Shown: positions 1 to 64,000 of the stretch, piece after piece
Position numbering within the stretch: the stretch's first letter is position 1
How the letters are laid out: the number at the start of each line of letters is the position of its first letter
From: Candidatus Spongiisociaceae bacterium
Lineage (GTDB): Bacteria; Actinomycetota; Acidimicrobiia; Spongiisociales; Spongiisociaceae
NCBI GenBank assembly: GCA_965219685.1
Contig: CBDCOH010000002.1
Span: 2,432,001-2,496,000 of the forward strand
Direction: 5' to 3'
DNA length: 64,000 bases
Program-made: the position numbers and the translations under genes
The notes under the pieces: model-generated
What the model saw: the letters and a program-made list of their open reading frames with translations, nothing else
Told to the model about the DNA's origin: nothing
Database searches by the model: none

Positions 1-406
1 CCCTCTCCGAGATCGTCCAGCACCAGTGCGAACGGGAGGGACACACGGGTGAGGATCCTGCAATGGCGCGGCGAAAGGTCCAGGGCCACTCCGTTGGCCA
101 GGGCACATAATGCCGCAACGGTTAGGCAACCGGTGTAATGGCGGGTCAGCCGTGAGACGGCGATCCGCAGATCGATGTCCACCTCTGAGCGGTCATCCAG
201 ATGATCCGCCGGATCCGCGAACAGCAACTCGCGGTCCACCGTATGGGACGCGGCGATCGCCCGTCGCAGGAAGTCCGGTTCGAAGTAGCGAGTGGCCGGA
301 ACGGCCTCTGGAGACGCCGGGTCGTCGAGTAGGTAACGCCCCTCGAACCAACGCCCGAGCCGTCCGATGCCGTCCGCCAGGGACCGCTTCCAATCCTCGG
401 TCGGCA

Positions 407-1654
407 TCAGAGCGTAGCGAGCAGGCCACCGCCGGCCGCGGTCAGGATGACGACCAGCCAAGGGGGAAGTTTCCAGAAAGCCAGGAGCCCCAGCGCGACG
501 AGCGCGAGCCCGAAGTCCTCGGGACCGAGGATGGCGCTCGACCAGAGAGGATCGTACAGGGCGGCCAGCAGGACCCCCACCACTGCTGCGTTGACCCCGC
601 GCAGGACTGCCTGCACCTCGGGGCGTGCGCGGAGGGCCCCGAAGGTGGGGAGGGTGGCGACCACTATGAGGAAGGAGGGCAGGAAGATGGCCAGGAGGGC
701 CAGGAGAGCACCACCGACCCCGTTCGGCTCGGTACCAAGGGAGGCGCCGAGATAGGCCGAGAACGTGAATATGGGCCCCGGCACAGCTTGGGCCGCACCG
801 AATCCGGCGATGAAGGTCTCATCGTCGACCCAACCCGGTCCGACCACCTCGCTCTCGAGCAAGGGCAGGACGACAGGGCCTCCGCCGAACACCAGTGCCC
901 CGGAACCGTAGAAGGCGTCAGCCGTCCCGATGGCCGGAGCGTCGAACGCCGCCCTGGCCACCGGCAGCAGGGCCAACAGCGCGAAGAACAGGACCGCGCT
1001 GACAATCGCAGCCCGGCGTCCTGATCCGAGTTGGTACGAGCGGGCAGCAGCGGCTTCCCGGCGCAGGAAGAACCAGCCCACGATCCCGCCCAGGATGATG
1101 ACGACCACGATCGTGGTCCGCGCCGACGAGGGAAAGGCGATCACCGCCAGCGTTGCCAGGACCGCCATCGAACTGCGGAACCGGTCCGGCGCCAGCTGGC
1201 GCCACAGCTTCCACACCGCCAGGCCGACCACGGGAACGGCCACCACCACCAGCCCGTGGATCCACCCGGCCGCCTCCTCGGTGAGACGCGAAGCCGTCAG
1301 GCCCAGCACCGTCATGATCACGGCCGAGGGCAAGGTGAACCCGAGCCAGGCGATGACCCCGCCCCACAGACCACCCCGAGCCATCCCGATGGCCATGCCC
1401 AGCTTGCTGCTACCGGCGCCCGGGAACGCCTGCGAGAGGGCAACGAGGTCGGCGAAGGTCTCCTCATCGACCCAGCGGCGCCGCTGGACGTACTCGTCCT
1501 GGAAGTAGCCGATGTGGGCGATTGGGCCACCGAAGGAGGTGAGCCCGAGGCGCAGAGCCACCCAGAAGATCTCGACCAGCGGCCCTCGTTCCGGGATGAA
1601 AGTAGCCGGGGCAGGGCCGGCGTGGTGGTCGTTCGGGTTGCTATCGTCCGTCAC
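407..1654 (-). CDS. chrA: Chromate efflux transporter (CHR family, long form)
   Basis: 415-aa hydrophobic ORF with two homologous halves carrying CHR motifs: LGLTSFGGPIAHIGYF...SQAFPG and GALVFGGGPVVLPLL...AQAVPGP. Confidence 0.92.
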   Translation of the reverse strand: MTDDSNPNDHHAGPAPATFIPERGPLVEIFWVALRLGLTSFGGPIAHIGYFQDEYVQRRRWVDEETFADLVALSQAFPGAGSSKLGMAIGMARGGLWGGVIAWLGFTLPSAVIMTVLGLTASRLTEEAAGWIHGLVVVAVPVVGLAVWKLWRQLAPDRFRSSMAVLATLAVIAFPSSARTTIVVVIILGGIVGWFFLRREAAAARSYQLGSGRRAAIVSAVLFFALLALLPVARAAFDAPAIGTADAFYGSGALVFGGGPVVLPLLESEVVGPGWVDDETFIAGFGAAQAVPGPIFTFSAYLGASLGTEPNGVGGALLALLAIFLPSFLIVVATLPTFGALRARPEVQAVLRGVNAAVVGVLLAALYDPLWSSAILGPEDFGLALVALGLLAFWKLPPWLVVILTAAGGGLLATL

Positions 1655-1681
1655 CGGTATCCCCTAGTCATGCATCGCGGG

Positions 1682-1699
1682 CCAATATCGGGCTACGAT
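1682..1699 (+). promoter_or_regulatory. Operator variant CCAATATCGG followed by -10-like TACGAT (padR/chrA divergent region)
   Basis: 1682-1700 CCAATATCGGGCTACGATA differs by one base from 3139-3157 CCGATATCGGGCTACGATA. Confidence 0.6.
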
Positions 1700-1752
1700 A
1701 CCAGGCATCCGAATGGCGAACCGCGACGGACCAGCGACGAACAGGCGGCCAG

Positions 1753-2130
1753 ATGAGCAGGACCGACCGAATCGAGGGCCATCCCACCTTCGAGGCCCAT
1801 AGCAGGCTCTTCCGCGACATCCTGCTGGGTTTCGTTAGGGTGCATGTGCTCCACTGCGCCAGTAGAGGTCCCGTCTACGGGGTGGCGCTCAACGAGGAAC
1901 TCGCGGTCCACGGCTACAACCTGTCGCCGGGAACCCTCTATCCACTCCTCCACGGACTCGAGGACATCGGGTTTCTCGAGCGGACTCCGGAAGTCGTCGG
2001 CGGCAAGGTACGGAAGTACTACTCGCTGACCGACCGGGGACACCAGGCGCTTGAGGATCTCCGTTACAAGATTCGCGAGTTGGTCAGCGATGTGCTGGAT
2101 GGCGAGACCGTACCGGCGGGCTCCCGGTAG
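1753..2130 (+). CDS. PadR-family transcriptional regulator
   Basis: PadR wHTH signature: VLHCASRGPVYG...LSPGTLYPLLHGLEDIGFL...GKVRKYYSLTDRG. Confidence 0.92.
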   Translation: MSRTDRIEGHPTFEAHSRLFRDILLGFVRVHVLHCASRGPVYGVALNEELAVHGYNLSPGTLYPLLHGLEDIGFLERTPEVVGGKVRKYYSLTDRGHQALEDLRYKIRELVSDVLDGETVPAGSR

Positions 2131-2193
2131 CCCTACCGGACCGGGGCAGCGCCCGATGGGGAGCGGTCGGCTTCCCGAACGCCGGAGTCTCCT

Positions 2194-3132
2194 ATGAGGA
2201 TCGGGCTGATGGCATCGATCTCTGCTGCCGGCGAGCCGACCCTCGAGAACATCACGGCAACCATCGTCCGGGCTGAAGCAACCGGGTTCGACACCGTTTG
2301 GACTTCGGGACGGATGGACGCCCTGACGCAACTGGCTCTCGCCTCGGTACGCACTAACCGTGTCGAGCTTGGCACGGCCATCGTGCCCACCTATCCCCGC
2401 CATCCGCACGCCTTGGTCCAGCAGGCCCTGACAGTCCAGATCGCCTGCGGCGGCAGACTGGCGCTCGGCGTTGGGGTGAGCCATGACACTTCGATGTCAT
2501 CCCTTGGTTTCGACTGGTCTGCGCCGGTCCGCCACGCCCGCGAGTACCTGAGCGGTCTGAATGGGTTGCTGGCAGGAGCGGAGGTTACGTTCGAAGGGAC
2601 CGACTTCTCCCTCTCGAATGCAACCGCGCCGCTCGCCCACCTGACGGCCGTCCCCCCGGTTCTCCTGGCTGCGCTGGGTCCGCAGATGCTGCGGGTGGCC
2701 GGAACGCTTTCCGACGGGACCGTCCTCTGGCTCAGCGGCGCGCGCTATGTGAGAACGGTGGCGGTGCCGGAGATCGCGGCCGCGGCGAAACGAGCCGGCA
2801 AACCCCCGCCGCGGGTGGTGGCAGGAGGTCCGGTGTGCGTGACCGACGATGCGAAGGCATCCTACGAACGCGCCGAACGCGTCCTGCACGCCATCGGGAA
2901 CAGGCCGGTCTACCGGTCGGTACTGGACCTCGACGGTTCGGCCAGCCCGGCCCAGGTAGCCCTGATCGGCGACGAAGCCCTCGTCGGTGAACGTCTTGAC
3001 GAGTTGGCCGAGGCAGGCGCCACCGACTTCGCCGCCCAGATCCTCGCCGCCTCTCCCGAGGAGTACGAGCGGACCCATGCCTTCCTGGCGGGCCGCGCCG
3101 GGACTGGTCACCGTGCCGGCACGGGTCGGTGA
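2194..3132 (+). CDS. LLM-class (luciferase-like), probably F420-dependent oxidoreductase
   Basis: Motifs ELGTAIVPTYPRHP, GRLALGVGVSH and AALGPQMLRVAG are typical of actinobacterial F420-dependent LLM proteins. Confidence 0.85.
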   Translation: MRIGLMASISAAGEPTLENITATIVRAEATGFDTVWTSGRMDALTQLALASVRTNRVELGTAIVPTYPRHPHALVQQALTVQIACGGRLALGVGVSHDTSMSSLGFDWSAPVRHAREYLSGLNGLLAGAEVTFEGTDFSLSNATAPLAHLTAVPPVLLAALGPQMLRVAGTLSDGTVLWLSGARYVRTVAVPEIAAAAKRAGKPPPRVVAGGPVCVTDDAKASYERAERVLHAIGNRPVYRSVLDLDGSASPAQVALIGDEALVGERLDELAEAGATDFAAQILAASPEEYERTHAFLAGRAGTGHRAGTGR

Positions 3133-3156
3133 CAGCTGCCGATATCGGGCTACGAT
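3129..3156 (+). promoter_or_regulatory. Promoter GTGACA-N16-TACGAT with palindromic operator CCGATATCGG (3139-3148) in the spacer
   Basis: Perfect 10-bp palindrome between -35-like and -10-like hexamers, upstream of the ORF at 3203. Confidence 0.65.
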
Positions 3157-3202
3157 AACGGTTGGACGGCAGTCAAGGTGAGAGAAAGCGAGGAGGCCGG
3201 TT

Positions 3203-3616
3203 GTGGATTGGGATCTGTTCGTGGTGCATTGGCTTCACGTCGCCTTCGGGATCTTCTGGGCCGGGTCGATCGCGTTCACGAGGGTGACCCTGTTCCCGGC
3301 CCTGGCCACGCTTCCCAAGGAACAGGCAGTGGCGGCGAGGAACACCCTGTTGACGGGGAATGCGAAGCGGATCACGTTGATCACGGCCGCCGGGACGGTG
3401 ACAACCGGGATCCTGCGGGGCCTCATGACCGGTGTATTGGATCAGTTGGACACGTCCTACGGATGGATCTACATACTGTCGGGCGTCATCGCGATCCTGA
3501 TGTTCCTCTTCCTGCTCGACTGGTCACCCAAACCGGCCGTCCTACGGCACATCTACCTCGCAGCCTTTCCGGTGCTCTTCACGATGATGGTGCTGATGCG
3601 TTTCGGAGGGTTCTAG
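3203..3616 (+). CDS. Small 4-TM membrane protein (CopD/DUF2269-like N-terminus)
   Basis: 137 aa, four hydrophobic segments, N-terminal WLHVAFGIFWAG motif; GGAGG upstream of the GTG start. Confidence 0.65.
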   Translation: MDWDLFVVHWLHVAFGIFWAGSIAFTRVTLFPALATLPKEQAVAARNTLLTGNAKRITLITAAGTVTTGILRGLMTGVLDQLDTSYGWIYILSGVIAILMFLFLLDWSPKPAVLRHIYLAAFPVLFTMMVLMRFGGF

Positions 3617-4854
3617 GAGGCTGGTGGCCGGTCGAGCGTTTCCTCCTCCACCCGGCCGGCCATCAGGCACAAGGGGAGGGCGACCGCCGACGCTACCAAG
3701 AAGCCGAGCGACAGGAATGTCACCGTACCGTCATAGGCGCGGTCGATCAGCGATCCCAGTAGCGCCCCTCCTCCGGTCGATGTTGCCCCGATGATCGACC
3801 CGGCGGTTCCTGCCTGCCCGGCCATCGGATCGAGGGCCAGGCTGTTCAGGTTGGCGACAACCAGGCCGTGCATGGCGGCGAGCACCGATAGACATACCAG
3901 GAAAAGTGCGAACGTCGGCCTTCCCTCCCCTACCCAGGTTGCGGTCGTCAATGTGAGCGCGGCCGCCAAGTAGATCACGAGGATCCCGACAACCACCCGC
4001 TCGGTCGTAAGCGTCTCGACCAACGCCGCGTTGGCGATCATGGCCGTGGCCATGATCGCGGTAATCCCCCCGTATATCCAGGGGAACTGCTGGGCGCGAC
4101 CGAAGATGTCGGAGAAGATCAGTTCGGAACTCGCCATGTACGAGAAGAAGGCGCCGAAGCTGAACGCCATAGCGACCGTGTAGAAGACCGTGTTGCGGTT
4201 GCGGAGAACCCGCAGGACGGAATTGCCTAGACGGGACACCGACCACCCGACGGCTGGCCGGACCGCCCGCGTCTCGCCGAGCCGGGTCGCCCAAACAGCC
4301 ACCACCGCCGCGAGCCCCACGGCCAACCAGAACACTCCGTGCCAGGAGGTGACATCCGCGATGGTGGCGCCCGCAACGGGAGCGAAGACAGGAACGATGG
4401 TGAAGACGGCGAACACCGACGACATGATCCTCGCCAGGCGATCCCCGTCGAACAGGTCCCTCACGATGGCCAGCGCCACGATCCGGGGCCCGGCCGCCCC
4501 CACACCCCAGAGAGCCTGAGTCGCCAGGAGCAGCGAGAGAGAACCTACGCTCCCCGCGAGTACCGACCCGGCAGCCCCGAGCGCATAGATCGAGAAGCCG
4601 ATCCTCAGCGCCGGCTTCCTCCCCAAAGCATCCGACAACGGCCCGTAGACCAGCCCGCCGACGGACAGACCGACGATGTAGGCCGTGATCGCCCCTGCGA
4701 GGCGGTTCGAGTCCTCGGCCAGCCCGAGAACCTGGCGCATCTCCCCGAACGCAGGCAGGATGAGCCCCACGAGCGCTGAAAGCGCCATCGCAGAGGACAG
4801 GAGCACGATCAGTTCCCCTTCGCGCATGCTCCTTGCGGGTGGGGTCAGGGTCAC
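3613..4854 (-). CDS. MFS transporter, Bcr/CflA (DHA1) drug-efflux family
   Basis: About 12 TM segments; motif A GPLSDALGRKP; AIVRDLFDGDRLARIMS; APVAG. Confidence 0.88.
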   Translation of the reverse strand: MTLTPPARSMREGELIVLLSSAMALSALVGLILPAFGEMRQVLGLAEDSNRLAGAITAYIVGLSVGGLVYGPLSDALGRKPALRIGFSIYALGAAGSVLAGSVGSLSLLLATQALWGVGAAGPRIVALAIVRDLFDGDRLARIMSSVFAVFTIVPVFAPVAGATIADVTSWHGVFWLAVGLAAVVAVWATRLGETRAVRPAVGWSVSRLGNSVLRVLRNRNTVFYTVAMAFSFGAFFSYMASSELIFSDIFGRAQQFPWIYGGITAIMATAMIANAALVETLTTERVVVGILVIYLAAALTLTTATWVGEGRPTFALFLVCLSVLAAMHGLVVANLNSLALDPMAGQAGTAGSIIGATSTGGGALLGSLIDRAYDGTVTFLSLGFLVASAVALPLCLMAGRVEEETLDRPPAS

Positions 4855-4933
4855 GGCTCCTCCCGGCGGTCCGTCGCCAGAAGGCGGGGCACTCAGGCCT
4901 GGCCAGGATGACCGTTTCAGGCGAAGTCGGCTA

Positions 4934-4950
4934 CCGATATCGGATAATAT
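4934..4950. promoter_or_regulatory. Operator CCGATATCGG (4934-4943) next to -10-like TAATAT, between the divergent MFS and CCG genes
   Basis: Perfect palindrome in a short divergent intergenic region, 1 nt before TAATAT (4945-4950). Confidence 0.7.
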
Positions 4951-4979
4951 AAGGGTGGCCTGCCGGATGGAGAGACCTC

Positions 4980-6077
4980 GTGATCGACAAGACGAAGTTC
5001 GATGTAAAGGGCTACTACACGGCCATGGCCGAGAGCAAGTCGCTTCTGATCGCCCGCGACGACCTCAAGTGGACCGAGCGGTGGGTGGAGCCCGACCGTC
5101 CCTACGACGCACTGCTCGCCTACGGTTGCGCGGTCCAGCATACGCCACACCTGATGCAGGAGGCCGCCAACGTCCTCGACGTGCTGGGCGTCGACTACTT
5201 CGCGGTCACCGGCCGACAGTTCTGCTGCGGCCGGCCGTTCGAGAAGATGGGCAAGGACGGCGCGGTCGCCGACCGCATCTCCGACAAGTCCTACCGGCGG
5301 TTCATGTCCTACCGCCCCAAAGTCGCGGTGCAGTGGTGCGGCGCCTGCATGCGCCAATACCTCGACACGATCAGCGCCCAGCAGGATCCCCCGTTCGCGG
5401 TGGTCCACGTCACCAAGTTCCTTGCCGACCTGCTCGAGGCGAGAGCCGCCGAGGTCCCCTGGGTTAGAGAGGTGAAGACGCGGGTCCTGCTGGAGGCCCA
5501 CCACGACCATGCCCAAGCCGACATAGACACCGCCTCGATTCTCCGCATCTTCGAGATGGTTCCCGGTGTCGACTTCGCCGGGTTCGTCGAGCCGCCGTCC
5601 GCCGGCACCCCGTGCGACCTCGAGGGTCCCAAGGCTGTGGGGGTACTCAACAAGGTCGACACCGAGACCTTCCAGCGCGCCATCACGGAACTGGAGGACC
5701 AGTTGGAGAAGGCAGGGGCAGACACCTTGGTGACCCCCTACCACAAGTGCCAGATGGAGTGGTCGAAGCTCTCCACGAAGAAGCTGGCTATCCGCGAGTG
5801 GATCTCACTGGTTGCGGAAGCGATGGGGGTGGGCGTCCAGGACCGCTACACCATGTACTGGCATCTGGGCGATCCCGAGAGAATCGCCGAGGAGGCTCGG
5901 CCGCAGTGGGAGACCTGGGGCTGGTCCGAGGAGCAGGCGATCGAGGCCGCCCGGCGGCACTTTGTTCCAGAATACGCTATCGACGTGCACCACTGCGACT
6001 GCGGCGGCAGCGGCTGCGGGAGCGAGGGAGCCGACCTGCTCTGGCCGGGACTCGTCGACGTGGCCTCCCTAGTCTGA
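4980..6077 (+). CDS. Stand-alone CCG-domain (HdrB/GlcF-like) Fe-S protein
   Basis: YGC...QFCCGRP...WCGAC forms one CCG repeat; a degenerate second repeat (PCD...PYHKC); Cys/His-rich tail HHCDCGGSGCG. Confidence 0.75.
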   Translation: MIDKTKFDVKGYYTAMAESKSLLIARDDLKWTERWVEPDRPYDALLAYGCAVQHTPHLMQEAANVLDVLGVDYFAVTGRQFCCGRPFEKMGKDGAVADRISDKSYRRFMSYRPKVAVQWCGACMRQYLDTISAQQDPPFAVVHVTKFLADLLEARAAEVPWVREVKTRVLLEAHHDHAQADIDTASILRIFEMVPGVDFAGFVEPPSAGTPCDLEGPKAVGVLNKVDTETFQRAITELEDQLEKAGADTLVTPYHKCQMEWSKLSTKKLAIREWISLVAEAMGVGVQDRYTMYWHLGDPERIAEEARPQWETWGWSEEQAIEAARRHFVPEYAIDVHHCDCGGSGCGSEGADLLWPGLVDVASLV

Positions 6078-6105
6078 GCCCAGGGCCCTATCGATCGAAT
6101 CGGGT

Positions 6106-6464
6106 TCACAGCCGCACCGAGGGCAGCCGCCTCAACTCGCGGTTGACGGGATCGACATGGATTCCAGCAGACTCCAGCGCAGTGGCGCCCAACAGCGGCT
6201 CGGAGTGGGGTTTGCCGAAGATCACGGTCGCGCCGACCGTCTCTCCCATGATCTCGAACTCGGCAACCGTGACATCGAACCGGACTCTGTACCGTCGGCA
6301 AGCTCGTACCCGCGAGTGCTCCGTGGCGTCAGGCCTATGGATTCGAGCCACGGTCCGGGAACCGACGAGTCGATGGCTCCCGTGTCGACCAGAAACCGAC
6401 CTCGCCACTCCTGCTCCGGCGCGCCAGGATTCCGTACGATGATGTTTGCGTAGGTCATGCCCAT
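6106..6464 (-). pseudogene. Clan AA (retroviral-like) aspartic protease, frameshifted near 6285
   Basis: The N-half (FLVDTGA...YELADGTE) and C-half (VRFDVT...PLLGATALE...VDPVNRELRR) lie in different frames. Adding one base at ~6285 gives a ~119-aa intact protein. RBS AAAGGAG precedes ATG 6464. Confidence 0.8.
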
Positions 6465-6703
6465 GGACTCTCCTTTGGGGTAGCGACTATAATGCAGTTA
6501 ATCAGATATCAACAATTGCAGAATACTGTTACAACCGGGTCGTAAGGCTCGATTACTCAAACGACAACCAGCAATGACCCCCGGGCGCTGTTGCTCGTGC
6601 TGCCCTATCGATGCGGGTTCGAGCGCGCCGTCCGGTCGGCGACCGGACGGCCTCGCGTACCGGGATAGGCGCCGCCCCGCTATCGAACTCGGTATGGGGC
6701 CGG

Positions 6704-7528
6704 CTACAGAGCGAAGCCGAAGTCGCGGGCGGCCTCCATCAACTCCAGCTTGTCGTCGTGCGCGCCGGAGCGCCTACCGATGATGAGAGCGCAGTTCACC
6801 TCGAATGTTCCACCGGGGAACTCCCGCGTCCGGCTGCCCGGTATCACGATCGATCGCGGCGGGACCTCCCCTTTGTGGGTGACAACGGGGTTCTGAGTCA
6901 CATCGATCACATGGGTGGATCCCGTGATCGAGTTCTGGGCGGCGATGACCGCTCCTTCGCCGACGATGACTCCCTCCACGATGATCGAGCGGGATCCGAT
7001 GAAGGCGTCATCCTCAACGATCACCGGCCTCGCCCCGGCGGGCTCCAGCACGCCCCCGATACCGACCCCGCCCGAGAGGTGCACCCTGCGGCCGATCTGC
7101 GCGCCGCTGCCGACCGTTGCCCAGGTGTCCACCAGCGTGCCCGTGCCCACGTAGGCGCCGATGTTGACGAAGCTGGGCATCATCACCACGCCGGGCTCCA
7201 GGTGGCTCCCGTAGCGGGCGATACCGCCGGCCACCACCCGGTTGCCCCGGGCCTCGTAGTCGTGCTTGAGGGGAAGTCGGTCGTAGAACTCGAGCGGCCC
7301 GGCGTGCAGGGTCTCCATCTCGGTGACTCGGAAGTAGAGGTTGATGGCCTGCTGGATCCAGGCGTGAACGATCCAATCGCCGTCGACCTTCTCCGCCAGC
7401 CTGAGCGCACCCTGGTCGAGGAGAGCCACGGTCTGCTCGACGGCATCGACTTCGTGGTCCTCCATGGCAGACGGGTGCCGCGCGGCCGCGCCGATGGTCC
7501 GCTCGAGGTGGGTGACGGTCGTGCTCAT
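6704..7528 (-). CDS. dapD: 2,3,4,5-tetrahydropyridine-2,6-dicarboxylate N-succinyltransferase (E. coli-type DapD)
   Basis: Hallmark MPSFVNIGAYVGTGTLVDTWATVGSGAQIGRRVHLSGGVGIGGVLEP; RBS GAAGGAGG. Confidence 0.93.
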   Translation of the reverse strand: MSTTVTHLERTIGAAARHPSAMEDHEVDAVEQTVALLDQGALRLAEKVDGDWIVHAWIQQAINLYFRVTEMETLHAGPLEFYDRLPLKHDYEARGNRVVAGGIARYGSHLEPGVVMMPSFVNIGAYVGTGTLVDTWATVGSGAQIGRRVHLSGGVGIGGVLEPAGARPVIVEDDAFIGSRSIIVEGVIVGEGAVIAAQNSITGSTHVIDVTQNPVVTHKGEVPPRSIVIPGSRTREFPGGTFEVNCALIIGRRSGAHDDKLELMEAARDFGFAL

Positions 7529-7546
7529 CGGTCCTCCTTCCGTGCT

Positions 7547-9256
7547 TTACTCGGCGTTCACCGGCGGAGCCCCACGAGTGGGTTGGTCGAGAACGACATC
7601 GACGACGTAGGGCGTCGCGGCGTCCATCCCCCGCCGGATGGCCGACCCTAGGTCTCTCGCCGTATCCACCCTCTCGCCCGGCACTCCCAAGGAACCGGCA
7701 AGGGCGACGAAGTCCACCCCCGGCCCTTCGATGTCGATACCCGGTAGGTCCGACCCGCCTTCGCTCCAAGGTCCACCCATGCGGTTGACGATCAGTTCGA
7801 GAACCCGGTAGCCGCCGTTGTTGAGGATGACCGCGAGTACCGGTAGCCCGCGGTTCGCTAGGTTCCAGAGAGCGTGGGGATAGTAGAGAAAGGACCCGTC
7901 TCCCACTGCGACCACGATCTTGCGATCGGGCAGCCCGAGTTGAAGCCCGGCCGCGACGCCCACGGAGAATCCGAGCGATATCCCGTTCGCTCCCATGTAG
8001 GAGAGAGGATCGGCGAACTCGAGCACGTTCACGAACCAGGGCCGGTTCGAAATCGTCTCATCGACGAAGACCCCTCCGGCCGGGAGCGTATCCCGGATCG
8101 CCTTCGCCACCGCGCCCGTGGTCGGCCTCCGCTCGCGGGCCACTTGATCGACTCTCCGATCCCACGCCGCGCGGCGGGTATCAGCATCCGCGCGCACCAT
8201 CCTGGTTCTGGCAGCAACGGATCCGGGAACTCCCGGCCTCCTCTGGAGTGCGGTACAGAGGCGGCGCAGGTTCGATCCGACATCACCGAGCAGGGCTACC
8301 GACGCAGGGTGGTTCTTACCGAGTTCGCCGGGATGGTCGTCGACAGCCACCGTTCGCACATCGAATGGGATCAAGGGTCCGCCGCCGTCGTAGCGTGAGA
8401 CCGGCGCCGCCGCGGTGACACCGCACAGGAGCACGACGTCGGATCGGGCAAATCTGTCCCGCATCTCGGCCGCCAGGTTGGGCATCGGTCCCAGGTACAA
8501 GGGGTGGCGGGAGGGATAGTTCCAGAGCGTCGCATAGCCTTCGGTGTAGACGCGGGCCCCCAGGGCCTCGGCTATGGTCACGACCTTGTCCCATGCGCGG
8601 GCGTGGCCCACCCCGTCGCCGGCCACGATCATCGGCCTCTCGGCCGAGGCGAGCAAGTCGGCAGCTTCCCGGATCCCCGCTTCGTCCGCCATCGAAGCGG
8701 TCGGCGTGGTGACCCTCGCCTGGCCGAGACCGTCGTGCTTCTCCAGAAGGACGTTGGGCGGGACCGACACGAAGACCGGTGCGAACGGTGGGGTGACCAA
8801 CTCCTTGAAGGCCCGCTGCATGACCATCGGCAACTCCTCGAGGAAACGAACCTCGTAGGACCATTTGGTGAACTGCCCGACGATGGCGCGAAGGTCCGAG
8901 GTCAGGATGGGATCCTGGACCAGTAGACCGGTGTGATGCTGGCCGGCGGCTACCAGGAGAGGGACGCGGGCTCGATGGGCGTTGTAGAGGTTGCCGAGAC
9001 CATGAGCGACACCTGGGGTGACGTGGAGGTTCACCACGCCGACCTTGCCCGACGCTCGCGCATACCCGATGGCTTGGGCGACTGCGACGTCCTCGTGAAG
9101 GGAGAGGACGTACTCAATCGACGGGTAGTCGTTGCATCCGTCCACGAGGGGCAATTCCGTGGTGCCCGGGTTGCCGAAGATGTAGCGGACATCCTGGCAG
9201 ACCAGGTATTCGAAGAAGATATCCCGTCCGAGGGCTGTAGGCCGGCTACCCGTCAC
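7547..9256 (-). CDS. TPP-dependent 2-oxoacid decarboxylase (benzoylformate decarboxylase-like)
   Basis: IFGNPGTTELP, LHE, NLH and the TPP motif GDGSFLY...ILNNGGY; 569 aa. Confidence 0.85.
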   Translation of the reverse strand: MTGSRPTALGRDIFFEYLVCQDVRYIFGNPGTTELPLVDGCNDYPSIEYVLSLHEDVAVAQAIGYARASGKVGVVNLHVTPGVAHGLGNLYNAHRARVPLLVAAGQHHTGLLVQDPILTSDLRAIVGQFTKWSYEVRFLEELPMVMQRAFKELVTPPFAPVFVSVPPNVLLEKHDGLGQARVTTPTASMADEAGIREAADLLASAERPMIVAGDGVGHARAWDKVVTIAEALGARVYTEGYATLWNYPSRHPLYLGPMPNLAAEMRDRFARSDVVLLCGVTAAAPVSRYDGGGPLIPFDVRTVAVDDHPGELGKNHPASVALLGDVGSNLRRLCTALQRRPGVPGSVAARTRMVRADADTRRAAWDRRVDQVARERRPTTGAVAKAIRDTLPAGGVFVDETISNRPWFVNVLEFADPLSYMGANGISLGFSVGVAAGLQLGLPDRKIVVAVGDGSFLYYPHALWNLANRGLPVLAVILNNGGYRVLELIVNRMGGPWSEGGSDLPGIDIEGPGVDFVALAGSLGVPGERVDTARDLGSAIRRGMDAATPYVVDVVLDQPTRGAPPVNAE

Positions 9257-9283
9257 CGGAGGGTGTCTCCTTGAACTCGCGAA

Positions 9284-9325
9284 CCGATATCGGAGGACGT
9301 TACCGATGCACTAGGGTGGTGTCAA
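9284..9325 (-). promoter_or_regulatory. Sigma70-type promoter TTGACA-N17-TAACGT with operator CCGATATCGG (9284-9293) over the start site
   Basis: Minus strand: TTGACA (9325-9320), 17 nt, TAACGT (9302-9297); the perfect palindrome covers the predicted +1. Confidence 0.8.
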
Positions 9326-9371
9326 TCGGCGTCCGCCGGGCACGATCATCGCCGAACCAAAGGGTAGGACC

Positions 9372-10556
9372 ATGGAAGCATCGCGACGCGCCGGCCCCTT
9401 CGAGCTCACCGATGAACAGCAACAACTTCGAGCCCTGGCAGGCGACCTAGCGCGGACGATCTATGCGCCCCGCGCACGGGAATGGGATGCGGCCGAGGCC
9501 CACCTGCCCGATGAGGAGCGGCGGCGACTCGGCGAACTCGGATTGCTCGGTATCACGCTTCCCGAAGAGCACGGAGGGATGGGACGGCCGCTGATCGACG
9601 CCCTGATCGTGATCGAAGAACTGGCCAAGGCCACCCAGGTGGCCGCCTGGCCGGTGTTCGAAGCCACCACCGGACCCGCCCGCGTCATAGACCTGTTCGG
9701 CACCGAAGAGCAGAAGCGCCGCTGGCTCCCTCCGGTCTGTCGAGGAGAGAAGACGATCGCGGTTTCCATCTCCGAGCCGGATGCCGGTTCGGCCGCCACC
9801 GACATGTCCACCCGGGCGCGGGTCGACGGCGACGAGATCGTGATCGACGGCATGAAGCGATGGTGCTCCGGGGCCGGCTACTCCGAACAGTACCTCGTAT
9901 ACGTACGACTCGGGGAGGAACTCGGCTCCCGTGGCATCGGCGCCGTCGTCGTCGATCAGGACACACCCGGTCTCGAGTTCGGACCGCAGGAACGGCTGAT
10001 GGGGTTCCGGGGTATCGGATCGGCCGACATGTTCTTCAACGGGGTGCGGATTCCTCGTGAGGACCTGCTGGTCGCCAAGGGCGGATTCTCGAAGCTGTTC
10101 ACCGCGTTCTCCATCGAGCGTCTCGGCAACGCCACGATGGCCCTCGCGATCGGGCAGACGGCTTTGGACCGATCCGCCCGCTACGTACAGGAGCGACGCC
10201 AATTCGGACGGCCCGTCGCCGAGTTCCAACTCGTGCAGGCGGCCATCGCCGACATGGTCATGCAGGTCGAGGCGGCGCGGCTGCTCATCCATCGGGCTGC
10301 GATCTCGGCCGGGAGGGGAGCACCTCCGGCCTTGGAGGCGTCGGTGGCCAAGTGCTACGCCAACGAGATGGCCAAGCGGGTCTCCGATCTCGGCATCCAG
10401 CTACACGGCGGCTACGGCTACTCAGTCGAGTTCGACATGGAGCGCCTCCACCGGGATGCGCACGGTTGGGCTCTCGCCGGCGGTACCACCAACATCCAGC
10501 GGGTGAGGATCGCGTCGGAGTACCTGGGACGCCGCTTCGGCCAACGCAGGAACTGA
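9372..10556 (+). CDS. Acyl-CoA dehydrogenase family protein
   Basis: ISEPDAGS, GMKRWCSG, ERRQFGRPVAEFQ, QLHGGYGY, RDA...AGGT. Confidence 0.92.
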   Translation: MEASRRAGPFELTDEQQQLRALAGDLARTIYAPRAREWDAAEAHLPDEERRRLGELGLLGITLPEEHGGMGRPLIDALIVIEELAKATQVAAWPVFEATTGPARVIDLFGTEEQKRRWLPPVCRGEKTIAVSISEPDAGSAATDMSTRARVDGDEIVIDGMKRWCSGAGYSEQYLVYVRLGEELGSRGIGAVVVDQDTPGLEFGPQERLMGFRGIGSADMFFNGVRIPREDLLVAKGGFSKLFTAFSIERLGNATMALAIGQTALDRSARYVQERRQFGRPVAEFQLVQAAIADMVMQVEAARLLIHRAAISAGRGAPPALEASVAKCYANEMAKRVSDLGIQLHGGYGYSVEFDMERLHRDAHGWALAGGTTNIQRVRIASEYLGRRFGQRRN

Positions 10557-10562
10557 CGCTGG

Positions 10563-11747
10563 TCAGGGAAGGAGCGCGTCGGCGGCCGCTTCGATACGTT
10601 CCATCGCCTCGTCGAGGCGGGCATCGGGAATGGTGAGGGAGAACCTGACGTAACCCTCGCCGTAGCGGCCGTAGCCGATTCCCGGGATCGCCACCACCGC
10701 GGTGTGCTCGAGTAACCGGGTGAAGAAGTCCATGCTGCCGATCCCTGTGGGGAGGGGCGCCCACACGTAGAAGGTTCCGGGAGGCGGATCCACCTCCAGG
10801 CCGATCCGGCGCAGGGTGGCCACCACCCTGTCGCGTCTCCGCCGGTAGATAGTCATCTTGGCCCGTAACACGGAGTCGGGAGTCCCGAGGGCGACGATAG
10901 AAGCCTGCTGGACGGCGCCGAACACGCCGGCGTCCGTGTTCAGCTTCATGCTCCGGATCATGCCGACGATCTCGGGATTGCCGACCGCCATCCCGCTGCG
11001 CCACCCGGTCATGTTGTAGGACTTGGACAGGCTGTTGAACTCGACGGCGACGTCCTTGGCCCCGTCGACGGACAGGACACTGGGCGCCGGAACGCTTCCG
11101 AACGTGATATCTGCGTAGGGGTTGTCGCTCACCAGGATGGTGCCCGTCCGGCGGGCGAACTCCACCGCTTTCGCGAAGAACTCGAGCGAGGCGACCGCCG
11201 CAGTCGGATTGTTCGGATAGGAGATCCAGATGGCCCTTGCGCTGGTCGCGAGGTCCCGGGGAATCGAGTCGAAATCGATGAGGAATCCGTTCTCGGCCAG
11301 GAGCGGCACCTTTCGCACCTCGGCCCCCGCCAGGATGGCGGCCGCCTCGTAGGCGGGGAAGGCAGGATCGGGAACAAGGACCACATCCCCCGGGTTGAGG
11401 GCACCCATACAGAAGTGGAGGTTTGCCTCCTTGCTGCCCATCAAAGGCAGCACATCGGTTTCGGGATCGACGGCGACATCGAACCGGCGCTCGTACCAGG
11501 CGGAGATCGCGGAGCGGAACTCCGGCAACCCGCGGGCCAGGCCATGGGGATACTGGTGGTTCACCGGATCCTGGGCCGCTTCCAGGAGAGCCTCCACCAC
11601 ATGCGGCGGGGTCGGGAGGTCGGGGTCGCCCTTCCCCAGGTCTATCACATCCCGACCCGCCTGGAGGGCCTCCGACACCCGGCGATGTATCTCCACGTAG
11701 ACATAAGGCGGTAGGGATTCGAGGCGCTGAGATCTGGCCAGGTCCAT
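10563..11747 (-). CDS. Class I/II PLP aminotransferase, LL-diaminopimelate aminotransferase-like
   Basis: RLESLPPYVY, DLGKGDPD, GSKE, YPNNPT and PLP-lysine motif SLSKSYNMTGWR; start moved to ATG 11747. Confidence 0.85.
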   Translation of the reverse strand: MDLARSQRLESLPPYVYVEIHRRVSEALQAGRDVIDLGKGDPDLPTPPHVVEALLEAAQDPVNHQYPHGLARGLPEFRSAISAWYERRFDVAVDPETDVLPLMGSKEANLHFCMGALNPGDVVLVPDPAFPAYEAAAILAGAEVRKVPLLAENGFLIDFDSIPRDLATSARAIWISYPNNPTAAVASLEFFAKAVEFARRTGTILVSDNPYADITFGSVPAPSVLSVDGAKDVAVEFNSLSKSYNMTGWRSGMAVGNPEIVGMIRSMKLNTDAGVFGAVQQASIVALGTPDSVLRAKMTIYRRRRDRVVATLRRIGLEVDPPPGTFYVWAPLPTGIGSMDFFTRLLEHTAVVAIPGIGYGRYGEGYVRFSLTIPDARLDEAMERIEAAADALLP

Positions 11748-11782
11748 CGGCAGGTCCACGGAGTCGGCGGTCCCGGTGAGGC

Positions 11783-11804
11783 TAGCATCGAGACCCGATA
11801 TCGG
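11783..11804. promoter_or_regulatory. -10-like TAGCAT plus operator CCGATATCGG (11795-11804), between the divergent aminotransferase and PrpD genes
   Basis: Perfect palindrome begins at the predicted +1 of the plus-strand promoter. Confidence 0.7.
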
Positions 11805-11830
11805 TACACGAAACCGGGTGAGGAGCGGCG

Positions 11831-13225
11831 ATGGGGACGGGTGGGGTAGGCCATGGACAGCTGGAGCGAAGCGGCCGCGACTTCGCCCCGGTGCCTTACC
11901 CGACCCAGACCGAACGGCTCGCCGCACATGTGGTGGGGCTCCGTTACGACGACATCCCGCGACCCGCCGTGGACAAGATGAAGGACCACATCGTCCATCA
12001 CCTCGGACTGGCCCTGCGGGGTCTCGGCACCGGAGAAGGCCGCCAAGCCATCCGGATCGCCGAGTCCTTCCGCCATGGGGGATCTGCCACCATCGTCGGC
12101 AGGCGAACCCGGACGGCTCCCCTGGAGGCCACCTTCGCCAACACGACCCTCATGCGTTCCGACTTCCTCGACGATGTGCTCTTTCCCGCCGGTGTCCACG
12201 CCGCTCTCGTGACCCTCCCACCTGCGCTGGCCGTCGCAGAGGAACGCCATCGGTCCGGAAAGGAGTTGCTCACCGCCCTGGTCGCCGCCTACGACGTGAT
12301 CGGCAAGCTGGGAAACGCGGCCGGAATACGCTCGGCGAGGGCGCCGAGAAGACCGACAATTCCCTTCGGACCCTTCGGCGGCGCGGCGGCGGTCGCCCGC
12401 CTGCTCGGCTTGTCGAAACACCCGACCGCCCACGCCCTGGGCTACGCGGCGCACTCGGGCATGGGCCTCAGCGAGGGTGATTTCGTCACTCACTACTACA
12501 GCCTGGTGGCCAGGAACGGCCTGATGGCAGCGCTGGCGGCCGACCATGGGGGGCAAGCGGCCCTGGCGGTGATGGAGGGTCGGTTCGGCTTCTGGAACAC
12601 ATTCTTCACGGGAGTTCCCCCGACCCTGGACGACTCGCTCGCCACCTTGGGTAAGGAGTTCGAGATCATGAACGCCACGACCAAGCGTTACCCGGGTACG
12701 GGGCTGAATATCGTCCCGATCGAACTCACCACCCACTTGGTGGAGGACCATTCCCTGACCGTTGCGAATACCCGCTCGGTGACCGTGTTCCTGCCCGCCG
12801 AGCGGGAGAGCTTCGTCACGGGCCACATGCAGCCCCCCTTCGAAAGCGAAGCGGCGGCCCGCAGCTCGCTGGTTCTGGCCATCGCCACCATCCTCGCGAC
12901 CGGCCGGATCGACCCGGCGCTTGTCAAGCAGTACGCCCGTCCGGATCTGGTGGAACTCTGCAGCCGGATCCGCGTGGTCCTGGAGGAGGGCCATCCCATC
13001 CGCTACGCCCGGATCGAGATCGCCACCCGCGACGGACGCTCGCTAGCCGCCCAGGGACATGACCACTCCTTCGATCCGGCGGAGTGGCTCCGCTGGATCT
13101 CCATCGGCGGAACCGATGTCCTCGGACGCGATGCGCTCGCCGCGCTGGTGGAGACAATGGATCGCCTCGAAGACCTTGACGACGTAGCCGACTTGACAAC
13201 CTTGCTCCGACCTCCCGATAGTTGA
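11831..13225 (+). CDS. MmgE/PrpD family protein
   Basis: LRYDDIPRPAVDKMK, ATFANTTL...DFLDD...GVH, SGKELLTALVAAYDV, MEGRFGF, KRYPG; exact start uncertain. Confidence 0.85.
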   Translation: MGTGGVGHGQLERSGRDFAPVPYPTQTERLAAHVVGLRYDDIPRPAVDKMKDHIVHHLGLALRGLGTGEGRQAIRIAESFRHGGSATIVGRRTRTAPLEATFANTTLMRSDFLDDVLFPAGVHAALVTLPPALAVAEERHRSGKELLTALVAAYDVIGKLGNAAGIRSARAPRRPTIPFGPFGGAAAVARLLGLSKHPTAHALGYAAHSGMGLSEGDFVTHYYSLVARNGLMAALAADHGGQAALAVMEGRFGFWNTFFTGVPPTLDDSLATLGKEFEIMNATTKRYPGTGLNIVPIELTTHLVEDHSLTVANTRSVTVFLPAERESFVTGHMQPPFESEAAARSSLVLAIATILATGRIDPALVKQYARPDLVELCSRIRVVLEEGHPIRYARIEIATRDGRSLAAQGHDHSFDPAEWLRWISIGGTDVLGRDALAALVETMDRLEDLDDVADLTTLLRPPDS

Positions 13226-13251
13226 TAGATGATAGTTGATAATTGATAGTT
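13217..13251 (+). repeat. G/T-rich heptamer array (GATAGTT-type) x5
   Basis: GATAGTT GATAGAT GATAGTT GATAATT GATAGTT; contains the PrpD stop codon. Confidence 0.85.
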
Positions 13252-13305
13252 TCCGTTAGATCGGATCATTCACCATCCTCAATAGCAAGGCACTATCCAT
13301 CGATG

Positions 13306-13359
13306 AGCCACCAGCCATTAGCAAAACTCACAACTACTAACTAATAACTACCAACTATT
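13306..13359 (-). repeat. C/A-rich degenerate heptamer array (AGCCAYY x2, AACT-led x5)
   Basis: AGCCACC AGCCATT ... AACTCAC AACTACT AACTAAT AACTACC AACTATT; contains the racemase stop codon. Confidence 0.75.
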
Positions 13360-14082
13360 AAGTAGCTCCCGTCCGAACAGTGACTGATGGGTCGACGTCA
13401 CCAGGGAGTAGAGATCGAAGATGGGGAGGCCGGTCGCGCGCCGCATCGCGTTGCCCCAAGGAACGAAGTTCGTGCACTCGAGGACGATCGCGCCCACATC
13501 AGGATGCTCCTCGACCTGGCGGCGAGCCAGCGCCACCAGCTCTGCCTCCAGCACGGCGGTGTCGGCGACAACCGTCTGGTCGATGTACACCTGTGGGAAG
13601 ACGGCATCCCTCGGCATGGATGTGACGACCGTGTCGACTTCCCCCGGTTGCCAGCCCATGCCGACGAAGTGGCGGTCGGTGAGGTGCGGGCGTTCGGTCA
13701 GGATCCCGACCTTCCGTCCCGGCCCGACGAGCCGGCCCGCCAACGGGACCTGGAGCAGGGCGGAGGTGAGCATCGGGACGCCGACGCTCGCCTGCATCGC
13801 CCGGTGGAAGACCGATAGGAAACCACAGCTGGTGGTGATCGCCCTCACTCCCTTCGCCTCCAACTCTCTCGCGCCTTCGATGAAGGGGGCGAGCAGCGTC
13901 GGGTCGGGCTCCGAACCCATGATCCTGCTCGTGTCGGCCCCCTTCACGACCTTGTAGAGAACCGGGAACGGCCACGTCAGGGCGTTTCCCACGTCGCCGG
14001 GTGGTCTGGGACAGGTCGTGTCGAGCATGAGGATCCCGATGTCGTGGCCGTAAACGGTACGGCCGCCTTTCACTATCGCCAT
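13348..14082 (-). CDS. Asp/Glu/hydantoin racemase family protein (paralog 1)
   Basis: Two-Cys motifs ITTSCGF and LECTN; N-terminal GILMLDT..PR.PGDVGNA.TWPFPV; RBS AAGGAGG. Confidence 0.85.
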   Translation of the reverse strand: MAIVKGGRTVYGHDIGILMLDTTCPRPPGDVGNALTWPFPVLYKVVKGADTSRIMGSEPDPTLLAPFIEGARELEAKGVRAITTSCGFLSVFHRAMQASVGVPMLTSALLQVPLAGRLVGPGRKVGILTERPHLTDRHFVGMGWQPGEVDTVVTSMPRDAVFPQVYIDQTVVADTAVLEAELVALARRQVEEHPDVGAIVLECTNFVPWGNAMRRATGLPIFDLYSLVTSTHQSLFGRELLNSW

Positions 14083-14151
14083 CGCCCTCCTTCAGCCACG
14101 GGCGCCAGACCCCCACTCGGGAGCCCGAGACTATCAACCTGATTACGAACC

Positions 14152-14161
14152 CCGATATCAT
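14152..14161. promoter_or_regulatory. Operator variant CCGATATCAT between the divergent racemase and aconitase X genes
   Basis: 8/10 match to the palindrome, in the divergent intergenic region. Confidence 0.5.
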
Positions 14162-14198
14162 GATCCGAGTTCGAGTTTCGTCACCGGAACGGAGCGCG

Positions 14199-15476
14199 AT
14201 GAGGCTCACATACGAAGACCTCGAGATGCTGGACGGCAAGCAGGGAGAGGCCCGGCGCCGGGCGATGGAGGGACTCGTCCAGTTGGGCGCGGCCTTCGGG
14301 GCGGAAGACCTGGTGTCGATCGGGTACGCCCACGTGCATCCGGGCATGGCCATGTACGCCCAGGATGTGGAGTTGCTCGAGGAATTGGTGGATCTCGGCG
14401 GGCAGGTTGTGGTCCCGACCACGGCCAACGTCACCAACGTCGACACGGAGAACTGGAGGCAGACGGGAGCCCCCGAATCGCTGGCCCGGCTCCACATGCG
14501 GGGGGTACGAGCCCACAAGGCTCTCGGCTGCGTGAGCGCCATGACCTGTACACCCTATTGGGCCGGGCATTGGCCGACGTGGAACATGCACATGACCTCG
14601 ATCGAGTCCGGGGTCACGGTGTTCTGCAACTCGGTGCTCGGCGCCCGCTCGAACCGGGACGGTTTCTTCAGCGTCTACGCGGCATTGACCGGCCGCTATC
14701 CCCGCTTCGGCTACCACCTCGACGAGAACCGGGCGGGCACGCATCTGGTTACGGTGGAGACCCCCCTGGACAACACGACCGACTTCAGTTGCCTGGGCTA
14801 CCACCTGGGACCGCTGGTCGGGACCGGCGTACCGGTCTTCACCGGCTTCTCCAGGCGTCCCTCACTCGACGAACTGGACGCTTTGGGAGCGGGTCTCGCC
14901 ACAACCGGAGGCGTATCCATGTTCATCGTCCCCGGCATCACACCCCCGTACCAGTCGAAGAGCCAGGCCATGGCGGGCAATCGGGCTCCGGTGGAGATCC
15001 GCGTAGGGCCTCCCGACATCGACCGGGTATACGACTCCTTCTCCTCGTCTCCAGCCGGATCCCGGATCGACTTCGTCCATATCGGATGTCCCCATGCCTC
15101 CTTCCAGGAGATGAAGGAGTACACTGCGCTGCTCTCCGGACGGACCGTCCACCCCGACGTGGAACTGTGGATCACCACCAGCGGCGCCGTCAAGGCCCTG
15201 TGCGCACGGGAAGGATTGATCGACACGCTCACCGATGCAGGCGCCAAGGTCATAACCGACACCTGCCCGATGTCATGCCATTTCGCGCGGACAACCTCGC
15301 CGGATCCCGGGATCGTGCTTCCCGAGCCCCACATCCGCCGGATGGTCGTGGACTCCGCCAAACAGGCCAAGTACAGCCGCGACATGATCATGTGCGAGAC
15401 CCTCCTGGCAACGACCACCTCCGCAGTCGCGACCGCAATCTCCGGGCGGCTCGTGACAGGGAGGGCCCACCCGTGA
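14199..15476 (+). CDS. Aconitase X large (catalytic) subunit, DUF521
   Basis: MLDGKQGEARRRAM, MTCTPY, ES..FCNSVLGARSNR, AALTGRYP.FGYHLDENR, IGCPH, DTC; start at ATG 14199 after GGAG. Confidence 0.9.
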   Translation: MRLTYEDLEMLDGKQGEARRRAMEGLVQLGAAFGAEDLVSIGYAHVHPGMAMYAQDVELLEELVDLGGQVVVPTTANVTNVDTENWRQTGAPESLARLHMRGVRAHKALGCVSAMTCTPYWAGHWPTWNMHMTSIESGVTVFCNSVLGARSNRDGFFSVYAALTGRYPRFGYHLDENRAGTHLVTVETPLDNTTDFSCLGYHLGPLVGTGVPVFTGFSRRPSLDELDALGAGLATTGGVSMFIVPGITPPYQSKSQAMAGNRAPVEIRVGPPDIDRVYDSFSSSPAGSRIDFVHIGCPHASFQEMKEYTALLSGRTVHPDVELWITTSGAVKALCAREGLIDTLTDAGAKVITDTCPMSCHFARTTSPDPGIVLPEPHIRRMVVDSAKQAKYSRDMIMCETLLATTTSAVATAISGRLVTGRAHP

Positions 15477-15910
15477 ACGGTCGGTACCGGATCGCGGCGC
15501 GTGGCATCGTCCCCGGCAAGGCGTCGGGCCCCGCCCTCGTCTCGACCGAAGGCCTCTCCTTCCTGGGGGATCTCGACATCAGGAGCGGCCGGGTCGTGAA
15601 CAGGACGCACGAGATGCGGGGCCGCAGCGTGACCGGGACGGTTCTGGTGCTCCCGCACAGCGTGGGTTCGGCGGGGGCATGGCGTTTCCTCTACCAGTTG
15701 CAGGTACACGGCACGCACCCGGTGGCAATCGTCCAGAACGCTCTGCCCGACTCCTCGCTCGTCCAGGGCGCCATCCTCGGCGGTATACCGGTGGTATGCG
15801 AGCCCGAAGTGGACGTGACCACCGCGATCCGTTCGGGGGACACAGTCGAGGTAGACGGCGGGACGGGCGTCGTGAGCATATGGCCGGGACTATCGGGGGT
15901 ACCGGCATGA
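15473..15910 (+). CDS. Aconitase X small (swivel) subunit, DUF126
   Basis: GKASGPALVSTEGLSFLGDLD...GRSVTGTVLVLPHSVGS...IRSGDTVEVDGGTG; GTGA overlap with the large subunit. Confidence 0.88.
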   Translation: MNGRYRIAARGIVPGKASGPALVSTEGLSFLGDLDIRSGRVVNRTHEMRGRSVTGTVLVLPHSVGSAGAWRFLYQLQVHGTHPVAIVQNALPDSSLVQGAILGGIPVVCEPEVDVTTAIRSGDTVEVDGGTGVVSIWPGLSGVPA

Positions 15911-16635
15911 TCGACGGAGGACGAACGGTCTACGGCTTCGAACTCGGAGTCCTGATGCTGGACACCGTATTCCCACGGCTGGTCGGGGATGTGGGGAATG
16001 CCGGCACCTGGCCCTTTCCGGTCCGGTACCGGGTCGTACGGGGGGCGACCTCCCGCCGGGTCGTCCAGGAACCGGACGACGCGCTACTCGGCCTGTTCAT
16101 AGACGGCGCCAGGGATCTCGAGCGGGACGGAGTGCGGATGATCACCACCAGTTGCGGATTCCTCGCCCTTTACCAGAAGGAACTAGCGGCAGCCGTCTCC
16201 GTCCCGTTCCTCTCCTCTTCCCTGCTCCAGGTACCCGATGCCGCCCGGCTCATCGGGCCCGATCGCAAGGTCGGCATCCTGACCATGAGCCGGGACGACC
16301 TCACCGAGGCACACTATGCGGCGCTCGGGTGGTCATCGACCGACCTACCGGTGATCGTGTCGTCCTCCGCCCCCGGGGCACTGTTCTGGGAGACCTATCT
16401 GGTGGGCCGCCCGAGTGTCGATCCCGCGGCCCTCGAGGGGGAACTGGTCGACCTCTGTGGCGACCTCGTGGCCGGCAATCCCGAGGTGGGGGCTCTGGTT
16501 CTGGAGTGCACCAACTTCGGCCCGTTCGCTCCGGCTCTCCGCAAGGAGTTCGGTCTTCCGGTCTATGACCTGGCAACGCTCGTACTCCAGACCCGCATGG
16601 CGATATCGGGCGCCGGATTCGAGGCCATCCGATGA
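15907..16635 (+). CDS. Asp/Glu/hydantoin racemase family protein (paralog 2)
   Basis: Same ITTSCGF / LECTN motifs and N-terminus as 13348-14082; ATGA overlap at 15907. Confidence 0.85.
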   Translation: MIDGGRTVYGFELGVLMLDTVFPRLVGDVGNAGTWPFPVRYRVVRGATSRRVVQEPDDALLGLFIDGARDLERDGVRMITTSCGFLALYQKELAAAVSVPFLSSSLLQVPDAARLIGPDRKVGILTMSRDDLTEAHYAALGWSSTDLPVIVSSSAPGALFWETYLVGRPSVDPAALEGELVDLCGDLVAGNPEVGALVLECTNFGPFAPALRKEFGLPVYDLATLVLQTRMAISGAGFEAIR

Positions 16636-17705
16636 TCCCTGGACCTGATCAGACGCCCGACGGCATGGTCCTCGTCGCCGCGTCCCATCTGGAGGGATTC
16701 GCCTCGCGGGTCTTCCGGTCGCTGGGCATGGACAGCGACCATGCCGCGTTGATGGCGGAGCAGATCACCTGGGCCCATGCGCGGGGGCACTCCTGGCTGG
16801 GCGCACCCAAGATCATCCAGTACGGATCCAGGATCCGTACTGGGGCCACCTCACCGGTGGGCGAACCCCGGGTGATCTCGGAGACGGGTGCGTTCACGCT
16901 GCTCGACGCAGGCAACACGTTCAGCCAGATCTCCGGGGTCCGGGCCATGGACCTCGCCATCCGCAAGGCCGGGGAGATGGGCGCCGCCGTCTCGGTGCTG
17001 CGCAACACCACGTCAGCCGGAGCGCTCGGTTACTTCGCCATGCGTGCTGCCGACCGGAGGATGATCGGCATGGCCAACAACAACGCTCCTGCCCTGATGC
17101 CTCCGTGGGGGGGCACCACCAAGCTCATCGGCAACCAGGCCTTCGCCATCGCCAGCCCGGCCGGGAGGCACCAACCGGTCCTGCTCGACATGGCCCTGTC
17201 GGAGATGACCCTGGTCCGGTACCACGAGTACGAGGAACGCGGGGAGCAGCTTCCGGCAGGAGTCGCCCTCGATGCGTCGGGCCTGCCCACGACCGATCCG
17301 GCCGAGGCCCTCAAGGGCATGATGGTTCCGATGGGAGACCACCGCGGCTACGGGCTGGCGGTCATGTGGGAAGTGATCACGGGGGTGCTCTCGGGTTCGT
17401 TGCGATTCCTCGACGAGGTGACGATGCCGGACGTGTTCGACCGCCCGCAGGCGGTGAGCATGTTCTTTCTCGCGCTCAACCCGGAGATGTCGATGCCGTT
17501 CGAAGAATTCGCCGGGCGGGTCGACGGGCTCGTCGACGCCATGCACGGTTCCCCGCCGGCGCCCGGCGTGGAGCGCGTCTACGTCCCGGGAGAGCGGAGC
17601 GCCGAACTCGCCGGGGAACGCATGCGCAGCGGCATACCCATGCCCAGGGCTCTCATCGGCCGGTTGGAGGGCTTCGGTAACGAGGTGGGAGTGCCATGGG
17701 CCTGA
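16632..17705 (+). CDS. Ldh_2 (type 2 malate/L-lactate dehydrogenase, DpkA/AllD/ComC-like) oxidoreductase 1
   Basis: AMDLAIRKA, PPWGG, LLDMA, LDASGLPTTDP, GDHRGYGL, VYVPGE. Confidence 0.85.
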   Translation: MIPGPDQTPDGMVLVAASHLEGFASRVFRSLGMDSDHAALMAEQITWAHARGHSWLGAPKIIQYGSRIRTGATSPVGEPRVISETGAFTLLDAGNTFSQISGVRAMDLAIRKAGEMGAAVSVLRNTTSAGALGYFAMRAADRRMIGMANNNAPALMPPWGGTTKLIGNQAFAIASPAGRHQPVLLDMALSEMTLVRYHEYEERGEQLPAGVALDASGLPTTDPAEALKGMMVPMGDHRGYGLAVMWEVITGVLSGSLRFLDEVTMPDVFDRPQAVSMFFLALNPEMSMPFEEFAGRVDGLVDAMHGSPPAPGVERVYVPGERSAELAGERMRSGIPMPRALIGRLEGFGNEVGVPWA

Positions 17706-17781
17706 GACCGGCGCTGGTGGGCCCTTGGCACGGCACCCTTTGTCCACCATCCTTGCACGCCGGTGCCGGCCGGAGGCCGGT

Positions 17782-18837
17782 ATGAGCCCGCCGCCGGTCC
17801 GGATTCCGGCTGAACAGCTCCACGGCCTGGGCCTGGCACTCCTCGAGGCCATCGGTATGCCGCCCGCCGATGCCGCCATCGCGGCCGGGGCGATGGTATG
17901 GAACGAGTTGCGGGGGGCGGCCGGGCACGGCCTGGGGCGGATCCTCCAGATTCAGGAAAGGTCGGGAGCGGGCGGTCTGAATCTCGAAGTGGATTGGACG
18001 CCCATTCGCGAGTCACCTGCCACGGCGCTGATCGACGCGCAGAACGGATGGGGGGTGGTCGCGGGCACGAGGGCCATGCGGATCGCAATCGACAAGGCTC
18101 GGCTGAACGGGGTCGGGACCGTGGTGGTGCGCAACAGCGACGTCACATCCGCCATGGGCTACTACCCCTACGTGGCGACGGAGGCCGAGATGGTCGGGCT
18201 CGCCGTCACCAACTCGGTGCCGCTGATGCCGCCCTGGGGTGGTAGCGAAGTCCTGCTGGGAAACCAGGCCTTCGCGATCGGGGTCCCGGCAAGGATCCAC
18301 CCGCCTCTGATCTTCGACTCGTCGACTAGCGCCTACAACATGGGAAAGATGCGCCAAGCGGCTGTCTCGGGCGAGAGGCTGCCTCCCGGCGTAGCCCTCG
18401 ACGAAACCGGAGAGGAGACGGACGATGCAGAAGCCGCGCTCGCCGCGTTGCGCCTCCTGCCGATGGGCGGTCACCGCGGGGGAGGTCTGGCGATCATGTG
18501 GGAGGTCTTCACCGGCATCCTCGCCGGTGGGAGGTCCACAACCGAGGTCGTGGGCATGCAGCACCTGGACAGGACCCAGGGTCTGAGCCTCTACGTGCAG
18601 GCTCTCGATCCGCGCAGCTTCCTGCCATACGAGGAGTTCCTGTCCAGAGTTGACCGGTTGATCGGCCAGATCCACTCCAACCCGCCCCGAGAGGGCTTCG
18701 GCCAGGTGCGGGTACCGGGCGAGCGCAAGGCCGGGTTCGAAGCCGAGTACCGGACGCGGGGCGTGCCGTTCCCCACCGAGAACCTCGAACGCCTCCGGGC
18801 ACTGTGCCTGGATCGCGGGGTGGTATGGCCGTGGTGA
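17782..18837 (+). CDS. Ldh_2 family oxidoreductase 2
   Basis: ELRGAAGHG, AMRIAIDKA, PPWGG, GGHRGGGL, VRVPGE; ATG 17782 follows GGAGG. Confidence 0.85.
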   Translation: MSPPPVRIPAEQLHGLGLALLEAIGMPPADAAIAAGAMVWNELRGAAGHGLGRILQIQERSGAGGLNLEVDWTPIRESPATALIDAQNGWGVVAGTRAMRIAIDKARLNGVGTVVVRNSDVTSAMGYYPYVATEAEMVGLAVTNSVPLMPPWGGSEVLLGNQAFAIGVPARIHPPLIFDSSTSAYNMGKMRQAAVSGERLPPGVALDETGEETDDAEAALAALRLLPMGGHRGGGLAIMWEVFTGILAGGRSTTEVVGMQHLDRTQGLSLYVQALDPRSFLPYEEFLSRVDRLIGQIHSNPPREGFGQVRVPGERKAGFEAEYRTRGVPFPTENLERLRALCLDRGVVWPW

Positions 18838-19925
18838 GGTCGCAGCCGGGCAACCGGCCACCGGACGACCAGACTCTTCCGACCGTCGACGCCGGCGACC
18901 TGCGGCGGTTCGCGGCCGCGGTCCTGCAGGCCCAGGGAGTGGCGCCTGCGGACGCGGCCCTCGCTGCCGATGCCATGGTCTGGGCCGACCTCAGGGGAAG
19001 GTACGCTCACGGAACGAGCAGCAAGCTTCCCCAATGTGTATCCCGGATCCGGGCCGGTGGGACATCCACATCTGGCGAGTTGCCCTTCGTCTCGGAGACT
19101 GCTGCGACCTTCGTGCTCGACGGGCGCCACTCTTGGGGTCAGATCGCAGCTTCGAAGGCGATGATGGCGGCCGTGGAGAAGGCTCGGTCCGTTGGCGTGT
19201 CCGTCGGCGTCGTGCGCGACTGCAGTTCCGCAGCCGCGATGGGTTACTACCCCCTGCTGGCAGTGGCCGAGGGCATGATCGGCCTCGCCGTCACCAACGG
19301 ACCTCCCCTCATCGCTCCTTCCGGGGGTTCCACCAGACTGTTGGGAAACCAGGCCCACGCGATAGGCTGCCCGGCCAACCGCCACCATCCGATCGTGTTC
19401 GACGCGGCGACCACCGCCATGTCCACCTCCGAGATGGATCTCGTCCACGAGCGCGGCGAGCTACTCCCGGAAGGAGTCCTGTACACCGCCGACGGAACAC
19501 CGACCAGAGATCCCTCGCTCTGGGTTGACGGCCTCCTGGCCCCGGCGGGAGGTCACCGTGGCTACGGGTTGTCGCTGATGTTCGAGATTCTCACGGGTGT
19601 GCTGGCGGGAGGCGCGAGGCTCGCTCCTGATGTAGGGCATCCGTTCGACAGCCGGGAACCCCAGGGCGTATCCCTGTTCGTGGTGGCGATCGACCCCGAG
19701 CACTCGATCGGATACGGAGAGTTGACGCGGCGGGTCGACTCGCTGATCGACCGGCTGCACGCCTCTGGGACCGCCCCCGGCATCGAGAGGATCTACGTAC
19801 CCGGTGAACGGAGCTTCATCCTGGCCGAGAGGCGGGAACGGGACGGAATTCCGATGCCGGTGGAGCGGCTGGAGGCCCTCCGCCGGATCGGTTCGGAGTC
19901 GGGCCTGACGCTTGCTAGTTGGTAG
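18825..19925 (+). CDS. Ldh_2 family oxidoreductase 3
   Basis: ADLRGRYAHG, AVEKA, FDAATT, GGHRGYGL, IYVPGE; start at 18825 or 18834. Confidence 0.85.
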   Translation: MAVVRSQPGNRPPDDQTLPTVDAGDLRRFAAAVLQAQGVAPADAALAADAMVWADLRGRYAHGTSSKLPQCVSRIRAGGTSTSGELPFVSETAATFVLDGRHSWGQIAASKAMMAAVEKARSVGVSVGVVRDCSSAAAMGYYPLLAVAEGMIGLAVTNGPPLIAPSGGSTRLLGNQAHAIGCPANRHHPIVFDAATTAMSTSEMDLVHERGELLPEGVLYTADGTPTRDPSLWVDGLLAPAGGHRGYGLSLMFEILTGVLAGGARLAPDVGHPFDSREPQGVSLFVVAIDPEHSIGYGELTRRVDSLIDRLHASGTAPGIERIYVPGERSFILAERRERDGIPMPVERLEALRRIGSESGLTLASW

Positions 19926-19959
19926 TTTGTAGTAGTGCCCACTGACCACTGACCGCAAC
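19916..19959. repeat. Inward-facing short heptamer arrays: TAGT-led x3 and CCACTGA x2
   Basis: TAGTTGG TAGTTTG TAGTAGT (includes the stop codon), then CCACTGA CCACTGA CCGCAAC; lies between convergent genes. Confidence 0.65.
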
Positions 19960-19964
19960 CCCTC

Positions 19965-20663
19965 CTAGCTGGTTGCGTCTTCCTCCTGGTTGACCGACCG
20001 GATCAGGTCTACAACGGCGCGCATGCCCAGGACAGCCACCACATTCGTGTCCACCGCGGGGTCGCGGTCATCCTCCGGTGAAAGGATTCCCACCGCCCCC
20101 TTGGTCTTGATCGGTTGGCGGCCAAGGACCACACCGGCCAGCGTCGGCACATCGCCCGCGGTGGCAGACAGCACGGGCCCTCCCACCATTCCGGGGTTGA
20201 ACGAACCATCGATGTAGAACGTCGGGTCGTCCTCTCCCGATACCGCGGCCACCGAACCCCCGAGAACGAAGGGAACGTTGCCAGCTCCGCCGAGACCCCG
20301 GATCCCCCGCAGGTACCCGAGCGAGAAGACCGGCTGGGAAGCCGCCGGCAACCAGTCCAGAGGGGGGATGTCGAGAGAGGGGATGAAGTTTGCGGATGTG
20401 ACCCCGCAGACAACGGCCCGGCCCGCTCCGACAACTCCGAGGCGGGCGACGTCGAGAATACGGTTCGCCTGTTCGAAGGTCACCAGTAGCCGCTGGGTAC
20501 TCTTCCCCACTACCTCGGCCGCGGTCAACAGGAACGGGGTTTCTCCCACTTCGACGACGAAGCCGCTGGCCTGCGCGCTCGGGCTTGTTGTCCTCACCAC
20601 CCGAGCGAGGAACTCCCCCGGAACGGTAGGACCGAAGCGGTCCTGCGCTCGACCGGGTGTCAA
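19965..20663 (-). CDS. Trypsin-like peptidase-fold protein, catalytic His and Ser apparently substituted
   Basis: ASGFVV, LLTAAEVV (cf. LTAAHVV), DVARL, LGY, IDGSFNPGMVGGPVL (cf. NPGNSGGP). Confidence 0.65.
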   Translation of the reverse strand: MTPGRAQDRFGPTVPGEFLARVVRTTSPSAQASGFVVEVGETPFLLTAAEVVGKSTQRLLVTFEQANRILDVARLGVVGAGRAVVCGVTSANFIPSLDIPPLDWLPAASQPVFSLGYLRGIRGLGGAGNVPFVLGGSVAAVSGEDDPTFYIDGSFNPGMVGGPVLSATAGDVPTLAGVVLGRQPIKTKGAVGILSPEDDRDPAVDTNVVAVLGMRAVVDLIRSVNQEEDATS

Positions 20664-20699
20664 CGTGGCCTCTTCGCGGTCAGGAGCCGGCGGGGAGGC

Positions 20700-21362
20700 T
20701 CAAACCTTGCGGGCGAACAGAACCCCGTCTCCGATCGGGAGCAGCGACACGTCGACCCGGGGATCCCGCGCGGCCCTCCCGTTGAGTGCACGCAAAGTGG
20801 CGGTGATGTCATCGGTGCGCTCCTGATTCGCTACATGGCCTCCCCAGAGAGCATTGTCAACGAGCAGCAGGCCCCCGCTCCTCAGGAGTTGCAGGCAGCG
20901 GTCGTAGTAACGGGGGTAATTCAGCTTGTCGGCGTCGATGAAGGCGAAGTCGAAGGTCCCGGTCTGGCCCTGCCCGATCATCCTGTCGAGGGTTTCCATC
21001 GCCGGACCTATCCGTAGATCGATCTTGGCGGCCACGCCCGCCCGTTCCCAGTAGCGGCGGGCGATGTCGGTGTACTCGACGCTGATGTCACAAGCCACCA
21101 GCAAGCCGTCCTCGGGGAGCGCCCGGGCCACGCACAGGCTGCTGTATCCGGTGAACACACCGACCTCGATGGCGCGGGATGCGCCGGCCAACCTCACGAG
21201 CATGCCCATGAACTGGCCCTGATCGGATGAGATCTGCATCCTTCCCTCCGACATGCGGGCCGTCTCCTCCCGCAGGTCGGAGAGCACCGGATCATCCCGG
21301 AGAGTGGTGGACAGGATGTACTCGTAGAGATCGGGGTCGATGAACGCGTTGTCTCTGCTCAT
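20700..21362 (-). CDS. Class I SAM-dependent O-methyltransferase (caffeoyl-CoA OMT-like)
   Basis: IEVGVFTGYS, FDFAFIDADK, DNALWGG, LPIGDG; start at ATG 21362. Confidence 0.92.
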   Translation of the reverse strand: MSRDNAFIDPDLYEYILSTTLRDDPVLSDLREETARMSEGRMQISSDQGQFMGMLVRLAGASRAIEVGVFTGYSSLCVARALPEDGLLVACDISVEYTDIARRYWERAGVAAKIDLRIGPAMETLDRMIGQGQTGTFDFAFIDADKLNYPRYYDRCLQLLRSGGLLLVDNALWGGHVANQERTDDITATLRALNGRAARDPRVDVSLLPIGDGVLFARKV

Positions 21363-21482
21363 GGCTGAATAACCACCTCCCCCACGGATGATCGCGCGGC
21401 GCGGATCGCTGTCGTTACCCGCTCTCCCCGCCCGCACCGCCGTTGCGTCCGGTCGTAGACGAGTATACGTCCCCGGTTGCTG

Positions 21483-22559
21483 TCAGGTCTCCGCGTCCAG
21501 ACTGGTGAACAGCCAGGCGAGGACAAGCCTGGGTCGTTGGTTCCGGCGTAGCTGGACGGCTGCGTCCAGAACGAGTTCCGCACACCGGACAGCCCGCCCG
21601 GGGGCGGTGCGGGTCAATTCGGTCGGTCTGAGGTCCGGATTGCGGAGCGGCCCACCGTACTGGGCCGAGGCAGAGTCGAGATACCACGACGCCAGCATCT
21701 CGAGACCCGTCACCACCAGAGCGTTCCCGGTTCGCTTGAGGGCTCGATCATGGCGGTCCACCAAGGCTTTCGGGACCGGATAGCCGCGCGCCTTGATCTC
21801 GTCGATCTCCTTCTGCCTCCGCTCCTTGACCGCATCAAGCAGGGGACGGTGCGCCGCCAGCATCTCATCAGCGAGGCGGAACCCGTCGCCGGGCCTGGAG
21901 GAGACCTTGGTAGGAACTCCCAGCCAGCGTCGCCGGAAGTCCCCTACCCCGCGATCGGCCACGAGATCGAGCGCCAGGCCCGGGCTGCCGGCGGCGATCC
22001 GGGCGGTCATCGCAGCGCGCTCGACTTCCACACCCATGGCTACCAGCGCGGTCGAGACTTCGGTCTCGGGAACGCGCCCGAACCGTATCACCCGGCACCT
22101 GCTCACCACCGTGGCGGGAAGATCGTCCTCGGACTCGGCCACGAGGACGAACACTGTACGCGCCGGGGGCTCCTCGAGGGTCTTGAGCAGGGCATTGGCC
22201 GCTGCCTCGGTCATCAGCGAGGCGTCGTCGAAGATAGTCACCTTGCGGTCGCTCTCGACCGGCCGAAGGCTGGCGCCGGAGATGGCCCGGCGAGCCTGGT
22301 CGACACCGAGCATCGCCCTGCCCTCCGGCCCGACGACGGATACGTCCGGGTGAACGTGACGCATCACCCTGGACCGGCCGCCTTCCGAGATGGCGACAAG
22401 CGCGGCCGCGAAGATCAGGGCCACCGTGGCTTTGCCCACGTTGGACGGGCCCACGAACAGGTAGCTGTGGGAGGGCTCTCGGACCTCTCGTTCCAGGGAC
22501 GCCAGGACGGACCCGTGGCCGATGATCCCATCCGCGGACATCCCGGTCATCCCGCTCAT
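21483..22559 (-). CDS. holB: DNA polymerase III subunit delta'
   Basis: HSYLFVGPSNVGK, HPDV, AANALLKTLEEP, TVVSRC; ATGA-coupled to tmk. Confidence 0.88.
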   Translation of the reverse strand: MSGMTGMSADGIIGHGSVLASLEREVREPSHSYLFVGPSNVGKATVALIFAAALVAISEGGRSRVMRHVHPDVSVVGPEGRAMLGVDQARRAISGASLRPVESDRKVTIFDDASLMTEAAANALLKTLEEPPARTVFVLVAESEDDLPATVVSRCRVIRFGRVPETEVSTALVAMGVEVERAAMTARIAAGSPGLALDLVADRGVGDFRRRWLGVPTKVSSRPGDGFRLADEMLAAHRPLLDAVKERRQKEIDEIKARGYPVPKALVDRHDRALKRTGNALVVTGLEMLASWYLDSASAQYGGPLRNPDLRPTELTRTAPGRAVRCAELVLDAAVQLRRNQRPRLVLAWLFTSLDAET

Positions 22560-23149
22560 CGCTGGACGGCCGCCCATGCTTGATCCACAACCAGTCCCAG
22601 CGGTTGTTCCGCGTCGATGACCACGAACCGGTCAGGTTCTTGGGAGGCCAGACGCTCGAAGGCCTCCGCCACCGATGCGAGAAGTGCGCTCCCCTCCGAT
22701 CCGATGCGATCCGCCTTCTCCTGGCGGGCCAACCCTGCCTCCGGCGCAACTACCAGAAGCATCACCAGGTCGGGCCACGTACCCGATAGACCAGGCTCGT
22801 TTATCTGACGGACCCGGCCAACCCCCAAGCCCCGTCCGGCGCCCTGATAGGCGAGCGAGGAGTAGACGGAGCGGTCGCTCAATACCCAGGCGGATCTTGC
22901 CAGCGCCGGACGCACCACCTCCTCGACCAACTGCGCCCGGTCCGCGGCGAACATGAGAGCTTCAGCCCAGGCGGACATGGGCGGCCCCTCCAGCAGGAGA
23001 GCACGGAGGGACCCGCCGACGGCCGTGCCTCCCGGTTCCCGCACGCACACCACCTCATGTCCGGCGGCCTCGAGCCGTTCCGCCAGTGCAACCAGCACAC
23101 TCGTCTTGCCGGCGCCGTCGATACCTTCCAAGGCTACGTAGCGACTCAT
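22556..23149 (-). CDS. tmk: Thymidylate kinase
   Basis: LEGIDGAGKT, REPGGT, DRSVYSSLAYQG. Confidence 0.95.
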   Translation of the reverse strand: MSRYVALEGIDGAGKTSVLVALAERLEAAGHEVVCVREPGGTAVGGSLRALLLEGPPMSAWAEALMFAADRAQLVEEVVRPALARSAWVLSDRSVYSSLAYQGAGRGLGVGRVRQINEPGLSGTWPDLVMLLVVAPEAGLARQEKADRIGSEGSALLASVAEAFERLASQEPDRFVVIDAEQPLGLVVDQAWAAVQR

Positions 23150-23172
23150 CCCTTTGACCGTACCGGCGGCCG

Positions 23173-24567
23173 TCAGCCGTCACTGTCGCGTTTCGCGACC
23201 CGGCGCTTCTCGTTGATCCAGCCCACCGCACGCGAAGCGTCCCTGATCGAGCGCCGGACCTGCGGCGGTATCTCGTGGTGGATCAGAGCCGAGCGGATAG
23301 CCACCACCGAGAGCAGGCCCGTTCCCAGGATCAGGACCCCGGCCAGGGCGAACAGGTTCCTTATACCGTTGTCAAGGGGCGGGGGGAACAGGCCGTCGAG
23401 CGTGGAGGCGGCCAGCACCGCCAGCGTGAAGGAAACCAGCATGGCCGTTCTCACCAGCGCGAAGAGCGCCGCGAAGGTGCGACCCCGCAACGTGTCGTCG
23501 ACGGCGCCGTGCAGATGCGTGAATCCCATCACGTAGGCGAAGCCGGTGCCGACGCCGGCTACCAGCACCCAACCAGCCGCTCCGGTCACCGTCCCCGCGA
23601 AGGCTGCAAGGCCGATCGACAGACCGGCCACACCGAGGCTCAGGGCGTAGGTCAGGTCGTAGCGGGTGCGCTCGGTGCTGAAGGCCGCCACTCCCAGCAT
23701 TCCGAGTCCCACCCCGACTCCCAGAGCGGTGACCAGGACACCGAAGCCCGTGTCGCCGCCGCCGAGCACGTCCCGGGCGAAGGACTGGCCAAGGGGCAGC
23801 AACGCGCTCCCGCCGAACAAGGCTACCGCCATCCCCAGGACCACTCTCCGGACCGGGCGGGTCCTCGTGACGAAGACGAAGCCCTCCACCAGATCACGGA
23901 AGGGCTGGCGCCAGTCTCCCTGAGCAACCGGGTCATGAGCGGCCCGGTCGGCGAGGGTGGGTTTGGGCACGGCGATGGTCGCCACGATCGCTCCGGAGAC
24001 CACGAAGGTGACCGCGTCCAGGGCGAAGGCCAGGTCGGGCCCGCGGTCGATGGGACCGAGGACACCGACAACGGAGAAGAGGGCTGCCAGTCCGGCCCAC
24101 GCAGCGGCTCCCAGAGGAGCGGTGCCGTATGCGGCCGCAGCCGAGAAGCTGTTGGCCCGCACCAGTTCGTCCCCTTTCACGAGGGTTGGAACCGCCGCCT
24201 CCCTTGCCGGCTGGCGGATCATGGTGAGGATCTCGAGGACCGAGGAGATCACCGCGATCTCCACGAGGTCGTCGGCGAACACGAGCCCGAGCACCACGAC
24301 CCCCCGACCCACGTCGGAGAGCACCATCACCCACTTGCGGTCGAGGCGGTCGGCGACCACCCCAGCCAGCGAACCGAGCAGCAACCCTGGGACGATCCTG
24401 CTCATCAGGGGGACCAGGGCCGCGCTGCTGCCGCCGATGTGGCTGGCGAGGGCCAGCGTTGCGAAGAAGGTTATCCAGTCACCCCAGGAAGACGCGGCAC
24501 TCGCCCACCACAGCCTCGAAAAGGGCCCTCTGCGTAAGAGTTCGATCTACAACCCCCGCCCGGTCAT
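23173..24567 (-). CDS. MFS transporter upstream of tmk; in-frame TAG at 24547-24549 near the N-terminus
   Basis: GVVADRLDRK motif A and about 12 TMs. The frame extends upstream of ATG 24405 through a typical TM1 (FSRLWWASAASSWGDW) to a TAG, with MTGRGL in frame beyond it. Confidence 0.75.
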
Positions 24568-24646
24568 CCGGCGACACTCTCGGAGCCTCACGGGCCCGAA
24601 CCGCCCCGGAAGAGGATGTCGGGCCTGTCCGTCAGACCCGCTCATC

Positions 24647-24677
24647 TTGACAGGCTCGCCCCCCCTAGGGTAATCAT
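24647..24677 (+). promoter_or_regulatory. Putative topA promoter (perfect TTGACA, weak -10)
   Basis: TTGACA at 24647-24652; TAATCAT 18 nt downstream, just before ATG 24683. Confidence 0.4.
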
Positions 24678-24682
24678 GCATC

Positions 24683-27277
24683 ATGCCTAGACCTCTCATC
24701 ATCGTCGAGTCGGCGACCAAGGCACGCACGATCGCCGGCTATCTGGGGCGCGGATACCGTGTGGAGTCCTCCCAGGGCCACATCCGTGATCTACCCAACA
24801 ACGCCAAACAGATCCCGGCCAAGTTCAAGGACCAACGTTGGGCCAGGGACTGGGGCGTGAACGTGGATCGTGACTTCAAGCCCCTGTACGTCGTTCCGCC
24901 TGAGAGCCGCAAGACGGTCCAGACCCTCAAGCGCCTGGTCAAGGAGGCCTCCGAGTTGTACCTCGCAACTGACGAGGACCGAGAGGGCGAGGCGATCGCG
25001 TGGCACCTCAAGAAGGTGCTCAAACCAAACGTGCCGATGCACCGGATGGTGTTCCACGAGATAACCCGCGCGGCGATCCGAACAGCGCTCGAGAATCCGA
25101 GAGAAATCAACAGCGATCTGGTCGACGCCCAGGAAGCCCGCCGCACCCTAGACCGCCTGGTCGGCTACGGCCTGTCGCCCGTGCTCTGGAGGAAGGTGAA
25201 GCGCGGCCTGTCCGCGGGACGCGTGCAGAGCGTCGCGGTCAGGCTGATCGTGGAACGGGAGCGACGACGCATCGCCTTCCGCTCGGCGGGCTTCTGGAGC
25301 ATCGAGGGACTGTTCGCCACAGAACGTGGTGAGACGTTCACCGCCTCTCTCACAGCAATCGACGGGACGCGCCCGGCCGGGAGCAGGGACTTCAATGAAC
25401 GCGGCGAACTCACGACCTCGAAGGTCGTACGGCTCGACGAGACCCGCGCACGCGATGTCTCAGCCGGGATCGAAGGCTGCCATCTCGCGGTGCGGTCCGT
25501 CGTTGCCAAGCCGTACAGCAGGAATCCCTACGCCCCGTTCCGTACCTCGACACTCCAGCAGGAAGCGTCCCGGAAGCTGCGGTTCGCCGCGTCCAGGACG
25601 ATGAACGCCGCGCAGCGGTTGTACGAGCGCGGTCACATCACCTACATGCGTACAGACAGCACCAACCTCTCGGAAACGGCGCTGAAGACGGCCCGGGCGG
25701 AGATCCTCAAGCGCTACGGATCCCGGTACCTGGCCGCCAAGCCGCGGCGCTACGCCAACAAGGTCAAGAACGCCCAGGAGGCGCACGAGGCGATCCGCCC
25801 GGCCGGCGACTCGTGGCGAACACCCCAGCAGCTGTCGAAGCTCGTCAACGACCGGGACCAGCAACGCGTCTACCGCCTGATCTGGACCCGCACCCTGGCG
25901 TCGCAGATGGCCCCCGCTCGGGGCGAGAGCACCCGGGTCCGGCTCGGTGGGACGATCCAAGGAGGGACCGATGTGGAATTCGGGGCCACCGGCAGGACGG
26001 TCACCTTCGCAGGGTTTCTCCGGGTCTACGTGGAAGGGCAGGACGACCCCGACAGGGAAGTCGACGACCGCGAGCGCCATCTCCCGGCCTTGGCCGTCGA
26101 TGATCGGGTCCTGGCCCGGGATGTCACGGCGAAAGGGCGCCAGACGCAGCCCCCGCACCGTTTCACCGAGGCCTCGCTCATCAAGCAACTGGAGGACATG
26201 GGTATCGGCCGGCCCTCGACCTACGCCTCGATAATCGCAACGGTGATCGGGCGCGGCTACGTGTTCAAGAAGGGGAACGCCCTCATCCCCTCGATCACCG
26301 GGTTCGCCACCACCCAGCTGCTCGAACGCCACTTCGAGGACCTGGTTGACTTCGGCTTCACCGCACGGATGGAGGACGACCTCGACAAGATCGCCAGGGG
26401 TGAGACGGAGAAGGTTCCCTGGCTCCGACGCTTCTTCCACGGCAACGGGGCTCCGGGCCTGTACCGCCTGGTGTCGGGCGAGCATGTCGACGGCATCGAC
26501 CCGCGCCAGATCTTCCTTGATCTGGGGAAGGACGAGCAGGGCGAGCCGGTGATGGTACGGGTCGGCAGGTACGGTCCCTACGTCGCCAGGGGTGACGATC
26601 GGGCATCGGTGCCGGAGGACATCCCGCCCGACGAGTTGTCCGTGGAGCGGGCCGTGGAGATGTTGGAAGCGCCGCAGGGGGACAAGATCCTGGGCACGGA
26701 TCCCGACTCGGGTCTCACCGTGCTGGCTCGAATCGGTCGATACGGACCGTACGTGCAACTGGGCGAGGACGCGAAGGGAGCAGGAAAGCCCAAGCGTGCC
26801 TCCCTTCTCCGCAACATGGTCATCGATGAGTTGGCGCTTGACGACGCCCTGAAGCTGCTCTCCCTTCCCCGCCAGGTCGGCGCTCATCCGGAGACGGGCG
26901 AGATGATCGTGGCGGGTAACGGACGCTACGGCCCATATCTCAAGATGGGCAAGGCCTACCGGAACCTCGACAACCCGCAACGCCTGTTCGACATCACGCT
27001 CGGGGAGGCCGTCAAGGTGATGAACGCCCCCAAGCAGACCAGACGCCGGGGAGCCGCCCCCCCACTGAAGGAACTCGGGAAGGATCCGGTATCGGGAGGC
27101 ACGGTCCTACTCAGGACCGGACGCTACGGACCCTACGTGACCGACGGCGCCGTCAACGCCTCCGTGCGCGAGGATGCCATCCCGGACCTCAGCCTCGAAC
27201 AGGCCGCCGTCCTGCTGGCACGCCGGAGAGAGAAGCTCAAGGAGCAAGGCAAGTGGCCTCCCAAGAAGAGACGTTAG
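24683..27277 (+). CDS. topA: DNA topoisomerase I (actinobacterial type)
   Basis: IIVES, LATDEDREGE, SAGRVQS, ITYMRTDS, AQEAHEAIRP, GIGRPSTY and four C-terminal GRYGPY repeats. Confidence 0.97.
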   Translation: MPRPLIIVESATKARTIAGYLGRGYRVESSQGHIRDLPNNAKQIPAKFKDQRWARDWGVNVDRDFKPLYVVPPESRKTVQTLKRLVKEASELYLATDEDREGEAIAWHLKKVLKPNVPMHRMVFHEITRAAIRTALENPREINSDLVDAQEARRTLDRLVGYGLSPVLWRKVKRGLSAGRVQSVAVRLIVERERRRIAFRSAGFWSIEGLFATERGETFTASLTAIDGTRPAGSRDFNERGELTTSKVVRLDETRARDVSAGIEGCHLAVRSVVAKPYSRNPYAPFRTSTLQQEASRKLRFAASRTMNAAQRLYERGHITYMRTDSTNLSETALKTARAEILKRYGSRYLAAKPRRYANKVKNAQEAHEAIRPAGDSWRTPQQLSKLVNDRDQQRVYRLIWTRTLASQMAPARGESTRVRLGGTIQGGTDVEFGATGRTVTFAGFLRVYVEGQDDPDREVDDRERHLPALAVDDRVLARDVTAKGRQTQPPHRFTEASLIKQLEDMGIGRPSTYASIIATVIGRGYVFKKGNALIPSITGFATTQLLERHFEDLVDFGFTARMEDDLDKIARGETEKVPWLRRFFHGNGAPGLYRLVSGEHVDGIDPRQIFLDLGKDEQGEPVMVRVGRYGPYVARGDDRASVPEDIPPDELSVERAVEMLEAPQGDKILGTDPDSGLTVLARIGRYGPYVQLGEDAKGAGKPKRASLLRNMVIDELALDDALKLLSLPRQVGAHPETGEMIVAGNGRYGPYLKMGKAYRNLDNPQRLFDITLGEAVKVMNAPKQTRRRGAAPPLKELGKDPVSGGTVLLRTGRYGPYVTDGAVNASVREDAIPDLSLEQAAVLLARRREKLKEQGKWPPKKRR

Positions 27278-27308
27278 GTGTTTGGTATTAGGTGTTAGGT
27301 GTTGGGCG
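27274..27308 (+). repeat. G/T-rich heptamer array (TTAGGTG-type) x5
   Basis: TTAGGTG TTTGGTA TTAGGTG TTAGGTG TTGGGCG; begins at the topA stop codon. Confidence 0.8.
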
Positions 27309-27330
27309 GCTTCTACCACGTTGTAATATG

Positions 27331-27400
27331 TCACCATTCACCATTCACCATTCACCATTCACCATTCACCATTCACCACTCACCACTCACCACTCACCAC
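27331..27400 (-). repeat. Heptamer array (TCACCAT)6(TCACCAC)4
   Basis: Ten tandem units directly after the stop codon of 27403-28578. Confidence 0.95.
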
Positions 27401-27402
27401 TC

Positions 27403-28578
27403 CTAACCCCCAGCCACCATCAAACGCCACAGATTCCTTCCCCTCCTCGCGCGGGCGCCCGCCCCCATCGCTAGCACTACCAGACCGACTGCCGCCCCTA
27501 CGGAGGGGAACAGAAGGATGAGCAACTCCAAGGGAAGCAGCGGCAGGACGAATGCTCCGTAGACACCCAACCGGTTACGGCTCGCGAAGCGCCCCAGGAA
27601 GACCAGGACGGGTAGCGGCGCCGTCGCTATCAGTAACAGCAGGGCCACCAGCAGCACCGGGATCGCCGCCAGGCCGACAAGCGTCAGACCCGCCGCCATC
27701 CTCGGCGATCCCCAAACCACCCCCGCGATCGGAACGGCGACCGGTAGAGCCAGCATGGCCAGGCGGACCAGACCTATGCCGAAACATTTGACCGGGTGGC
27801 TCCGCAGGTTGGCGACCGAACGTTCCAACTGCTCGGGGGCATACCAGATCCGGAGAAGACCGTAGGCGAGTAGAAGCAGGAACGCGACGACTCCGTACAT
27901 CAGGGCGCCAGCTTTGAAGCGGAAGTCGGGAGCCAGGGGAAGCCGCCGAACCGCGGTGCCGCCGATGACGGCCTCCGGGTGGACGGTCGCCGCTCGGGCG
28001 CTGCGGTAGCCGAGATCCTCTACAACGTGCGCACCGTCGAGAACCACCATGCTCCCGACGGTCATCTCCACATCCCTTCCGACCGTCCCGGAGATGACCG
28101 TACGGCCGAAGGTGCGCCCTCCCATGTCGTGACCTACGTCGCCGCCCATGATCAGCGATCGGGACCAGACGAGGCTATCCACGCCGATCGACCCTCCGAG
28201 GTAGACATCACGCCCCAGCCCGACCACATCGCGCCCCACCTCGCCGCCAATGTCGAGGTCGACACCCACCAGCCGGACCGATCCGGTCACCACACCGGTG
28301 ACGCTGGCGGTGGTGGCGACCCCGATGATGTCGCCCTCCACCCGGCCCGACACGTCCAGATGCTCCCCTGCCAGGACGACGAGATCCCCCTCGATCGTCC
28401 CCGCCATCCTCACGACAGACGCCGCCACGTAGAGGCTCTCCTCCACCACCTCCCCCTCGCGGATCAGGAAGATGCCGGCCGACGCTGTCCGGAGGGCTTG
28501 CGGTGCGTCGGCGGCGACGAGGAGAACCATCGCCAAACCCAGTCCGACAAGACCGGCAAGGCGCTTGGGCTCAACCAC
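27403..28578 (-). CDS. Membrane protein with bactofilin-like (polymer-forming) beta-helix repeats
   Basis: Signal-like N-terminus; repeated [IV]xGxVxGD/RD units; C-terminal multi-TM region; overlaps the nuoN stop codon. Confidence 0.7.
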   Translation of the reverse strand: MVEPKRLAGLVGLGLAMVLLVAADAPQALRTASAGIFLIREGEVVEESLYVAASVVRMAGTIEGDLVVLAGEHLDVSGRVEGDIIGVATTASVTGVVTGSVRLVGVDLDIGGEVGRDVVGLGRDVYLGGSIGVDSLVWSRSLIMGGDVGHDMGGRTFGRTVISGTVGRDVEMTVGSMVVLDGAHVVEDLGYRSARAATVHPEAVIGGTAVRRLPLAPDFRFKAGALMYGVVAFLLLLAYGLLRIWYAPEQLERSVANLRSHPVKCFGIGLVRLAMLALPVAVPIAGVVWGSPRMAAGLTLVGLAAIPVLLVALLLLIATAPLPVLVFLGRFASRNRLGVYGAFVLPLLPLELLILLFPSVGAAVGLVVLAMGAGARARRGRNLWRLMVAGG

Positions 28579-30013
28579 CAGCCCGGGTCAGCAAGTCCAT
28601 GAGCGGACCGGGAAAGACCCCGAACGCGATCGTGATGGCGGTCGAGGCGAGCAGTACGCCCCGTACGTGCAAGGCGGGAGACACCTCGGCCCCGCTCCCG
28701 TCGCCGGAACGGAAGTACATCAGCACCACCAGGCGAAGGTAGAAGAAGAAAGCGGCCACCGACGAGAGCAGACCGACGATCACCAGCCACCCGTACCCTC
28801 CGTCCCATGCCGCGCTGAACACCTGGAACTTGCCGATGAAACCGGTGGTGAGGGGCATCCCGGACATGGCGATCATCAGGGTGGCCAGCACGGCTGCCAC
28901 GACCGGGGACCGGCTGCCCAGACCTCGGTAGTCGTCGAACGCGCTGCCGGACGAGGCGGGACCGCTCACCGCGGTAACAGCTGCGAAGGCCCCGACAAGC
29001 ATCACAGAGTAGGTGGCCAGATAGAACAGCACGCCATCGGTCCCGGCCAGGCCGGCCGTGATCCCGGTGAGTATGAAACCTGCGTGCGCCACACCCGAGT
29101 AGGCCAGCATGCGCCGGACGTCGGACTGCTGGATCGCCAGCAGGGTCCCGAACACCACCGAGACAGCTGCGAGCACCGCCAAGCCGTCCGCCCATGCCCT
29201 CTGGTACCTGTCGAAGCCGATGATCAGGATGTTGATGAGGGCCGCGAACCCGCCCACCTTGGCCGCGGCCGCCATGAAACCTACGACGCCGGCCGGCGCC
29301 CCTTGGTAGACATCCGGCGCCCAGGAGTGGAACGGAGCAGCCGTGACCTTGAATCCCATCCCGACAACCAGCAACGCCATGCCTATCAGGAGCACCGCCG
29401 GGCGCGCCACGTGGTAGGCGCCCAGCACACCGCCTGTCTCCACCAGGTTGGTGGTTCCGGTTCCCGCATAGGCAAGCGCGCCACCGTAGATGAAGATCGC
29501 GGATGCGAAGGCCCCCAGGAGGAAGTACTTCATGGCCGCCTCGTCACCTGCAGTGGAGTTGCGCACTATCCCGGCCAGCACGTAGAGGGCTATGGAACCG
29601 ACCTCCAGCGCCACGAACACCATGACGAGGTCCGCCGACGCCCCCATCAGCATGAAACCGGCGGTCGAGACGAGGACCAGGCTGATGCCCTCAGCCATCC
29701 TGCGCCCGAGCCCGACGAGCATCTCCCAGGCGGTGACCGTGCCCAGCACGGCCACGACCAGCAGCACGATACGGGCGGACACGGAGAGGTTGTGCAGGAA
29801 GAGGGTCCCTCCGAAGGAGGTTCCCACACCGTCGATCCCGACCCGGTGCCATTGCCCTCCGATCGCCACAGCCACTGCCACGAACGTGACCGCGGCGATC
29901 CACCCGTGCACTCGTGGCCGCGGGTGGACGAACACATCCACCATGAGTACCGCCACCGCCCCCACCAGCAGGAGGAGTTCGGGAGCGATGGCGAGGTACG
30001 AGACGTCTATCAC
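28571..30013 (-). CDS. nuoN: NADH-quinone oxidoreductase subunit N
   Basis: EAAMKYFLLGAFAS, GFKVTAAPFHSWAPDVYQGAP, RRMLAYS; GTG start overlaps the nuoM stop. Confidence 0.95.
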   Translation of the reverse strand: MIDVSYLAIAPELLLLVGAVAVLMVDVFVHPRPRVHGWIAAVTFVAVAVAIGGQWHRVGIDGVGTSFGGTLFLHNLSVSARIVLLVVAVLGTVTAWEMLVGLGRRMAEGISLVLVSTAGFMLMGASADLVMVFVALEVGSIALYVLAGIVRNSTAGDEAAMKYFLLGAFASAIFIYGGALAYAGTGTTNLVETGGVLGAYHVARPAVLLIGMALLVVGMGFKVTAAPFHSWAPDVYQGAPAGVVGFMAAAAKVGGFAALINILIIGFDRYQRAWADGLAVLAAVSVVFGTLLAIQQSDVRRMLAYSGVAHAGFILTGITAGLAGTDGVLFYLATYSVMLVGAFAAVTAVSGPASSGSAFDDYRGLGSRSPVVAAVLATLMIAMSGMPLTTGFIGKFQVFSAAWDGGYGWLVIVGLLSSVAAFFFYLRLVVLMYFRSGDGSGAEVSPALHVRGVLLASTAITIAFGVFPGPLMDLLTRAGG

Positions 30014-31554
30014 TCGCCGCCTCCGGAGAGGATCAACCCGGGTCCGCCGGGGTCGGGCGCTTCGTAGCCGGTGGTGGCTTCGATCCTGGCAAGCACCGCG
30101 TCGGTGGACGGCCCGATCACGTCCAGCGCCACCTTCGGGTATACCCCGAGCAGGATGATCAGGGCCACCAGTGGGACGAACACCAGAGTCTCGCCGATCG
30201 AGAGATCCGCCACCCCGTGGTTGGCGGGATCGGTCGGCTTCCCGGTGAAGACCCGCTCGTACGCCCACAGGAGATAGACCGCGGCGAGGATCACGCCGAC
30301 CGCGGCGATGACCGTGTAGACCGGCAGGGTGGGGTAACTACCCATCAGGATGAGGAACTCTCCGACGAAGCCGTTGAGGCCGGGAAGGCCGATGGAGGCG
30401 AAGGCTATGAACAGGAACATCCCCGCGAACACCGGCATCGACGAGGCCAGTCCTCCGAAGTCGGCGATCAGCTTGGTGTGGCGGCGCTCGTAGATGATCC
30501 CCACCAGGAGGAACAGAGCGCCCGTGGTGAGCCCGTGGTTGATCATCTGCACGACTCCGCCCTGGAGGCTCTGGGAGGTCAGGGCGAAGGTGCCGAGCAC
30601 GATGAAGCCCAAGTGGCTGACCGATGAGTAGGCGACCAGTTTCTTCAGATCGGGCTGGACGATCGCCACCACCGCCCCGTAGATCACCCCCACCACGGCC
30701 AGGGTGGCCAGCAGGGGGACGAAGTCGAGCGTGGCTTCGGGGAACAGCGGCAGGTTGAAGCGGAGCAGCCCGTAGGTGCCGAGCTTCAGCAACACCCCCG
30801 CCAGGAGGACCGAGCCCGCAGTGGGCGCCTCGACGTGGGCGTCGGGCAGCCAGGTGTGGAACGGGAAGACGGGCACCTTGATGGCGAAGGCCAGGGCGAA
30901 AGCCCCGAACAGCCATCTCTGCGTTGTGACGCCCAGATCGAGATCGAGCATCGCCAGGTACGAGAATCCGAACTCGCCGGTCTGGTCCCTATGGATGAAT
31001 GCCAGCGCGATGATGCCGGCCAGCATCAACGCCGAACCGAACGCCGTGTAGAGGAAGAACTTGATCGCCGCGTAGATGCGGTTCTCGCTTCCCCATATGC
31101 CGATGATGAAGGCCATGGGGATCAGGATCACCTCGAAGAACACGAAGAAGAGGAACAGGTCGAGCGAGAGGAACACCCCGATGAGGCCGGCTTCGAGGAG
31201 CAGGTTCATAGCCACGAAGAGCCTCACCCTGTGATCCACGCCCATGGATGCCCCGAGGGCCACCGGAACCAGCACGGTGGTGAGCACCACGAGCAGGAGG
31301 GATATGCCGTCCACGCCCAGATGCCAGGCCACGCCGAGTTGTTCGATCCAGACCACCCGCTCGACGAACTGGAATCCGGCCCGGCCCCGCTCGAACTCGA
31401 GGAACAGGACCCCGGCCGGCGCAACCGGTAGAAGGCTCAGGATCACCCCCAACGGGCGAACCAACTCGCGACGCCGCTCGGGGATCAGCATGACCACCAC
31501 CGCCGCCAGCGCGGGAACCAGGATCAGTGCGCTGAGCGTCGAGAAGCCGCTCAT
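30010..31554 (-). CDS. nuoM: NADH-quinone oxidoreductase subunit M
   Basis: LGVDGIS, KVPVFPFHTWLPDAHVEAPT, KKLVAYSSVSH, GLPGLNGFVGE. Confidence 0.96.
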   Translation of the reverse strand: MSGFSTLSALILVPALAAVVVMLIPERRRELVRPLGVILSLLPVAPAGVLFLEFERGRAGFQFVERVVWIEQLGVAWHLGVDGISLLLVVLTTVLVPVALGASMGVDHRVRLFVAMNLLLEAGLIGVFLSLDLFLFFVFFEVILIPMAFIIGIWGSENRIYAAIKFFLYTAFGSALMLAGIIALAFIHRDQTGEFGFSYLAMLDLDLGVTTQRWLFGAFALAFAIKVPVFPFHTWLPDAHVEAPTAGSVLLAGVLLKLGTYGLLRFNLPLFPEATLDFVPLLATLAVVGVIYGAVVAIVQPDLKKLVAYSSVSHLGFIVLGTFALTSQSLQGGVVQMINHGLTTGALFLLVGIIYERRHTKLIADFGGLASSMPVFAGMFLFIAFASIGLPGLNGFVGEFLILMGSYPTLPVYTVIAAVGVILAAVYLLWAYERVFTGKPTDPANHGVADLSIGETLVFVPLVALIILLGVYPKVALDVIGPSTDAVLARIEATTGYEAPDPGGPGLILSGGGE

Positions 31555-31596
31555 GGTCCACCGGTCCACACGGTGCGATCCCTACGGGTGCCCATC

Positions 31597-33498
31597 TCAA
31601 AGACCCCGGGCGACTATCCAGGCCACGATCCCGACCGCGCCCGCCGCCAGCACCGCACCGTACGACCGCACGAATCCTGACTGCAGGGGGCGTAGCCGCC
31701 GGCCCAGTCGCCGGACGGCCGCCCCGACCCCGTTCACGAGACCGTCGATGGTTCTCTGATCGACGGCCCCTGCGCTCCACAGGGCGATCCTCATACCCGG
31801 CTTGACGATCAGGGTGCCGTAGACATCGTCCACCCAGTAACCGTTCTCCCACGCCATGAGCGGTCGCCGCACCTTGCCCAGGAGGCGCTCCCGTGTCTCC
31901 TCGGAGGCATGGCGATAGAGAAGGAAGGCGATGGCGATGCCCACCACCCCGGCGGCGACCGAGACCAGGGCCAGCGCGCCGAGCAGGAACCCGTCCTCCG
32001 GCGCATGGGCCAGGTAGACACCTTCGAAGGCCGGTTCGAGGAAGTGCTCGAAGCTGAGCCGGAACGGGGTGTTGACAAATCCGATCAGCACGGTGAGCAC
32101 CCCCAGGACGACCAGCGGACCGGTCATGATCTTGGGAGACTCGTGCGGATGTACTCCGTCGTCCCAGCGAGCCTTCCCGTCGAATACCAGGAAGTACTGG
32201 CGAGCCATGTAGAAGGCGGTCAGCAGCGCGGTCAGCAGCCCGATCCCCCAGAGGAGGGTGTAGTACCCGCCCTTGGCGAACAGGACGGCCAGTATCTCGT
32301 CCTTGGACCAGAACCCGGCCAGGGGTGGGATGCCCGCTATCGAGAGGGTCGCCACCAGCATCGTCGCATGGGTGACGGGCATCTTGGACCGCAACCCTCC
32401 CATCCGGGTCATGTCCTGCTCATCAGCCAGGGCGTGGATGACCGAGCCCGCCCCGAGAAACAGCAGCGCCTTGAAGACGGCATGGGTGACCAGGTGGAAC
32501 AGGCCGGCCACGTAGCCGCCGATCCCCACAGCCATGAACATGTAACCGAGTTGGCTGATCGTCGAGTAGGCCAGCACCCGCTTGATGTCCCGCTGAGCGA
32601 TGGCGATGGTGGCGGCGAGGAGAGCGGTCAGCGCGCCCACCGTCGCGACTACCCCGCCGGCCACATCCGAGAGCCCGTAGATGGCGCCGGTCCGGGCAAC
32701 CATGTAGACACCGGCGGTGACCATGGTGGCGGCGTGGATCAGCGCGGACACGGGTGTGGGGCCCTCCATGGCGTCGGGCAGCCAGACGTAGAGCGGGAGC
32801 TGAGCCGACTTGCCCGCTGCGCCGACCAGCAGCAGCAGCCCGATGGCGGTGGCGGTGGTCGCTCCGATCACCTGTCCCGGTTCGTGCAGCACCTCCGTGT
32901 AGGAGAGGGTTCCGAACGAGGTGAACACCAGCATCAGCGCCACCATGAAACCGAAGTCGCCGATCCGGTTGACTACGAACGCCTTCTTTCCGGCCGCGGC
33001 GGCCTCGGGACGCGTGTACCAGAAGGATATGAGCAGGTACGAGCAGAGTCCCACCAACTCCCAACCGACGAACAGCAGGGCGAAGTTGTTGGCCAGCACC
33101 AGGATCAGCATCGACGCGATGAACAGGTTGAGGTACGTGAAGAACCGGCTGAACCGCGGGTCGCCGTGCATGTAACCCACCGCGTAGATGTGGATGAGGG
33201 CGCCCACCCCGGTCACCACGAGCGTCATCGTGGCCGACAGGGGATCCCAGAGCAGCTCCGCCGTGGCGCCGAGTCCCGGCATCCAGTCGAAGAGGTGGAC
33301 GACGGTGATCGCCTCTGCGGAGGCGCTCTCCGAGAGGAAGAAGTGGCGGGCGGCCACCGCTGCGTACGCGAAGGCGCCGACCACCGCCAGCACCGCGGGT
33401 CCGGCCGCACGCGGTTCGCCCATTCGACGACCGGCGAAGTGGTTGAGGAGGGCCGCCGCCAGAGGAAGGGCGATGACGATCCAGAGATAGTCGGTCAC
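31597..33498 (-). CDS. nuoL: NADH-quinone oxidoreductase subunit L
   Basis: GKSAQLPLYVWLPDAMEGPTPVSALIHAATMV, DIKRVLAYST. Confidence 0.97.
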   Translation of the reverse strand: MTDYLWIVIALPLAAALLNHFAGRRMGEPRAAGPAVLAVVGAFAYAAVAARHFFLSESASAEAITVVHLFDWMPGLGATAELLWDPLSATMTLVVTGVGALIHIYAVGYMHGDPRFSRFFTYLNLFIASMLILVLANNFALLFVGWELVGLCSYLLISFWYTRPEAAAAGKKAFVVNRIGDFGFMVALMLVFTSFGTLSYTEVLHEPGQVIGATTATAIGLLLLVGAAGKSAQLPLYVWLPDAMEGPTPVSALIHAATMVTAGVYMVARTGAIYGLSDVAGGVVATVGALTALLAATIAIAQRDIKRVLAYSTISQLGYMFMAVGIGGYVAGLFHLVTHAVFKALLFLGAGSVIHALADEQDMTRMGGLRSKMPVTHATMLVATLSIAGIPPLAGFWSKDEILAVLFAKGGYYTLLWGIGLLTALLTAFYMARQYFLVFDGKARWDDGVHPHESPKIMTGPLVVLGVLTVLIGFVNTPFRLSFEHFLEPAFEGVYLAHAPEDGFLLGALALVSVAAGVVGIAIAFLLYRHASEETRERLLGKVRRPLMAWENGYWVDDVYGTLIVKPGMRIALWSAGAVDQRTIDGLVNGVGAAVRRLGRRLRPLQSGFVRSYGAVLAAGAVGIVAWIVARGL

Positions 33499-33565
33499 GC
33501 CATGTCCTCGAGCGGGGAACCGTCCGTCGGACGTGACCCCGCGCGGGTCACGAGGATGTCCACCC

Positions 33566-33871
33566 TCATCCCGACAGCTCCGACAGGTCGTCCACGGAGG
33601 CCGTCTGGCGGGAACGGAAGATCGACACGATGATCGCCAGGCCCACCGCTACCTCGGCCGCCGCCACCACCAGCACGAACAGCACCGCCATCTGCCCGCC
33701 GATGTCACCGTGGGCGCGGGCTGCCGCCACGAACGTCAGGTTCACCGCGTTGAGCATCAACTCCACCGACATGAACATCACCAGGGCGTTGTTCCGCAGG
33801 AGCAATCCGGCCGCGCCCACCAGGAAGAGGACCGCCGCCAGGGTCATGTACCAGTCCGCCGTTACGATCAC
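33566..33871 (-). CDS. nuoK: NADH-quinone oxidoreductase subunit K
   Basis: [12 protein letters not shown]...[11 protein letters not shown] at the end of the long ORF; GTGA overlap with nuoJ. Confidence 0.93.
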
Positions 33872-34464
33872 GTCGAGCGCTGTCCCCGGTCGGGGCCGCC
33901 GCCGGCCGCGTCCTCCCCGTCCTTGCGACGCGGGCGATAGAAGGCGAGGGATATGGCTCCCACCGCCGCCACGACCAGCAGAAGCGAGGTCGCTTCGAAG
34001 GGCAGCAGCCATCGAGAGGCCCGCTGCCCGGCCGCCGAATCGGCGGAGATGAGGTTGGAACCGATCTCCTCCACCGTCCCCCGGACTTCGGCTGCCTCCC
34101 CCGATGTGATCACCCAGTCGAAACGGTCCGTCACCACCAGGACTCCGGCCAGGACCACCACGCCGACGAGGACCACCAGCGCGACGGGGCGCTGGACGAC
34201 CAGCTTCTCCGTCAGGCGTTCGGCGCGGTCGACGCCCACGAACATGATGACGAACAGGAACAGTGTTATCACGGCCCCGGCGTAGACGATCACCTGCACG
34301 GCCGCCACGAAGTGGGCCAGGTGGACCACGTAGAACACGGCCAGGGCGAACAGTGTCGCCATGAGTCCCATCGCTCCGTATACCGGGTTCCGGGCTCTGA
34401 CCACCGCGATCGCGCCGCCCAGGGTCACCGCCCCCATGAGGATGAAGACGACCAACTCGACCAT
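33868..34464 (-). CDS. nuoJ: NADH-quinone oxidoreductase subunit J
   Basis: [27 protein letters not shown]. Confidence 0.94.
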
Positions 34465-35123
34465 CAGCCGTCGTCCTCACTCGAAGGCTGTTCGGTCTCC
34501 GCGGCCTCCGACTGGCCGACCTCCGGGGGTCGTACCCCCACACCGGCAGATCCGGACCAGGCGACCGAGCCCTCGTAGGCCGCCCGCCCCTGGGGCGCGG
34601 TGGCCCGCATCCATCCGTCGGCATCGGCCAACTCCTCGAAGTCGGCGAACCGGTCTGCCTCGAACATATGGTTGGGCCGACCGTCCTCGTCGACCAGCAA
34701 CTCCGTCTTCGTGTAGATGGCGTCCGACCGGTTGGTGGTGGACATCTCGAACAGGCGGGTGTGCGTGATGGCCTCGGTGGGGCAGGCCTCGACGCACAGC
34801 CCGCAGAAGATGCACCTCAGCATGTTGATCTCGTAGACGAACCCGTAGCGCTCCCCGGGGCTGACCGGGTCGTCGATCGGGTTGTCCGCGCCCCGCACGT
34901 AGATGCAACTGGCCGGGCACGCGCCGGCACAGAGCTCGCAGCCGATGCACTTCTCCATGCCGTCCTCGTAGCGGTTGAGCACATGGCGGCCGTGGAAGCG
35001 CTGGGGCTTCTCCCGCATCACCTTCGGGTACTTGGTGGTGACCAGACCCTTCCCGAACACGGTCGCGACGAACTGCCGCCCGGTTACCGCCATGCCCTTG
35101 ATGAACGCTTCTACAGGTCCCAT
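34464..35123 (-). CDS. nuoI: NADH-quinone oxidoreductase subunit I
   Basis: Two ferredoxin motifs: [12 protein letters not shown] and [12 protein letters not shown]. Confidence 0.96.
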
Positions 35124-35124
35124 A

Positions 35125-36210
35125 TCAACTCCACGGAAGGCCGAAATTGCGGAAGGCCAGCGCCCCACCGATGCAGAACAGCCAGACCAGGGACGCGGGA
35201 ATCAACCGCTTCCACCCGAGGGTCATAAGTTGGTCGTAGCGGAGCCGGGGAAGCGTCGCCCTCAGCCATACGAACAGGAACAGGAACACCACCACCTTGA
35301 GGAAGAACCAGACGGTCGGGAGCAGCCCGCTGACCAGTACCGGAAGGGACCCGTCCCAGGTGGGCCCCGACCAGCCGCCCAGGAACAGCGTCACCGCCAG
35401 AGCCGACATGGTGAAGATGTTGATGTACTCGGCGAGGAAGAACAGGGCGAAACGGAGGCCCGAGTACTCGGTGTGGAACCCGCCCACGATCTCCTGTTCC
35501 GCCTCGACCAGATCGAACGGGGCCCGGTTGGTCTCCGCTACCGCAGCCACGAAGAAGATCAGGAAGGAGGGCGCCAGCACGAACAGGTTCCAAGCGGGCA
35601 GCCCGAATGCCTGCCCCAGGAAGGTGAGCGTCGAGGACTGGGCAGCCACGATCTCCGATATGCGCAGAGATCCCGTGTAGAGCACCACCGGGACCAGCGA
35701 AAGACCCATGGCCGCTTCGTAGGAGATCGCCTGGGCGGTCGCCCTGACCCCACCGAGGAGCGGGTACTTGGATCCGGAGGACCACCCTGCCAGCACCACG
35801 GCGTAGACGGCCACCGAGGACATGGCGAGGATGTAGAGCAGGCCTACGTTGAGGTCGGCGCCCTGGAGGGGCACCCGCCTCGTCTCTCCCCCGAGCGTTA
35901 TCTCGAAAGGCCGGCCGAACGGGACCACCATGAACATGAGGAAGGCGGGGATGGCGGCCAGCATGGGGGCGGCAAGGTAGAGACCCAACTCGACCTTGCG
36001 GGGCGTCACCTGCTCCTTGAAGAACAGCTTGAGACCGTCGGCCAGGGTCTGGAGGACCCCCCATGGCCCGGCCCGGTCCGGTCCCACGCGGTTCTGCATG
36101 TCGGCGACGATCTTCCGCTCGAACCAGATCAGCAGGATGGTCACCACCAGCAGCAGCGCGAAGACCACGATCACCCGTGCAACCACCAGAACGAGATCGA
36201 TCCAGTCCAT
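35125..36210 (-). CDS. nuoH: NADH-quinone oxidoreductase subunit H
   Basis: [48 protein letters not shown]. Confidence 0.97.
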
Positions 36211-38639
36211 CAGGACCCGTCCCCGATCTCGAAGCTGCTTCCCAGCGGCGGCACACCCGGCTGGTTGAAAGGCACGTACACGGTGCCGTCGTGGAGGGTC
36301 GGGTCGACGCGGACGGGCAGCGTCACCGAACGGCTCCCGAGGCCGAGACTGATCTCATCGCCGTCGCGCAACCGCAACGATGCCGCATGCGCGGGAGTGA
36401 TATGGGCGGCGGCACCGGGTGCCTGGCCGGACAGCGACGGGCTGTGCCGGAGCAGAACCCCGTCGTCGTACATGGTGCGGGCCAGATGGAGCGTGTACGC
36501 GCCGACCACTCCGCTGGAGTGGCGGTCCCGGGGCTCGTACTGCAGCGGCTGCACCGCCCCCGGGATGGGGACGACCGCGCCGTCGGGAGCATCCCACTCG
36601 AGGTAGTCCCAGGTGACCCCGGCATAGGCCGGCGCAACCCTCGAGATCTCGTCCGCGATGGCCTTCTCCGAGGTCAGACCGATCGGACGACCCATCCTCG
36701 CGGCCAGATCGTCGAGGATCGACCAGTCGGCTCGGGCCTGGCCGGGTCCGGGCACCAAGCGGTTGACCTTCTGCACCCGGCCCTCGAGGTTGGTGACGGT
36801 TCCCTTCTTCTCGGCAAACCCCAGCGCCGGGAGAACGACGTCCGCCCGCCTCGAGGAGTCGGTCAGGAACAGGTCGATCGCAACCACGAACCCGGCTCCG
36901 CCCAGGGCCGCACTCCCGTCGAAGCCGACCATGTCCCGGACCGGGTCGGCGCCGCACAGGATGAGGCACCCGATCCGGCCGGCCACCGACGAGGCAGCGA
37001 TCTCCAGCGCCCCCATGCCCGCCTCGGACGGGACGGGGCCCCAGGTCGACAACAGCTTGCCGGCTTCTCCATTCGCCGGGAGCGCGACGCGGCCCGGCAG
37101 GAGGTCCGGCGCCATCCCCATATCCAGCGCGCCGAAGGTGTTGCCGCGATGGACCAGCGGGAGGACGGTGGCGCCCAGGCCTCGGCTGAAGGCGGCCACC
37201 GACTCGGCCAGGCGAGGATCCTCCGCCAGGCCGGCACGGCCGACCAGCGCCACCACCGGGCCCTCGTCCAGGGCCTCCCTGACCGCACGGTGCGTTCCCT
37301 CACCTGCTTCGAGGCGCTGGAGCAACTCGGACCCGGTTCCCGGCCGGTAGGTGATCTTGTGAGCGGCGCGGTCATCCAGACCGGTGGCCCGGGGGTGGAC
37401 GACGATCAGGGTTGCGCCCAACTCCTGCGCGGCGCGGCGCACCCTCAGGTAGAGGATCGGATGCGTCTCCTTGAGGTCGGGACCCCACAGAAGGATTGTC
37501 CTGGCCGAATCCAGGTCGTCGATCCGGCCGCGCCCGACCAGCCCCGCCAGGAGTGCCGCTTCGAGACCGTCGCCGAGTTGAGCGTCGAGGTTGTTGGAAC
37601 CCACCGCCACCCGCATGAACTTGGACAGCGCGTAGGCGTCCTCGTTGGTTCCCCTGGCCCCGCCGAGAGCGGCCACGGCTTGAACTCCCCGGTCCGCGAT
37701 CACCGACCGCAGACGGTCCGCAACCACGTCCAGGGCCTCTCCCCAACCTGCCTCCCTGAAGCCGGAGCCCTCCTTGATCAACGGCGTCGTCAGACGATCG
37801 GGCGAACCGATGAACTCGAACAGGAAACGCTCCTTGTCCGATAGCCATCCCTGGTTGGTGGCTCCGTTGTCGACACCGAGAAGCCGCAACACCCGGTTAT
37901 GGGAAGAATGCACCGCGACGCTGCTCCCCTCCGTGTGGATCACGCCGGTGCTCTGGGCGACGCGCAGGTCCCAGGGCCGTGCCCTGAAACGGTACGGGAC
38001 GGCGGTGAGCGCCCCTACCGGACAGATCTGGACCGTGTTGCCGGAGAAGTAGGAGTTGAACGGTTCGTCGGGGAAGGTGAGCACCTGGGTGGTGTTGCCC
38101 CGGTTCTGGAACTCGATGAGCGGATCACCCGAGATCTCGTCGGAGAACCTGGTGCACCGGGCGCAGAGGATGCACCGCTCCCTGTCCAGGAGGACGAGGT
38201 CGCTGATCGGGATGGGCTTGGCGAAGTGCCGTTTCTCCTCGACGAAACGGCTCTCGCCCGGGCCGTAGGACATGGTCTGGTCCTGGAGAGGACACTCGCC
38301 GCCCTTGTCGCAGACCGGGCAGTCGAGCGGATGGTTGAGGAGGAGGAATTCGAGCACCCCCTCCTGGGCCTTCTTGGCGGCCTCGGACTCGGTGTGGGTG
38401 ACCATCCCGTCGGCGACCGGCTGCATGCAGGAGGGGACGATCAGCCGGCCCCTGGGGGTTTCGATCTCCACCAGGCACATCCGGCACATCCCGACGGGGT
38501 TCATGCGCGGGTGCCAGCAGAACCGCGGTATGTACGTGCCGTTGTCCTCGGCGGCCTTTATGAGAAGTTCGCCGGCCCGGGCCTCCACGTCCTGCCCGTC
38601 GATGGTGATGCGCACCTTGGGACGTTCCTGCGCGGTCAT
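36210..38639 (-). CDS. nuoG: NADH-quinone oxidoreductase subunit G
   Basis: IPRFCWH..GMCRMCLVE, HPLDCPVCDKGGECPLQD, RCILCARCTRF; ATG 38639 overlaps the upstream stop. Confidence 0.95.
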   Translation of the reverse strand: MTAQERPKVRITIDGQDVEARAGELLIKAAEDNGTYIPRFCWHPRMNPVGMCRMCLVEIETPRGRLIVPSCMQPVADGMVTHTESEAAKKAQEGVLEFLLLNHPLDCPVCDKGGECPLQDQTMSYGPGESRFVEEKRHFAKPIPISDLVLLDRERCILCARCTRFSDEISGDPLIEFQNRGNTTQVLTFPDEPFNSYFSGNTVQICPVGALTAVPYRFRARPWDLRVAQSTGVIHTEGSSVAVHSSHNRVLRLLGVDNGATNQGWLSDKERFLFEFIGSPDRLTTPLIKEGSGFREAGWGEALDVVADRLRSVIADRGVQAVAALGGARGTNEDAYALSKFMRVAVGSNNLDAQLGDGLEAALLAGLVGRGRIDDLDSARTILLWGPDLKETHPILYLRVRRAAQELGATLIVVHPRATGLDDRAAHKITYRPGTGSELLQRLEAGEGTHRAVREALDEGPVVALVGRAGLAEDPRLAESVAAFSRGLGATVLPLVHRGNTFGALDMGMAPDLLPGRVALPANGEAGKLLSTWGPVPSEAGMGALEIAASSVAGRIGCLILCGADPVRDMVGFDGSAALGGAGFVVAIDLFLTDSSRRADVVLPALGFAEKKGTVTNLEGRVQKVNRLVPGPGQARADWSILDDLAARMGRPIGLTSEKAIADEISRVAPAYAGVTWDYLEWDAPDGAVVPIPGAVQPLQYEPRDRHSSGVVGAYTLHLARTMYDDGVLLRHSPSLSGQAPGAAAHITPAHAASLRLRDGDEISLGLGSRSVTLPVRVDPTLHDGTVYVPFNQPGVPPLGSSFEIGDGS

Positions 38640-40645
38640 CTCACCCCCCCGATGGCTACCGGGACCAGGTTGGCTCTCCACAGGTGCTCCTCGACCTCGT
38701 CGCGGAAGTGGCGGAGCAGCGAGACCACCGGTGACACCGCCGAGGGTCCGAGAGCGCAGATCGTGGTCATGGCCGGTGGCCAGCGCAGGCCCGGCGAGAT
38801 GTTGTCGGACACGTCCAGGAGCAGGTCGGCGTCCACGGGACGTCCCTGCCCGTCCATCACCCTCCGCAGGATCATGTCCAGCCACACGGTCCCCTCCCGG
38901 CAGGGAGTGCACTGGCCGCAGGACTCGTGGGCGAAGAAACGGACCAGGCGCTCGGCGGCCGCCACCATGTCGGTCGTCTCGTCCATGACGATCACCGCTC
39001 CCGAGCCGGTCATCGAGCCGAGGCCGTCGATGGCCTCCTTGGTCACCTCTGTGTCCAGGTGCAGTTCCGGCACGAACCACGGCGAGGAGGCCCCGCCCGG
39101 GACCCACGCCTTCAGCCTGTTCCCGTCCCGGATCCCGCCGGCCAGGTCGAATATCAGGTCGCGCCACGAGAGACCCTCGACGATCTCGTAGTTGCCCGGC
39201 CGGTTGACATGACCGGAGATCGAACACATGCGGCGTCCGGGCGAGCCGCCCGGGCCGATCGCCGCGTAGGCCGCCCCTCCGTTGTTGATGATCCACGGAA
39301 CATTGGCGAGGGTCTCCACGTTGTTGACGATGGTGGGCATCATGTAAAGGCCCTTCGCCGCCGGGAAGTAGGGCGGCTTCAGCCGGGGCTCGCCCCGACG
39401 GCCCTCCAGGCTGTTGAGCAGGCCGGTCTCCTCTCCGCAGATGTAGGCGCCGGCCCCGAGGTGTACGGTGAGCTCGAGGTCGTAGCCGGACCCGAGGATG
39501 TCGCGGCCCAGGTACCCGGCCTCGTACGCCTCCTCCACCGCGGTCCTGACCCGGCGCGCCGCCTTCGGATACTCACCCCGGACATATATGAACGCGTGGT
39601 GGACCTCGCTTGCGTAGGAGGAGATGATCACGCCCTCGACCATCTGGTGGGGATCGCGTTCCATCAGTTGGCGGTCCTTGAATGTCCCCGGCTCGGACTC
39701 GTCGGCGTTCACGACCAGATAGGACGGGCGGGCGGGAGCGAGGAAACCCCACTTGACACCCGCCGGGAAACCGGCCCCTCCGCGGCCGCGGAGCATGGAG
39801 CCCTTCACCTCGGCCGTGATCTCCCCCGGGTCCATGCCGGGGTCGCCCAGGACCTTCCGCAATGCCGAGTACCCGCCGGTCGCCTCGTAGGTGAACAGGG
39901 TGTTGCTGGTACCGGGATGCTCGTTCATCCGGGCGGTCAGGATCATCGGCGCGTCCCCGTTGCCGGAGGTCGGGACAGAGTCGTCGACGGGCGTAGGCCC
40001 GGCCGAAGGAAACGCCACCTCGGTCCCGAGCGGCGAGAAGGAGGGAACCGGCCCGGCGACCCCCACCGGGTCGGGGATCGCCCAGGGGAAGGAGGTGCGA
40101 CTCCCGAAACGAGCCTGCAGGTCATCGCCCGATACCGACTCGGGGCGATCAGATCGCAACCATCGCACCAGGTCCCGGGCCTTCTCCGGTGTCACCCCCT
40201 CCACGAACTCGTAGTTCACCTGGACGACGGGCGCCGCCCCGCAGGCGCCGATGCACTCGACGTGTTCGGGGGAGACCAGGCCGTCGGCGTCGGTGTGGCC
40301 GGAGGGTGTCCCCGCCTCGTCCTCCACCGCGTGCAGGACGTCGTCGGAGCCGCCCAGCCAGCATGAGATGGATGTGCACACCGACACCAGGTAGCGACCC
40401 ACCGGGCTCCGCTTGTACATCGTGTAGAAGCTGGCCACCGCCGACACCTGCGCCGGCGTCACGCCCACCAGTTCCGCCACCTTGCGCATGCCGTCGTCCG
40501 TGAGGCGATCGTTCCCCTGATCGAGGTCCTCGCGCATCGCTATGTACAGGAGCGGCATCATGGCGGAGCGGCGTTCGGGATACGCGGAGAGGACCGCGAG
40601 GGCACGTTGTTCCGCCACGGCCGACCAGGTGTAGGGCATATCCAC
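38636..40645 (-). CDS. nuoE-nuoF: Fused NADH-quinone oxidoreductase subunits E and F
   Basis: NuoE motifs (CTSISC, ECIGAC) and NuoF motifs (GRGGAGFP, NADESEPG, GAGAYICGEET, ESCGQCTPCREG) in one 669-aa frame. Confidence 0.9.
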   Translation of the reverse strand: MDMPYTWSAVAEQRALAVLSAYPERRSAMMPLLYIAMREDLDQGNDRLTDDGMRKVAELVGVTPAQVSAVASFYTMYKRSPVGRYLVSVCTSISCWLGGSDDVLHAVEDEAGTPSGHTDADGLVSPEHVECIGACGAAPVVQVNYEFVEGVTPEKARDLVRWLRSDRPESVSGDDLQARFGSRTSFPWAIPDPVGVAGPVPSFSPLGTEVAFPSAGPTPVDDSVPTSGNGDAPMILTARMNEHPGTSNTLFTYEATGGYSALRKVLGDPGMDPGEITAEVKGSMLRGRGGAGFPAGVKWGFLAPARPSYLVVNADESEPGTFKDRQLMERDPHQMVEGVIISSYASEVHHAFIYVRGEYPKAARRVRTAVEEAYEAGYLGRDILGSGYDLELTVHLGAGAYICGEETGLLNSLEGRRGEPRLKPPYFPAAKGLYMMPTIVNNVETLANVPWIINNGGAAYAAIGPGGSPGRRMCSISGHVNRPGNYEIVEGLSWRDLIFDLAGGIRDGNRLKAWVPGGASSPWFVPELHLDTEVTKEAIDGLGSMTGSGAVIVMDETTDMVAAAERLVRFFAHESCGQCTPCREGTVWLDMILRRVMDGQGRPVDADLLLDVSDNISPGLRWPPAMTTICALGPSAVSPVVSLLRHFRDEVEEHLWRANLVPVAIGGVR

Positions 40646-42001
40646 CTACCGGTCCACGTCGCCCATCACGGGATCGAGCGAGGCGATACAGGCCACGGAG
40701 TCGGCGACCAGCGAGTCGGCCATCATGACCGGCAAGGCCTGGAGGTTCGAGAAGGACGGCGCCCTGGTGTGCATGCGCAGCGGCTTCCCGCCCCCGTCGG
40801 AGACGAGGTAGCAGCCCAACTCCCCGCGTGGGGACTCGATGGCCACGTAGGTCTCCCCGGCGGGCACCTTGAACCCCTCCGTGTAGATCTTGAAGTGGTG
40901 GATCAGCGCCTCCATGGACTCGTCGATCCGGCGCCTCGGGGGCGGGGACACCTTGCGGTCACCGGTCTTGTAGTCGCCCCGCGGCATGCCGTTCGCCACC
41001 TGCTCCACGATCCGCAACGACTGGCGCATCTCGCCGATGCGGACGCGGTAACGGTCGTAGACGTCACCATGCCGCCCGGTGACCACGTCGAACTCGTAGT
41101 CGTCGATGCCCGAGTACGGCTGGGACACCCTGAGATCCCATCCGACCCCGGTCGCCCGCAGGGTCGGACCGGTGATCCCGTAGGCCAGGCACTCCTCGGA
41201 GGTGATGATTCCCACGCCCTGGGTGCGACCCTTCCAGATCGAGTTCTCCTTGAGCAGGTCCTCGTAGTCCTGCATCGCCAGCGGTATCCGTTCCAGGATC
41301 TCCTCGACGTCCTCCTCCCACCCGTCGGGGAGATCGGCGGCCACGCCTCCCGGCCGGATGTAGTTGTGGTTCATGCGCAGACCGGTGGTCTTCTCGAAGA
41401 AGGAGAGGATCAGCTCCCGCTCGCGGAACCCGTACATCATCATCGACAGGGCGCCGATGTCCATCCCGTTGGTGGCCGTGGCGACGAGGTGGGACGAGAC
41501 CCGGTTGAGTTCGGTCATCAGCAGCCGGATCGCCTGGGCACGCGGGGGTATGTCCACACCCAGCAACTTCTCCACCGCGAGGGAGTAGCACAGCTCGTTG
41601 TGGAGCGGAGCCAGGTAGTCCATGCGGGTCACGTTGGTCCCGCCCTGCAGGAACGTCAGGGCCTCGGCGGTCTTCTCCATGCCCGTGTGCAGATAACCGA
41701 TGATCGGTTTGATCCGCCGGACGATCTCGCCCTCGAGTTCCAGGTTGAGCCGCAGCACCCCGTGGGTGGACGGGTGTTGGGGACCCATGTTGACGATCAT
41801 CCGCTCGTCGTCGGCCACCGTGTCGTCTATGACCCAGTCGTCGACGACCCGGGCGCCCCGCTGCTCGACCACCCGGGCCCGGGTCTCGTCGCGGTCCATC
41901 TCCTGGGCGCCCTCGTCGGTGCCGGCCACCATCCACTCGGCCACTTCCGGGACCTCGGTTCCGGACACCCACATGTCGGTGCTGGTGGTCGGCCCGGCCA
42001 T
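40646..42001 (-). CDS. nuoD: NADH-quinone oxidoreductase subunit D
   Basis: NMGPQHPSTHGVLRL, GYLHTGMEK, RMDY, ESPRGELG, DPVMGDVDR. Confidence 0.96.
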   Translation of the reverse strand: MAGPTTSTDMWVSGTEVPEVAEWMVAGTDEGAQEMDRDETRARVVEQRGARVVDDWVIDDTVADDERMIVNMGPQHPSTHGVLRLNLELEGEIVRRIKPIIGYLHTGMEKTAEALTFLQGGTNVTRMDYLAPLHNELCYSLAVEKLLGVDIPPRAQAIRLLMTELNRVSSHLVATATNGMDIGALSMMMYGFRERELILSFFEKTTGLRMNHNYIRPGGVAADLPDGWEEDVEEILERIPLAMQDYEDLLKENSIWKGRTQGVGIITSEECLAYGITGPTLRATGVGWDLRVSQPYSGIDDYEFDVVTGRHGDVYDRYRVRIGEMRQSLRIVEQVANGMPRGDYKTGDRKVSPPPRRRIDESMEALIHHFKIYTEGFKVPAGETYVAIESPRGELGCYLVSDGGGKPLRMHTRAPSFSNLQALPVMMADSLVADSVACIASLDPVMGDVDR

Positions 42002-42501
42002 CACAGCACCCGGTGGGCTTCCTTGAACTGGACGGGTACGGCTCCCACGCCGAAGTCCCGCCTGAGGGGATGGCCCTCCCAGTCGTCGGGCATCAGGATC
42101 CGGGTCATGTCGGGATGACCGGTGAAGCTGATCCCGAACATGTCGTAGACCTCCCGCTCGAGGAAGTTCGCCCCCGGGTACACCGGCACCAGCGACGGAA
42201 CCAAGGGGTCGTCCTCGGGAACCGCCACCAGTATCCGGAGGCGCCGGTTGTGCGAGAGGGACAGAAGGTTGACCACCAACTCGAAACGGGTGCGGCGGAT
42301 GCCCTGGTAGTCCACGGCGGTGATGTCGGCGCACATCTCGAAACCGCTCGACCTGGCCGCGGCGGCCAGGTCGGCCAGAGAGGAGGGGGGCACCCGGATC
42401 ACGTCATCCCCCGCCGAAACATCCCGCTCGGACTCCGGCACCGCCTCCAGCAGACCGGACACCAAGTCGCCCGACCCTGAACCGTCGGTTCCAGCGGCCA
42501 T
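42001..42501 (-). CDS. nuoC: NADH-quinone oxidoreductase subunit C
   Basis: ITAVDY, EREVYDMFGISFTGHPDMTRILMPDDWEGHPLRRD. Confidence 0.95.
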   Translation of the reverse strand: MAAGTDGSGSGDLVSGLLEAVPESERDVSAGDDVIRVPPSSLADLAAAARSSGFEMCADITAVDYQGIRRTRFELVVNLLSLSHNRRLRILVAVPEDDPLVPSLVPVYPGANFLEREVYDMFGISFTGHPDMTRILMPDDWEGHPLRRDFGVGAVPVQFKEAHRVL

Positions 42502-42971
42502 CAGCGGGCCAACTCCCCCGCCATCACCTTGTCCTGGAGGGTGAGGATGCCGTGCATGAGCGACTGCGGACCGGGCGGGCACCCGGGCACGTACACATCC
42601 ACGGGAACTATCTGGTCGACACCCTGGACGAGGGCGTAGTTGTTGAACATCCCCCCGGTGGACGCGCAGGCGCCCATCGATATCACCCATTTCGGATCGG
42701 CCATCTGGTCGTAGACCTGGCGCAGCACCGGAGCCATCTTCTGGGAGACGCGCCCCGCCACGACCATGAGGTCGGCTTGGCGGGGGGACGCCCGGAACAC
42801 CTCCATACCGAACCGCGCCAGATCGTTGTGGGCCGTTCCCGTTGCCATCATCTCGATCGCGCAGCAAGCCAGCCCGAAGGTGGCAGGCCACATCGACCGG
42901 GTCTGTGCCCATCGCATGGCCAGCCCCAGGGTGGTCGTCAGCAAATGTGGAGGGGTTGACAGGCGCGCCAT
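42501..42971 (-). CDS. nuoB: NADH-quinone oxidoreductase subunit B
   Basis: [28 protein letters not shown]. Confidence 0.96.
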
Positions 42972-43387
42972 CAGGCGGCGTACTCCCTGACGGGCTGAGC
43001 GTCCGCCCGGTACCGGGACCGGCGGGAGACGTTCCAGTCCAGGGCGCCCCGCTTCCACACGTAACCCAGCGTCTCGACGATCAGCAGCGTGAAGAAGGCG
43101 ATGGCGATGACCCCCGGCCATCCGAGGTCACCGAACACCGAAGCCCAGGCGAACAGGAAAATGATCTCGACATCGAAGATCACGAACAGGATGGCGACGA
43201 GGTAGAACTTGACCGGGAACCGCTGGATCGGCTCCGCCTCGGTGACGATCCCGCACTCGTACGGCTCCAGCTTCTCGGGCGTCGGACGCTTGTAGGAGAT
43301 CAGGTAGGAGACCACCAGCGACACGCCGGCAAACGCAGCGGCCAGCACCAACATGACCGCGATTGGGAGATAATCGGAAAGCTCCAA
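42971..43387 (-). CDS. nuoA: NADH-quinone oxidoreductase subunit A
   Basis: [27 protein letters not shown]; TTG start. Confidence 0.94.
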
Positions 43388-43561
43388 CCCGCCCCTTCGT
43401 CAGGAATCTCAGCCTAGAAACACGGCCCGTCAGTGCCAAAACGACGGCGCCGCCCAAACAGCCCGACGCGGCCTCGAGAGAGGTCGGACACGCTACGCAA
43501 CAAGGGTCAGGTCCCACCAACCGCGCCCACCCCGGACACGCCGGACCGGGACCAGAACACG

Positions 43562-43596
43562 CAACTAGTAACTAACAACTAGCAACCAACAACCAA
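43562..43596 (-). repeat. C/A-rich heptamer array (YAACYAR) x5
   Basis: CAACTAG TAACTAA CAACTAG CAACCAA CAACCAA, just downstream of the DUF2237 stop codon. Confidence 0.8.
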
Positions 43597-43602
43597 TGTC
43601 TG

Positions 43603-43977
43603 TCAATCCGGAGAGATCGGCGGGGCCTCGTGGGCTCGGAGTTCGGCCAGGCTCGCCCACTCGAGGGTCCGGGCGTGAGTCGCCTCGAGTACCACGTCCG
43701 GCGCCATGCCGGCTTCGTTCGCCTCGACCCACCGGGAGGCACACAGACACCATCGGTCGCCCGCTCTCAGGCCCGGGAAGCGGAAGGCCGGTACCGGGGT
43801 GGACAGATCGTTACCAACCGAACGGGAGAATTCGAGGAACTCGTCGGTGACCACCACGCATACAGTGTGCACACCGTAATCCCGAGCGTCCGTGTTGCAG
43901 CACCCGTCCCGCAGCCACCCGGTCAGCGGGTCGAGCGAGCATTCCTCCAGTTCGCTACCCAGAACATTGCGCGCCAT
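43603..43977 (-). CDS. DUF2237 family protein
   Basis: RNVLG..LEECSLDPLTGWLRDGCC, HTVC, GNDLSTP, PGLRAGDRWCLCA.RW; the true start is ATG 43977. Confidence 0.9.
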   Translation of the reverse strand: MARNVLGSELEECSLDPLTGWLRDGCCNTDARDYGVHTVCVVVTDEFLEFSRSVGNDLSTPVPAFRFPGLRAGDRWCLCASRWVEANEAGMAPDVVLEATHARTLEWASLAELRAHEAPPISPD

Positions 43978-43989
43978 AGCCACATGATA

Positions 43990-44050
43990 GGTGGCTGGGT
44001 GGCTGGGTGGCTGGGTGGCTGGTGGATGGTGGATGGTGAATAGTGAATGG
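43990..44050 (+). repeat. G/T-rich array grading from 8-mer to 7-mer
   Basis: (GGTGGCTG)3 GGTGGCT GGTGGAT GGTGGAT GGTGAAT AGTGAAT GG. Confidence 0.85.
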
Positions 44051-44063
44051 CGGAGCCACGCAC

Positions 44064-44140
44064 CACCACTCACCACTCACCACTCACCACTCACCACTCA
44101 CCACTCACCACTCACCACTCACCACTCACCACTCACCACT
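44064..44140 (-). repeat. Perfect heptamer array (CACCACT)11
   Basis: Eleven perfect units, overlapping the stop codon of 44139-44501. Confidence 0.95.
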
Positions 44141-44501
44141 AAAAGCTTTGGCCGAAGCTGGAGATGCCGCGCAGGCCGAGACCCATCATGAATAGGAGGG
44201 CCAGGCCCCAGTAGAGGGTCGGGCGGTGCTCGAACTGCGCCCGGTAGATGTAGACGAACGTGAGAGTCAGCAGGATGACGATGCCGTAGAACATGTGGAT
44301 GCTCCCCGGTTCCAGATCCCGGGCGAACAGAAGCAGACCGATTCCCACCTGGAAGACCATGGCCACCACAGAGAGCAACACCACCCCTTTGAAGATACGG
44401 TCCGGACGGCGCCGTGAGAAGTGGTAGAACAGTCCGGTGACCCCGGCGAGCCCGCACACGATCACTGCCGCCCATCCCAGCCAGGTGTGAATCGATACCA
44501 C
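44139..44501 (-). CDS. Hypothetical 4-TM membrane protein
   Basis: 120 aa, four hydrophobic segments, His residues in IHTWLG and IHMFYG; follows 44515-45117 on the same strand. Confidence 0.65.
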   Translation of the reverse strand: MVSIHTWLGWAAVIVCGLAGVTGLFYHFSRRRPDRIFKGVVLLSVVAMVFQVGIGLLLFARDLEPGSIHMFYGIVILLTLTFVYIYRAQFEHRPTLYWGLALLFMMGLGLRGISSFGQSF

Positions 44502-44514
44502 GGCGCAAACTCCC

Positions 44515-45117
44515 CTACGTGCCGACCCGGCGGTTGCCGTTGATCGCCGGTCGTGCCATGTGGTTTCGAGCCGCCTCGGTCATCGCCGCCGTGAGGTCCG
44601 AGACCTTAACGGGGTCACGGCGTAGATCCCGACCTATCTCGATCTGGACACCTCCGTGCGGCGGGATGTTCACCGGGTTGCAGGGATGGGATCCGCGGAG
44701 ATAGCGCGGTATCAGATCGAGATCGTCAACCACATCGAGACCGGCAACCCGCATGGCCCGGCCCAACCGCGTGGCGAACGGGCGGTTGCTTCCTCCCAGG
44801 GCTACCTGCTCGTTCATGTCGCGGCGGTTCATCCCATGAACCGACAGCACGACCCGGACCCGCCCGAGGAACGCATCCAGAGCGGGCGACTCGGCTCTGT
44901 GGTAGAGAGTGGATGTCAGATGTCCCTCCTTGTCCCTATGGCCCGGTTGCACGACCGCGTACAGGCTCGCACCGATCGCGTCGGCCACCTTCTGGGCGAT
45001 CCTGAACGTGGGTGGCTCTATGCCTCCATGGAGCGCCATCAGACCCAGCGATCCCCGGATGACCACCACCTCGCGTACGTCCTCGTGCGCGAGGAGTTCC
45101 CGGAGGGAGCGTGTCAC
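44515..45117 (-). CDS. Poly-gamma-glutamate hydrolase family (YjqB/PghP-like) zinc peptidase
   Basis: ALHGGIEP, HLTST, SVHG, NPVN..GGVQIE. Confidence 0.75.
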   Translation of the reverse strand: MTRSLRELLAHEDVREVVVIRGSLGLMALHGGIEPPTFRIAQKVADAIGASLYAVVQPGHRDKEGHLTSTLYHRAESPALDAFLGRVRVVLSVHGMNRRDMNEQVALGGSNRPFATRLGRAMRVAGLDVVDDLDLIPRYLRGSHPCNPVNIPPHGGVQIEIGRDLRRDPVKVSDLTAAMTEAARNHMARPAINGNRRVGT

Positions 45118-45121
45118 CGGA

Positions 45122-46735
45122 TCACCCCATCAACCGGTCCGAGTACCGCTCACGGATCACCTTCTTGTCGAACTTGCCGGTGCCGGTCTTCGGAACCTCG
45201 TCGACGAACAGATACTCGTCGGGCAGCCACCAGCGGGCGACCTTGCCGGTCAGGTGCTCCGCCAACTCCTCCCCCGACAGCTGCCGCCCTGGAAGCGGCA
45301 CCACCAGCGCAAGCGGTCGCTCCTGCCACTTGGGGTGCGGCACGCCGACCACCGCAGCCTCAGCGACACCGGGATGCCCCATGATGATGTTCTCTACGTC
45401 TATTGACGATATCCACTCCCCGCCGGACTTGATCACATCCTTGGAACGGTCCGTGATCCGGATGTAGCCCTCCGGCGTGATCTTGCACACATCCCCGGTG
45501 CGCAGCCAGCCATCCACCATCGTCTCGCTGGTGCGGGGATCCCGGATGTACTCCGCAGCTGTCCACGGTCCCTGGATGAGCAGTTCCCCGAAGGCCTCAC
45601 CGTCCTGGGGCAGCTCGTTGCCCTCGTCGTCGACGATCTTGACACGCTGGCCGGGGATCGGCAGACCGGCGGTCTCGAGGAAGTCGAGTTGCCGTTCCCA
45701 GTCCCAGGATTCCATCTCGGGTCCGAGGTTGGCGATCGATGCGACAGGATTGGTCTCCGTCATCCCCCAACCCTGGACGACCTTGATACCGCGGCTCCGC
45801 CAGTACCAGTCGATCATTGCCCGAGGAACCGCCGAGCCGCCGCACACGAAGGAACGCACCGAGGAGGTATCGCGGTACGGGTTGGCCTCCAGGTAGTTCT
45901 GCATGCCCAGCCAGACGGTGGGGACCCCGGCCGAGAAGGTCACCCGTTCGGCTTCGATGAGGCCCGCGAGCGCGGGAGCGGAGAGATCGTGACCCGGGTA
46001 GGTGAGCTTGGCGCCCGCCGCGGTCGCCATGAAGGGATAGCCCCAAGCGGCGGCATGGAACATCGGCACCACCGGCATGACGTTGTCCGCCGCGGAGAGT
46101 GGCGTGAAGGCCATATTCGAAATGGTGTGCAGGTACGTGGAGCGCTGCGTGTAGGCCACTCCCTTGGGATTCCCGGTCGTGCCGGAGGTGTAGCAGTACA
46201 TGTGGGGCGACCCTTCGTCCAGCAGCGGCCAGTCGCCGACCGGCTCGGCATCGCAAATGAGGTCCTCGTAACGGATGGCTCCCGGGAGCGAGGTATCGGC
46301 GGGGTCACCGCCCAGCAGGATCCAGTTCGTCACGTTGGGCAGGCTGGGAGCCAACGGCTCAACCAACCCGACGAGGCTTCCCTCCACGAAGACCGCCCTG
46401 TCGCGTCCATGCTCGATGATGTAGTGGATCTGTTCGGGGAAGAGCCGGATGTTCACCGTGTGGCAGATACGCCCGGAGTTGGCGGTCGCCCAGTAGATCT
46501 CGTGGTGAAGGTGGGTATTCCATGCGAGGGTACCCACCGGGTCGCCGGAGTCGATCCCGAGGGCGTCCAGGGCCGCCGCCAGTTTGCGGACCCTGGCATC
46601 CGTCTCCCCGTAGGTGGTCCGGTGGAGTTGGCCATCGGGCCCGACCGACACGATCTCCCGGTGCGGATGGATCCGGACCGCCCGCTCGTACAACGTCGAC
46701 AGGAGGAGCGGGTAGTCCAGCATGTGCGGCGGCAT
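45122..46735 (-). CDS. Fatty-acid--CoA ligase (AlkK/DmdB-like)
   Basis: YTSGTTGNPKGV, VPMFHAAAWG, QGWGMTET, GWLRTGD, KSGGEWISS, PKTGTGK; GGAGGAG precedes ATG 46735. Confidence 0.92.
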   Translation of the reverse strand: MPPHMLDYPLLLSTLYERAVRIHPHREIVSVGPDGQLHRTTYGETDARVRKLAAALDALGIDSGDPVGTLAWNTHLHHEIYWATANSGRICHTVNIRLFPEQIHYIIEHGRDRAVFVEGSLVGLVEPLAPSLPNVTNWILLGGDPADTSLPGAIRYEDLICDAEPVGDWPLLDEGSPHMYCYTSGTTGNPKGVAYTQRSTYLHTISNMAFTPLSAADNVMPVVPMFHAAAWGYPFMATAAGAKLTYPGHDLSAPALAGLIEAERVTFSAGVPTVWLGMQNYLEANPYRDTSSVRSFVCGGSAVPRAMIDWYWRSRGIKVVQGWGMTETNPVASIANLGPEMESWDWERQLDFLETAGLPIPGQRVKIVDDEGNELPQDGEAFGELLIQGPWTAAEYIRDPRTSETMVDGWLRTGDVCKITPEGYIRITDRSKDVIKSGGEWISSIDVENIIMGHPGVAEAAVVGVPHPKWQERPLALVVPLPGRQLSGEELAEHLTGKVARWWLPDEYLFVDEVPKTGTGKFDKKVIRERYSDRLMG

Positions 46736-46863
46736 GAACTCCTCCACAGGTCCCGGGTGGGCCGGCCGACCGTTGCTGCAACGTTTCCGACGGCGCCGCC
46801 CCACCGCCCCGAGATGGTAGCCGCAGCCGGACCCCGCCTCCCGGCGGTTAGTCTGCGGGCATC

Positions 46864-48462
46864 ATGCGCCCCGTATACAGGACCGAGTTGACCCCCCTGT
46901 CCTTCCTCGAGCGCTCCTCGCTCGTGTACCCGGACAAGACGGCGATGGTGGACGGTGACCGGCGGATCACCTACCGGGAGATGGCCGATCAGGCTACCCG
47001 CCTGGCCAACGCCCTGGCAGCCTCCGGGATCGGACCGGGCGACCGGGTGGCCTTCCTCTGCCCGAACATCCCCGAGATGCTGCTGGCCCACTTCGCAGTC
47101 CCGCTGATCGGGGCAGTTCTCGTGGCGGTCAACACCCGCCTGTCCCCCCTGGAGGTCCGCTACATCCTCAGACATTCGGGATGCAAGATGCTGGTCGGGG
47201 AGACGGAGTTGCTGGCGCCCCTCGCCGGGGTGATAGACGATCTCCCGGAACTCCGCGAAGTGGTCTCGGTCGACCGCTCGGGGGCCGGGACCGGATACCC
47301 GACCACGCCGTACCGGCATTTCCTGGCCCGAGGGTCGGATCGTCAACTCCCGTGGACTGTGGACGATGAGGAGCGCACCATCTCGATCAACTACACGTCG
47401 GGAACCACCGGGCGGCCGAAAGGGGTCATGTACACGCACCGCGGGGCCTACCTGAACGCTCTCGGGGAGATCATCCACTCCCGACACTCACCGCGTTCCG
47501 TCTACCTGTGGACGCTTCCCATGTTCCACTGCAACGGCTGGTGCACCACCTGGGGCGTCACGGCGATCGGCGGGACCCACGTATGCCTGCCGCTCATCGA
47601 CCCGGCCGCCATATGGTCGCTCATCGACTCGCAGGGAGTCACCCACTTCAACGCGGCGCCGACCGTACTGATCAGCCTGGTGAACGCGCCCGAAGCGCAC
47701 CCCTTCCCCCGACCGGTGACCATCACCACCGGCGGAGCGCCGCCCAGCCCCACCCTGGTCGAGGCCTTGGAGGAACTCGGGGCGGAGATCGTCCACCTGT
47801 ACGGGCTGACGGAGACCTACGGACCCCACACCGTCTGCGAACTCCAGCCCGGTGTCGAGGACATGCCGGTCACGGAAAGAGCCGCCTTCATGGCTCGCCA
47901 GGGTGTGTCCTACATCATCGCCGACCCCATACGCGTGGTCGATGATGAGATGCAGAACGTCGCGACGGACGCGACCGCCATGGGCGAGGTGGTCATGAGG
48001 GGCAACAACGTGATGAAGGGCTACTTCGAGAGTCCGGAAGCCACCGGCGAGGCCTTCCGGGGCGGTTTCTTCCACTCCGGCGACATCGCCGTATGGCACC
48101 CCGACGGCTACATAGACCTCCGGGACCGCTCGAAGGACATCATCATCTCGGGTGGCGAGAACATATCCACGATCGAAGTCGAGAGGGCGATCGCCAACCA
48201 CCCGGCGGTCCTCGAGTGCGCGGTGGTGGCGGTCCCGCACGAGCGCTGGGGAGAACGTCCCAAGGCCTTCGTGGTCCTCAAGTCCGGCCAGAGCGCAGGG
48301 CCAGGGGAGATCATCGAACATGTGAGAGGGCGCCTGGCCCGCTTCAAGGCGCCGGACTCGGTGGAACTGGTCGAGGCGCTTCCCAAGACCTCGACCGGGA
48401 AGATCCAGAAATTCGTCCTCCGGGACAAGGAGTGGGAGGGCTGGAACCGCCGGATCAACTGA
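46864..48462 (+). CDS. Acyl-CoA synthetase (AMP-binding family)
   Basis: LTPLSFLERS, YTSGTTGRPKGV, LPMFHCNGW, YGLTETYG, ISGGENIS, PKTSTGKIQK. Confidence 0.93.
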   Translation: MRPVYRTELTPLSFLERSSLVYPDKTAMVDGDRRITYREMADQATRLANALAASGIGPGDRVAFLCPNIPEMLLAHFAVPLIGAVLVAVNTRLSPLEVRYILRHSGCKMLVGETELLAPLAGVIDDLPELREVVSVDRSGAGTGYPTTPYRHFLARGSDRQLPWTVDDEERTISINYTSGTTGRPKGVMYTHRGAYLNALGEIIHSRHSPRSVYLWTLPMFHCNGWCTTWGVTAIGGTHVCLPLIDPAAIWSLIDSQGVTHFNAAPTVLISLVNAPEAHPFPRPVTITTGGAPPSPTLVEALEELGAEIVHLYGLTETYGPHTVCELQPGVEDMPVTERAAFMARQGVSYIIADPIRVVDDEMQNVATDATAMGEVVMRGNNVMKGYFESPEATGEAFRGGFFHSGDIAVWHPDGYIDLRDRSKDIIISGGENISTIEVERAIANHPAVLECAVVAVPHERWGERPKAFVVLKSGQSAGPGEIIEHVRGRLARFKAPDSVELVEALPKTSTGKIQKFVLRDKEWEGWNRRIN

Positions 48463-48576
48463 GTCGGCACGGGCCCTTGGCGCTGATCCCCCCTCAGCAC
48501 CCATCCGATCCACAATCGCAACGGGCGCTCCCCGCCGTTGTTCCTATCTTGGCGATGCACGCCGTGGATAGCGATC

Positions 48577-48641
48577 GGGCGGAAAACGACAAACCCCGAG
48601 TGAGCCTCTCAGCCCTCTCGGGGTTGCCGTTCGTCTCGCCC
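48577..48641 (-). terminator. Intrinsic terminator hairpin (possibly bidirectional)
   Basis: Minus strand: AACGGCAACCCCGAG...CTCGGGGTTTGTCGTT, ending in a short T-tract. Confidence 0.65.
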
Positions 48642-49008
48642 GCACCGCTGCCTGAGCACCGGTCCGGCCAAGCCGTCGGAAGCACAGCCCTGAAGCTCGC
48701 TCCCTCCGCCACTCGTCGGCCTGTGGCAGCGCTACCACCTGCTTCCGGGTTGCGGTCTCCGTCGGGAACCGGAGTCCCCGCCGGAAGTGCGTTCCCCTCC
48801 TGGATGCATCGCTGCAACCGCTCAGGTCCCGCCGGGTCCTTCTCGTTCGGCGACCGGAGCCGCTTCCTGATCCGAGCCCTTGCACCCCGCCGAGAGACAT
48901 CGCTGCCGCTCCGCAGAGCGGACCTTTCCTGACTCAACGGCCCGGGTACCGGAGCACCCGTACCACTGATCCTGGTCCGGTCGCCGGTCGGGTTTCCCCT
49001 ACCGGTAT
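48580..49008 (-). ncRNA. Candidate ~430-nt structured non-coding RNA (possibly Ms1/6S-like)
   Basis: Bounded by a promoter and a terminator; no credible ORF; several stable hairpins with GAAA and UCCG loops; 5'/3' complementarity. Confidence 0.6.
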
Positions 49009-49014
49009 GTAGGA

Positions 49015-49043
49015 AAAGTACGCCCTTCGGGGACGGATAGCAA
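49015..49043 (-). promoter_or_regulatory. Sigma70-type promoter TTGCTA-N17-TACTTT
   Basis: Plus-strand tagcaa (49038-49043) and aaagta (49015-49020) are exactly 17 nt apart; an AT-rich tract lies upstream. Confidence 0.7.
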
Positions 49044-49164
49044 GGCTAGGGACCCCAAATATTTCGCGGCTCACCGATTCTTTTCGCGATTGTGGAACGT
49101 CGGCCCGATGCGACAGTTCGCGGAACCCGTCTTTCGGGATAAGCCGCAAGGGAGCACTGGCTTC

Positions 49165-49186
49165 TGTCACGAGTGACCCGTATAGT
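49165..49186 (+). promoter_or_regulatory. PafBC/RecA-NDp-like DNA-damage promoter TGTCAC-N10-TATAGT (leaderless)
   Basis: Same geometry as the mycobacterial TGTCGG-N10-TANNNT motif; ATG follows 7 nt after the -10. Confidence 0.65.
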
Positions 49187-49193
49187 TACAGCC

Positions 49194-50042
49194 ATGTCAT
49201 TAGCCACCAGGACCGATCAGTTACTCGACCGAACTCGAGCGGAGGCCTGCGGCCACGCCGTTGGCGAGACTACCCCTGAACCGAGACCCTCGACACTCGA
49301 GACCCTGTCACCGAGCCGTGCCGCCGATTTCAAGCAATGCCCGCGACTGTTCCGCTTCCGCAGCATCGACCGCATTCCGGAGACCCCGTCCACGTACCAG
49401 GCGCGGGGAACCGCGGCGCATCTGGCTCTCGAGCGATTGTTCGACCTTCCAGCAGCGCAACGTACCGCCGGCCGCCTGTTCGACCTGTTTCGAGAAGCCT
49501 GGACGAGCCTTCGCACGGAGACCGAGTACTCGGGACTGTTCGCGACCCTGGAGGAGGAGCGGGCCTGGGGTATCGAGAGCCTGGGGGTGATCGCCAACTA
49601 CCTGACCCTCGAGGACCCGGTATCGATCAGCCCGCTGGACAGCGAACTCGAGATGTCGGAAGAGGTCGGCGACATAATCATCCGCGGGATCCTCGACCGC
49701 CTAGACGAGCGGCCGGACGGCCACCTCGTGATAACCGACTACAAGACCGGCTCCGCTCCCCCCGAACGCTACGCTCTGACGGCTTTCTTCGCTCTCAAGA
49801 TCTACGCCTTGCTGGTCAGGAGCCGGTTCGGAAGGACGCCGGCGGAGATCCGCCTCATGTACCTCGGCAACTCCACGGTCTACTCGATCCCGGTCAGCGA
49901 CCGGATGCTGGACGGTATGGAACGGCAAATCCTGGCTCTGGCCACAGCGATCAGGCGCGCCATCTCCCGGTACGACTTCCCCCCCAGACCATCGGTCCTG
50001 TGCGGTTGGTGCTCGTTCCAGGACATCTGCCCGGCGTGGTGA
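49194..50042 (+). CDS. RecB-family PD-(D/E)XK exonuclease with 4Fe-4S staple
   Basis: LSPSRAADFKQCP, GTAAH, RGILDRLD, DYKTG, CGWCSFQDICP. Confidence 0.88.
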   Translation: MSLATRTDQLLDRTRAEACGHAVGETTPEPRPSTLETLSPSRAADFKQCPRLFRFRSIDRIPETPSTYQARGTAAHLALERLFDLPAAQRTAGRLFDLFREAWTSLRTETEYSGLFATLEEERAWGIESLGVIANYLTLEDPVSISPLDSELEMSEEVGDIIIRGILDRLDERPDGHLVITDYKTGSAPPERYALTAFFALKIYALLVRSRFGRTPAEIRLMYLGNSTVYSIPVSDRMLDGMERQILALATAIRRAISRYDFPPRPSVLCGWCSFQDICPAW

Positions 50043-50067
50043 ATGGTGAGTGGTGAATAGTGAATGG
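50037..50067 (+). repeat. G/T-rich heptamer array (TGGTGAA-type) x4
   Basis: TGGTGAA TGGTGAG TGGTGAA TAGTGAA TGG; contains the nuclease stop codon. Confidence 0.85.
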
Positions 50068-50122
50068 AAAGGTATTCTAGCGTACTAAATCGTTACTATA
50101 AGATCTTATTAGGCGTCCACCA

Positions 50123-50159
50123 CACCAGCTCACCACTCACCACTCACCACTCACCAGCT
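50123..50159 (-). repeat. C/A-rich array CACCAGCT(CACCACT)3CACCAGCT
   Basis: Directly abuts the gdh stop codon; faces the 50037 array across an AT-rich spacer of ~55 bp. Confidence 0.85.
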
Positions 50160-51456
50160 AGGGGTATACGCCACGGACCAGCTTGGCGTCCGCCACCCGT
50201 TTGATGCCCTTCATAAGAGCCGCGGTTCGTAGGTCGACCTTGTGTCTGATGCTCACCTCGAGCACCTCTTCGAAAGCCCGGATCATGATCTCCCGCAGCC
50301 TGCTCACGATCTCGTTCTCGGACCAGAAGTAGTTCTGGAGGTCCTGGACCCACTCGAAGTAGGAGACCGTCACTCCGCCGGCGTTGCAGAGCACATCGGG
50401 CACCACCAGCACACCTTCGTCCTGCAGCGCCTGGTCTGCCTCCAGGGTGGTGGGGTTGTTGGCGCCTTCGAGGATCAGCTTCGCCCTGATCCCGCCCACG
50501 TTGGCGCCCGTGATGACGCTACCGACCGCCGCAGGGATGAGCACGTCGCATTCCAGAGCGAAGAGCTCATCGTGGGTGATGGGATCGGCGCCCGCAAACC
50601 CCGCCACGCCTCCGGTCCGGTCGACATGGCGGGCGAGACGGCCCACTTCCAGACCGTTGCCGTTGTGGATGGCGCCGCTCAGGTCTTCCACCGCGATCAC
50701 TCGGCAGCCCAACTCCGCCGCTGCGATCGCCGCGTAGCGGCCTACGTTCCCGAATCCCTGGATGACCACTCGCGCCCCATCGACCGAGACACCGCACCGG
50801 AGAGCCGCTGACGGGAGCAGGCTGATGATGCCCCGGCCGGTGGCCTCCCGGCGAGCCACCGAGCCGCCGAGCGCGGGGGGCTTCCCGGTCACGACCGCGG
50901 GGACCGCATATCCCTGGTTCTGGCTGTAGGTGTCCATGATCCATGCCATGACCTGCTCGTCGGTTCCCAGGTCGGGGGCCGGGATGTCTTTCTGGGGTCC
51001 GATCATGTCGATCACCTCGGCGGTGTAGCGCCTCGTGACCCGTTGCAGCTCCGTCCTCGACAACTCGTGGGGATTGATCCTCACCCCGCCCTTGGCGCCA
51101 CCGAACGGGAGCCCGACCAGCGCGCACTTCCATGTCATGAGCATTGCCAGCGCGGCCACCTCGCCAAGATTCACATCGGGCGCGTACCTGATCCCACCCT
51201 TGGTGGGTCCCATGGTGAGCACGTGCTGGACCCTGTATCCGAACGCGGTCCGAACCTTCGAGTACTCGTCGGTGCGGTAGGGAAAGGTAACGACCAGCGA
51301 CCGCTGCGGCCTGGAGAGCCTCTCCCGGACGTTGTCGTCGAGATTCATCAGCTCTGCGACCTTCTCGAACTGGGCGGCCGCCTCCCGATACATCGCGGAG
51401 TCCCACTCCATCTCGTCGGTGATCGCGGCGTCATGTCCGGGGCCGGCGAGCGTCAC
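50158..51456 (-). CDS. gdhA: Glu/Leu/Phe/Val dehydrogenase (glutamate dehydrogenase)
   Basis: GPTKGGIRY, PFGGAKGG, DIPAPD, VTGKP, QGFGNVG, EGANNP, NAGGVTVSYFEWVQ. Confidence 0.92.
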   Translation of the reverse strand: MTLAGPGHDAAITDEMEWDSAMYREAAAQFEKVAELMNLDDNVRERLSRPQRSLVVTFPYRTDEYSKVRTAFGYRVQHVLTMGPTKGGIRYAPDVNLGEVAALAMLMTWKCALVGLPFGGAKGGVRINPHELSRTELQRVTRRYTAEVIDMIGPQKDIPAPDLGTDEQVMAWIMDTYSQNQGYAVPAVVTGKPPALGGSVARREATGRGIISLLPSAALRCGVSVDGARVVIQGFGNVGRYAAIAAAELGCRVIAVEDLSGAIHNGNGLEVGRLARHVDRTGGVAGFAGADPITHDELFALECDVLIPAAVGSVITGANVGGIRAKLILEGANNPTTLEADQALQDEGVLVVPDVLCNAGGVTVSYFEWVQDLQNYFWSENEIVSRLREIMIRAFEEVLEVSIRHKVDLRTAALMKGIKRVADAKLVRGVYP

Positions 51457-52772
51457 CTGTCGGGCCCTCCCTCATCCGCCCGACCTGGACGCGCGCCCGG
51501 AGCCGCTGCCGTGACATCCGTCCGGACCCAACGCACCACGAACAATCCCGAGCGGGGCTTGGGGGTGAACCACGTCGACTTGGGCGGCATCAGGCGACCC
51601 GCGTCGGCAACCCCCATGACATCTTCGATCTGGGCGGGATGCATGCTGAAACCCACACCACCAGGATACGCCGCCACGGAACGTTCGAGGCGCTCGGGCG
51701 AGTCCCCGCCTACCACGTAGGACAGGCGTGGGTCCTCGTAGGAGGGCACGCCGAAGACCGGCCCCAGGACCCGCTGGTGGAGCAGGCTCACATCCAGGCT
51801 CTCGACGGGATCCTCGGAGCGTTCGCCCCGGAAGGACAGCCGGTACCACACACCATCCAGCAGCATCACCAGGTCGCCTCTGGTCCTCGGCAGGTATTCG
51901 AGCCCACCGGCAGGGCCGAGTTCGGTCGCTTCCCAGTCGGACCCCAGCGATCTGGTCACCTGCTCGGCCGAAGGGACCTGATCCAGTCTGACCATCCGGT
52001 TGTACTCGAGGGCGTTCAAGTGATCGGCCGGGAACAGTATCGCCAGGAACCATCCGGGACCCACACCCGGCATCGATGCGGCGGCCACCCGGTGGTGACC
52101 GTCTGTGATGTACATGGCGCCGATCCGCTCGGTGGCCTCCCGGATCTCGACGAGATCCTCGGGGCCGTCCACCACCCAGAGCCTCTGCCTCACCCCGTCG
52201 ATTCCCGTGAAGTCTCTGATGGGAAGCCTCAAGGCGAGGCGCTCCATGAGCCGCCGCTGGTCTCGGTCCGCCTGGTATGCCAGCGCGACCGGGCTGGAGG
52301 CCAGCCGCGCGGCCCGCGAGAATGCGGCGAGATCCGCGACACGATCGCCGATGGTTCCTTCGTGTCCGATCACCCTTCCCTCGGCTACGCACGAGACCGG
52401 CACCCCACCCACGATCCCCAACTGGCGGTGCCCACCGGCGTCGAGTTGATACAGCAGGAACCCCTTGGTCGGCAGGGTCTCGAACAACCCCCTCTCCATC
52501 ATCCCCGCGAAGTGATCGGCGGCTCTCATCGCTACCTCGGACCTGGACGGCGCGGGCTCGGGAAAGTCCCTCACTGAGAGGGTGATGTTCACGAAGGAGT
52601 CAGGACGCTCGGCCGCGAACCGGTACCGTCCGGCCGGTGGTATCGCATCGTATTGGGGCGCCACGATGTCGGATGCCCGGTCGGCCCGGGCTACCAAGGC
52701 TTCGATCGGGATGGCGGCTCTCATAGGCACTCCGCGGTGGTCGTCGATTGATGCCGTAAGGATGGCCGACAC
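51453..52772 (-). CDS. DUF1015 family protein
   Basis: APQYD, HEGT, YITDGHHR, MPPKSTWFTPKPRSGL; start may be at 52724. Confidence 0.82.
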   Translation of the reverse strand: MSAILTASIDDHRGVPMRAAIPIEALVARADRASDIVAPQYDAIPPAGRYRFAAERPDSFVNITLSVRDFPEPAPSRSEVAMRAADHFAGMMERGLFETLPTKGFLLYQLDAGGHRQLGIVGGVPVSCVAEGRVIGHEGTIGDRVADLAAFSRAARLASSPVALAYQADRDQRRLMERLALRLPIRDFTGIDGVRQRLWVVDGPEDLVEIREATERIGAMYITDGHHRVAAASMPGVGPGWFLAILFPADHLNALEYNRMVRLDQVPSAEQVTRSLGSDWEATELGPAGGLEYLPRTRGDLVMLLDGVWYRLSFRGERSEDPVESLDVSLLHQRVLGPVFGVPSYEDPRLSYVVGGDSPERLERSVAAYPGGVGFSMHPAQIEDVMGVADAGRLMPPKSTWFTPKPRSGLFVVRWVRTDVTAAAPGARPGRADEGGPDR

Positions 52773-52921
52773 GGCTCGACAGCTTCGGTTAGGGCAACAT
52801 TACCGCTTCCCGATGCCCTTCCCGGCTCAAGGCCGACCGGGACCGGTGCAGGGCTTCCCGATGCCCGCCGCTCGGCGTATCATCGCGCGTGGCCGGCCCG
52901 GCAGTGGTTACTCGGCGTCTG

Positions 52922-52943
52922 TGTCACACCCCGTTGATAACTT
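52922..52943 (+). promoter_or_regulatory. PafBC/RecA-NDp-like promoter TGTCAC-N10-TAACTT (leaderless)
   Basis: Same architecture as 49165-49186; ATG 52951 follows 7 nt after the -10. Confidence 0.65.
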
Positions 52944-52950
52944 CGGAACC

Positions 52951-53094
52951 ATGAAGAAAGAACCGAGAGAAGAACAGACCAACGAGGTCCAGATCTTCGC
53001 CGAGGCCGAGCGCACGCTGCTCACGGCGGGGATCGGGTTTACCGTGGTCGAGGGACCGACCCCCCAGCCCGCCGAGCCACCCCTCGCAGCCTGA
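52951..53094 (+). CDS. Small 47-aa protein ending in -LAA
   Basis: MKKEPREEQTNEVQIFAEAERTLLTAGIGFTVVEGPTPQPAEPPLAA; GC3-rich codons; leaderless promoter geometry. Confidence 0.6.
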   Translation: MKKEPREEQTNEVQIFAEAERTLLTAGIGFTVVEGPTPQPAEPPLAA

Positions 53095-53233
53095 CGTCCT
53101 GCAGGTGGAGCGGGAGTACCGGCACCGGTACGAACGGCCGGCGACCGGGCGGCGTCTGAACGGGACCGAGTAGTCCGGCTCGTATCGGCCTCGCCTGCGA
53201 AGGATGGCGATGCAACGCCGGGGAGGATAGGGA

Positions 53234-56200
53234 ATGGGCGACGGTACGAGGACGGTGGCAGAGACGAGGCTCGCGGCTGGTCGACCAGACGTCCGGGAGC
53301 CGGACGCCGGCATCGTTGAGCGAATCCTCTCCCCGACGGAGTGGCCCGAGGCTGTGGCCACAACCGAAGGTCCGCAGTTGGTGGTGGCAGGCCCGGGCGC
53401 CGGCAAGACCGAGTTTCTGGTTCGGCGCGTCTCTCACCTCGTCGAAGAGCGCGGCCTGCCCGGTTCCCACATCCTCGCCCTCACGTTCTCGAGGCGATCT
53501 GCTGCGGACCTGCGCGAGCGCATCGGCTCGGCGACCGGCGGGGCCTGGGGAGCCGTAGCCGCTTCCACCTTCCACTCATTCGGTCATCGCCTTCTGGAAC
53601 TCTATGGATCCGACGCCTTCGGTTGGACCGAGGTGCCCTCGGTGCTCACCGGGCCCGAACAGGTCGACCTGGTCTCCGAACTGCTGTCAGCCGAACCTCC
53701 CGACCAGTGGCACCCGGCTCTGCGCAAACTTCTGGGCAGCAGGACCCTTGCCACCGAGGTAACCGAGTTCATCCTCAGAGCCCGGGAAGGAATGCTGACC
53801 ACGTCCGAGCTGCTGAGGCGAAGCGCCGAGCGCGACTACTGGGCGGCCCTGCCGGCCTTCGTGGCCAGCTACGACGCGGCGCTCGCACGGATCAACCGCC
53901 TCGACTACGGAACCCTGCTGACCAGGGCGATCATGGTCCTCGAGACCGAGGAGGCGCTGGAGACGATTCGGGAACAGTACCGGTACCTGCTCGTCGATGA
54001 ATACCAGGACACCACCCCGGTCCAGGCGACCCTCCTCAGAGTCCTGTCAAGGAGAAACCGCAACCTCACGGTGGCCGCCGATCCCTACCAGTCCATCTAC
54101 GCGTTCCGGGGAGCGGCTCTATCCAACGTCACCGGGTTCGTCGACGACCTCCCCCGGTCCGGATCCGAAACACTGCACAAGTGGATACTGGGAACCTCAT
54201 TCCGGCTGCCGCGAGAGATCCTCGAAGCCGCTGAACGACTCACCACCGGTGTATCCCTTCCGGGCGCCACCGGGCATGTCCAGCCGGCGCCCCATCCTGG
54301 TCTCGTGGAGATACGCGTCTTCGACCAGGAGTCGGAGGAGTCGGACTGGATCGCCGCGGAGGCTGGTCGCCTCCATCTCGAACAGGAGATCCCCTACCGG
54401 AGGATGGCCGTGCTGGTGCGGACCAAGCGGCGGCTGCTGAAGGAACTCTCCCGTGCCCTCGAACGGAGGGCGATCCCGCACGACCGTCCGGACAGGCGGT
54501 TGGTGGACCATCCTGCTGCCCGGATGGTCTTCGACCTGGCGCGAGCGGCCCGGGCGCCCGACCGGCGAGCCACAGGCCCGCCCGTCCGCCGCCTGTTGCT
54601 CGGACCCCTGTTCGACCTCGGCATCGGAAGGTTTCGCCAGATGGAGAGGGACATGGAGTCGGCGGACACGACCTGGCCCGCGATGATCCGCGGTGAGGTG
54701 GAAGGTGGGGAGCCTCTGGCAGCCCTCCTGGAGGATCCGGCCTGGACATGCCGTCGCGCGATCGACGCCTTCTGGCACGTGTGGACCCGGCTTCCCCAGT
54801 TCGGTCCGATGGTGACCGACCCGGACCGGGACGAGTTCCGCGCCGTGTGGACCAGCCTCGCGCAGACCCTCGTGAGCCTGGAGGAACGCAGTCCGGCCAC
54901 CACCCTCGCCGACTACATACGGATGGTCGAGTCGGACGACTTCGAGGCCAGCCCGCTCCTCAGCTACCGGAACCCCGCCGAGGACAGGATGTCCCTCACG
55001 ACCATGCACCAGGCCAAGGGTCTCGAGTTCGACATCGTGTTCATCGCCGACGCAGTGGAGGGAGTGCTACCCGATCTGCGGCGCAACCAGTCACTGCTGC
55101 AGACCGAACTGTTGGATCTCGAGAGTACCGGGGGACACGGCTCGGCAACCCGGCGCCTCGAGGAGGAGACCCGCCTCATGTACACGGCGATGACGCGGGC
55201 GCGCAGCCGCGTGGTGGTCACCGCCACCAGCGCCGGCTTCGACGAGGAGCACCGGCGCCCCAGCCGGTTCCTCGAGGCCGTAGCCGGGGACCGGCTGGTC
55301 ATCTCCACTGCCACGCCTCGCCGGGCGCGGCCCCTGACCATCAGGGAAACCGAGTCATGGCTCCGCACGGTCCTCGCCGATCCGGCCGAACCCGGCCATC
55401 GCCGCCTCGCCGCTGCCCGCGTGCTCGCCGCCGGCGCCGGCTTCGGGCTGCGAGAGCCCGCCCTCTACGCCCCGATACACCGTCCCGGCGCTGACACGGG
55501 TCTCGTGCAGTCCGGACGGCGCCTGTCTCCCTCCGACGCAGTCACCTACGACGCCTGTCCCAGGCAGTTCGCCTTGCAGAGGGTGTTGAAGGTGGACCGT
55601 CCCCCCGGCCCCTATCTCACATTCGGGATCCTCATCCACCAGGTGCTGGAGATGGTCGAGAGGCTCGCAAGCGAGGATGATCGCCGCTCCACCCTCGAAG
55701 AAGCGCTCGGGCGGTTGGACGAACTCTTCGGTGACTTCGACTTCGGGAGCGGGTCCATCAACGATGCCTGGCTGCGAAGGGCTCGCATGCTCCTGACCCG
55801 GTTGTACGAAGGCTGGCCCAATCCCGAAGCTGTCCCCGTGCTGCTCGAACACCCGGTAGGCGTGGAACTGGGCGGCATGGCCTGGCGGGGGCGCATCGAC
55901 CGCATAGAGCGTGACGCCGACGGCGCTCTTCGTATCGTCGACTACAAGACCGCCAAGACACCACCGCCATCCCGCGAGGCGGCCACGTCATTGCAACTCG
56001 GCTTCTACTCGGTGGCGGCTGGGGAGAACGAAACCGTGGAGATCCACGGACCGGTTACGGAGGCCGAGTTCTGGTACCCGCTGGCCGACTCGCCAACGCG
56101 CAGGACCCTCCGCTTCAACCGTTCCGCTCTCGAGACAACCCGGCGCCGCCTGGCGGACATCGCCCGGCGGATCGCCCGCGACGAGTGGGCCCCCAGGCCG

Positions 56201-56278
56201 GGCGGCGCCTGCGACCGGTGCCATGTCAGGCTGGTGTGCCCGGCCTGGCCGGAAGGGCAAGAGGCGTACCGGCGATGA
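53234..56278 (+). CDS. adnA: AdnA-like UvrD/SF1 helicase-nuclease
   Basis: AGPGAGKT, VDEYQD, DPYQSIYAFRGA, HQAKGLEF, YTAMTRA and a C-terminal nuclease (CP...RGRIDRIE..DYKT...CDRC...CP). Confidence 0.85.
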   Translation: MGDGTRTVAETRLAAGRPDVREPDAGIVERILSPTEWPEAVATTEGPQLVVAGPGAGKTEFLVRRVSHLVEERGLPGSHILALTFSRRSAADLRERIGSATGGAWGAVAASTFHSFGHRLLELYGSDAFGWTEVPSVLTGPEQVDLVSELLSAEPPDQWHPALRKLLGSRTLATEVTEFILRAREGMLTTSELLRRSAERDYWAALPAFVASYDAALARINRLDYGTLLTRAIMVLETEEALETIREQYRYLLVDEYQDTTPVQATLLRVLSRRNRNLTVAADPYQSIYAFRGAALSNVTGFVDDLPRSGSETLHKWILGTSFRLPREILEAAERLTTGVSLPGATGHVQPAPHPGLVEIRVFDQESEESDWIAAEAGRLHLEQEIPYRRMAVLVRTKRRLLKELSRALERRAIPHDRPDRRLVDHPAARMVFDLARAARAPDRRATGPPVRRLLLGPLFDLGIGRFRQMERDMESADTTWPAMIRGEVEGGEPLAALLEDPAWTCRRAIDAFWHVWTRLPQFGPMVTDPDRDEFRAVWTSLAQTLVSLEERSPATTLADYIRMVESDDFEASPLLSYRNPAEDRMSLTTMHQAKGLEFDIVFIADAVEGVLPDLRRNQSLLQTELLDLESTGGHGSATRRLEEETRLMYTAMTRARSRVVVTATSAGFDEEHRRPSRFLEAVAGDRLVISTATPRRARPLTIRETESWLRTVLADPAEPGHRRLAAARVLAAGAGFGLREPALYAPIHRPGADTGLVQSGRRLSPSDAVTYDACPRQFALQRVLKVDRPPGPYLTFGILIHQVLEMVERLASEDDRRSTLEEALGRLDELFGDFDFGSGSINDAWLRRARMLLTRLYEGWPNPEAVPVLLEHPVGVELGGMAWRGRIDRIERDADGALRIVDYKTAKTPPPSREAATSLQLGFYSVAAGENETVEIHGPVTEAEFWYPLADSPTRRTLRFNRSALETTRRRLADIARRIARDEWAPRPGGACDRCHVRLVCPAWPEGQEAYRR

Positions 56279-59200
56279 AGTTCGTTCCCTCCGCCGAGCA
56301 GTCGGCCATCATCGACCATGGACCGGAGCCGCTGCGGGTCGTCGCCGGCGCCGGGACCGGGAAGACCACCACGCTCGCCTACCGGGTGGTCCGACTGGAG
56401 GAACGCTTCGGCATCCTGCCGGCCGAGGTCCTTGGCGTAACGTTCACCAACAAGGCCGCCGGCGAACTGGCCCAGCGGATCCGCGAGGCCCGCTCGCGCC
56501 CCTTCACTCCGGGCCACGAGGTGGACGTGTTCACGTATCACGGTTTCGCCGGACACCTGCTGGGCACCTACGGCGCCCTGGTCGGATTCGAACGCGACAC
56601 CCGCATCATCACGCCCACCCGCACGCGCCAGATCCTGCGCGAATGCCTCCCCGGCGCCCGATTCGAGGCGGTGGACGTCACCCACACCTCCGGAGTGGTG
56701 GACCGCCTGGTCAGCCTGTCGAGCGAACTTGCCGATAACCTGATGCGACCTGCCGATCTGCTGGAGTTCCCCCCCGAGGAAGAGGTGGAGACACGCCGCG
56801 CAGAACTCGCCACGGCCCTCGTGCGATTCGAGAGGGCCAAGACCGAGTTGGGCGTCCGGGACTACGGTGACCTGATCCGTCTGGCGGTCGAACTGGTACG
56901 GGCGCATCCCGAGGTGGCGGAGCGGATCCGCAACCGTTACAGGTGCGTACTGCTCGACGAGTACCAGGACACCAATCCGGCCCAGAGGGAACTGTTCGCC
57001 GGCTTGTTCGGACGGCATGGGGCGGTCACGGCCGTCGGCGACACCGACCAGACCATCTACGAGTGGAGAGGCGCCAGCCCGGCCAACTTCGAAGGTTTCC
57101 CCGACCGGTTCCGCCGCGCGGACGGCTCCCGGGCGCGGACGCTCCGCCTGTCCTTCAACCGCCGCTCCGGGCAGCGGATCCTGGACGTGGCCAACCGTAT
57201 CCGGACCAGGATCTCCGCGCCCGGTAGGTCCGGGAGGCTGATGGCGCTGCCGGGCACGCCAACGGGAGAAGTTCACACCGCCTGGTACGCGGATGCGCGG
57301 CGCGAGTCCGAGGAGATCGCCCGTGAGCTGCACCGCCTCCACGAGACCGGGATGGAATGGTCGGAGATGGCAGTGCTGTTCCGCCGGAACCGCGACATGG
57401 AACTGGTGAGGTTGGCCCTGGAGGAACACGATGTGCCGGTGCAGGTAGCCGATCTCGGTGGGCTGATGCAGGTGCCGGAGATAGTCGAACTCCATGCGTG
57501 GCTCAGACTGCTGGCAGACCCCGAGGACAGCCCGGCTCTGGTCCGCATCCTGCTCGGCTCCCGGTTCCGGCTAGGAATGTCAGGCTTGTTACCCCTATCC
57601 CGATGGGTGCTCGAGCGCACCAGAACCGCCGGCGACGGCGGGGCCGTCCACACGCTTGTCGAAGCCCTCGAACACCTGGACGCCATGAACCTGGATGAGA
57701 GCACGCGTGAGTCACTCCGCGGTTTCCACCTCCTCTACCGTGCCCTCCTGGCCGAGTCGCAGGGCACGAGCCTCTCGGAGTTGACCCGCATGATCCTGTC
57801 GAGAACCGGCGCCTGGCAGGAGATTGACTCCATGCCGAGCCCCTCGGACATCTCCGCGCGGCTCAACGTGTACCGGTTTCTCGATTTCACCGAGCACTGG
57901 AATCCGCTCAAGGGCAGATCGTCCCTGGAAGCCTTTCTGGAACATCTGGAATTGCTGCAAGAGGATCCAGGCGAGCAGCTAGACACGGCAAGGATCGGCG
58001 ACGGCGACGCCGTGACCCTCATGACCGTCCACCGGGCGAAAGGACTCGAGTGGCGCGCGGTGTTCCTGCCCGCTTTGTTCCGTGGGAACTTCCCCGCCGG
58101 TCCCCGGCGGCTTCTGGACCCGTCGCGGTTCGAGTTCACCGTCCCGGCAAGGCTCCGGATCGATGCCGAGTACCGGACCAACCTGGATCCCTCGCTCGAC
58201 GCCGAGACACGGCGAGCATGGCTGCGCGCCCGGCACTACGACCAGGAGTGGCGGCTCGCCTATGTGGCCTGCACCAGAGCCAAGGAAATCCTGTACCTGA
58301 GCGGGGCGCACTGGTACGGGGTACCCCAGACGCGCAAGAACCCTTCAAAACCCGGCGAGCTTCTGGGGCTTGCCCGCCAGGTGGACGGGGTGGTGACCGC
58401 GGATGACTGGGCTTCCGAACCCCCGCCCCGACCCGAAGACCTCAGGTTCCCCCTCTCCCAACCCGGTCCTGACCCGGTGCTGGGGATGAGCTGGGAAGAG
58501 GCCCTCCACATCGTATCGGAGGATCAGGGCTGGGCGGCTCGCCGCGCCCACGACCTGGGCATCCAAGACCTATACGATGGGGCTGTGGACGAGTTCGAGT
58601 TGACCCTTCTTGATCTCCCGGAGCCCGCCGGTACCGATCCCCCGACGGACCGGTCCGCGGTGAGCGTCACGGGCCTGGTCACCTACGCGACCTGCCCCAA
58701 GCGCTACTACTGGACGGAGGTCGACCGGCTTCCCAGGCGACCGGGTCCATCCGCTCGCCGCGGCACCCGCCTTCACCGGAGGATCGAACTGCACAACCGG
58801 GGCATGGTCCCGTTCGACGACCTCGACCATGACCTGTACGACCGGTCGCCCGGCGAGGACTCTGCAGGCGACGGTGTCGCGGAGGGTCGCTGGGAGGCTT
58901 TCCTCGGATCGCCGTACGCGAACCGGACCCCCGTCCACGTGGAAGTTCCGTTCGAGATCAGCCTGGCGCCTGATGTCCGCATCCGGGGAAGGGTGGATGC
59001 GGTCTACCCGAGTGGTGATCACGGCTGGGAGATCGTCGATTTCAAATCCGGACGCCGTCCCCGTCCTGCCCCTGACGACATCCAACTGCAGGCGTACGCC
59101 GTAGCAGCCCGGGACGGCGGGTTCGGCGCGAAGGCTCCCGAGTCCCTGAGCGTCTCCTTCGTCTACCTGGGCGGCGGGTTGGATGTCATCGGCCAGGACG

Positions 59201-59364
59201 TGGACGAATCCTGGCTGCAGGCGGCGACGGACCGCATCCTCGAACTAGTAGGGGACATCCGCGCCGAGCAGTTCGATCCGGCGCCCTCCCCGGCCTGCCG
59301 CTCATGCGACTTTCGCCACGTCTGCCCCGAAGGCAAGGACTGGCTGGGGAGTGGTGAGTGGTGA
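56275..59364 (+). CDS. adnB: AdnB-like UvrD/SF1 helicase-nuclease
   Basis: AGAGTGKT, LDEYQD, GDTDQTIYEWRGA, TVHRAKGLEW, YVACTRA and a nuclease (RGRVDAV..DFKSG..QLQAY); ATGA-coupled to adnA. Confidence 0.87.
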   Translation: MKFVPSAEQSAIIDHGPEPLRVVAGAGTGKTTTLAYRVVRLEERFGILPAEVLGVTFTNKAAGELAQRIREARSRPFTPGHEVDVFTYHGFAGHLLGTYGALVGFERDTRIITPTRTRQILRECLPGARFEAVDVTHTSGVVDRLVSLSSELADNLMRPADLLEFPPEEEVETRRAELATALVRFERAKTELGVRDYGDLIRLAVELVRAHPEVAERIRNRYRCVLLDEYQDTNPAQRELFAGLFGRHGAVTAVGDTDQTIYEWRGASPANFEGFPDRFRRADGSRARTLRLSFNRRSGQRILDVANRIRTRISAPGRSGRLMALPGTPTGEVHTAWYADARRESEEIARELHRLHETGMEWSEMAVLFRRNRDMELVRLALEEHDVPVQVADLGGLMQVPEIVELHAWLRLLADPEDSPALVRILLGSRFRLGMSGLLPLSRWVLERTRTAGDGGAVHTLVEALEHLDAMNLDESTRESLRGFHLLYRALLAESQGTSLSELTRMILSRTGAWQEIDSMPSPSDISARLNVYRFLDFTEHWNPLKGRSSLEAFLEHLELLQEDPGEQLDTARIGDGDAVTLMTVHRAKGLEWRAVFLPALFRGNFPAGPRRLLDPSRFEFTVPARLRIDAEYRTNLDPSLDAETRRAWLRARHYDQEWRLAYVACTRAKEILYLSGAHWYGVPQTRKNPSKPGELLGLARQVDGVVTADDWASEPPPRPEDLRFPLSQPGPDPVLGMSWEEALHIVSEDQGWAARRAHDLGIQDLYDGAVDEFELTLLDLPEPAGTDPPTDRSAVSVTGLVTYATCPKRYYWTEVDRLPRRPGPSARRGTRLHRRIELHNRGMVPFDDLDHDLYDRSPGEDSAGDGVAEGRWEAFLGSPYANRTPVHVEVPFEISLAPDVRIRGRVDAVYPSGDHGWEIVDFKSGRRPRPAPDDIQLQAYAVAARDGGFGAKAPESLSVSFVYLGGGLDVIGQDVDESWLQAATDRILELVGDIRAEQFDPAPSPACRSCDFRHVCPEGKDWLGSGEW

Positions 59365-59432
59365 ATGGTGAATGGTGAATGGTGAATGGTGAATGGTGAA
59401 TGGTGAATGGTGAATGGTGAATGGTGAATGGT
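59352..59432 (+). repeat. Heptamer array TGGTGAG(TGGTGAA)10
   Basis: Supplies the last codons and the stop codon of adnB. Confidence 0.95.
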
Positions 59433-59441
59433 TGTCCGTTG

Positions 59442-59459
59442 GCCACAAGCCACAAGCAA
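59442..59459 (-). repeat. Short C/A-rich array (GCCACAA)2
   Basis: GCCACAA GCCACAA GCAA downstream of the dtd stop codon, facing the 59352 array. Confidence 0.5.
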
Positions 59460-59470
59460 CCGGCGACCGG

Positions 59471-59926
59471 TTAGACTACTCGGCCGCCGACGGTCTCCAC
59501 CATCAGCGTGAACGGCCCGTTGTTCCGTAGATCCAGCTCCATCATCGCGCCGAAGCGGCCACAACCGACCTCGACACCATACGACTCCACGGCGCTCACG
59601 AACTCGTCCACCAGGCGCTCGGCGTGATCGGGGCGAGCCGCCTCGGTGAAGCTGGGCCGGCGCCCCCTCCGCACATCGGCGAACAGCGTGAACTGGCTCA
59701 CCACCAGCATCGCTCCTCCGACATCCTGAAGAGATAGGTTGAACCTGCCCCGCTCATCCGGAAAGATCCTAAGACCCACTAGCTTCTTCGCCAGCGCCCC
59801 CACGTCGGTCTCGGTGTCGGCCCTACTCACGCCCACGAGCGCCACGAGACCATTGCCTACACGGCCGACCACCTGGCCATCGACCCTTACCGAAGCGTGG
59901 TCCACACGTTGGATGAGCGCTCGCAT
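59471..59926 (-). CDS. dtd: D-aminoacyl-tRNA deacylase
   Basis: [34 protein letters not shown]. Confidence 0.95.
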
Positions 59927-60028
59927 AGGGAGAATCTAGCGGTCGCATCACACCCCCAGCCCGACCGACGCGGACGAAGGCCGGGCCGACTCCTCCGGCC
60001 GGCAGCCCCATCCCTTAGAATCGATCGG

Positions 60029-61936
60029 GTGTCCGTTCCAAGATTCCGGTCGCGAACTGAATCACCTCAGGGACGCACCCGGCGCCCGGGATCCGCCCTC
60101 CGCCGCATCCGCCGGCCGGTTATGGAGGACTTCCTGGCGGACAGCGAATTCGGATCGGCCGTGGAGCGGATCGCCGGCGCGCAGCACCGAACCACCGACG
60201 AAGCACTCCGCAGCGCCGAGGGCTACTTGAAGGAGATCGCGGCCCGGCCGTCGCGGCTCATGGTGTGCGTCGCGGCCGTTCTGGGCCGTTTCCTCTACCG
60301 ACGGGCGTACGGCGTGATCCACTACGACCGTGACGCTCTGGCCGCTGTGTCCGAACTGAGCGCCCGCCACCCGGTGGTTTTCCTGCCCTGCCACAGGTCC
60401 AACCTGGACCGACCGGTCATGCACTACCTGCTCTGGAGAGACAGGCTCGGACCGAACTTCACCGCCGGGGGCATCAACATGAACTTCTTCCCCATCGGTC
60501 CGATATCCCGCCGGGCCGGGGTCTTCTTCATCAGACGGAGTTTCGCCAACCGTCCGGTCTACAAGCTGGTACTGCAGACCTATTTCGCTTACCTCGTGGA
60601 GCAACGCCTAGCCCTGGAGTGGTACATGGAGGGAGGCCGGAGCCGGACCGGCAAGCTCCGTTCCCCCCGCTACGGACTTCTGGGTTACGCGGCCGACGCG
60701 CTGGCAGCAGGCAAGAGCGAGGACATCTACCTGATCCCCACTTCGATCAACTACGACCACGTGCTCGAAGTCGGTGACTACGCGGCGCAGGAGTGCGGTT
60801 TCGCAAAGGAGAGGGAGACGTTCGGCTGGCTGGTCAAGAGCGTGCGTTCCCTCCGGAAACGCTACGGAGACATTCACGTCCGCTTCGGCGAGCCTCTGTC
60901 GATGGGCGCCATGATCGGTCGGGACCGGACCGGAAGCGAACGGCGGCAAGACCTGCAGCAACTGGCCACCACCGTCTGTCAACGCATCAACCAGGTCACA
61001 CCGATCACCCCGGCATCGCTGGTTGCGGTTGCGCTCCTGGCGGCGCCCGACGGCGGGACTCGCCGCCGCACCCTCGAGGCCACGGTTGCGGAACTCGTCG
61101 AGCATGTCGAGTCCCACAACCTCCCCACGAGCGAACCACTCTCCCCGCTCCGGACCCGCCAAGGCCTCGACGATGTGGTCGGAACCCTGGCCGACCTCGG
61201 AATCGCGGTGGTCGGGAACGAACAGCCGGGGTCGCAGGAGCTTGAGGCCTTCTACGGCATCGCCAAGGGACAGCGCCTCGCGGCCGCTTACTACCGGAAC
61301 ACCATCGTCCACTTCTTCCTAACGCCGGCGATCGCCGAATTGGCACTGGCCGCGGCTGCTCAGGATGGCACGGCCGGCGGGCCGGTCCAGACCTTCTACG
61401 AATACGTGGCCATGCTCAGGGATCTGCTGGCCAACGAGTTCTTCTTCGAGGAGTGCGACCACTTCCTCGACGAGGTAGTGACACAGCTCGATCGGCGCCT
61501 ACCCGGATGGCGGAACCGGCTCGCCGAGGGGAGCGGACCCGAGGCCGTGGCCAGCCTCCGGCCGCACAGAGCGCCATGGGCGCTCCGATCGTTCCTGCAG
61601 GCCTACCTGATCGCCGCGGAGAGCCTTGCCGAACTCCCGCCGGAACACCCTTGGAACAAGGGCTCGTTTCTGGCAGGGTGCCTCGATCGCGGGGCCGAGT
61701 ACGTGTCAGCGGGACGGATCGCAGCCGAATCATGCTCTCTCAGCCTGTTCTCCAACGCGGCGCGCGTTGCGGCGCGACGCGGCCTGCTCACACCGGGCCT
61801 GGAAAACCTGACCGACCGGCGAAGGTCCTTCGCCTCCGAGCTGGATCACCTCCTGGCATTGGCGGGCTCACTCGACTCGGCTCCACCATCCGGGACCGTC
61901 GCGGCATCCGGGGACAGACCTAGGATCCAGTCATGA
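60029..61936 (+). CDS. plsB: Glycerol-3-phosphate 1-O-acyltransferase (PlsB family)
   Basis: PCHRSNLD (HX4D), FFIRRSF, EGGRSRTGK, IPTSINY; GTG 60029 follows 7 nt after TAGAAT (alternative start ATG 60122). Confidence 0.85.
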   Translation: MSVPRFRSRTESPQGRTRRPGSALRRIRRPVMEDFLADSEFGSAVERIAGAQHRTTDEALRSAEGYLKEIAARPSRLMVCVAAVLGRFLYRRAYGVIHYDRDALAAVSELSARHPVVFLPCHRSNLDRPVMHYLLWRDRLGPNFTAGGINMNFFPIGPISRRAGVFFIRRSFANRPVYKLVLQTYFAYLVEQRLALEWYMEGGRSRTGKLRSPRYGLLGYAADALAAGKSEDIYLIPTSINYDHVLEVGDYAAQECGFAKERETFGWLVKSVRSLRKRYGDIHVRFGEPLSMGAMIGRDRTGSERRQDLQQLATTVCQRINQVTPITPASLVAVALLAAPDGGTRRRTLEATVAELVEHVESHNLPTSEPLSPLRTRQGLDDVVGTLADLGIAVVGNEQPGSQELEAFYGIAKGQRLAAAYYRNTIVHFFLTPAIAELALAAAAQDGTAGGPVQTFYEYVAMLRDLLANEFFFEECDHFLDEVVTQLDRRLPGWRNRLAEGSGPEAVASLRPHRAPWALRSFLQAYLIAAESLAELPPEHPWNKGSFLAGCLDRGAEYVSAGRIAAESCSLSLFSNAARVAARRGLLTPGLENLTDRRRSFASELDHLLALAGSLDSAPPSGTVAASGDRPRIQS

Positions 61937-62901
61937 CCCCGCTCCCGGATCCGCTATGTCTGGAACTCCATCACTGGATGAGGCTCACCCGAACATTCGA
62001 TGACCAACTGATCTCTTTGTGGAAGCAGGGGCGGGGCGTGGGAGCGACGTTCAACCAGAGGGGACACGAGGCGATCAGCGTCGGAGCAGGGGCTGCCCTC
62101 CGACCGGAGGATGTGGTAGCGCCGATGCATCGCGATCTCGGCTGCTACCTGATCCGCGGCATGACCCCCCGGCGCATCATGGCCAACCAACTCGGACGCT
62201 CGACCGGGGTTACCGGCGGTCGCGACGCCAACCTGCACGGATGCGGTGACCTATCGCTGAACATCATCGGATTCATCAGCCATCTCCCACAATCAATGCC
62301 TGTGGCCCTGGGGGCGGCCATGTCGTTCATCTACCGTGACGAACCCCGGGTGGCGATGACCTTCGCAGGAGACGGCTCCTCTTGTGCAGGCGTGTTCCAT
62401 GAGACCCTGAACCTCGCCGCCGTCTACGGAGCACCCTTCGTGGTGATCGTGGAGAACAACCAGTACGCCTACTCGACACCCCTCCGCCAACAGATGGCCA
62501 TCGACGACATCGCCCAGCGCGCAAACGCGCACGGGGTGCGATCCGAGATCGTCGACGGGAACGATGTGGAGGCGGTGTATCGAGCGACGGACGCAGCCAT
62601 CTGCCGGGCCCGCGAAGGCGGAGGCCCCAGCCTGATCGAAGCCAAGACAATGAGGATGCTGGGTCACGCCATCCACGACGGCGCCGAGTACGTACCTGCT
62701 CGATTGCTGGACGAGTGGCGATCGCTCGATCCGCTTCTGCGACTCGAGGAAACCATGCTGGCCCGTCGATTGGTCGACCGGGAGCAACTAGAGGAGGTGA
62801 CCGATGAGTGCCGGCAGATCGTCGCCGATGCGGTGCGGTTCGCCGAGTCGAGCCCGTGGCCCGATCGCAGCACGGTCAGGGAAGGGGTCTACGCACCTTG
62901 A
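61933..62901 (+). CDS. 2-oxoacid dehydrogenase E1 alpha subunit
   Basis: GHEA, TPP motif GDGSS...HETLN...ENNQYAYS, VDGND, RMLGHAIHD. Confidence 0.92.
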   Translation: MTPLPDPLCLELHHWMRLTRTFDDQLISLWKQGRGVGATFNQRGHEAISVGAGAALRPEDVVAPMHRDLGCYLIRGMTPRRIMANQLGRSTGVTGGRDANLHGCGDLSLNIIGFISHLPQSMPVALGAAMSFIYRDEPRVAMTFAGDGSSCAGVFHETLNLAAVYGAPFVVIVENNQYAYSTPLRQQMAIDDIAQRANAHGVRSEIVDGNDVEAVYRATDAAICRAREGGGPSLIEAKTMRMLGHAIHDGAEYVPARLLDEWRSLDPLLRLEETMLARRLVDREQLEEVTDECRQIVADAVRFAESSPWPDRSTVREGVYAP

Positions 62902-63953
62902 GGGGCGAGGAACGGCGGGAACGGAGCGAATTCGAGAGCATACCGCCGGAACCTATGGAGGGGGCGCGTCCTCCCGGTACCCGGAGGATGACGTACCTCG
63001 AGGCGATCAGCGATGGTCTGCGGACCGAGATGCGCCGGGATCCCAGCGTTCTGCTGATGGGTGAGGACATCGGTGGCGACTTCGGAGGCGCATTCAAAGT
63101 GACGAGGGGTTTCGAGGCTGAGTTCGGCGCCCACCGGGTCATCAACACGCCGATGGCTGAACTCGGCTTCATAGGAGCAGCAACCGGGATGGCGCTGATG
63201 GGACTGCGGCCCGTCATCGAGGTGCAGTTCGCCGACTTCATCTCGACCGGTTTCGACGCCATCGTGCAGTACGCAGCAACGACCCACTACCGCTGGGGGG
63301 GTTCGGTCCCCTGGGTGATCCGCGCTCCGGCTGACGGTGGCCTTCGTTCGGGCCCCTTCCACAGCCAGAACCCCGAAGCCTGGTTCGTGCACACCCCAGG
63401 CCTCAAGGTGGTGGCCCCGAGCACCCCCTCGGACGCCAAGGGCTTGCTGCTGGCCGCGATACGCGACAACAACCCGGTCATCTACTTCGAGTCGAAGCCC
63501 CTCTACCGGAGCCTCCGGGGGGAGGTTCCCCTGGGAGACGGTGCCGTTTCGATCGGAAAGGCCCGGATAGCCCGGGCCGGCTCCGACGTTACCGTTATCA
63601 GCTACGGCGAGATGGTGAGGCAGGCTGTTGCGGCGGCCGATCAGGTCAGCGCGGACATCTCAGCGGAAGTGATCGACATGCGCTCACTGAAACCGCTGGA
63701 CCGAGAGGCGATACTCAACTCGGTTCGCAGGACCGGCCGGGCAGTGGTGGTGCACGCCGCCAACCGGTTGAGCGGCATCGGGGCCGAGATCGCCGCCGAG
63801 TTGGGGGAACTTGCATTCGAGTACCTGGACGCGCCCATCAGCCGGTTGGGGGGTCTCGACATACCCGTTCCGTTCAGCCCGTCGTTGGAGGACGCCTATC
63901 GCCCCGATGCGGCCAGCATCGCCACCGCGATACGCGAGTCGGTCGCGTTCTAG
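62898..63953 (+). CDS. 2-oxoacid dehydrogenase E1 beta subunit
   Basis: MGEDIG, NTPMAE, QFADF, FHSQ, DAKGLL, DNNPV, IDMRSLKPLD, YLDAP; start uncertain (62898, 62955 or 62988). Confidence 0.92.
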   Translation: MRGEERRERSEFESIPPEPMEGARPPGTRRMTYLEAISDGLRTEMRRDPSVLLMGEDIGGDFGGAFKVTRGFEAEFGAHRVINTPMAELGFIGAATGMALMGLRPVIEVQFADFISTGFDAIVQYAATTHYRWGGSVPWVIRAPADGGLRSGPFHSQNPEAWFVHTPGLKVVAPSTPSDAKGLLLAAIRDNNPVIYFESKPLYRSLRGEVPLGDGAVSIGKARIARAGSDVTVISYGEMVRQAVAAADQVSADISAEVIDMRSLKPLDREAILNSVRRTGRAVVVHAANRLSGIGAEIAAELGELAFEYLDAPISRLGGLDIPVPFSPSLEDAYRPDAASIATAIRESVAF

Positions 63954-64000
63954 GCCGTTGCCCGTCGCCCGTGAACGGCTACCACACCTAATGGGGGTCC

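Follow-up and report, generated by a model that had tools for sequence, protein, structure and literature searches.

A family of tetraloop-rich non-coding RNAs with a conserved promoter architecture in one order of marine Acidimicrobiia

Main finding

In the 64,000-nucleotide stretch of Candidatus Spongiisociaceae DNA analysed here (the window), the minus strand carries an independent gene, with a conserved promoter architecture, whose product is a non-coding RNA that is abundant and very stable. The RNA of about 425 nt (48583..49010, minus strand) was delimited from its fold, the lack of a coding signal, metatranscriptome contigs and homologues. It belongs to a family that is absent from Rfam 15 and from the literature searched and that occurs throughout one order of marine Acidimicrobiia. 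We searched the literature, leaving aside supplementary lists of predicted Ms1 genes, and met no description of such an RNA in Acidimicrobiia. The family is a third abundant RNA family in the phylum beside Ms1 and CoRP and is structurally distinct. Our tentative reading, to which we lean, is that this very stable RNA works in trans as a decoy or scaffold that binds a protein multivalently; RNA polymerase counts as one candidate partner among others.

The locus and its promoter

The RNA gene sits in a 710-nt spacer between two genes of the plus strand. One of them (46864..48462, plus strand) encodes an AMP-binding acyl-CoA synthetase-type protein (Pfam AMP-binding, E 8.1e-88), is convergent with the RNA gene and has its stop about 120 nt from the RNA terminator. 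The other, divergent from the RNA gene, encodes a PD-(D/E)XK nuclease (ORF 49173-50042, plus strand; Pfam PDDEXK_1, E 2.1e-36). By eye, its promoter was located at 49165..49196 of the plus strand (TGTCAC ... TATAGT), and the ATG at 49194 is a probable leaderless start. We take this promoter to be of the RecA-NDp-like (DNA-damage) type, and the claim of an earlier sequence-only reading that the RNA diverges from a DNA-damage promoter agrees with this inspection. The order synthetase, spacer (593-710 nt) and nuclease was maintained in eight loci, and the RNA gene stays adjacent to the nuclease gene across families; in other families of the order a bPH_2-SHOCT gene lies 3' of the RNA. The dnaA gene is about 1 Mb away, and no tRNA gene is present between positions 40000 and 58000 of the window, that is, within 9 kb of the RNA gene. 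A repeat element or mobile DNA was rejected because the sequence is single copy in the genome and occupies a fixed syntenic site. A cis-acting leader or riboswitch was likewise rejected, since no gene lies downstream on the RNA strand at this locus and since, where a PH gene does follow in other families, a full terminator and, by eye, an apparent separate -10 element intervene.

Two sequence boxes precede the gene on the minus strand. Box 1, CGCGAAAA (49081..49088), found by sequence and pattern match, lies about 80 nt before the start, and box 2, CGCGAAA (49062..49068), follows exactly 20 nt after it, about 60 nt before the start. Both boxes are invariant in a 14-sequence alignment, and the box-to-box spacing, counted from start to start, is 20 nt in all 17 of 17 distinct family sequences. 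From box 2 to the -10 hexamer we counted 48 nt by eye. A -35-like hexamer, TTGCTA (49038..49043, minus strand), for which relatives have an equally placed TTGnnn (by eye), is separated by a 17-nt spacer from the -10 hexamer TACTTT (49015..49020, minus strand). The latter is of a TAnnnT type that recurs at fixed spacing in relatives; together with the 5' hairpin and the terminator, the -10 element is kept across genera. A consensus promoter scan did not flag the RNA promoter, TACTTT agreeing with TATAAT at three of six positions, and the promoter was called from its conservation and from two RNA-library contigs ending about 5 nt beyond 48998. We infer that the RNA starts at about 49008-49010, some 7 nt after the -10 hexamer, and ends within the T-tract at 48583-48593.

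The fixed place of the boxes about 60 and 80 nt before the start suggests that they are an activator site; we know of no actinobacterial factor motif that matches CGCGAAA. With one mismatch allowed, phased boxes were found at only two places in the genome and a reversed-pattern control gave none. The second place (C2:2114352-2114398) lacks a -10 element at the usual spacing, the terminator signature was not seen there, and it is possibly a decayed copy. Across the class, boxes were present in 128 of 301 genomes versus a single control hit (ten genomes flagged as unpublished are counted in this tally and in the bPH_2-SHOCT and phylum terminator tallies below; their sequences were not used). The box-bearing genomes come mostly from the order of the RNA, where the boxes mostly mark tandem RNA genes. 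The other large box-bearing group is a family with genomes of about 1 Mb and about 30% G+C (55 of 65), in which the boxes stand 200-260 nt upstream of dnaA in all six loci read. The order of the RNA carriers includes sponge- and coral-associated Acidimicrobiia, and the small-genome relatives with boxes before dnaA are marine. Beside the RNA itself, the CGCGAAA boxes point to a conserved DNA element with a putative regulatory role.

Expression

The public runs listed for the spacer numbered 23, mostly sponge, coral and marine metagenomes, and included one RNA library, X20. This metatranscriptome of 7.3 million letters was compared with 3.3 kb covering the RNA and both flanking genes. Eleven contigs were recovered, all within 48699-48998 (word depths of 18-90 for the eight listed), and zero contigs fell on the 2.9 kb of flanking genes. 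Two contigs extend to the point about 5 nt beyond 48998, near the start predicted from the -10 hexamer, and none covers 48583-48698, the last 110 nt or so of the RNA. As only one contig was at least 99% identical to the window, several related strains contribute. In the mixed or DNA runs X16, X18 and X5 the flanking genes were covered through many diverged relatives, and these runs do not inform on the RNA. From the X20 contigs, which are assembled sequences of one small library and do not give strand, exact ends or level, we conclude that the RNA is expressed and abundant. The transcript foreseen by the sequence-only reading was in this way detected, with metatranscriptome contigs on the RNA only.

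Structure of the RNA

The minus-strand sequence 48580-49010 folds with -220.2 kcal/mol as compared to -197.3 +/- 6.5 kcal/mol for dinucleotide shuffles (z -3.53), and one shuffle in 100 folds as well as the window RNA. Together with the conservation across genera, this bears out the proposal that the spacer holds a structured RNA that had escaped annotation and has a promoter and a terminator of its own. The elements that had been listed for it were all found on the minus strand: TTGCTA-N17-TACTTT, the 5' hairpin and the terminator, the hairpins CGGGUGC-UCCG-GUACCCG and CCGCUC-UGCG-GAGCGG, and the hairpin CGGGGAC-UCCG-GUUCCCG nested in CUUCCGG...CCGGAAG. A further proposal, pairing of 5' CCGGACCAGG with 3' CUUGGCCGG, did not hold: the duplex has a z of -0.30, 37% of shuffles do as well, and by eye the pairing is not kept in the 72%-identical relative. 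All structures given here are thermodynamic predictions, for which covariation is solid only in the two end hairpins and, in one genus, in part of the body; ordinary MAFFT was used for alignment.

The 5'-terminal hairpin (48984..49005, minus strand), read from the sequence, is CCGG-UA-GGG-GAAA-CCC-GA-CCGG (CCGGUAGGG-GAAA-CCCGACCGG). The first hairpin is capped by a GNRA or UNCG loop in 22 of 24 distinct genes versus 8 of 480 shuffles, and its outer stems are unrelated in sequence between genes.

In the MFE fold, the body (48640..48980, minus strand) is a series of short, mostly tetraloop-capped hairpins; the fold of the window RNA has nine hairpin loops, eight of which are tetraloops. The body contains three A-GCGA/GCGC-U hairpins (48897-48907, 48805-48816 and 48723-48738, minus strand). 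In an alignment of 14 spacers, three A-GNRA-U hairpins with the differing stems GGCA/UGCC, GGUA/UACC and UGCA/UGCA appear, a covariation judged by eye. For the best-sampled sister genus (10 sequences) RNAalifold predicted 139 pairs, of which seven are compensatory, with many G-C/G-U changes. In the MFE folds of homologues each RNA forms 4-15 hairpin loops, for the most part tetraloops, the commonest being UUCG (44), GAAA (25), GCAA (24), GAGA (18) and GCGA (10). In 19 diverse homologues cUUCGg occurs 49 times, versus 5.3 expected and four occurrences of the reverse complement, and cGCAAg 15 times versus none; CTTCGG is nine-fold enriched over dinucleotide shuffles. The sense strand outfolds the antisense strand in 19 of 19 homologues. 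On this asymmetry of tetraloop words and on the better folding of the sense strand we based the assignment of the RNA strand. The sole enriched linker word was ACCGG (58 versus 18 expected, three-fold), an enrichment that could be merely stem sequence. No consistent long-range helix was found in the predicted folds. A closing duplex, formed between the segment that follows the 5' hairpin and the one that precedes the terminator, was stronger than in 95% of shuffles in only two of 17 homologues and no better in the other 15.

The terminator has the core CCCCGAGAGGGC-loop-GCUCACUCGGGG (48594..48623, minus strand), then UUUGUCGUUUU, and is single copy in the genome. Flanking A-rich/U-rich pairing extends it to about 48583-48632, and the T-rich tail runs to about 48583. 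Its form in the family is CCCCGAG(A/G)GGG ... CYYCCUCGGGG UUUCUCGCG. Among 27 distinct sequences the stem has 12 pairs, eight of them invariant and three with compensatory changes (G-C/A-U, A-U/G-C and C-G/U-A). Of the terminator cells, 93.8% are paired; sliding one strand along the other lowers this to 33-63%. Between the invariant arms lie 4-34 nt, which fits an RNA hairpin and not a DNA-binding site.

Distribution of the family

By BLAST the whole RNA was found in one congener (92% identity) and part of it in another (72%), and the terminator alone was found in other genera. When 80 nuclease-gene loci were searched for the boxes with up to two mismatches, 17 of 19 Acidimicrobiia loci matched and none of 61 Actinomycetia loci did. 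The match at L031, which has two mismatches and is followed by coding-like sequence and no RNA gene, was treated as chance, and two other box-matched loci end at a contig edge. In several loci these RNAs had been missed by an nhmmer profile of the eight family spacers obtained first. In the homologues the boxes are followed, in the 3' direction, by -35 and -10 elements, a 5' hairpin, GNRA- or UUCG-capped hairpins and the terminator. The 26 genes extracted are 155-764 nt long, a five-fold range (one of them is shortened, since an internal match was taken as the terminator). Some loci have two or three RNA genes in tandem, and in two homologues a hairpin unit is repeated in tandem inside the RNA. 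Between families, the conservation of sequence blocks is confined to the two end hairpins.

The terminator signature was present in 18 of 29 genomes of the family and in 95 of 121 genomes of the order, with 1-7 copies mostly in same-strand clusters; both searches had no control hits. In a sample of the phylum it was present in seven of seven genomes within the order and in none of 294 genomes outside it, with two control hits in the whole sample. Two families of the order were without the signature (0 of 13 and 0 of 2 genomes); one of them retains the boxes, so variants exist. With this diagnostic signature the RNA becomes annotatable in hundreds of genomes of mostly uncultured marine, sponge and coral Acidimicrobiia.

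Loss of the RNA in close relatives

Within the same genus the signature is missing in five of eight genomes. In three of these the spacer between synthetase and nuclease genes measures only 38, 92 or 291 nt; in the other two it is unmeasurable, as the contig has no synthetase gene beside the nuclease gene. Another genus includes two genomes with short spacers, one of them with an apparent decayed box. The simpler history is one of repeated loss, because the RNA has its place next to the nuclease gene throughout the order. The RNA is dispensable, being cleanly missing from the same site in congeners. Such natural presence and absence at one site within a genus offers ready-made comparisons.

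Possible functions

The arrangement of fixed ends around variable modules would, we infer, suit a multivalent protein-binding decoy or scaffold more than a single machine with one precise fold or an RNA that pairs through a seed. In the mechanism that we propose, the boxes would bind an activator that sets the timing of RNA synthesis. Transcription would start about 7 nt after the TAnnnT -10 element, and the RNA, opening with a tetraloop-capped hairpin, is predicted to continue as an array of short GC-rich hairpins with UUCG or GNRA caps and to end in the long, near-invariant terminator stem-loop. Nuclease resistance, and with it accumulation of the RNA, could come from the 5' hairpin, from the tetraloop hairpins and from pairing in the terminator, and the repeated hairpin and linker modules might then bind and titrate a protein in trans. 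A decoy or scaffold role would account for constant ends combined with free variation in the number of modules, the length of the RNA and the number of gene copies. Against a decoy it counts that the loops are generic stability motifs (UUCG, GNRA) with no obvious shared recognition motif, that the sole enriched linker word, ACCGG, could be stem sequence, and that the classic sponge partners CsrA and Hfq are missing from the genome. If the partner were a protein other than RNA polymerase, the family would define a new regulator of the sponge type in a phylum that lacks both CsrA and Hfq.

An RNA polymerase partner would make the RNA the order's functional counterpart of 6S, Ms1 and CoRP, an abundant RNA that binds the core enzyme or the holoenzyme and holds it in reserve. 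This is a serious candidate, even if we think it rather unlikely. The genome has no match to RF00013, no known RNA polymerase-binding RNA family is found at the locus, and the RNA is abundant, 300-430 nt long, non-essential and sometimes duplicated. End hairpins and a rho-independent terminator, features of Ms1 according to PMC4191392, are also seen in this RNA, and the authors of PMC11077062, whose CoRP has approximately 500 nt, expect further dissimilar polymerase-associated RNAs. However, 4-15 hairpin loops are predicted in place of a single long hairpin opened by a central bubble, and the potential for a closing stem exceeds that of 95% of shuffles in only two of 17 homologues. Up to seven copies, a five-fold range of length and internal repeats are likewise unlike 6S and Ms1, the genes of Ms1 synteny are not at the flanks, about 1 Mb separates the gene from dnaA while Ms1 genes mostly lie close to the origin, and none of the 294 genomes from outside the order has the terminator signature. 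Were the partner RNA polymerase after all, the finding would support the proposal of an abundant polymerase-binding RNA in every bacterium. More speculatively, the family might constitute the order's own class of abundant global-regulator RNA, a tetraloop-hairpin array that sequesters RNA polymerase or another central protein and whose synthesis is tied to growth or cell-cycle state by a CGCGAAA-box factor; we would give this combined picture only a minor chance of being right.

It is quite improbable that the RNA is a base-pairing regulator acting on mRNAs through conserved single-stranded stretches. An independent gene with a promoter and terminator of its own, frequent paralogues and, by eye, purine-rich linkers between hairpins would suit such a role, but the families have no conserved block in common beyond the two end hairpins, typical sRNAs with a seed are much shorter and less structured, and Hfq is absent.

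We are equally doubtful that the RNA lacks any function in trans, the locus mattering as DNA or through its transcription, for example with the boxes and the strong promoter organising the region of the divergent nuclease gene, or the RNA being a stable by-product. Such an explanation could draw on the constant place of the gene beside the PD-(D/E)XK nuclease gene across families, on its repeated loss and on the small-genome relatives, where the same boxes precede dnaA and not such an RNA. The tetraloop words are strongly strand-asymmetric, however, which points to selection on the RNA strand; compensatory and G-U changes leave the stems paired, the 5' hairpin persists while its sequence differs, and the 4-34 nt between the terminator arms fit an RNA hairpin.

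A small protein encoded here is highly improbable: the stop-free stretches of 78-142 codons on both strands of the RNA region, which could be cited for it, are expected at 66% G+C and do not keep strand or frame from one close relative to the next, short indels (1-2 nt) are frequent, the variable columns have no three-base period (33/38/46), and G+C is flat over the codon positions of the spacer, unlike that of the flanking gene (about 0.88/0.60/0.44). Comparison of close relatives revealed no conserved ORF in the RNA region. The RNA is non-coding, and the view that ORFs do not explain the region was confirmed by the missing conserved ORF and the flat codon-position G+C.

Comparison with known RNA families

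At gathering score, Rfam 15 gave no match in the 64-kb window or in 13 homologous loci. With E<=10 the region gave three chance-level matches only, to unrelated families and at 15-19 bits far below the cut-offs of 56-126. No known family was therefore recognised, and the sequence-only reading's alternative of a new ncRNA class fits the window and the 13 homologous loci. RNase P RNA, tmRNA and SRP RNA were found elsewhere in the genome and not at the RNA locus, in line with the statement that the RNA is none of these three.

To our knowledge, canonical 6S RNA is missing from Actinomycetota, where no RNA other than Ms1 and CoRP, each confined to a limited clade, is known in this role. In PMC11077062, one abundant RNA polymerase-associated RNA per species is proposed, and further polymerase-binding RNAs unlike 6S and Ms1 are expected to have escaped bioinformatic searches.

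According to PMC4191392, Ms1 RNA measures about 300 nt and folds into a long hairpin, whose central bubble is required for binding the core enzyme, and two short ones close to the ends; it has a rho-independent terminator and is usually encoded near the origin. In PMC9130861, predicted Ms1 homologues are defined by their neighbours, for example a HAD-IB hydrolase/phosphoserine phosphatase on one side and an oxidoreductase, glycoside hydrolase, Fic, PH or regulator gene on the other, and Rfam is said to contain Ms1 candidates. Like Ms1 (MTS2823, scr3559), as portrayed in PMC4191392, the window RNA is an abundant, non-essential, stand-alone actinobacterial RNA; it shares the sigma-70-type promoter, the rho-independent terminator and the presence of a short hairpin close to each end. 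It differs in that no model or sequence match was found (Rfam, the locus and 13 homologous loci), in its AMP-binding and PDDEXK_1 neighbours in place of HAD-IB hydrolase and oxidoreductase, in its predicted hairpin array in place of a long hairpin with a bubble, in its place away from dnaA, and in belonging to a multi-copy, length-variable family. A synteny bridge to Ms1 through the 'PH' neighbour was considered and dropped. Relatives of the bPH_2-SHOCT protein occur in 126 of 251 genomes of the phylum. Thirty bPH_2-SHOCT loci were fetched, of which 26 are from outside the order. The boxes are missing from all of these 26; three match a looser terminator pattern, in no case placed like an RNA gene beside the PH gene, and in the 19 that we inspected the ORF map has no long upstream spacer.

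With 6S the window RNA shares the character of an abundant structured RNA. The 6S model RF00013 had no match in the whole genome, while control genomes responded, so that the 6S niche may be open. In contrast to 6S, the window RNA has no predicted rod-like fold with a central bubble and no closing stem beyond chance, and its length is about double. The results do not support placing the RNA in Ms1 or 6S, and the label 'Ms1/6S-like' of the sequence-only reading was abandoned for want of a model match and in view of the other synteny, the strings of hairpins and the closing potential in only two of 17 homologues.

Described in PMC11077062 as an RNA of about 500 nt with homologues only in Corynebacterium, CoRP is, like the window RNA, a long, abundant, clade-restricted actinobacterial RNA that fits neither 6S nor Ms1. 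The two differ in their surroundings: according to PMC11077062 CoRP lies between tRNA-Gln/Glu genes, whereas the window RNA has no tRNA gene within 9 kb.

The design of the family resembles that of another group. The CsrB and RsmX-Y-Z RNAs combine a conserved upstream activating sequence with a hairpin array, variable modules, tandem paralogues and a conserved terminator. Shared with them are the putative activating sequence some 60-80 nt before the start, the many hairpins, the variable modules, the frequent tandem paralogues and the conserved terminator. The window genome differs in having no CsrA (no PF02599 match) and also no Hfq, so that the classic sponge partners are absent; CsrA or Hfq as the partner was accordingly rejected for this genome. 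The loops are moreover UUCG and GNRA and not GGA motifs, and the upstream element is a direct repeat and not a GacA-type palindrome. At the most general level, the gene corresponds to a stand-alone, intrinsically terminated bacterial sRNA gene: it has its own promoter and its own terminator, holds no ORF, and its transcript was detected.

Empty sites and growth of the RNA family

In five loci extracted from relatives (L014, L015, L176, L178 and L180), the two genes that flank the hairpin-array RNA gene are likewise present, and the spacer between them measures just 38-336 nt. These short-spacer loci are natural empty sites. A degenerate copy of the CGCGAAA box, which occurs as phased boxes upstream of the RNA start, is still present in the L014 spacer. 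Where the RNA gene is found, its hairpin module can be repeated in tandem: the homologs at L024 and L027 contain perfect or near-perfect internal repeats, with a 39-nt unit occurring approximately seven times in the second half (read on the RNA strand) of the 764-nt gene at L024 and a 53-nt unit occurring three times in the 540-nt gene at L027. This RNA family grows through module duplication.

Genes neighboring the RNA

A promoter of the RecA-independent DNA-damage type appears to serve the divergent PD-(D/E)XK nuclease gene. Its putative elements, TGTCAC and, after a spacer, TATAGT, lie on the plus strand within window positions 49165-49196. Translation appears to begin at a leaderless ATG at 49194, whereas the mechanical ORF listing places the start 21 nt further upstream, at a GTG at 49173. 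A sister-genus locus visibly shares this arrangement of promoter and leaderless ATG. At four loci from other families (L021, L023, L027 and L029), the nuclease gene is followed by genes for DUF488 and UvrD-helicase proteins, and a gene for a membrane protein with bPH_2 and SHOCT domains, seemingly leaderless with its own -10 element, lies downstream of the RNA. No match to the bPH_2 + SHOCT protein was found in the host genome.

Phased boxes at other sites

Elsewhere in the host genome, phased CGCGAAA boxes occur at one site only, outside the window (contig C2, 2114352-2114398, plus strand; locus L094, 1481-1527), where three boxes spaced 20 nt apart lie within a spacer of ~300 nt between convergent genes for a carbon-nitrogen hydrolase and an ABC-ATPase. 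A -10 element at the usual spacing is absent at L094 and the terminator signature of the RNA family was not seen there; the site may therefore be a copy, now decayed, of the promoter that serves the RNA gene. The host's small second contig, C1 (30,458 bases; 59% G+C vs 65% for the chromosome), may represent a plasmid, phage or contamination.

Both boxes, again 20 nt apart, recur at loci L117-L142 in relatives of the same class with genomes of ~1 Mb and ~30% G+C. They were matched in 55 of the 65 small genomes sampled, in 54 of these 55 as a single occurrence, and in all six loci read the boxes precede dnaA by 200-260 nt. Some dnaA-linked loci may carry a short terminator-like hairpin between the boxes and dnaA.
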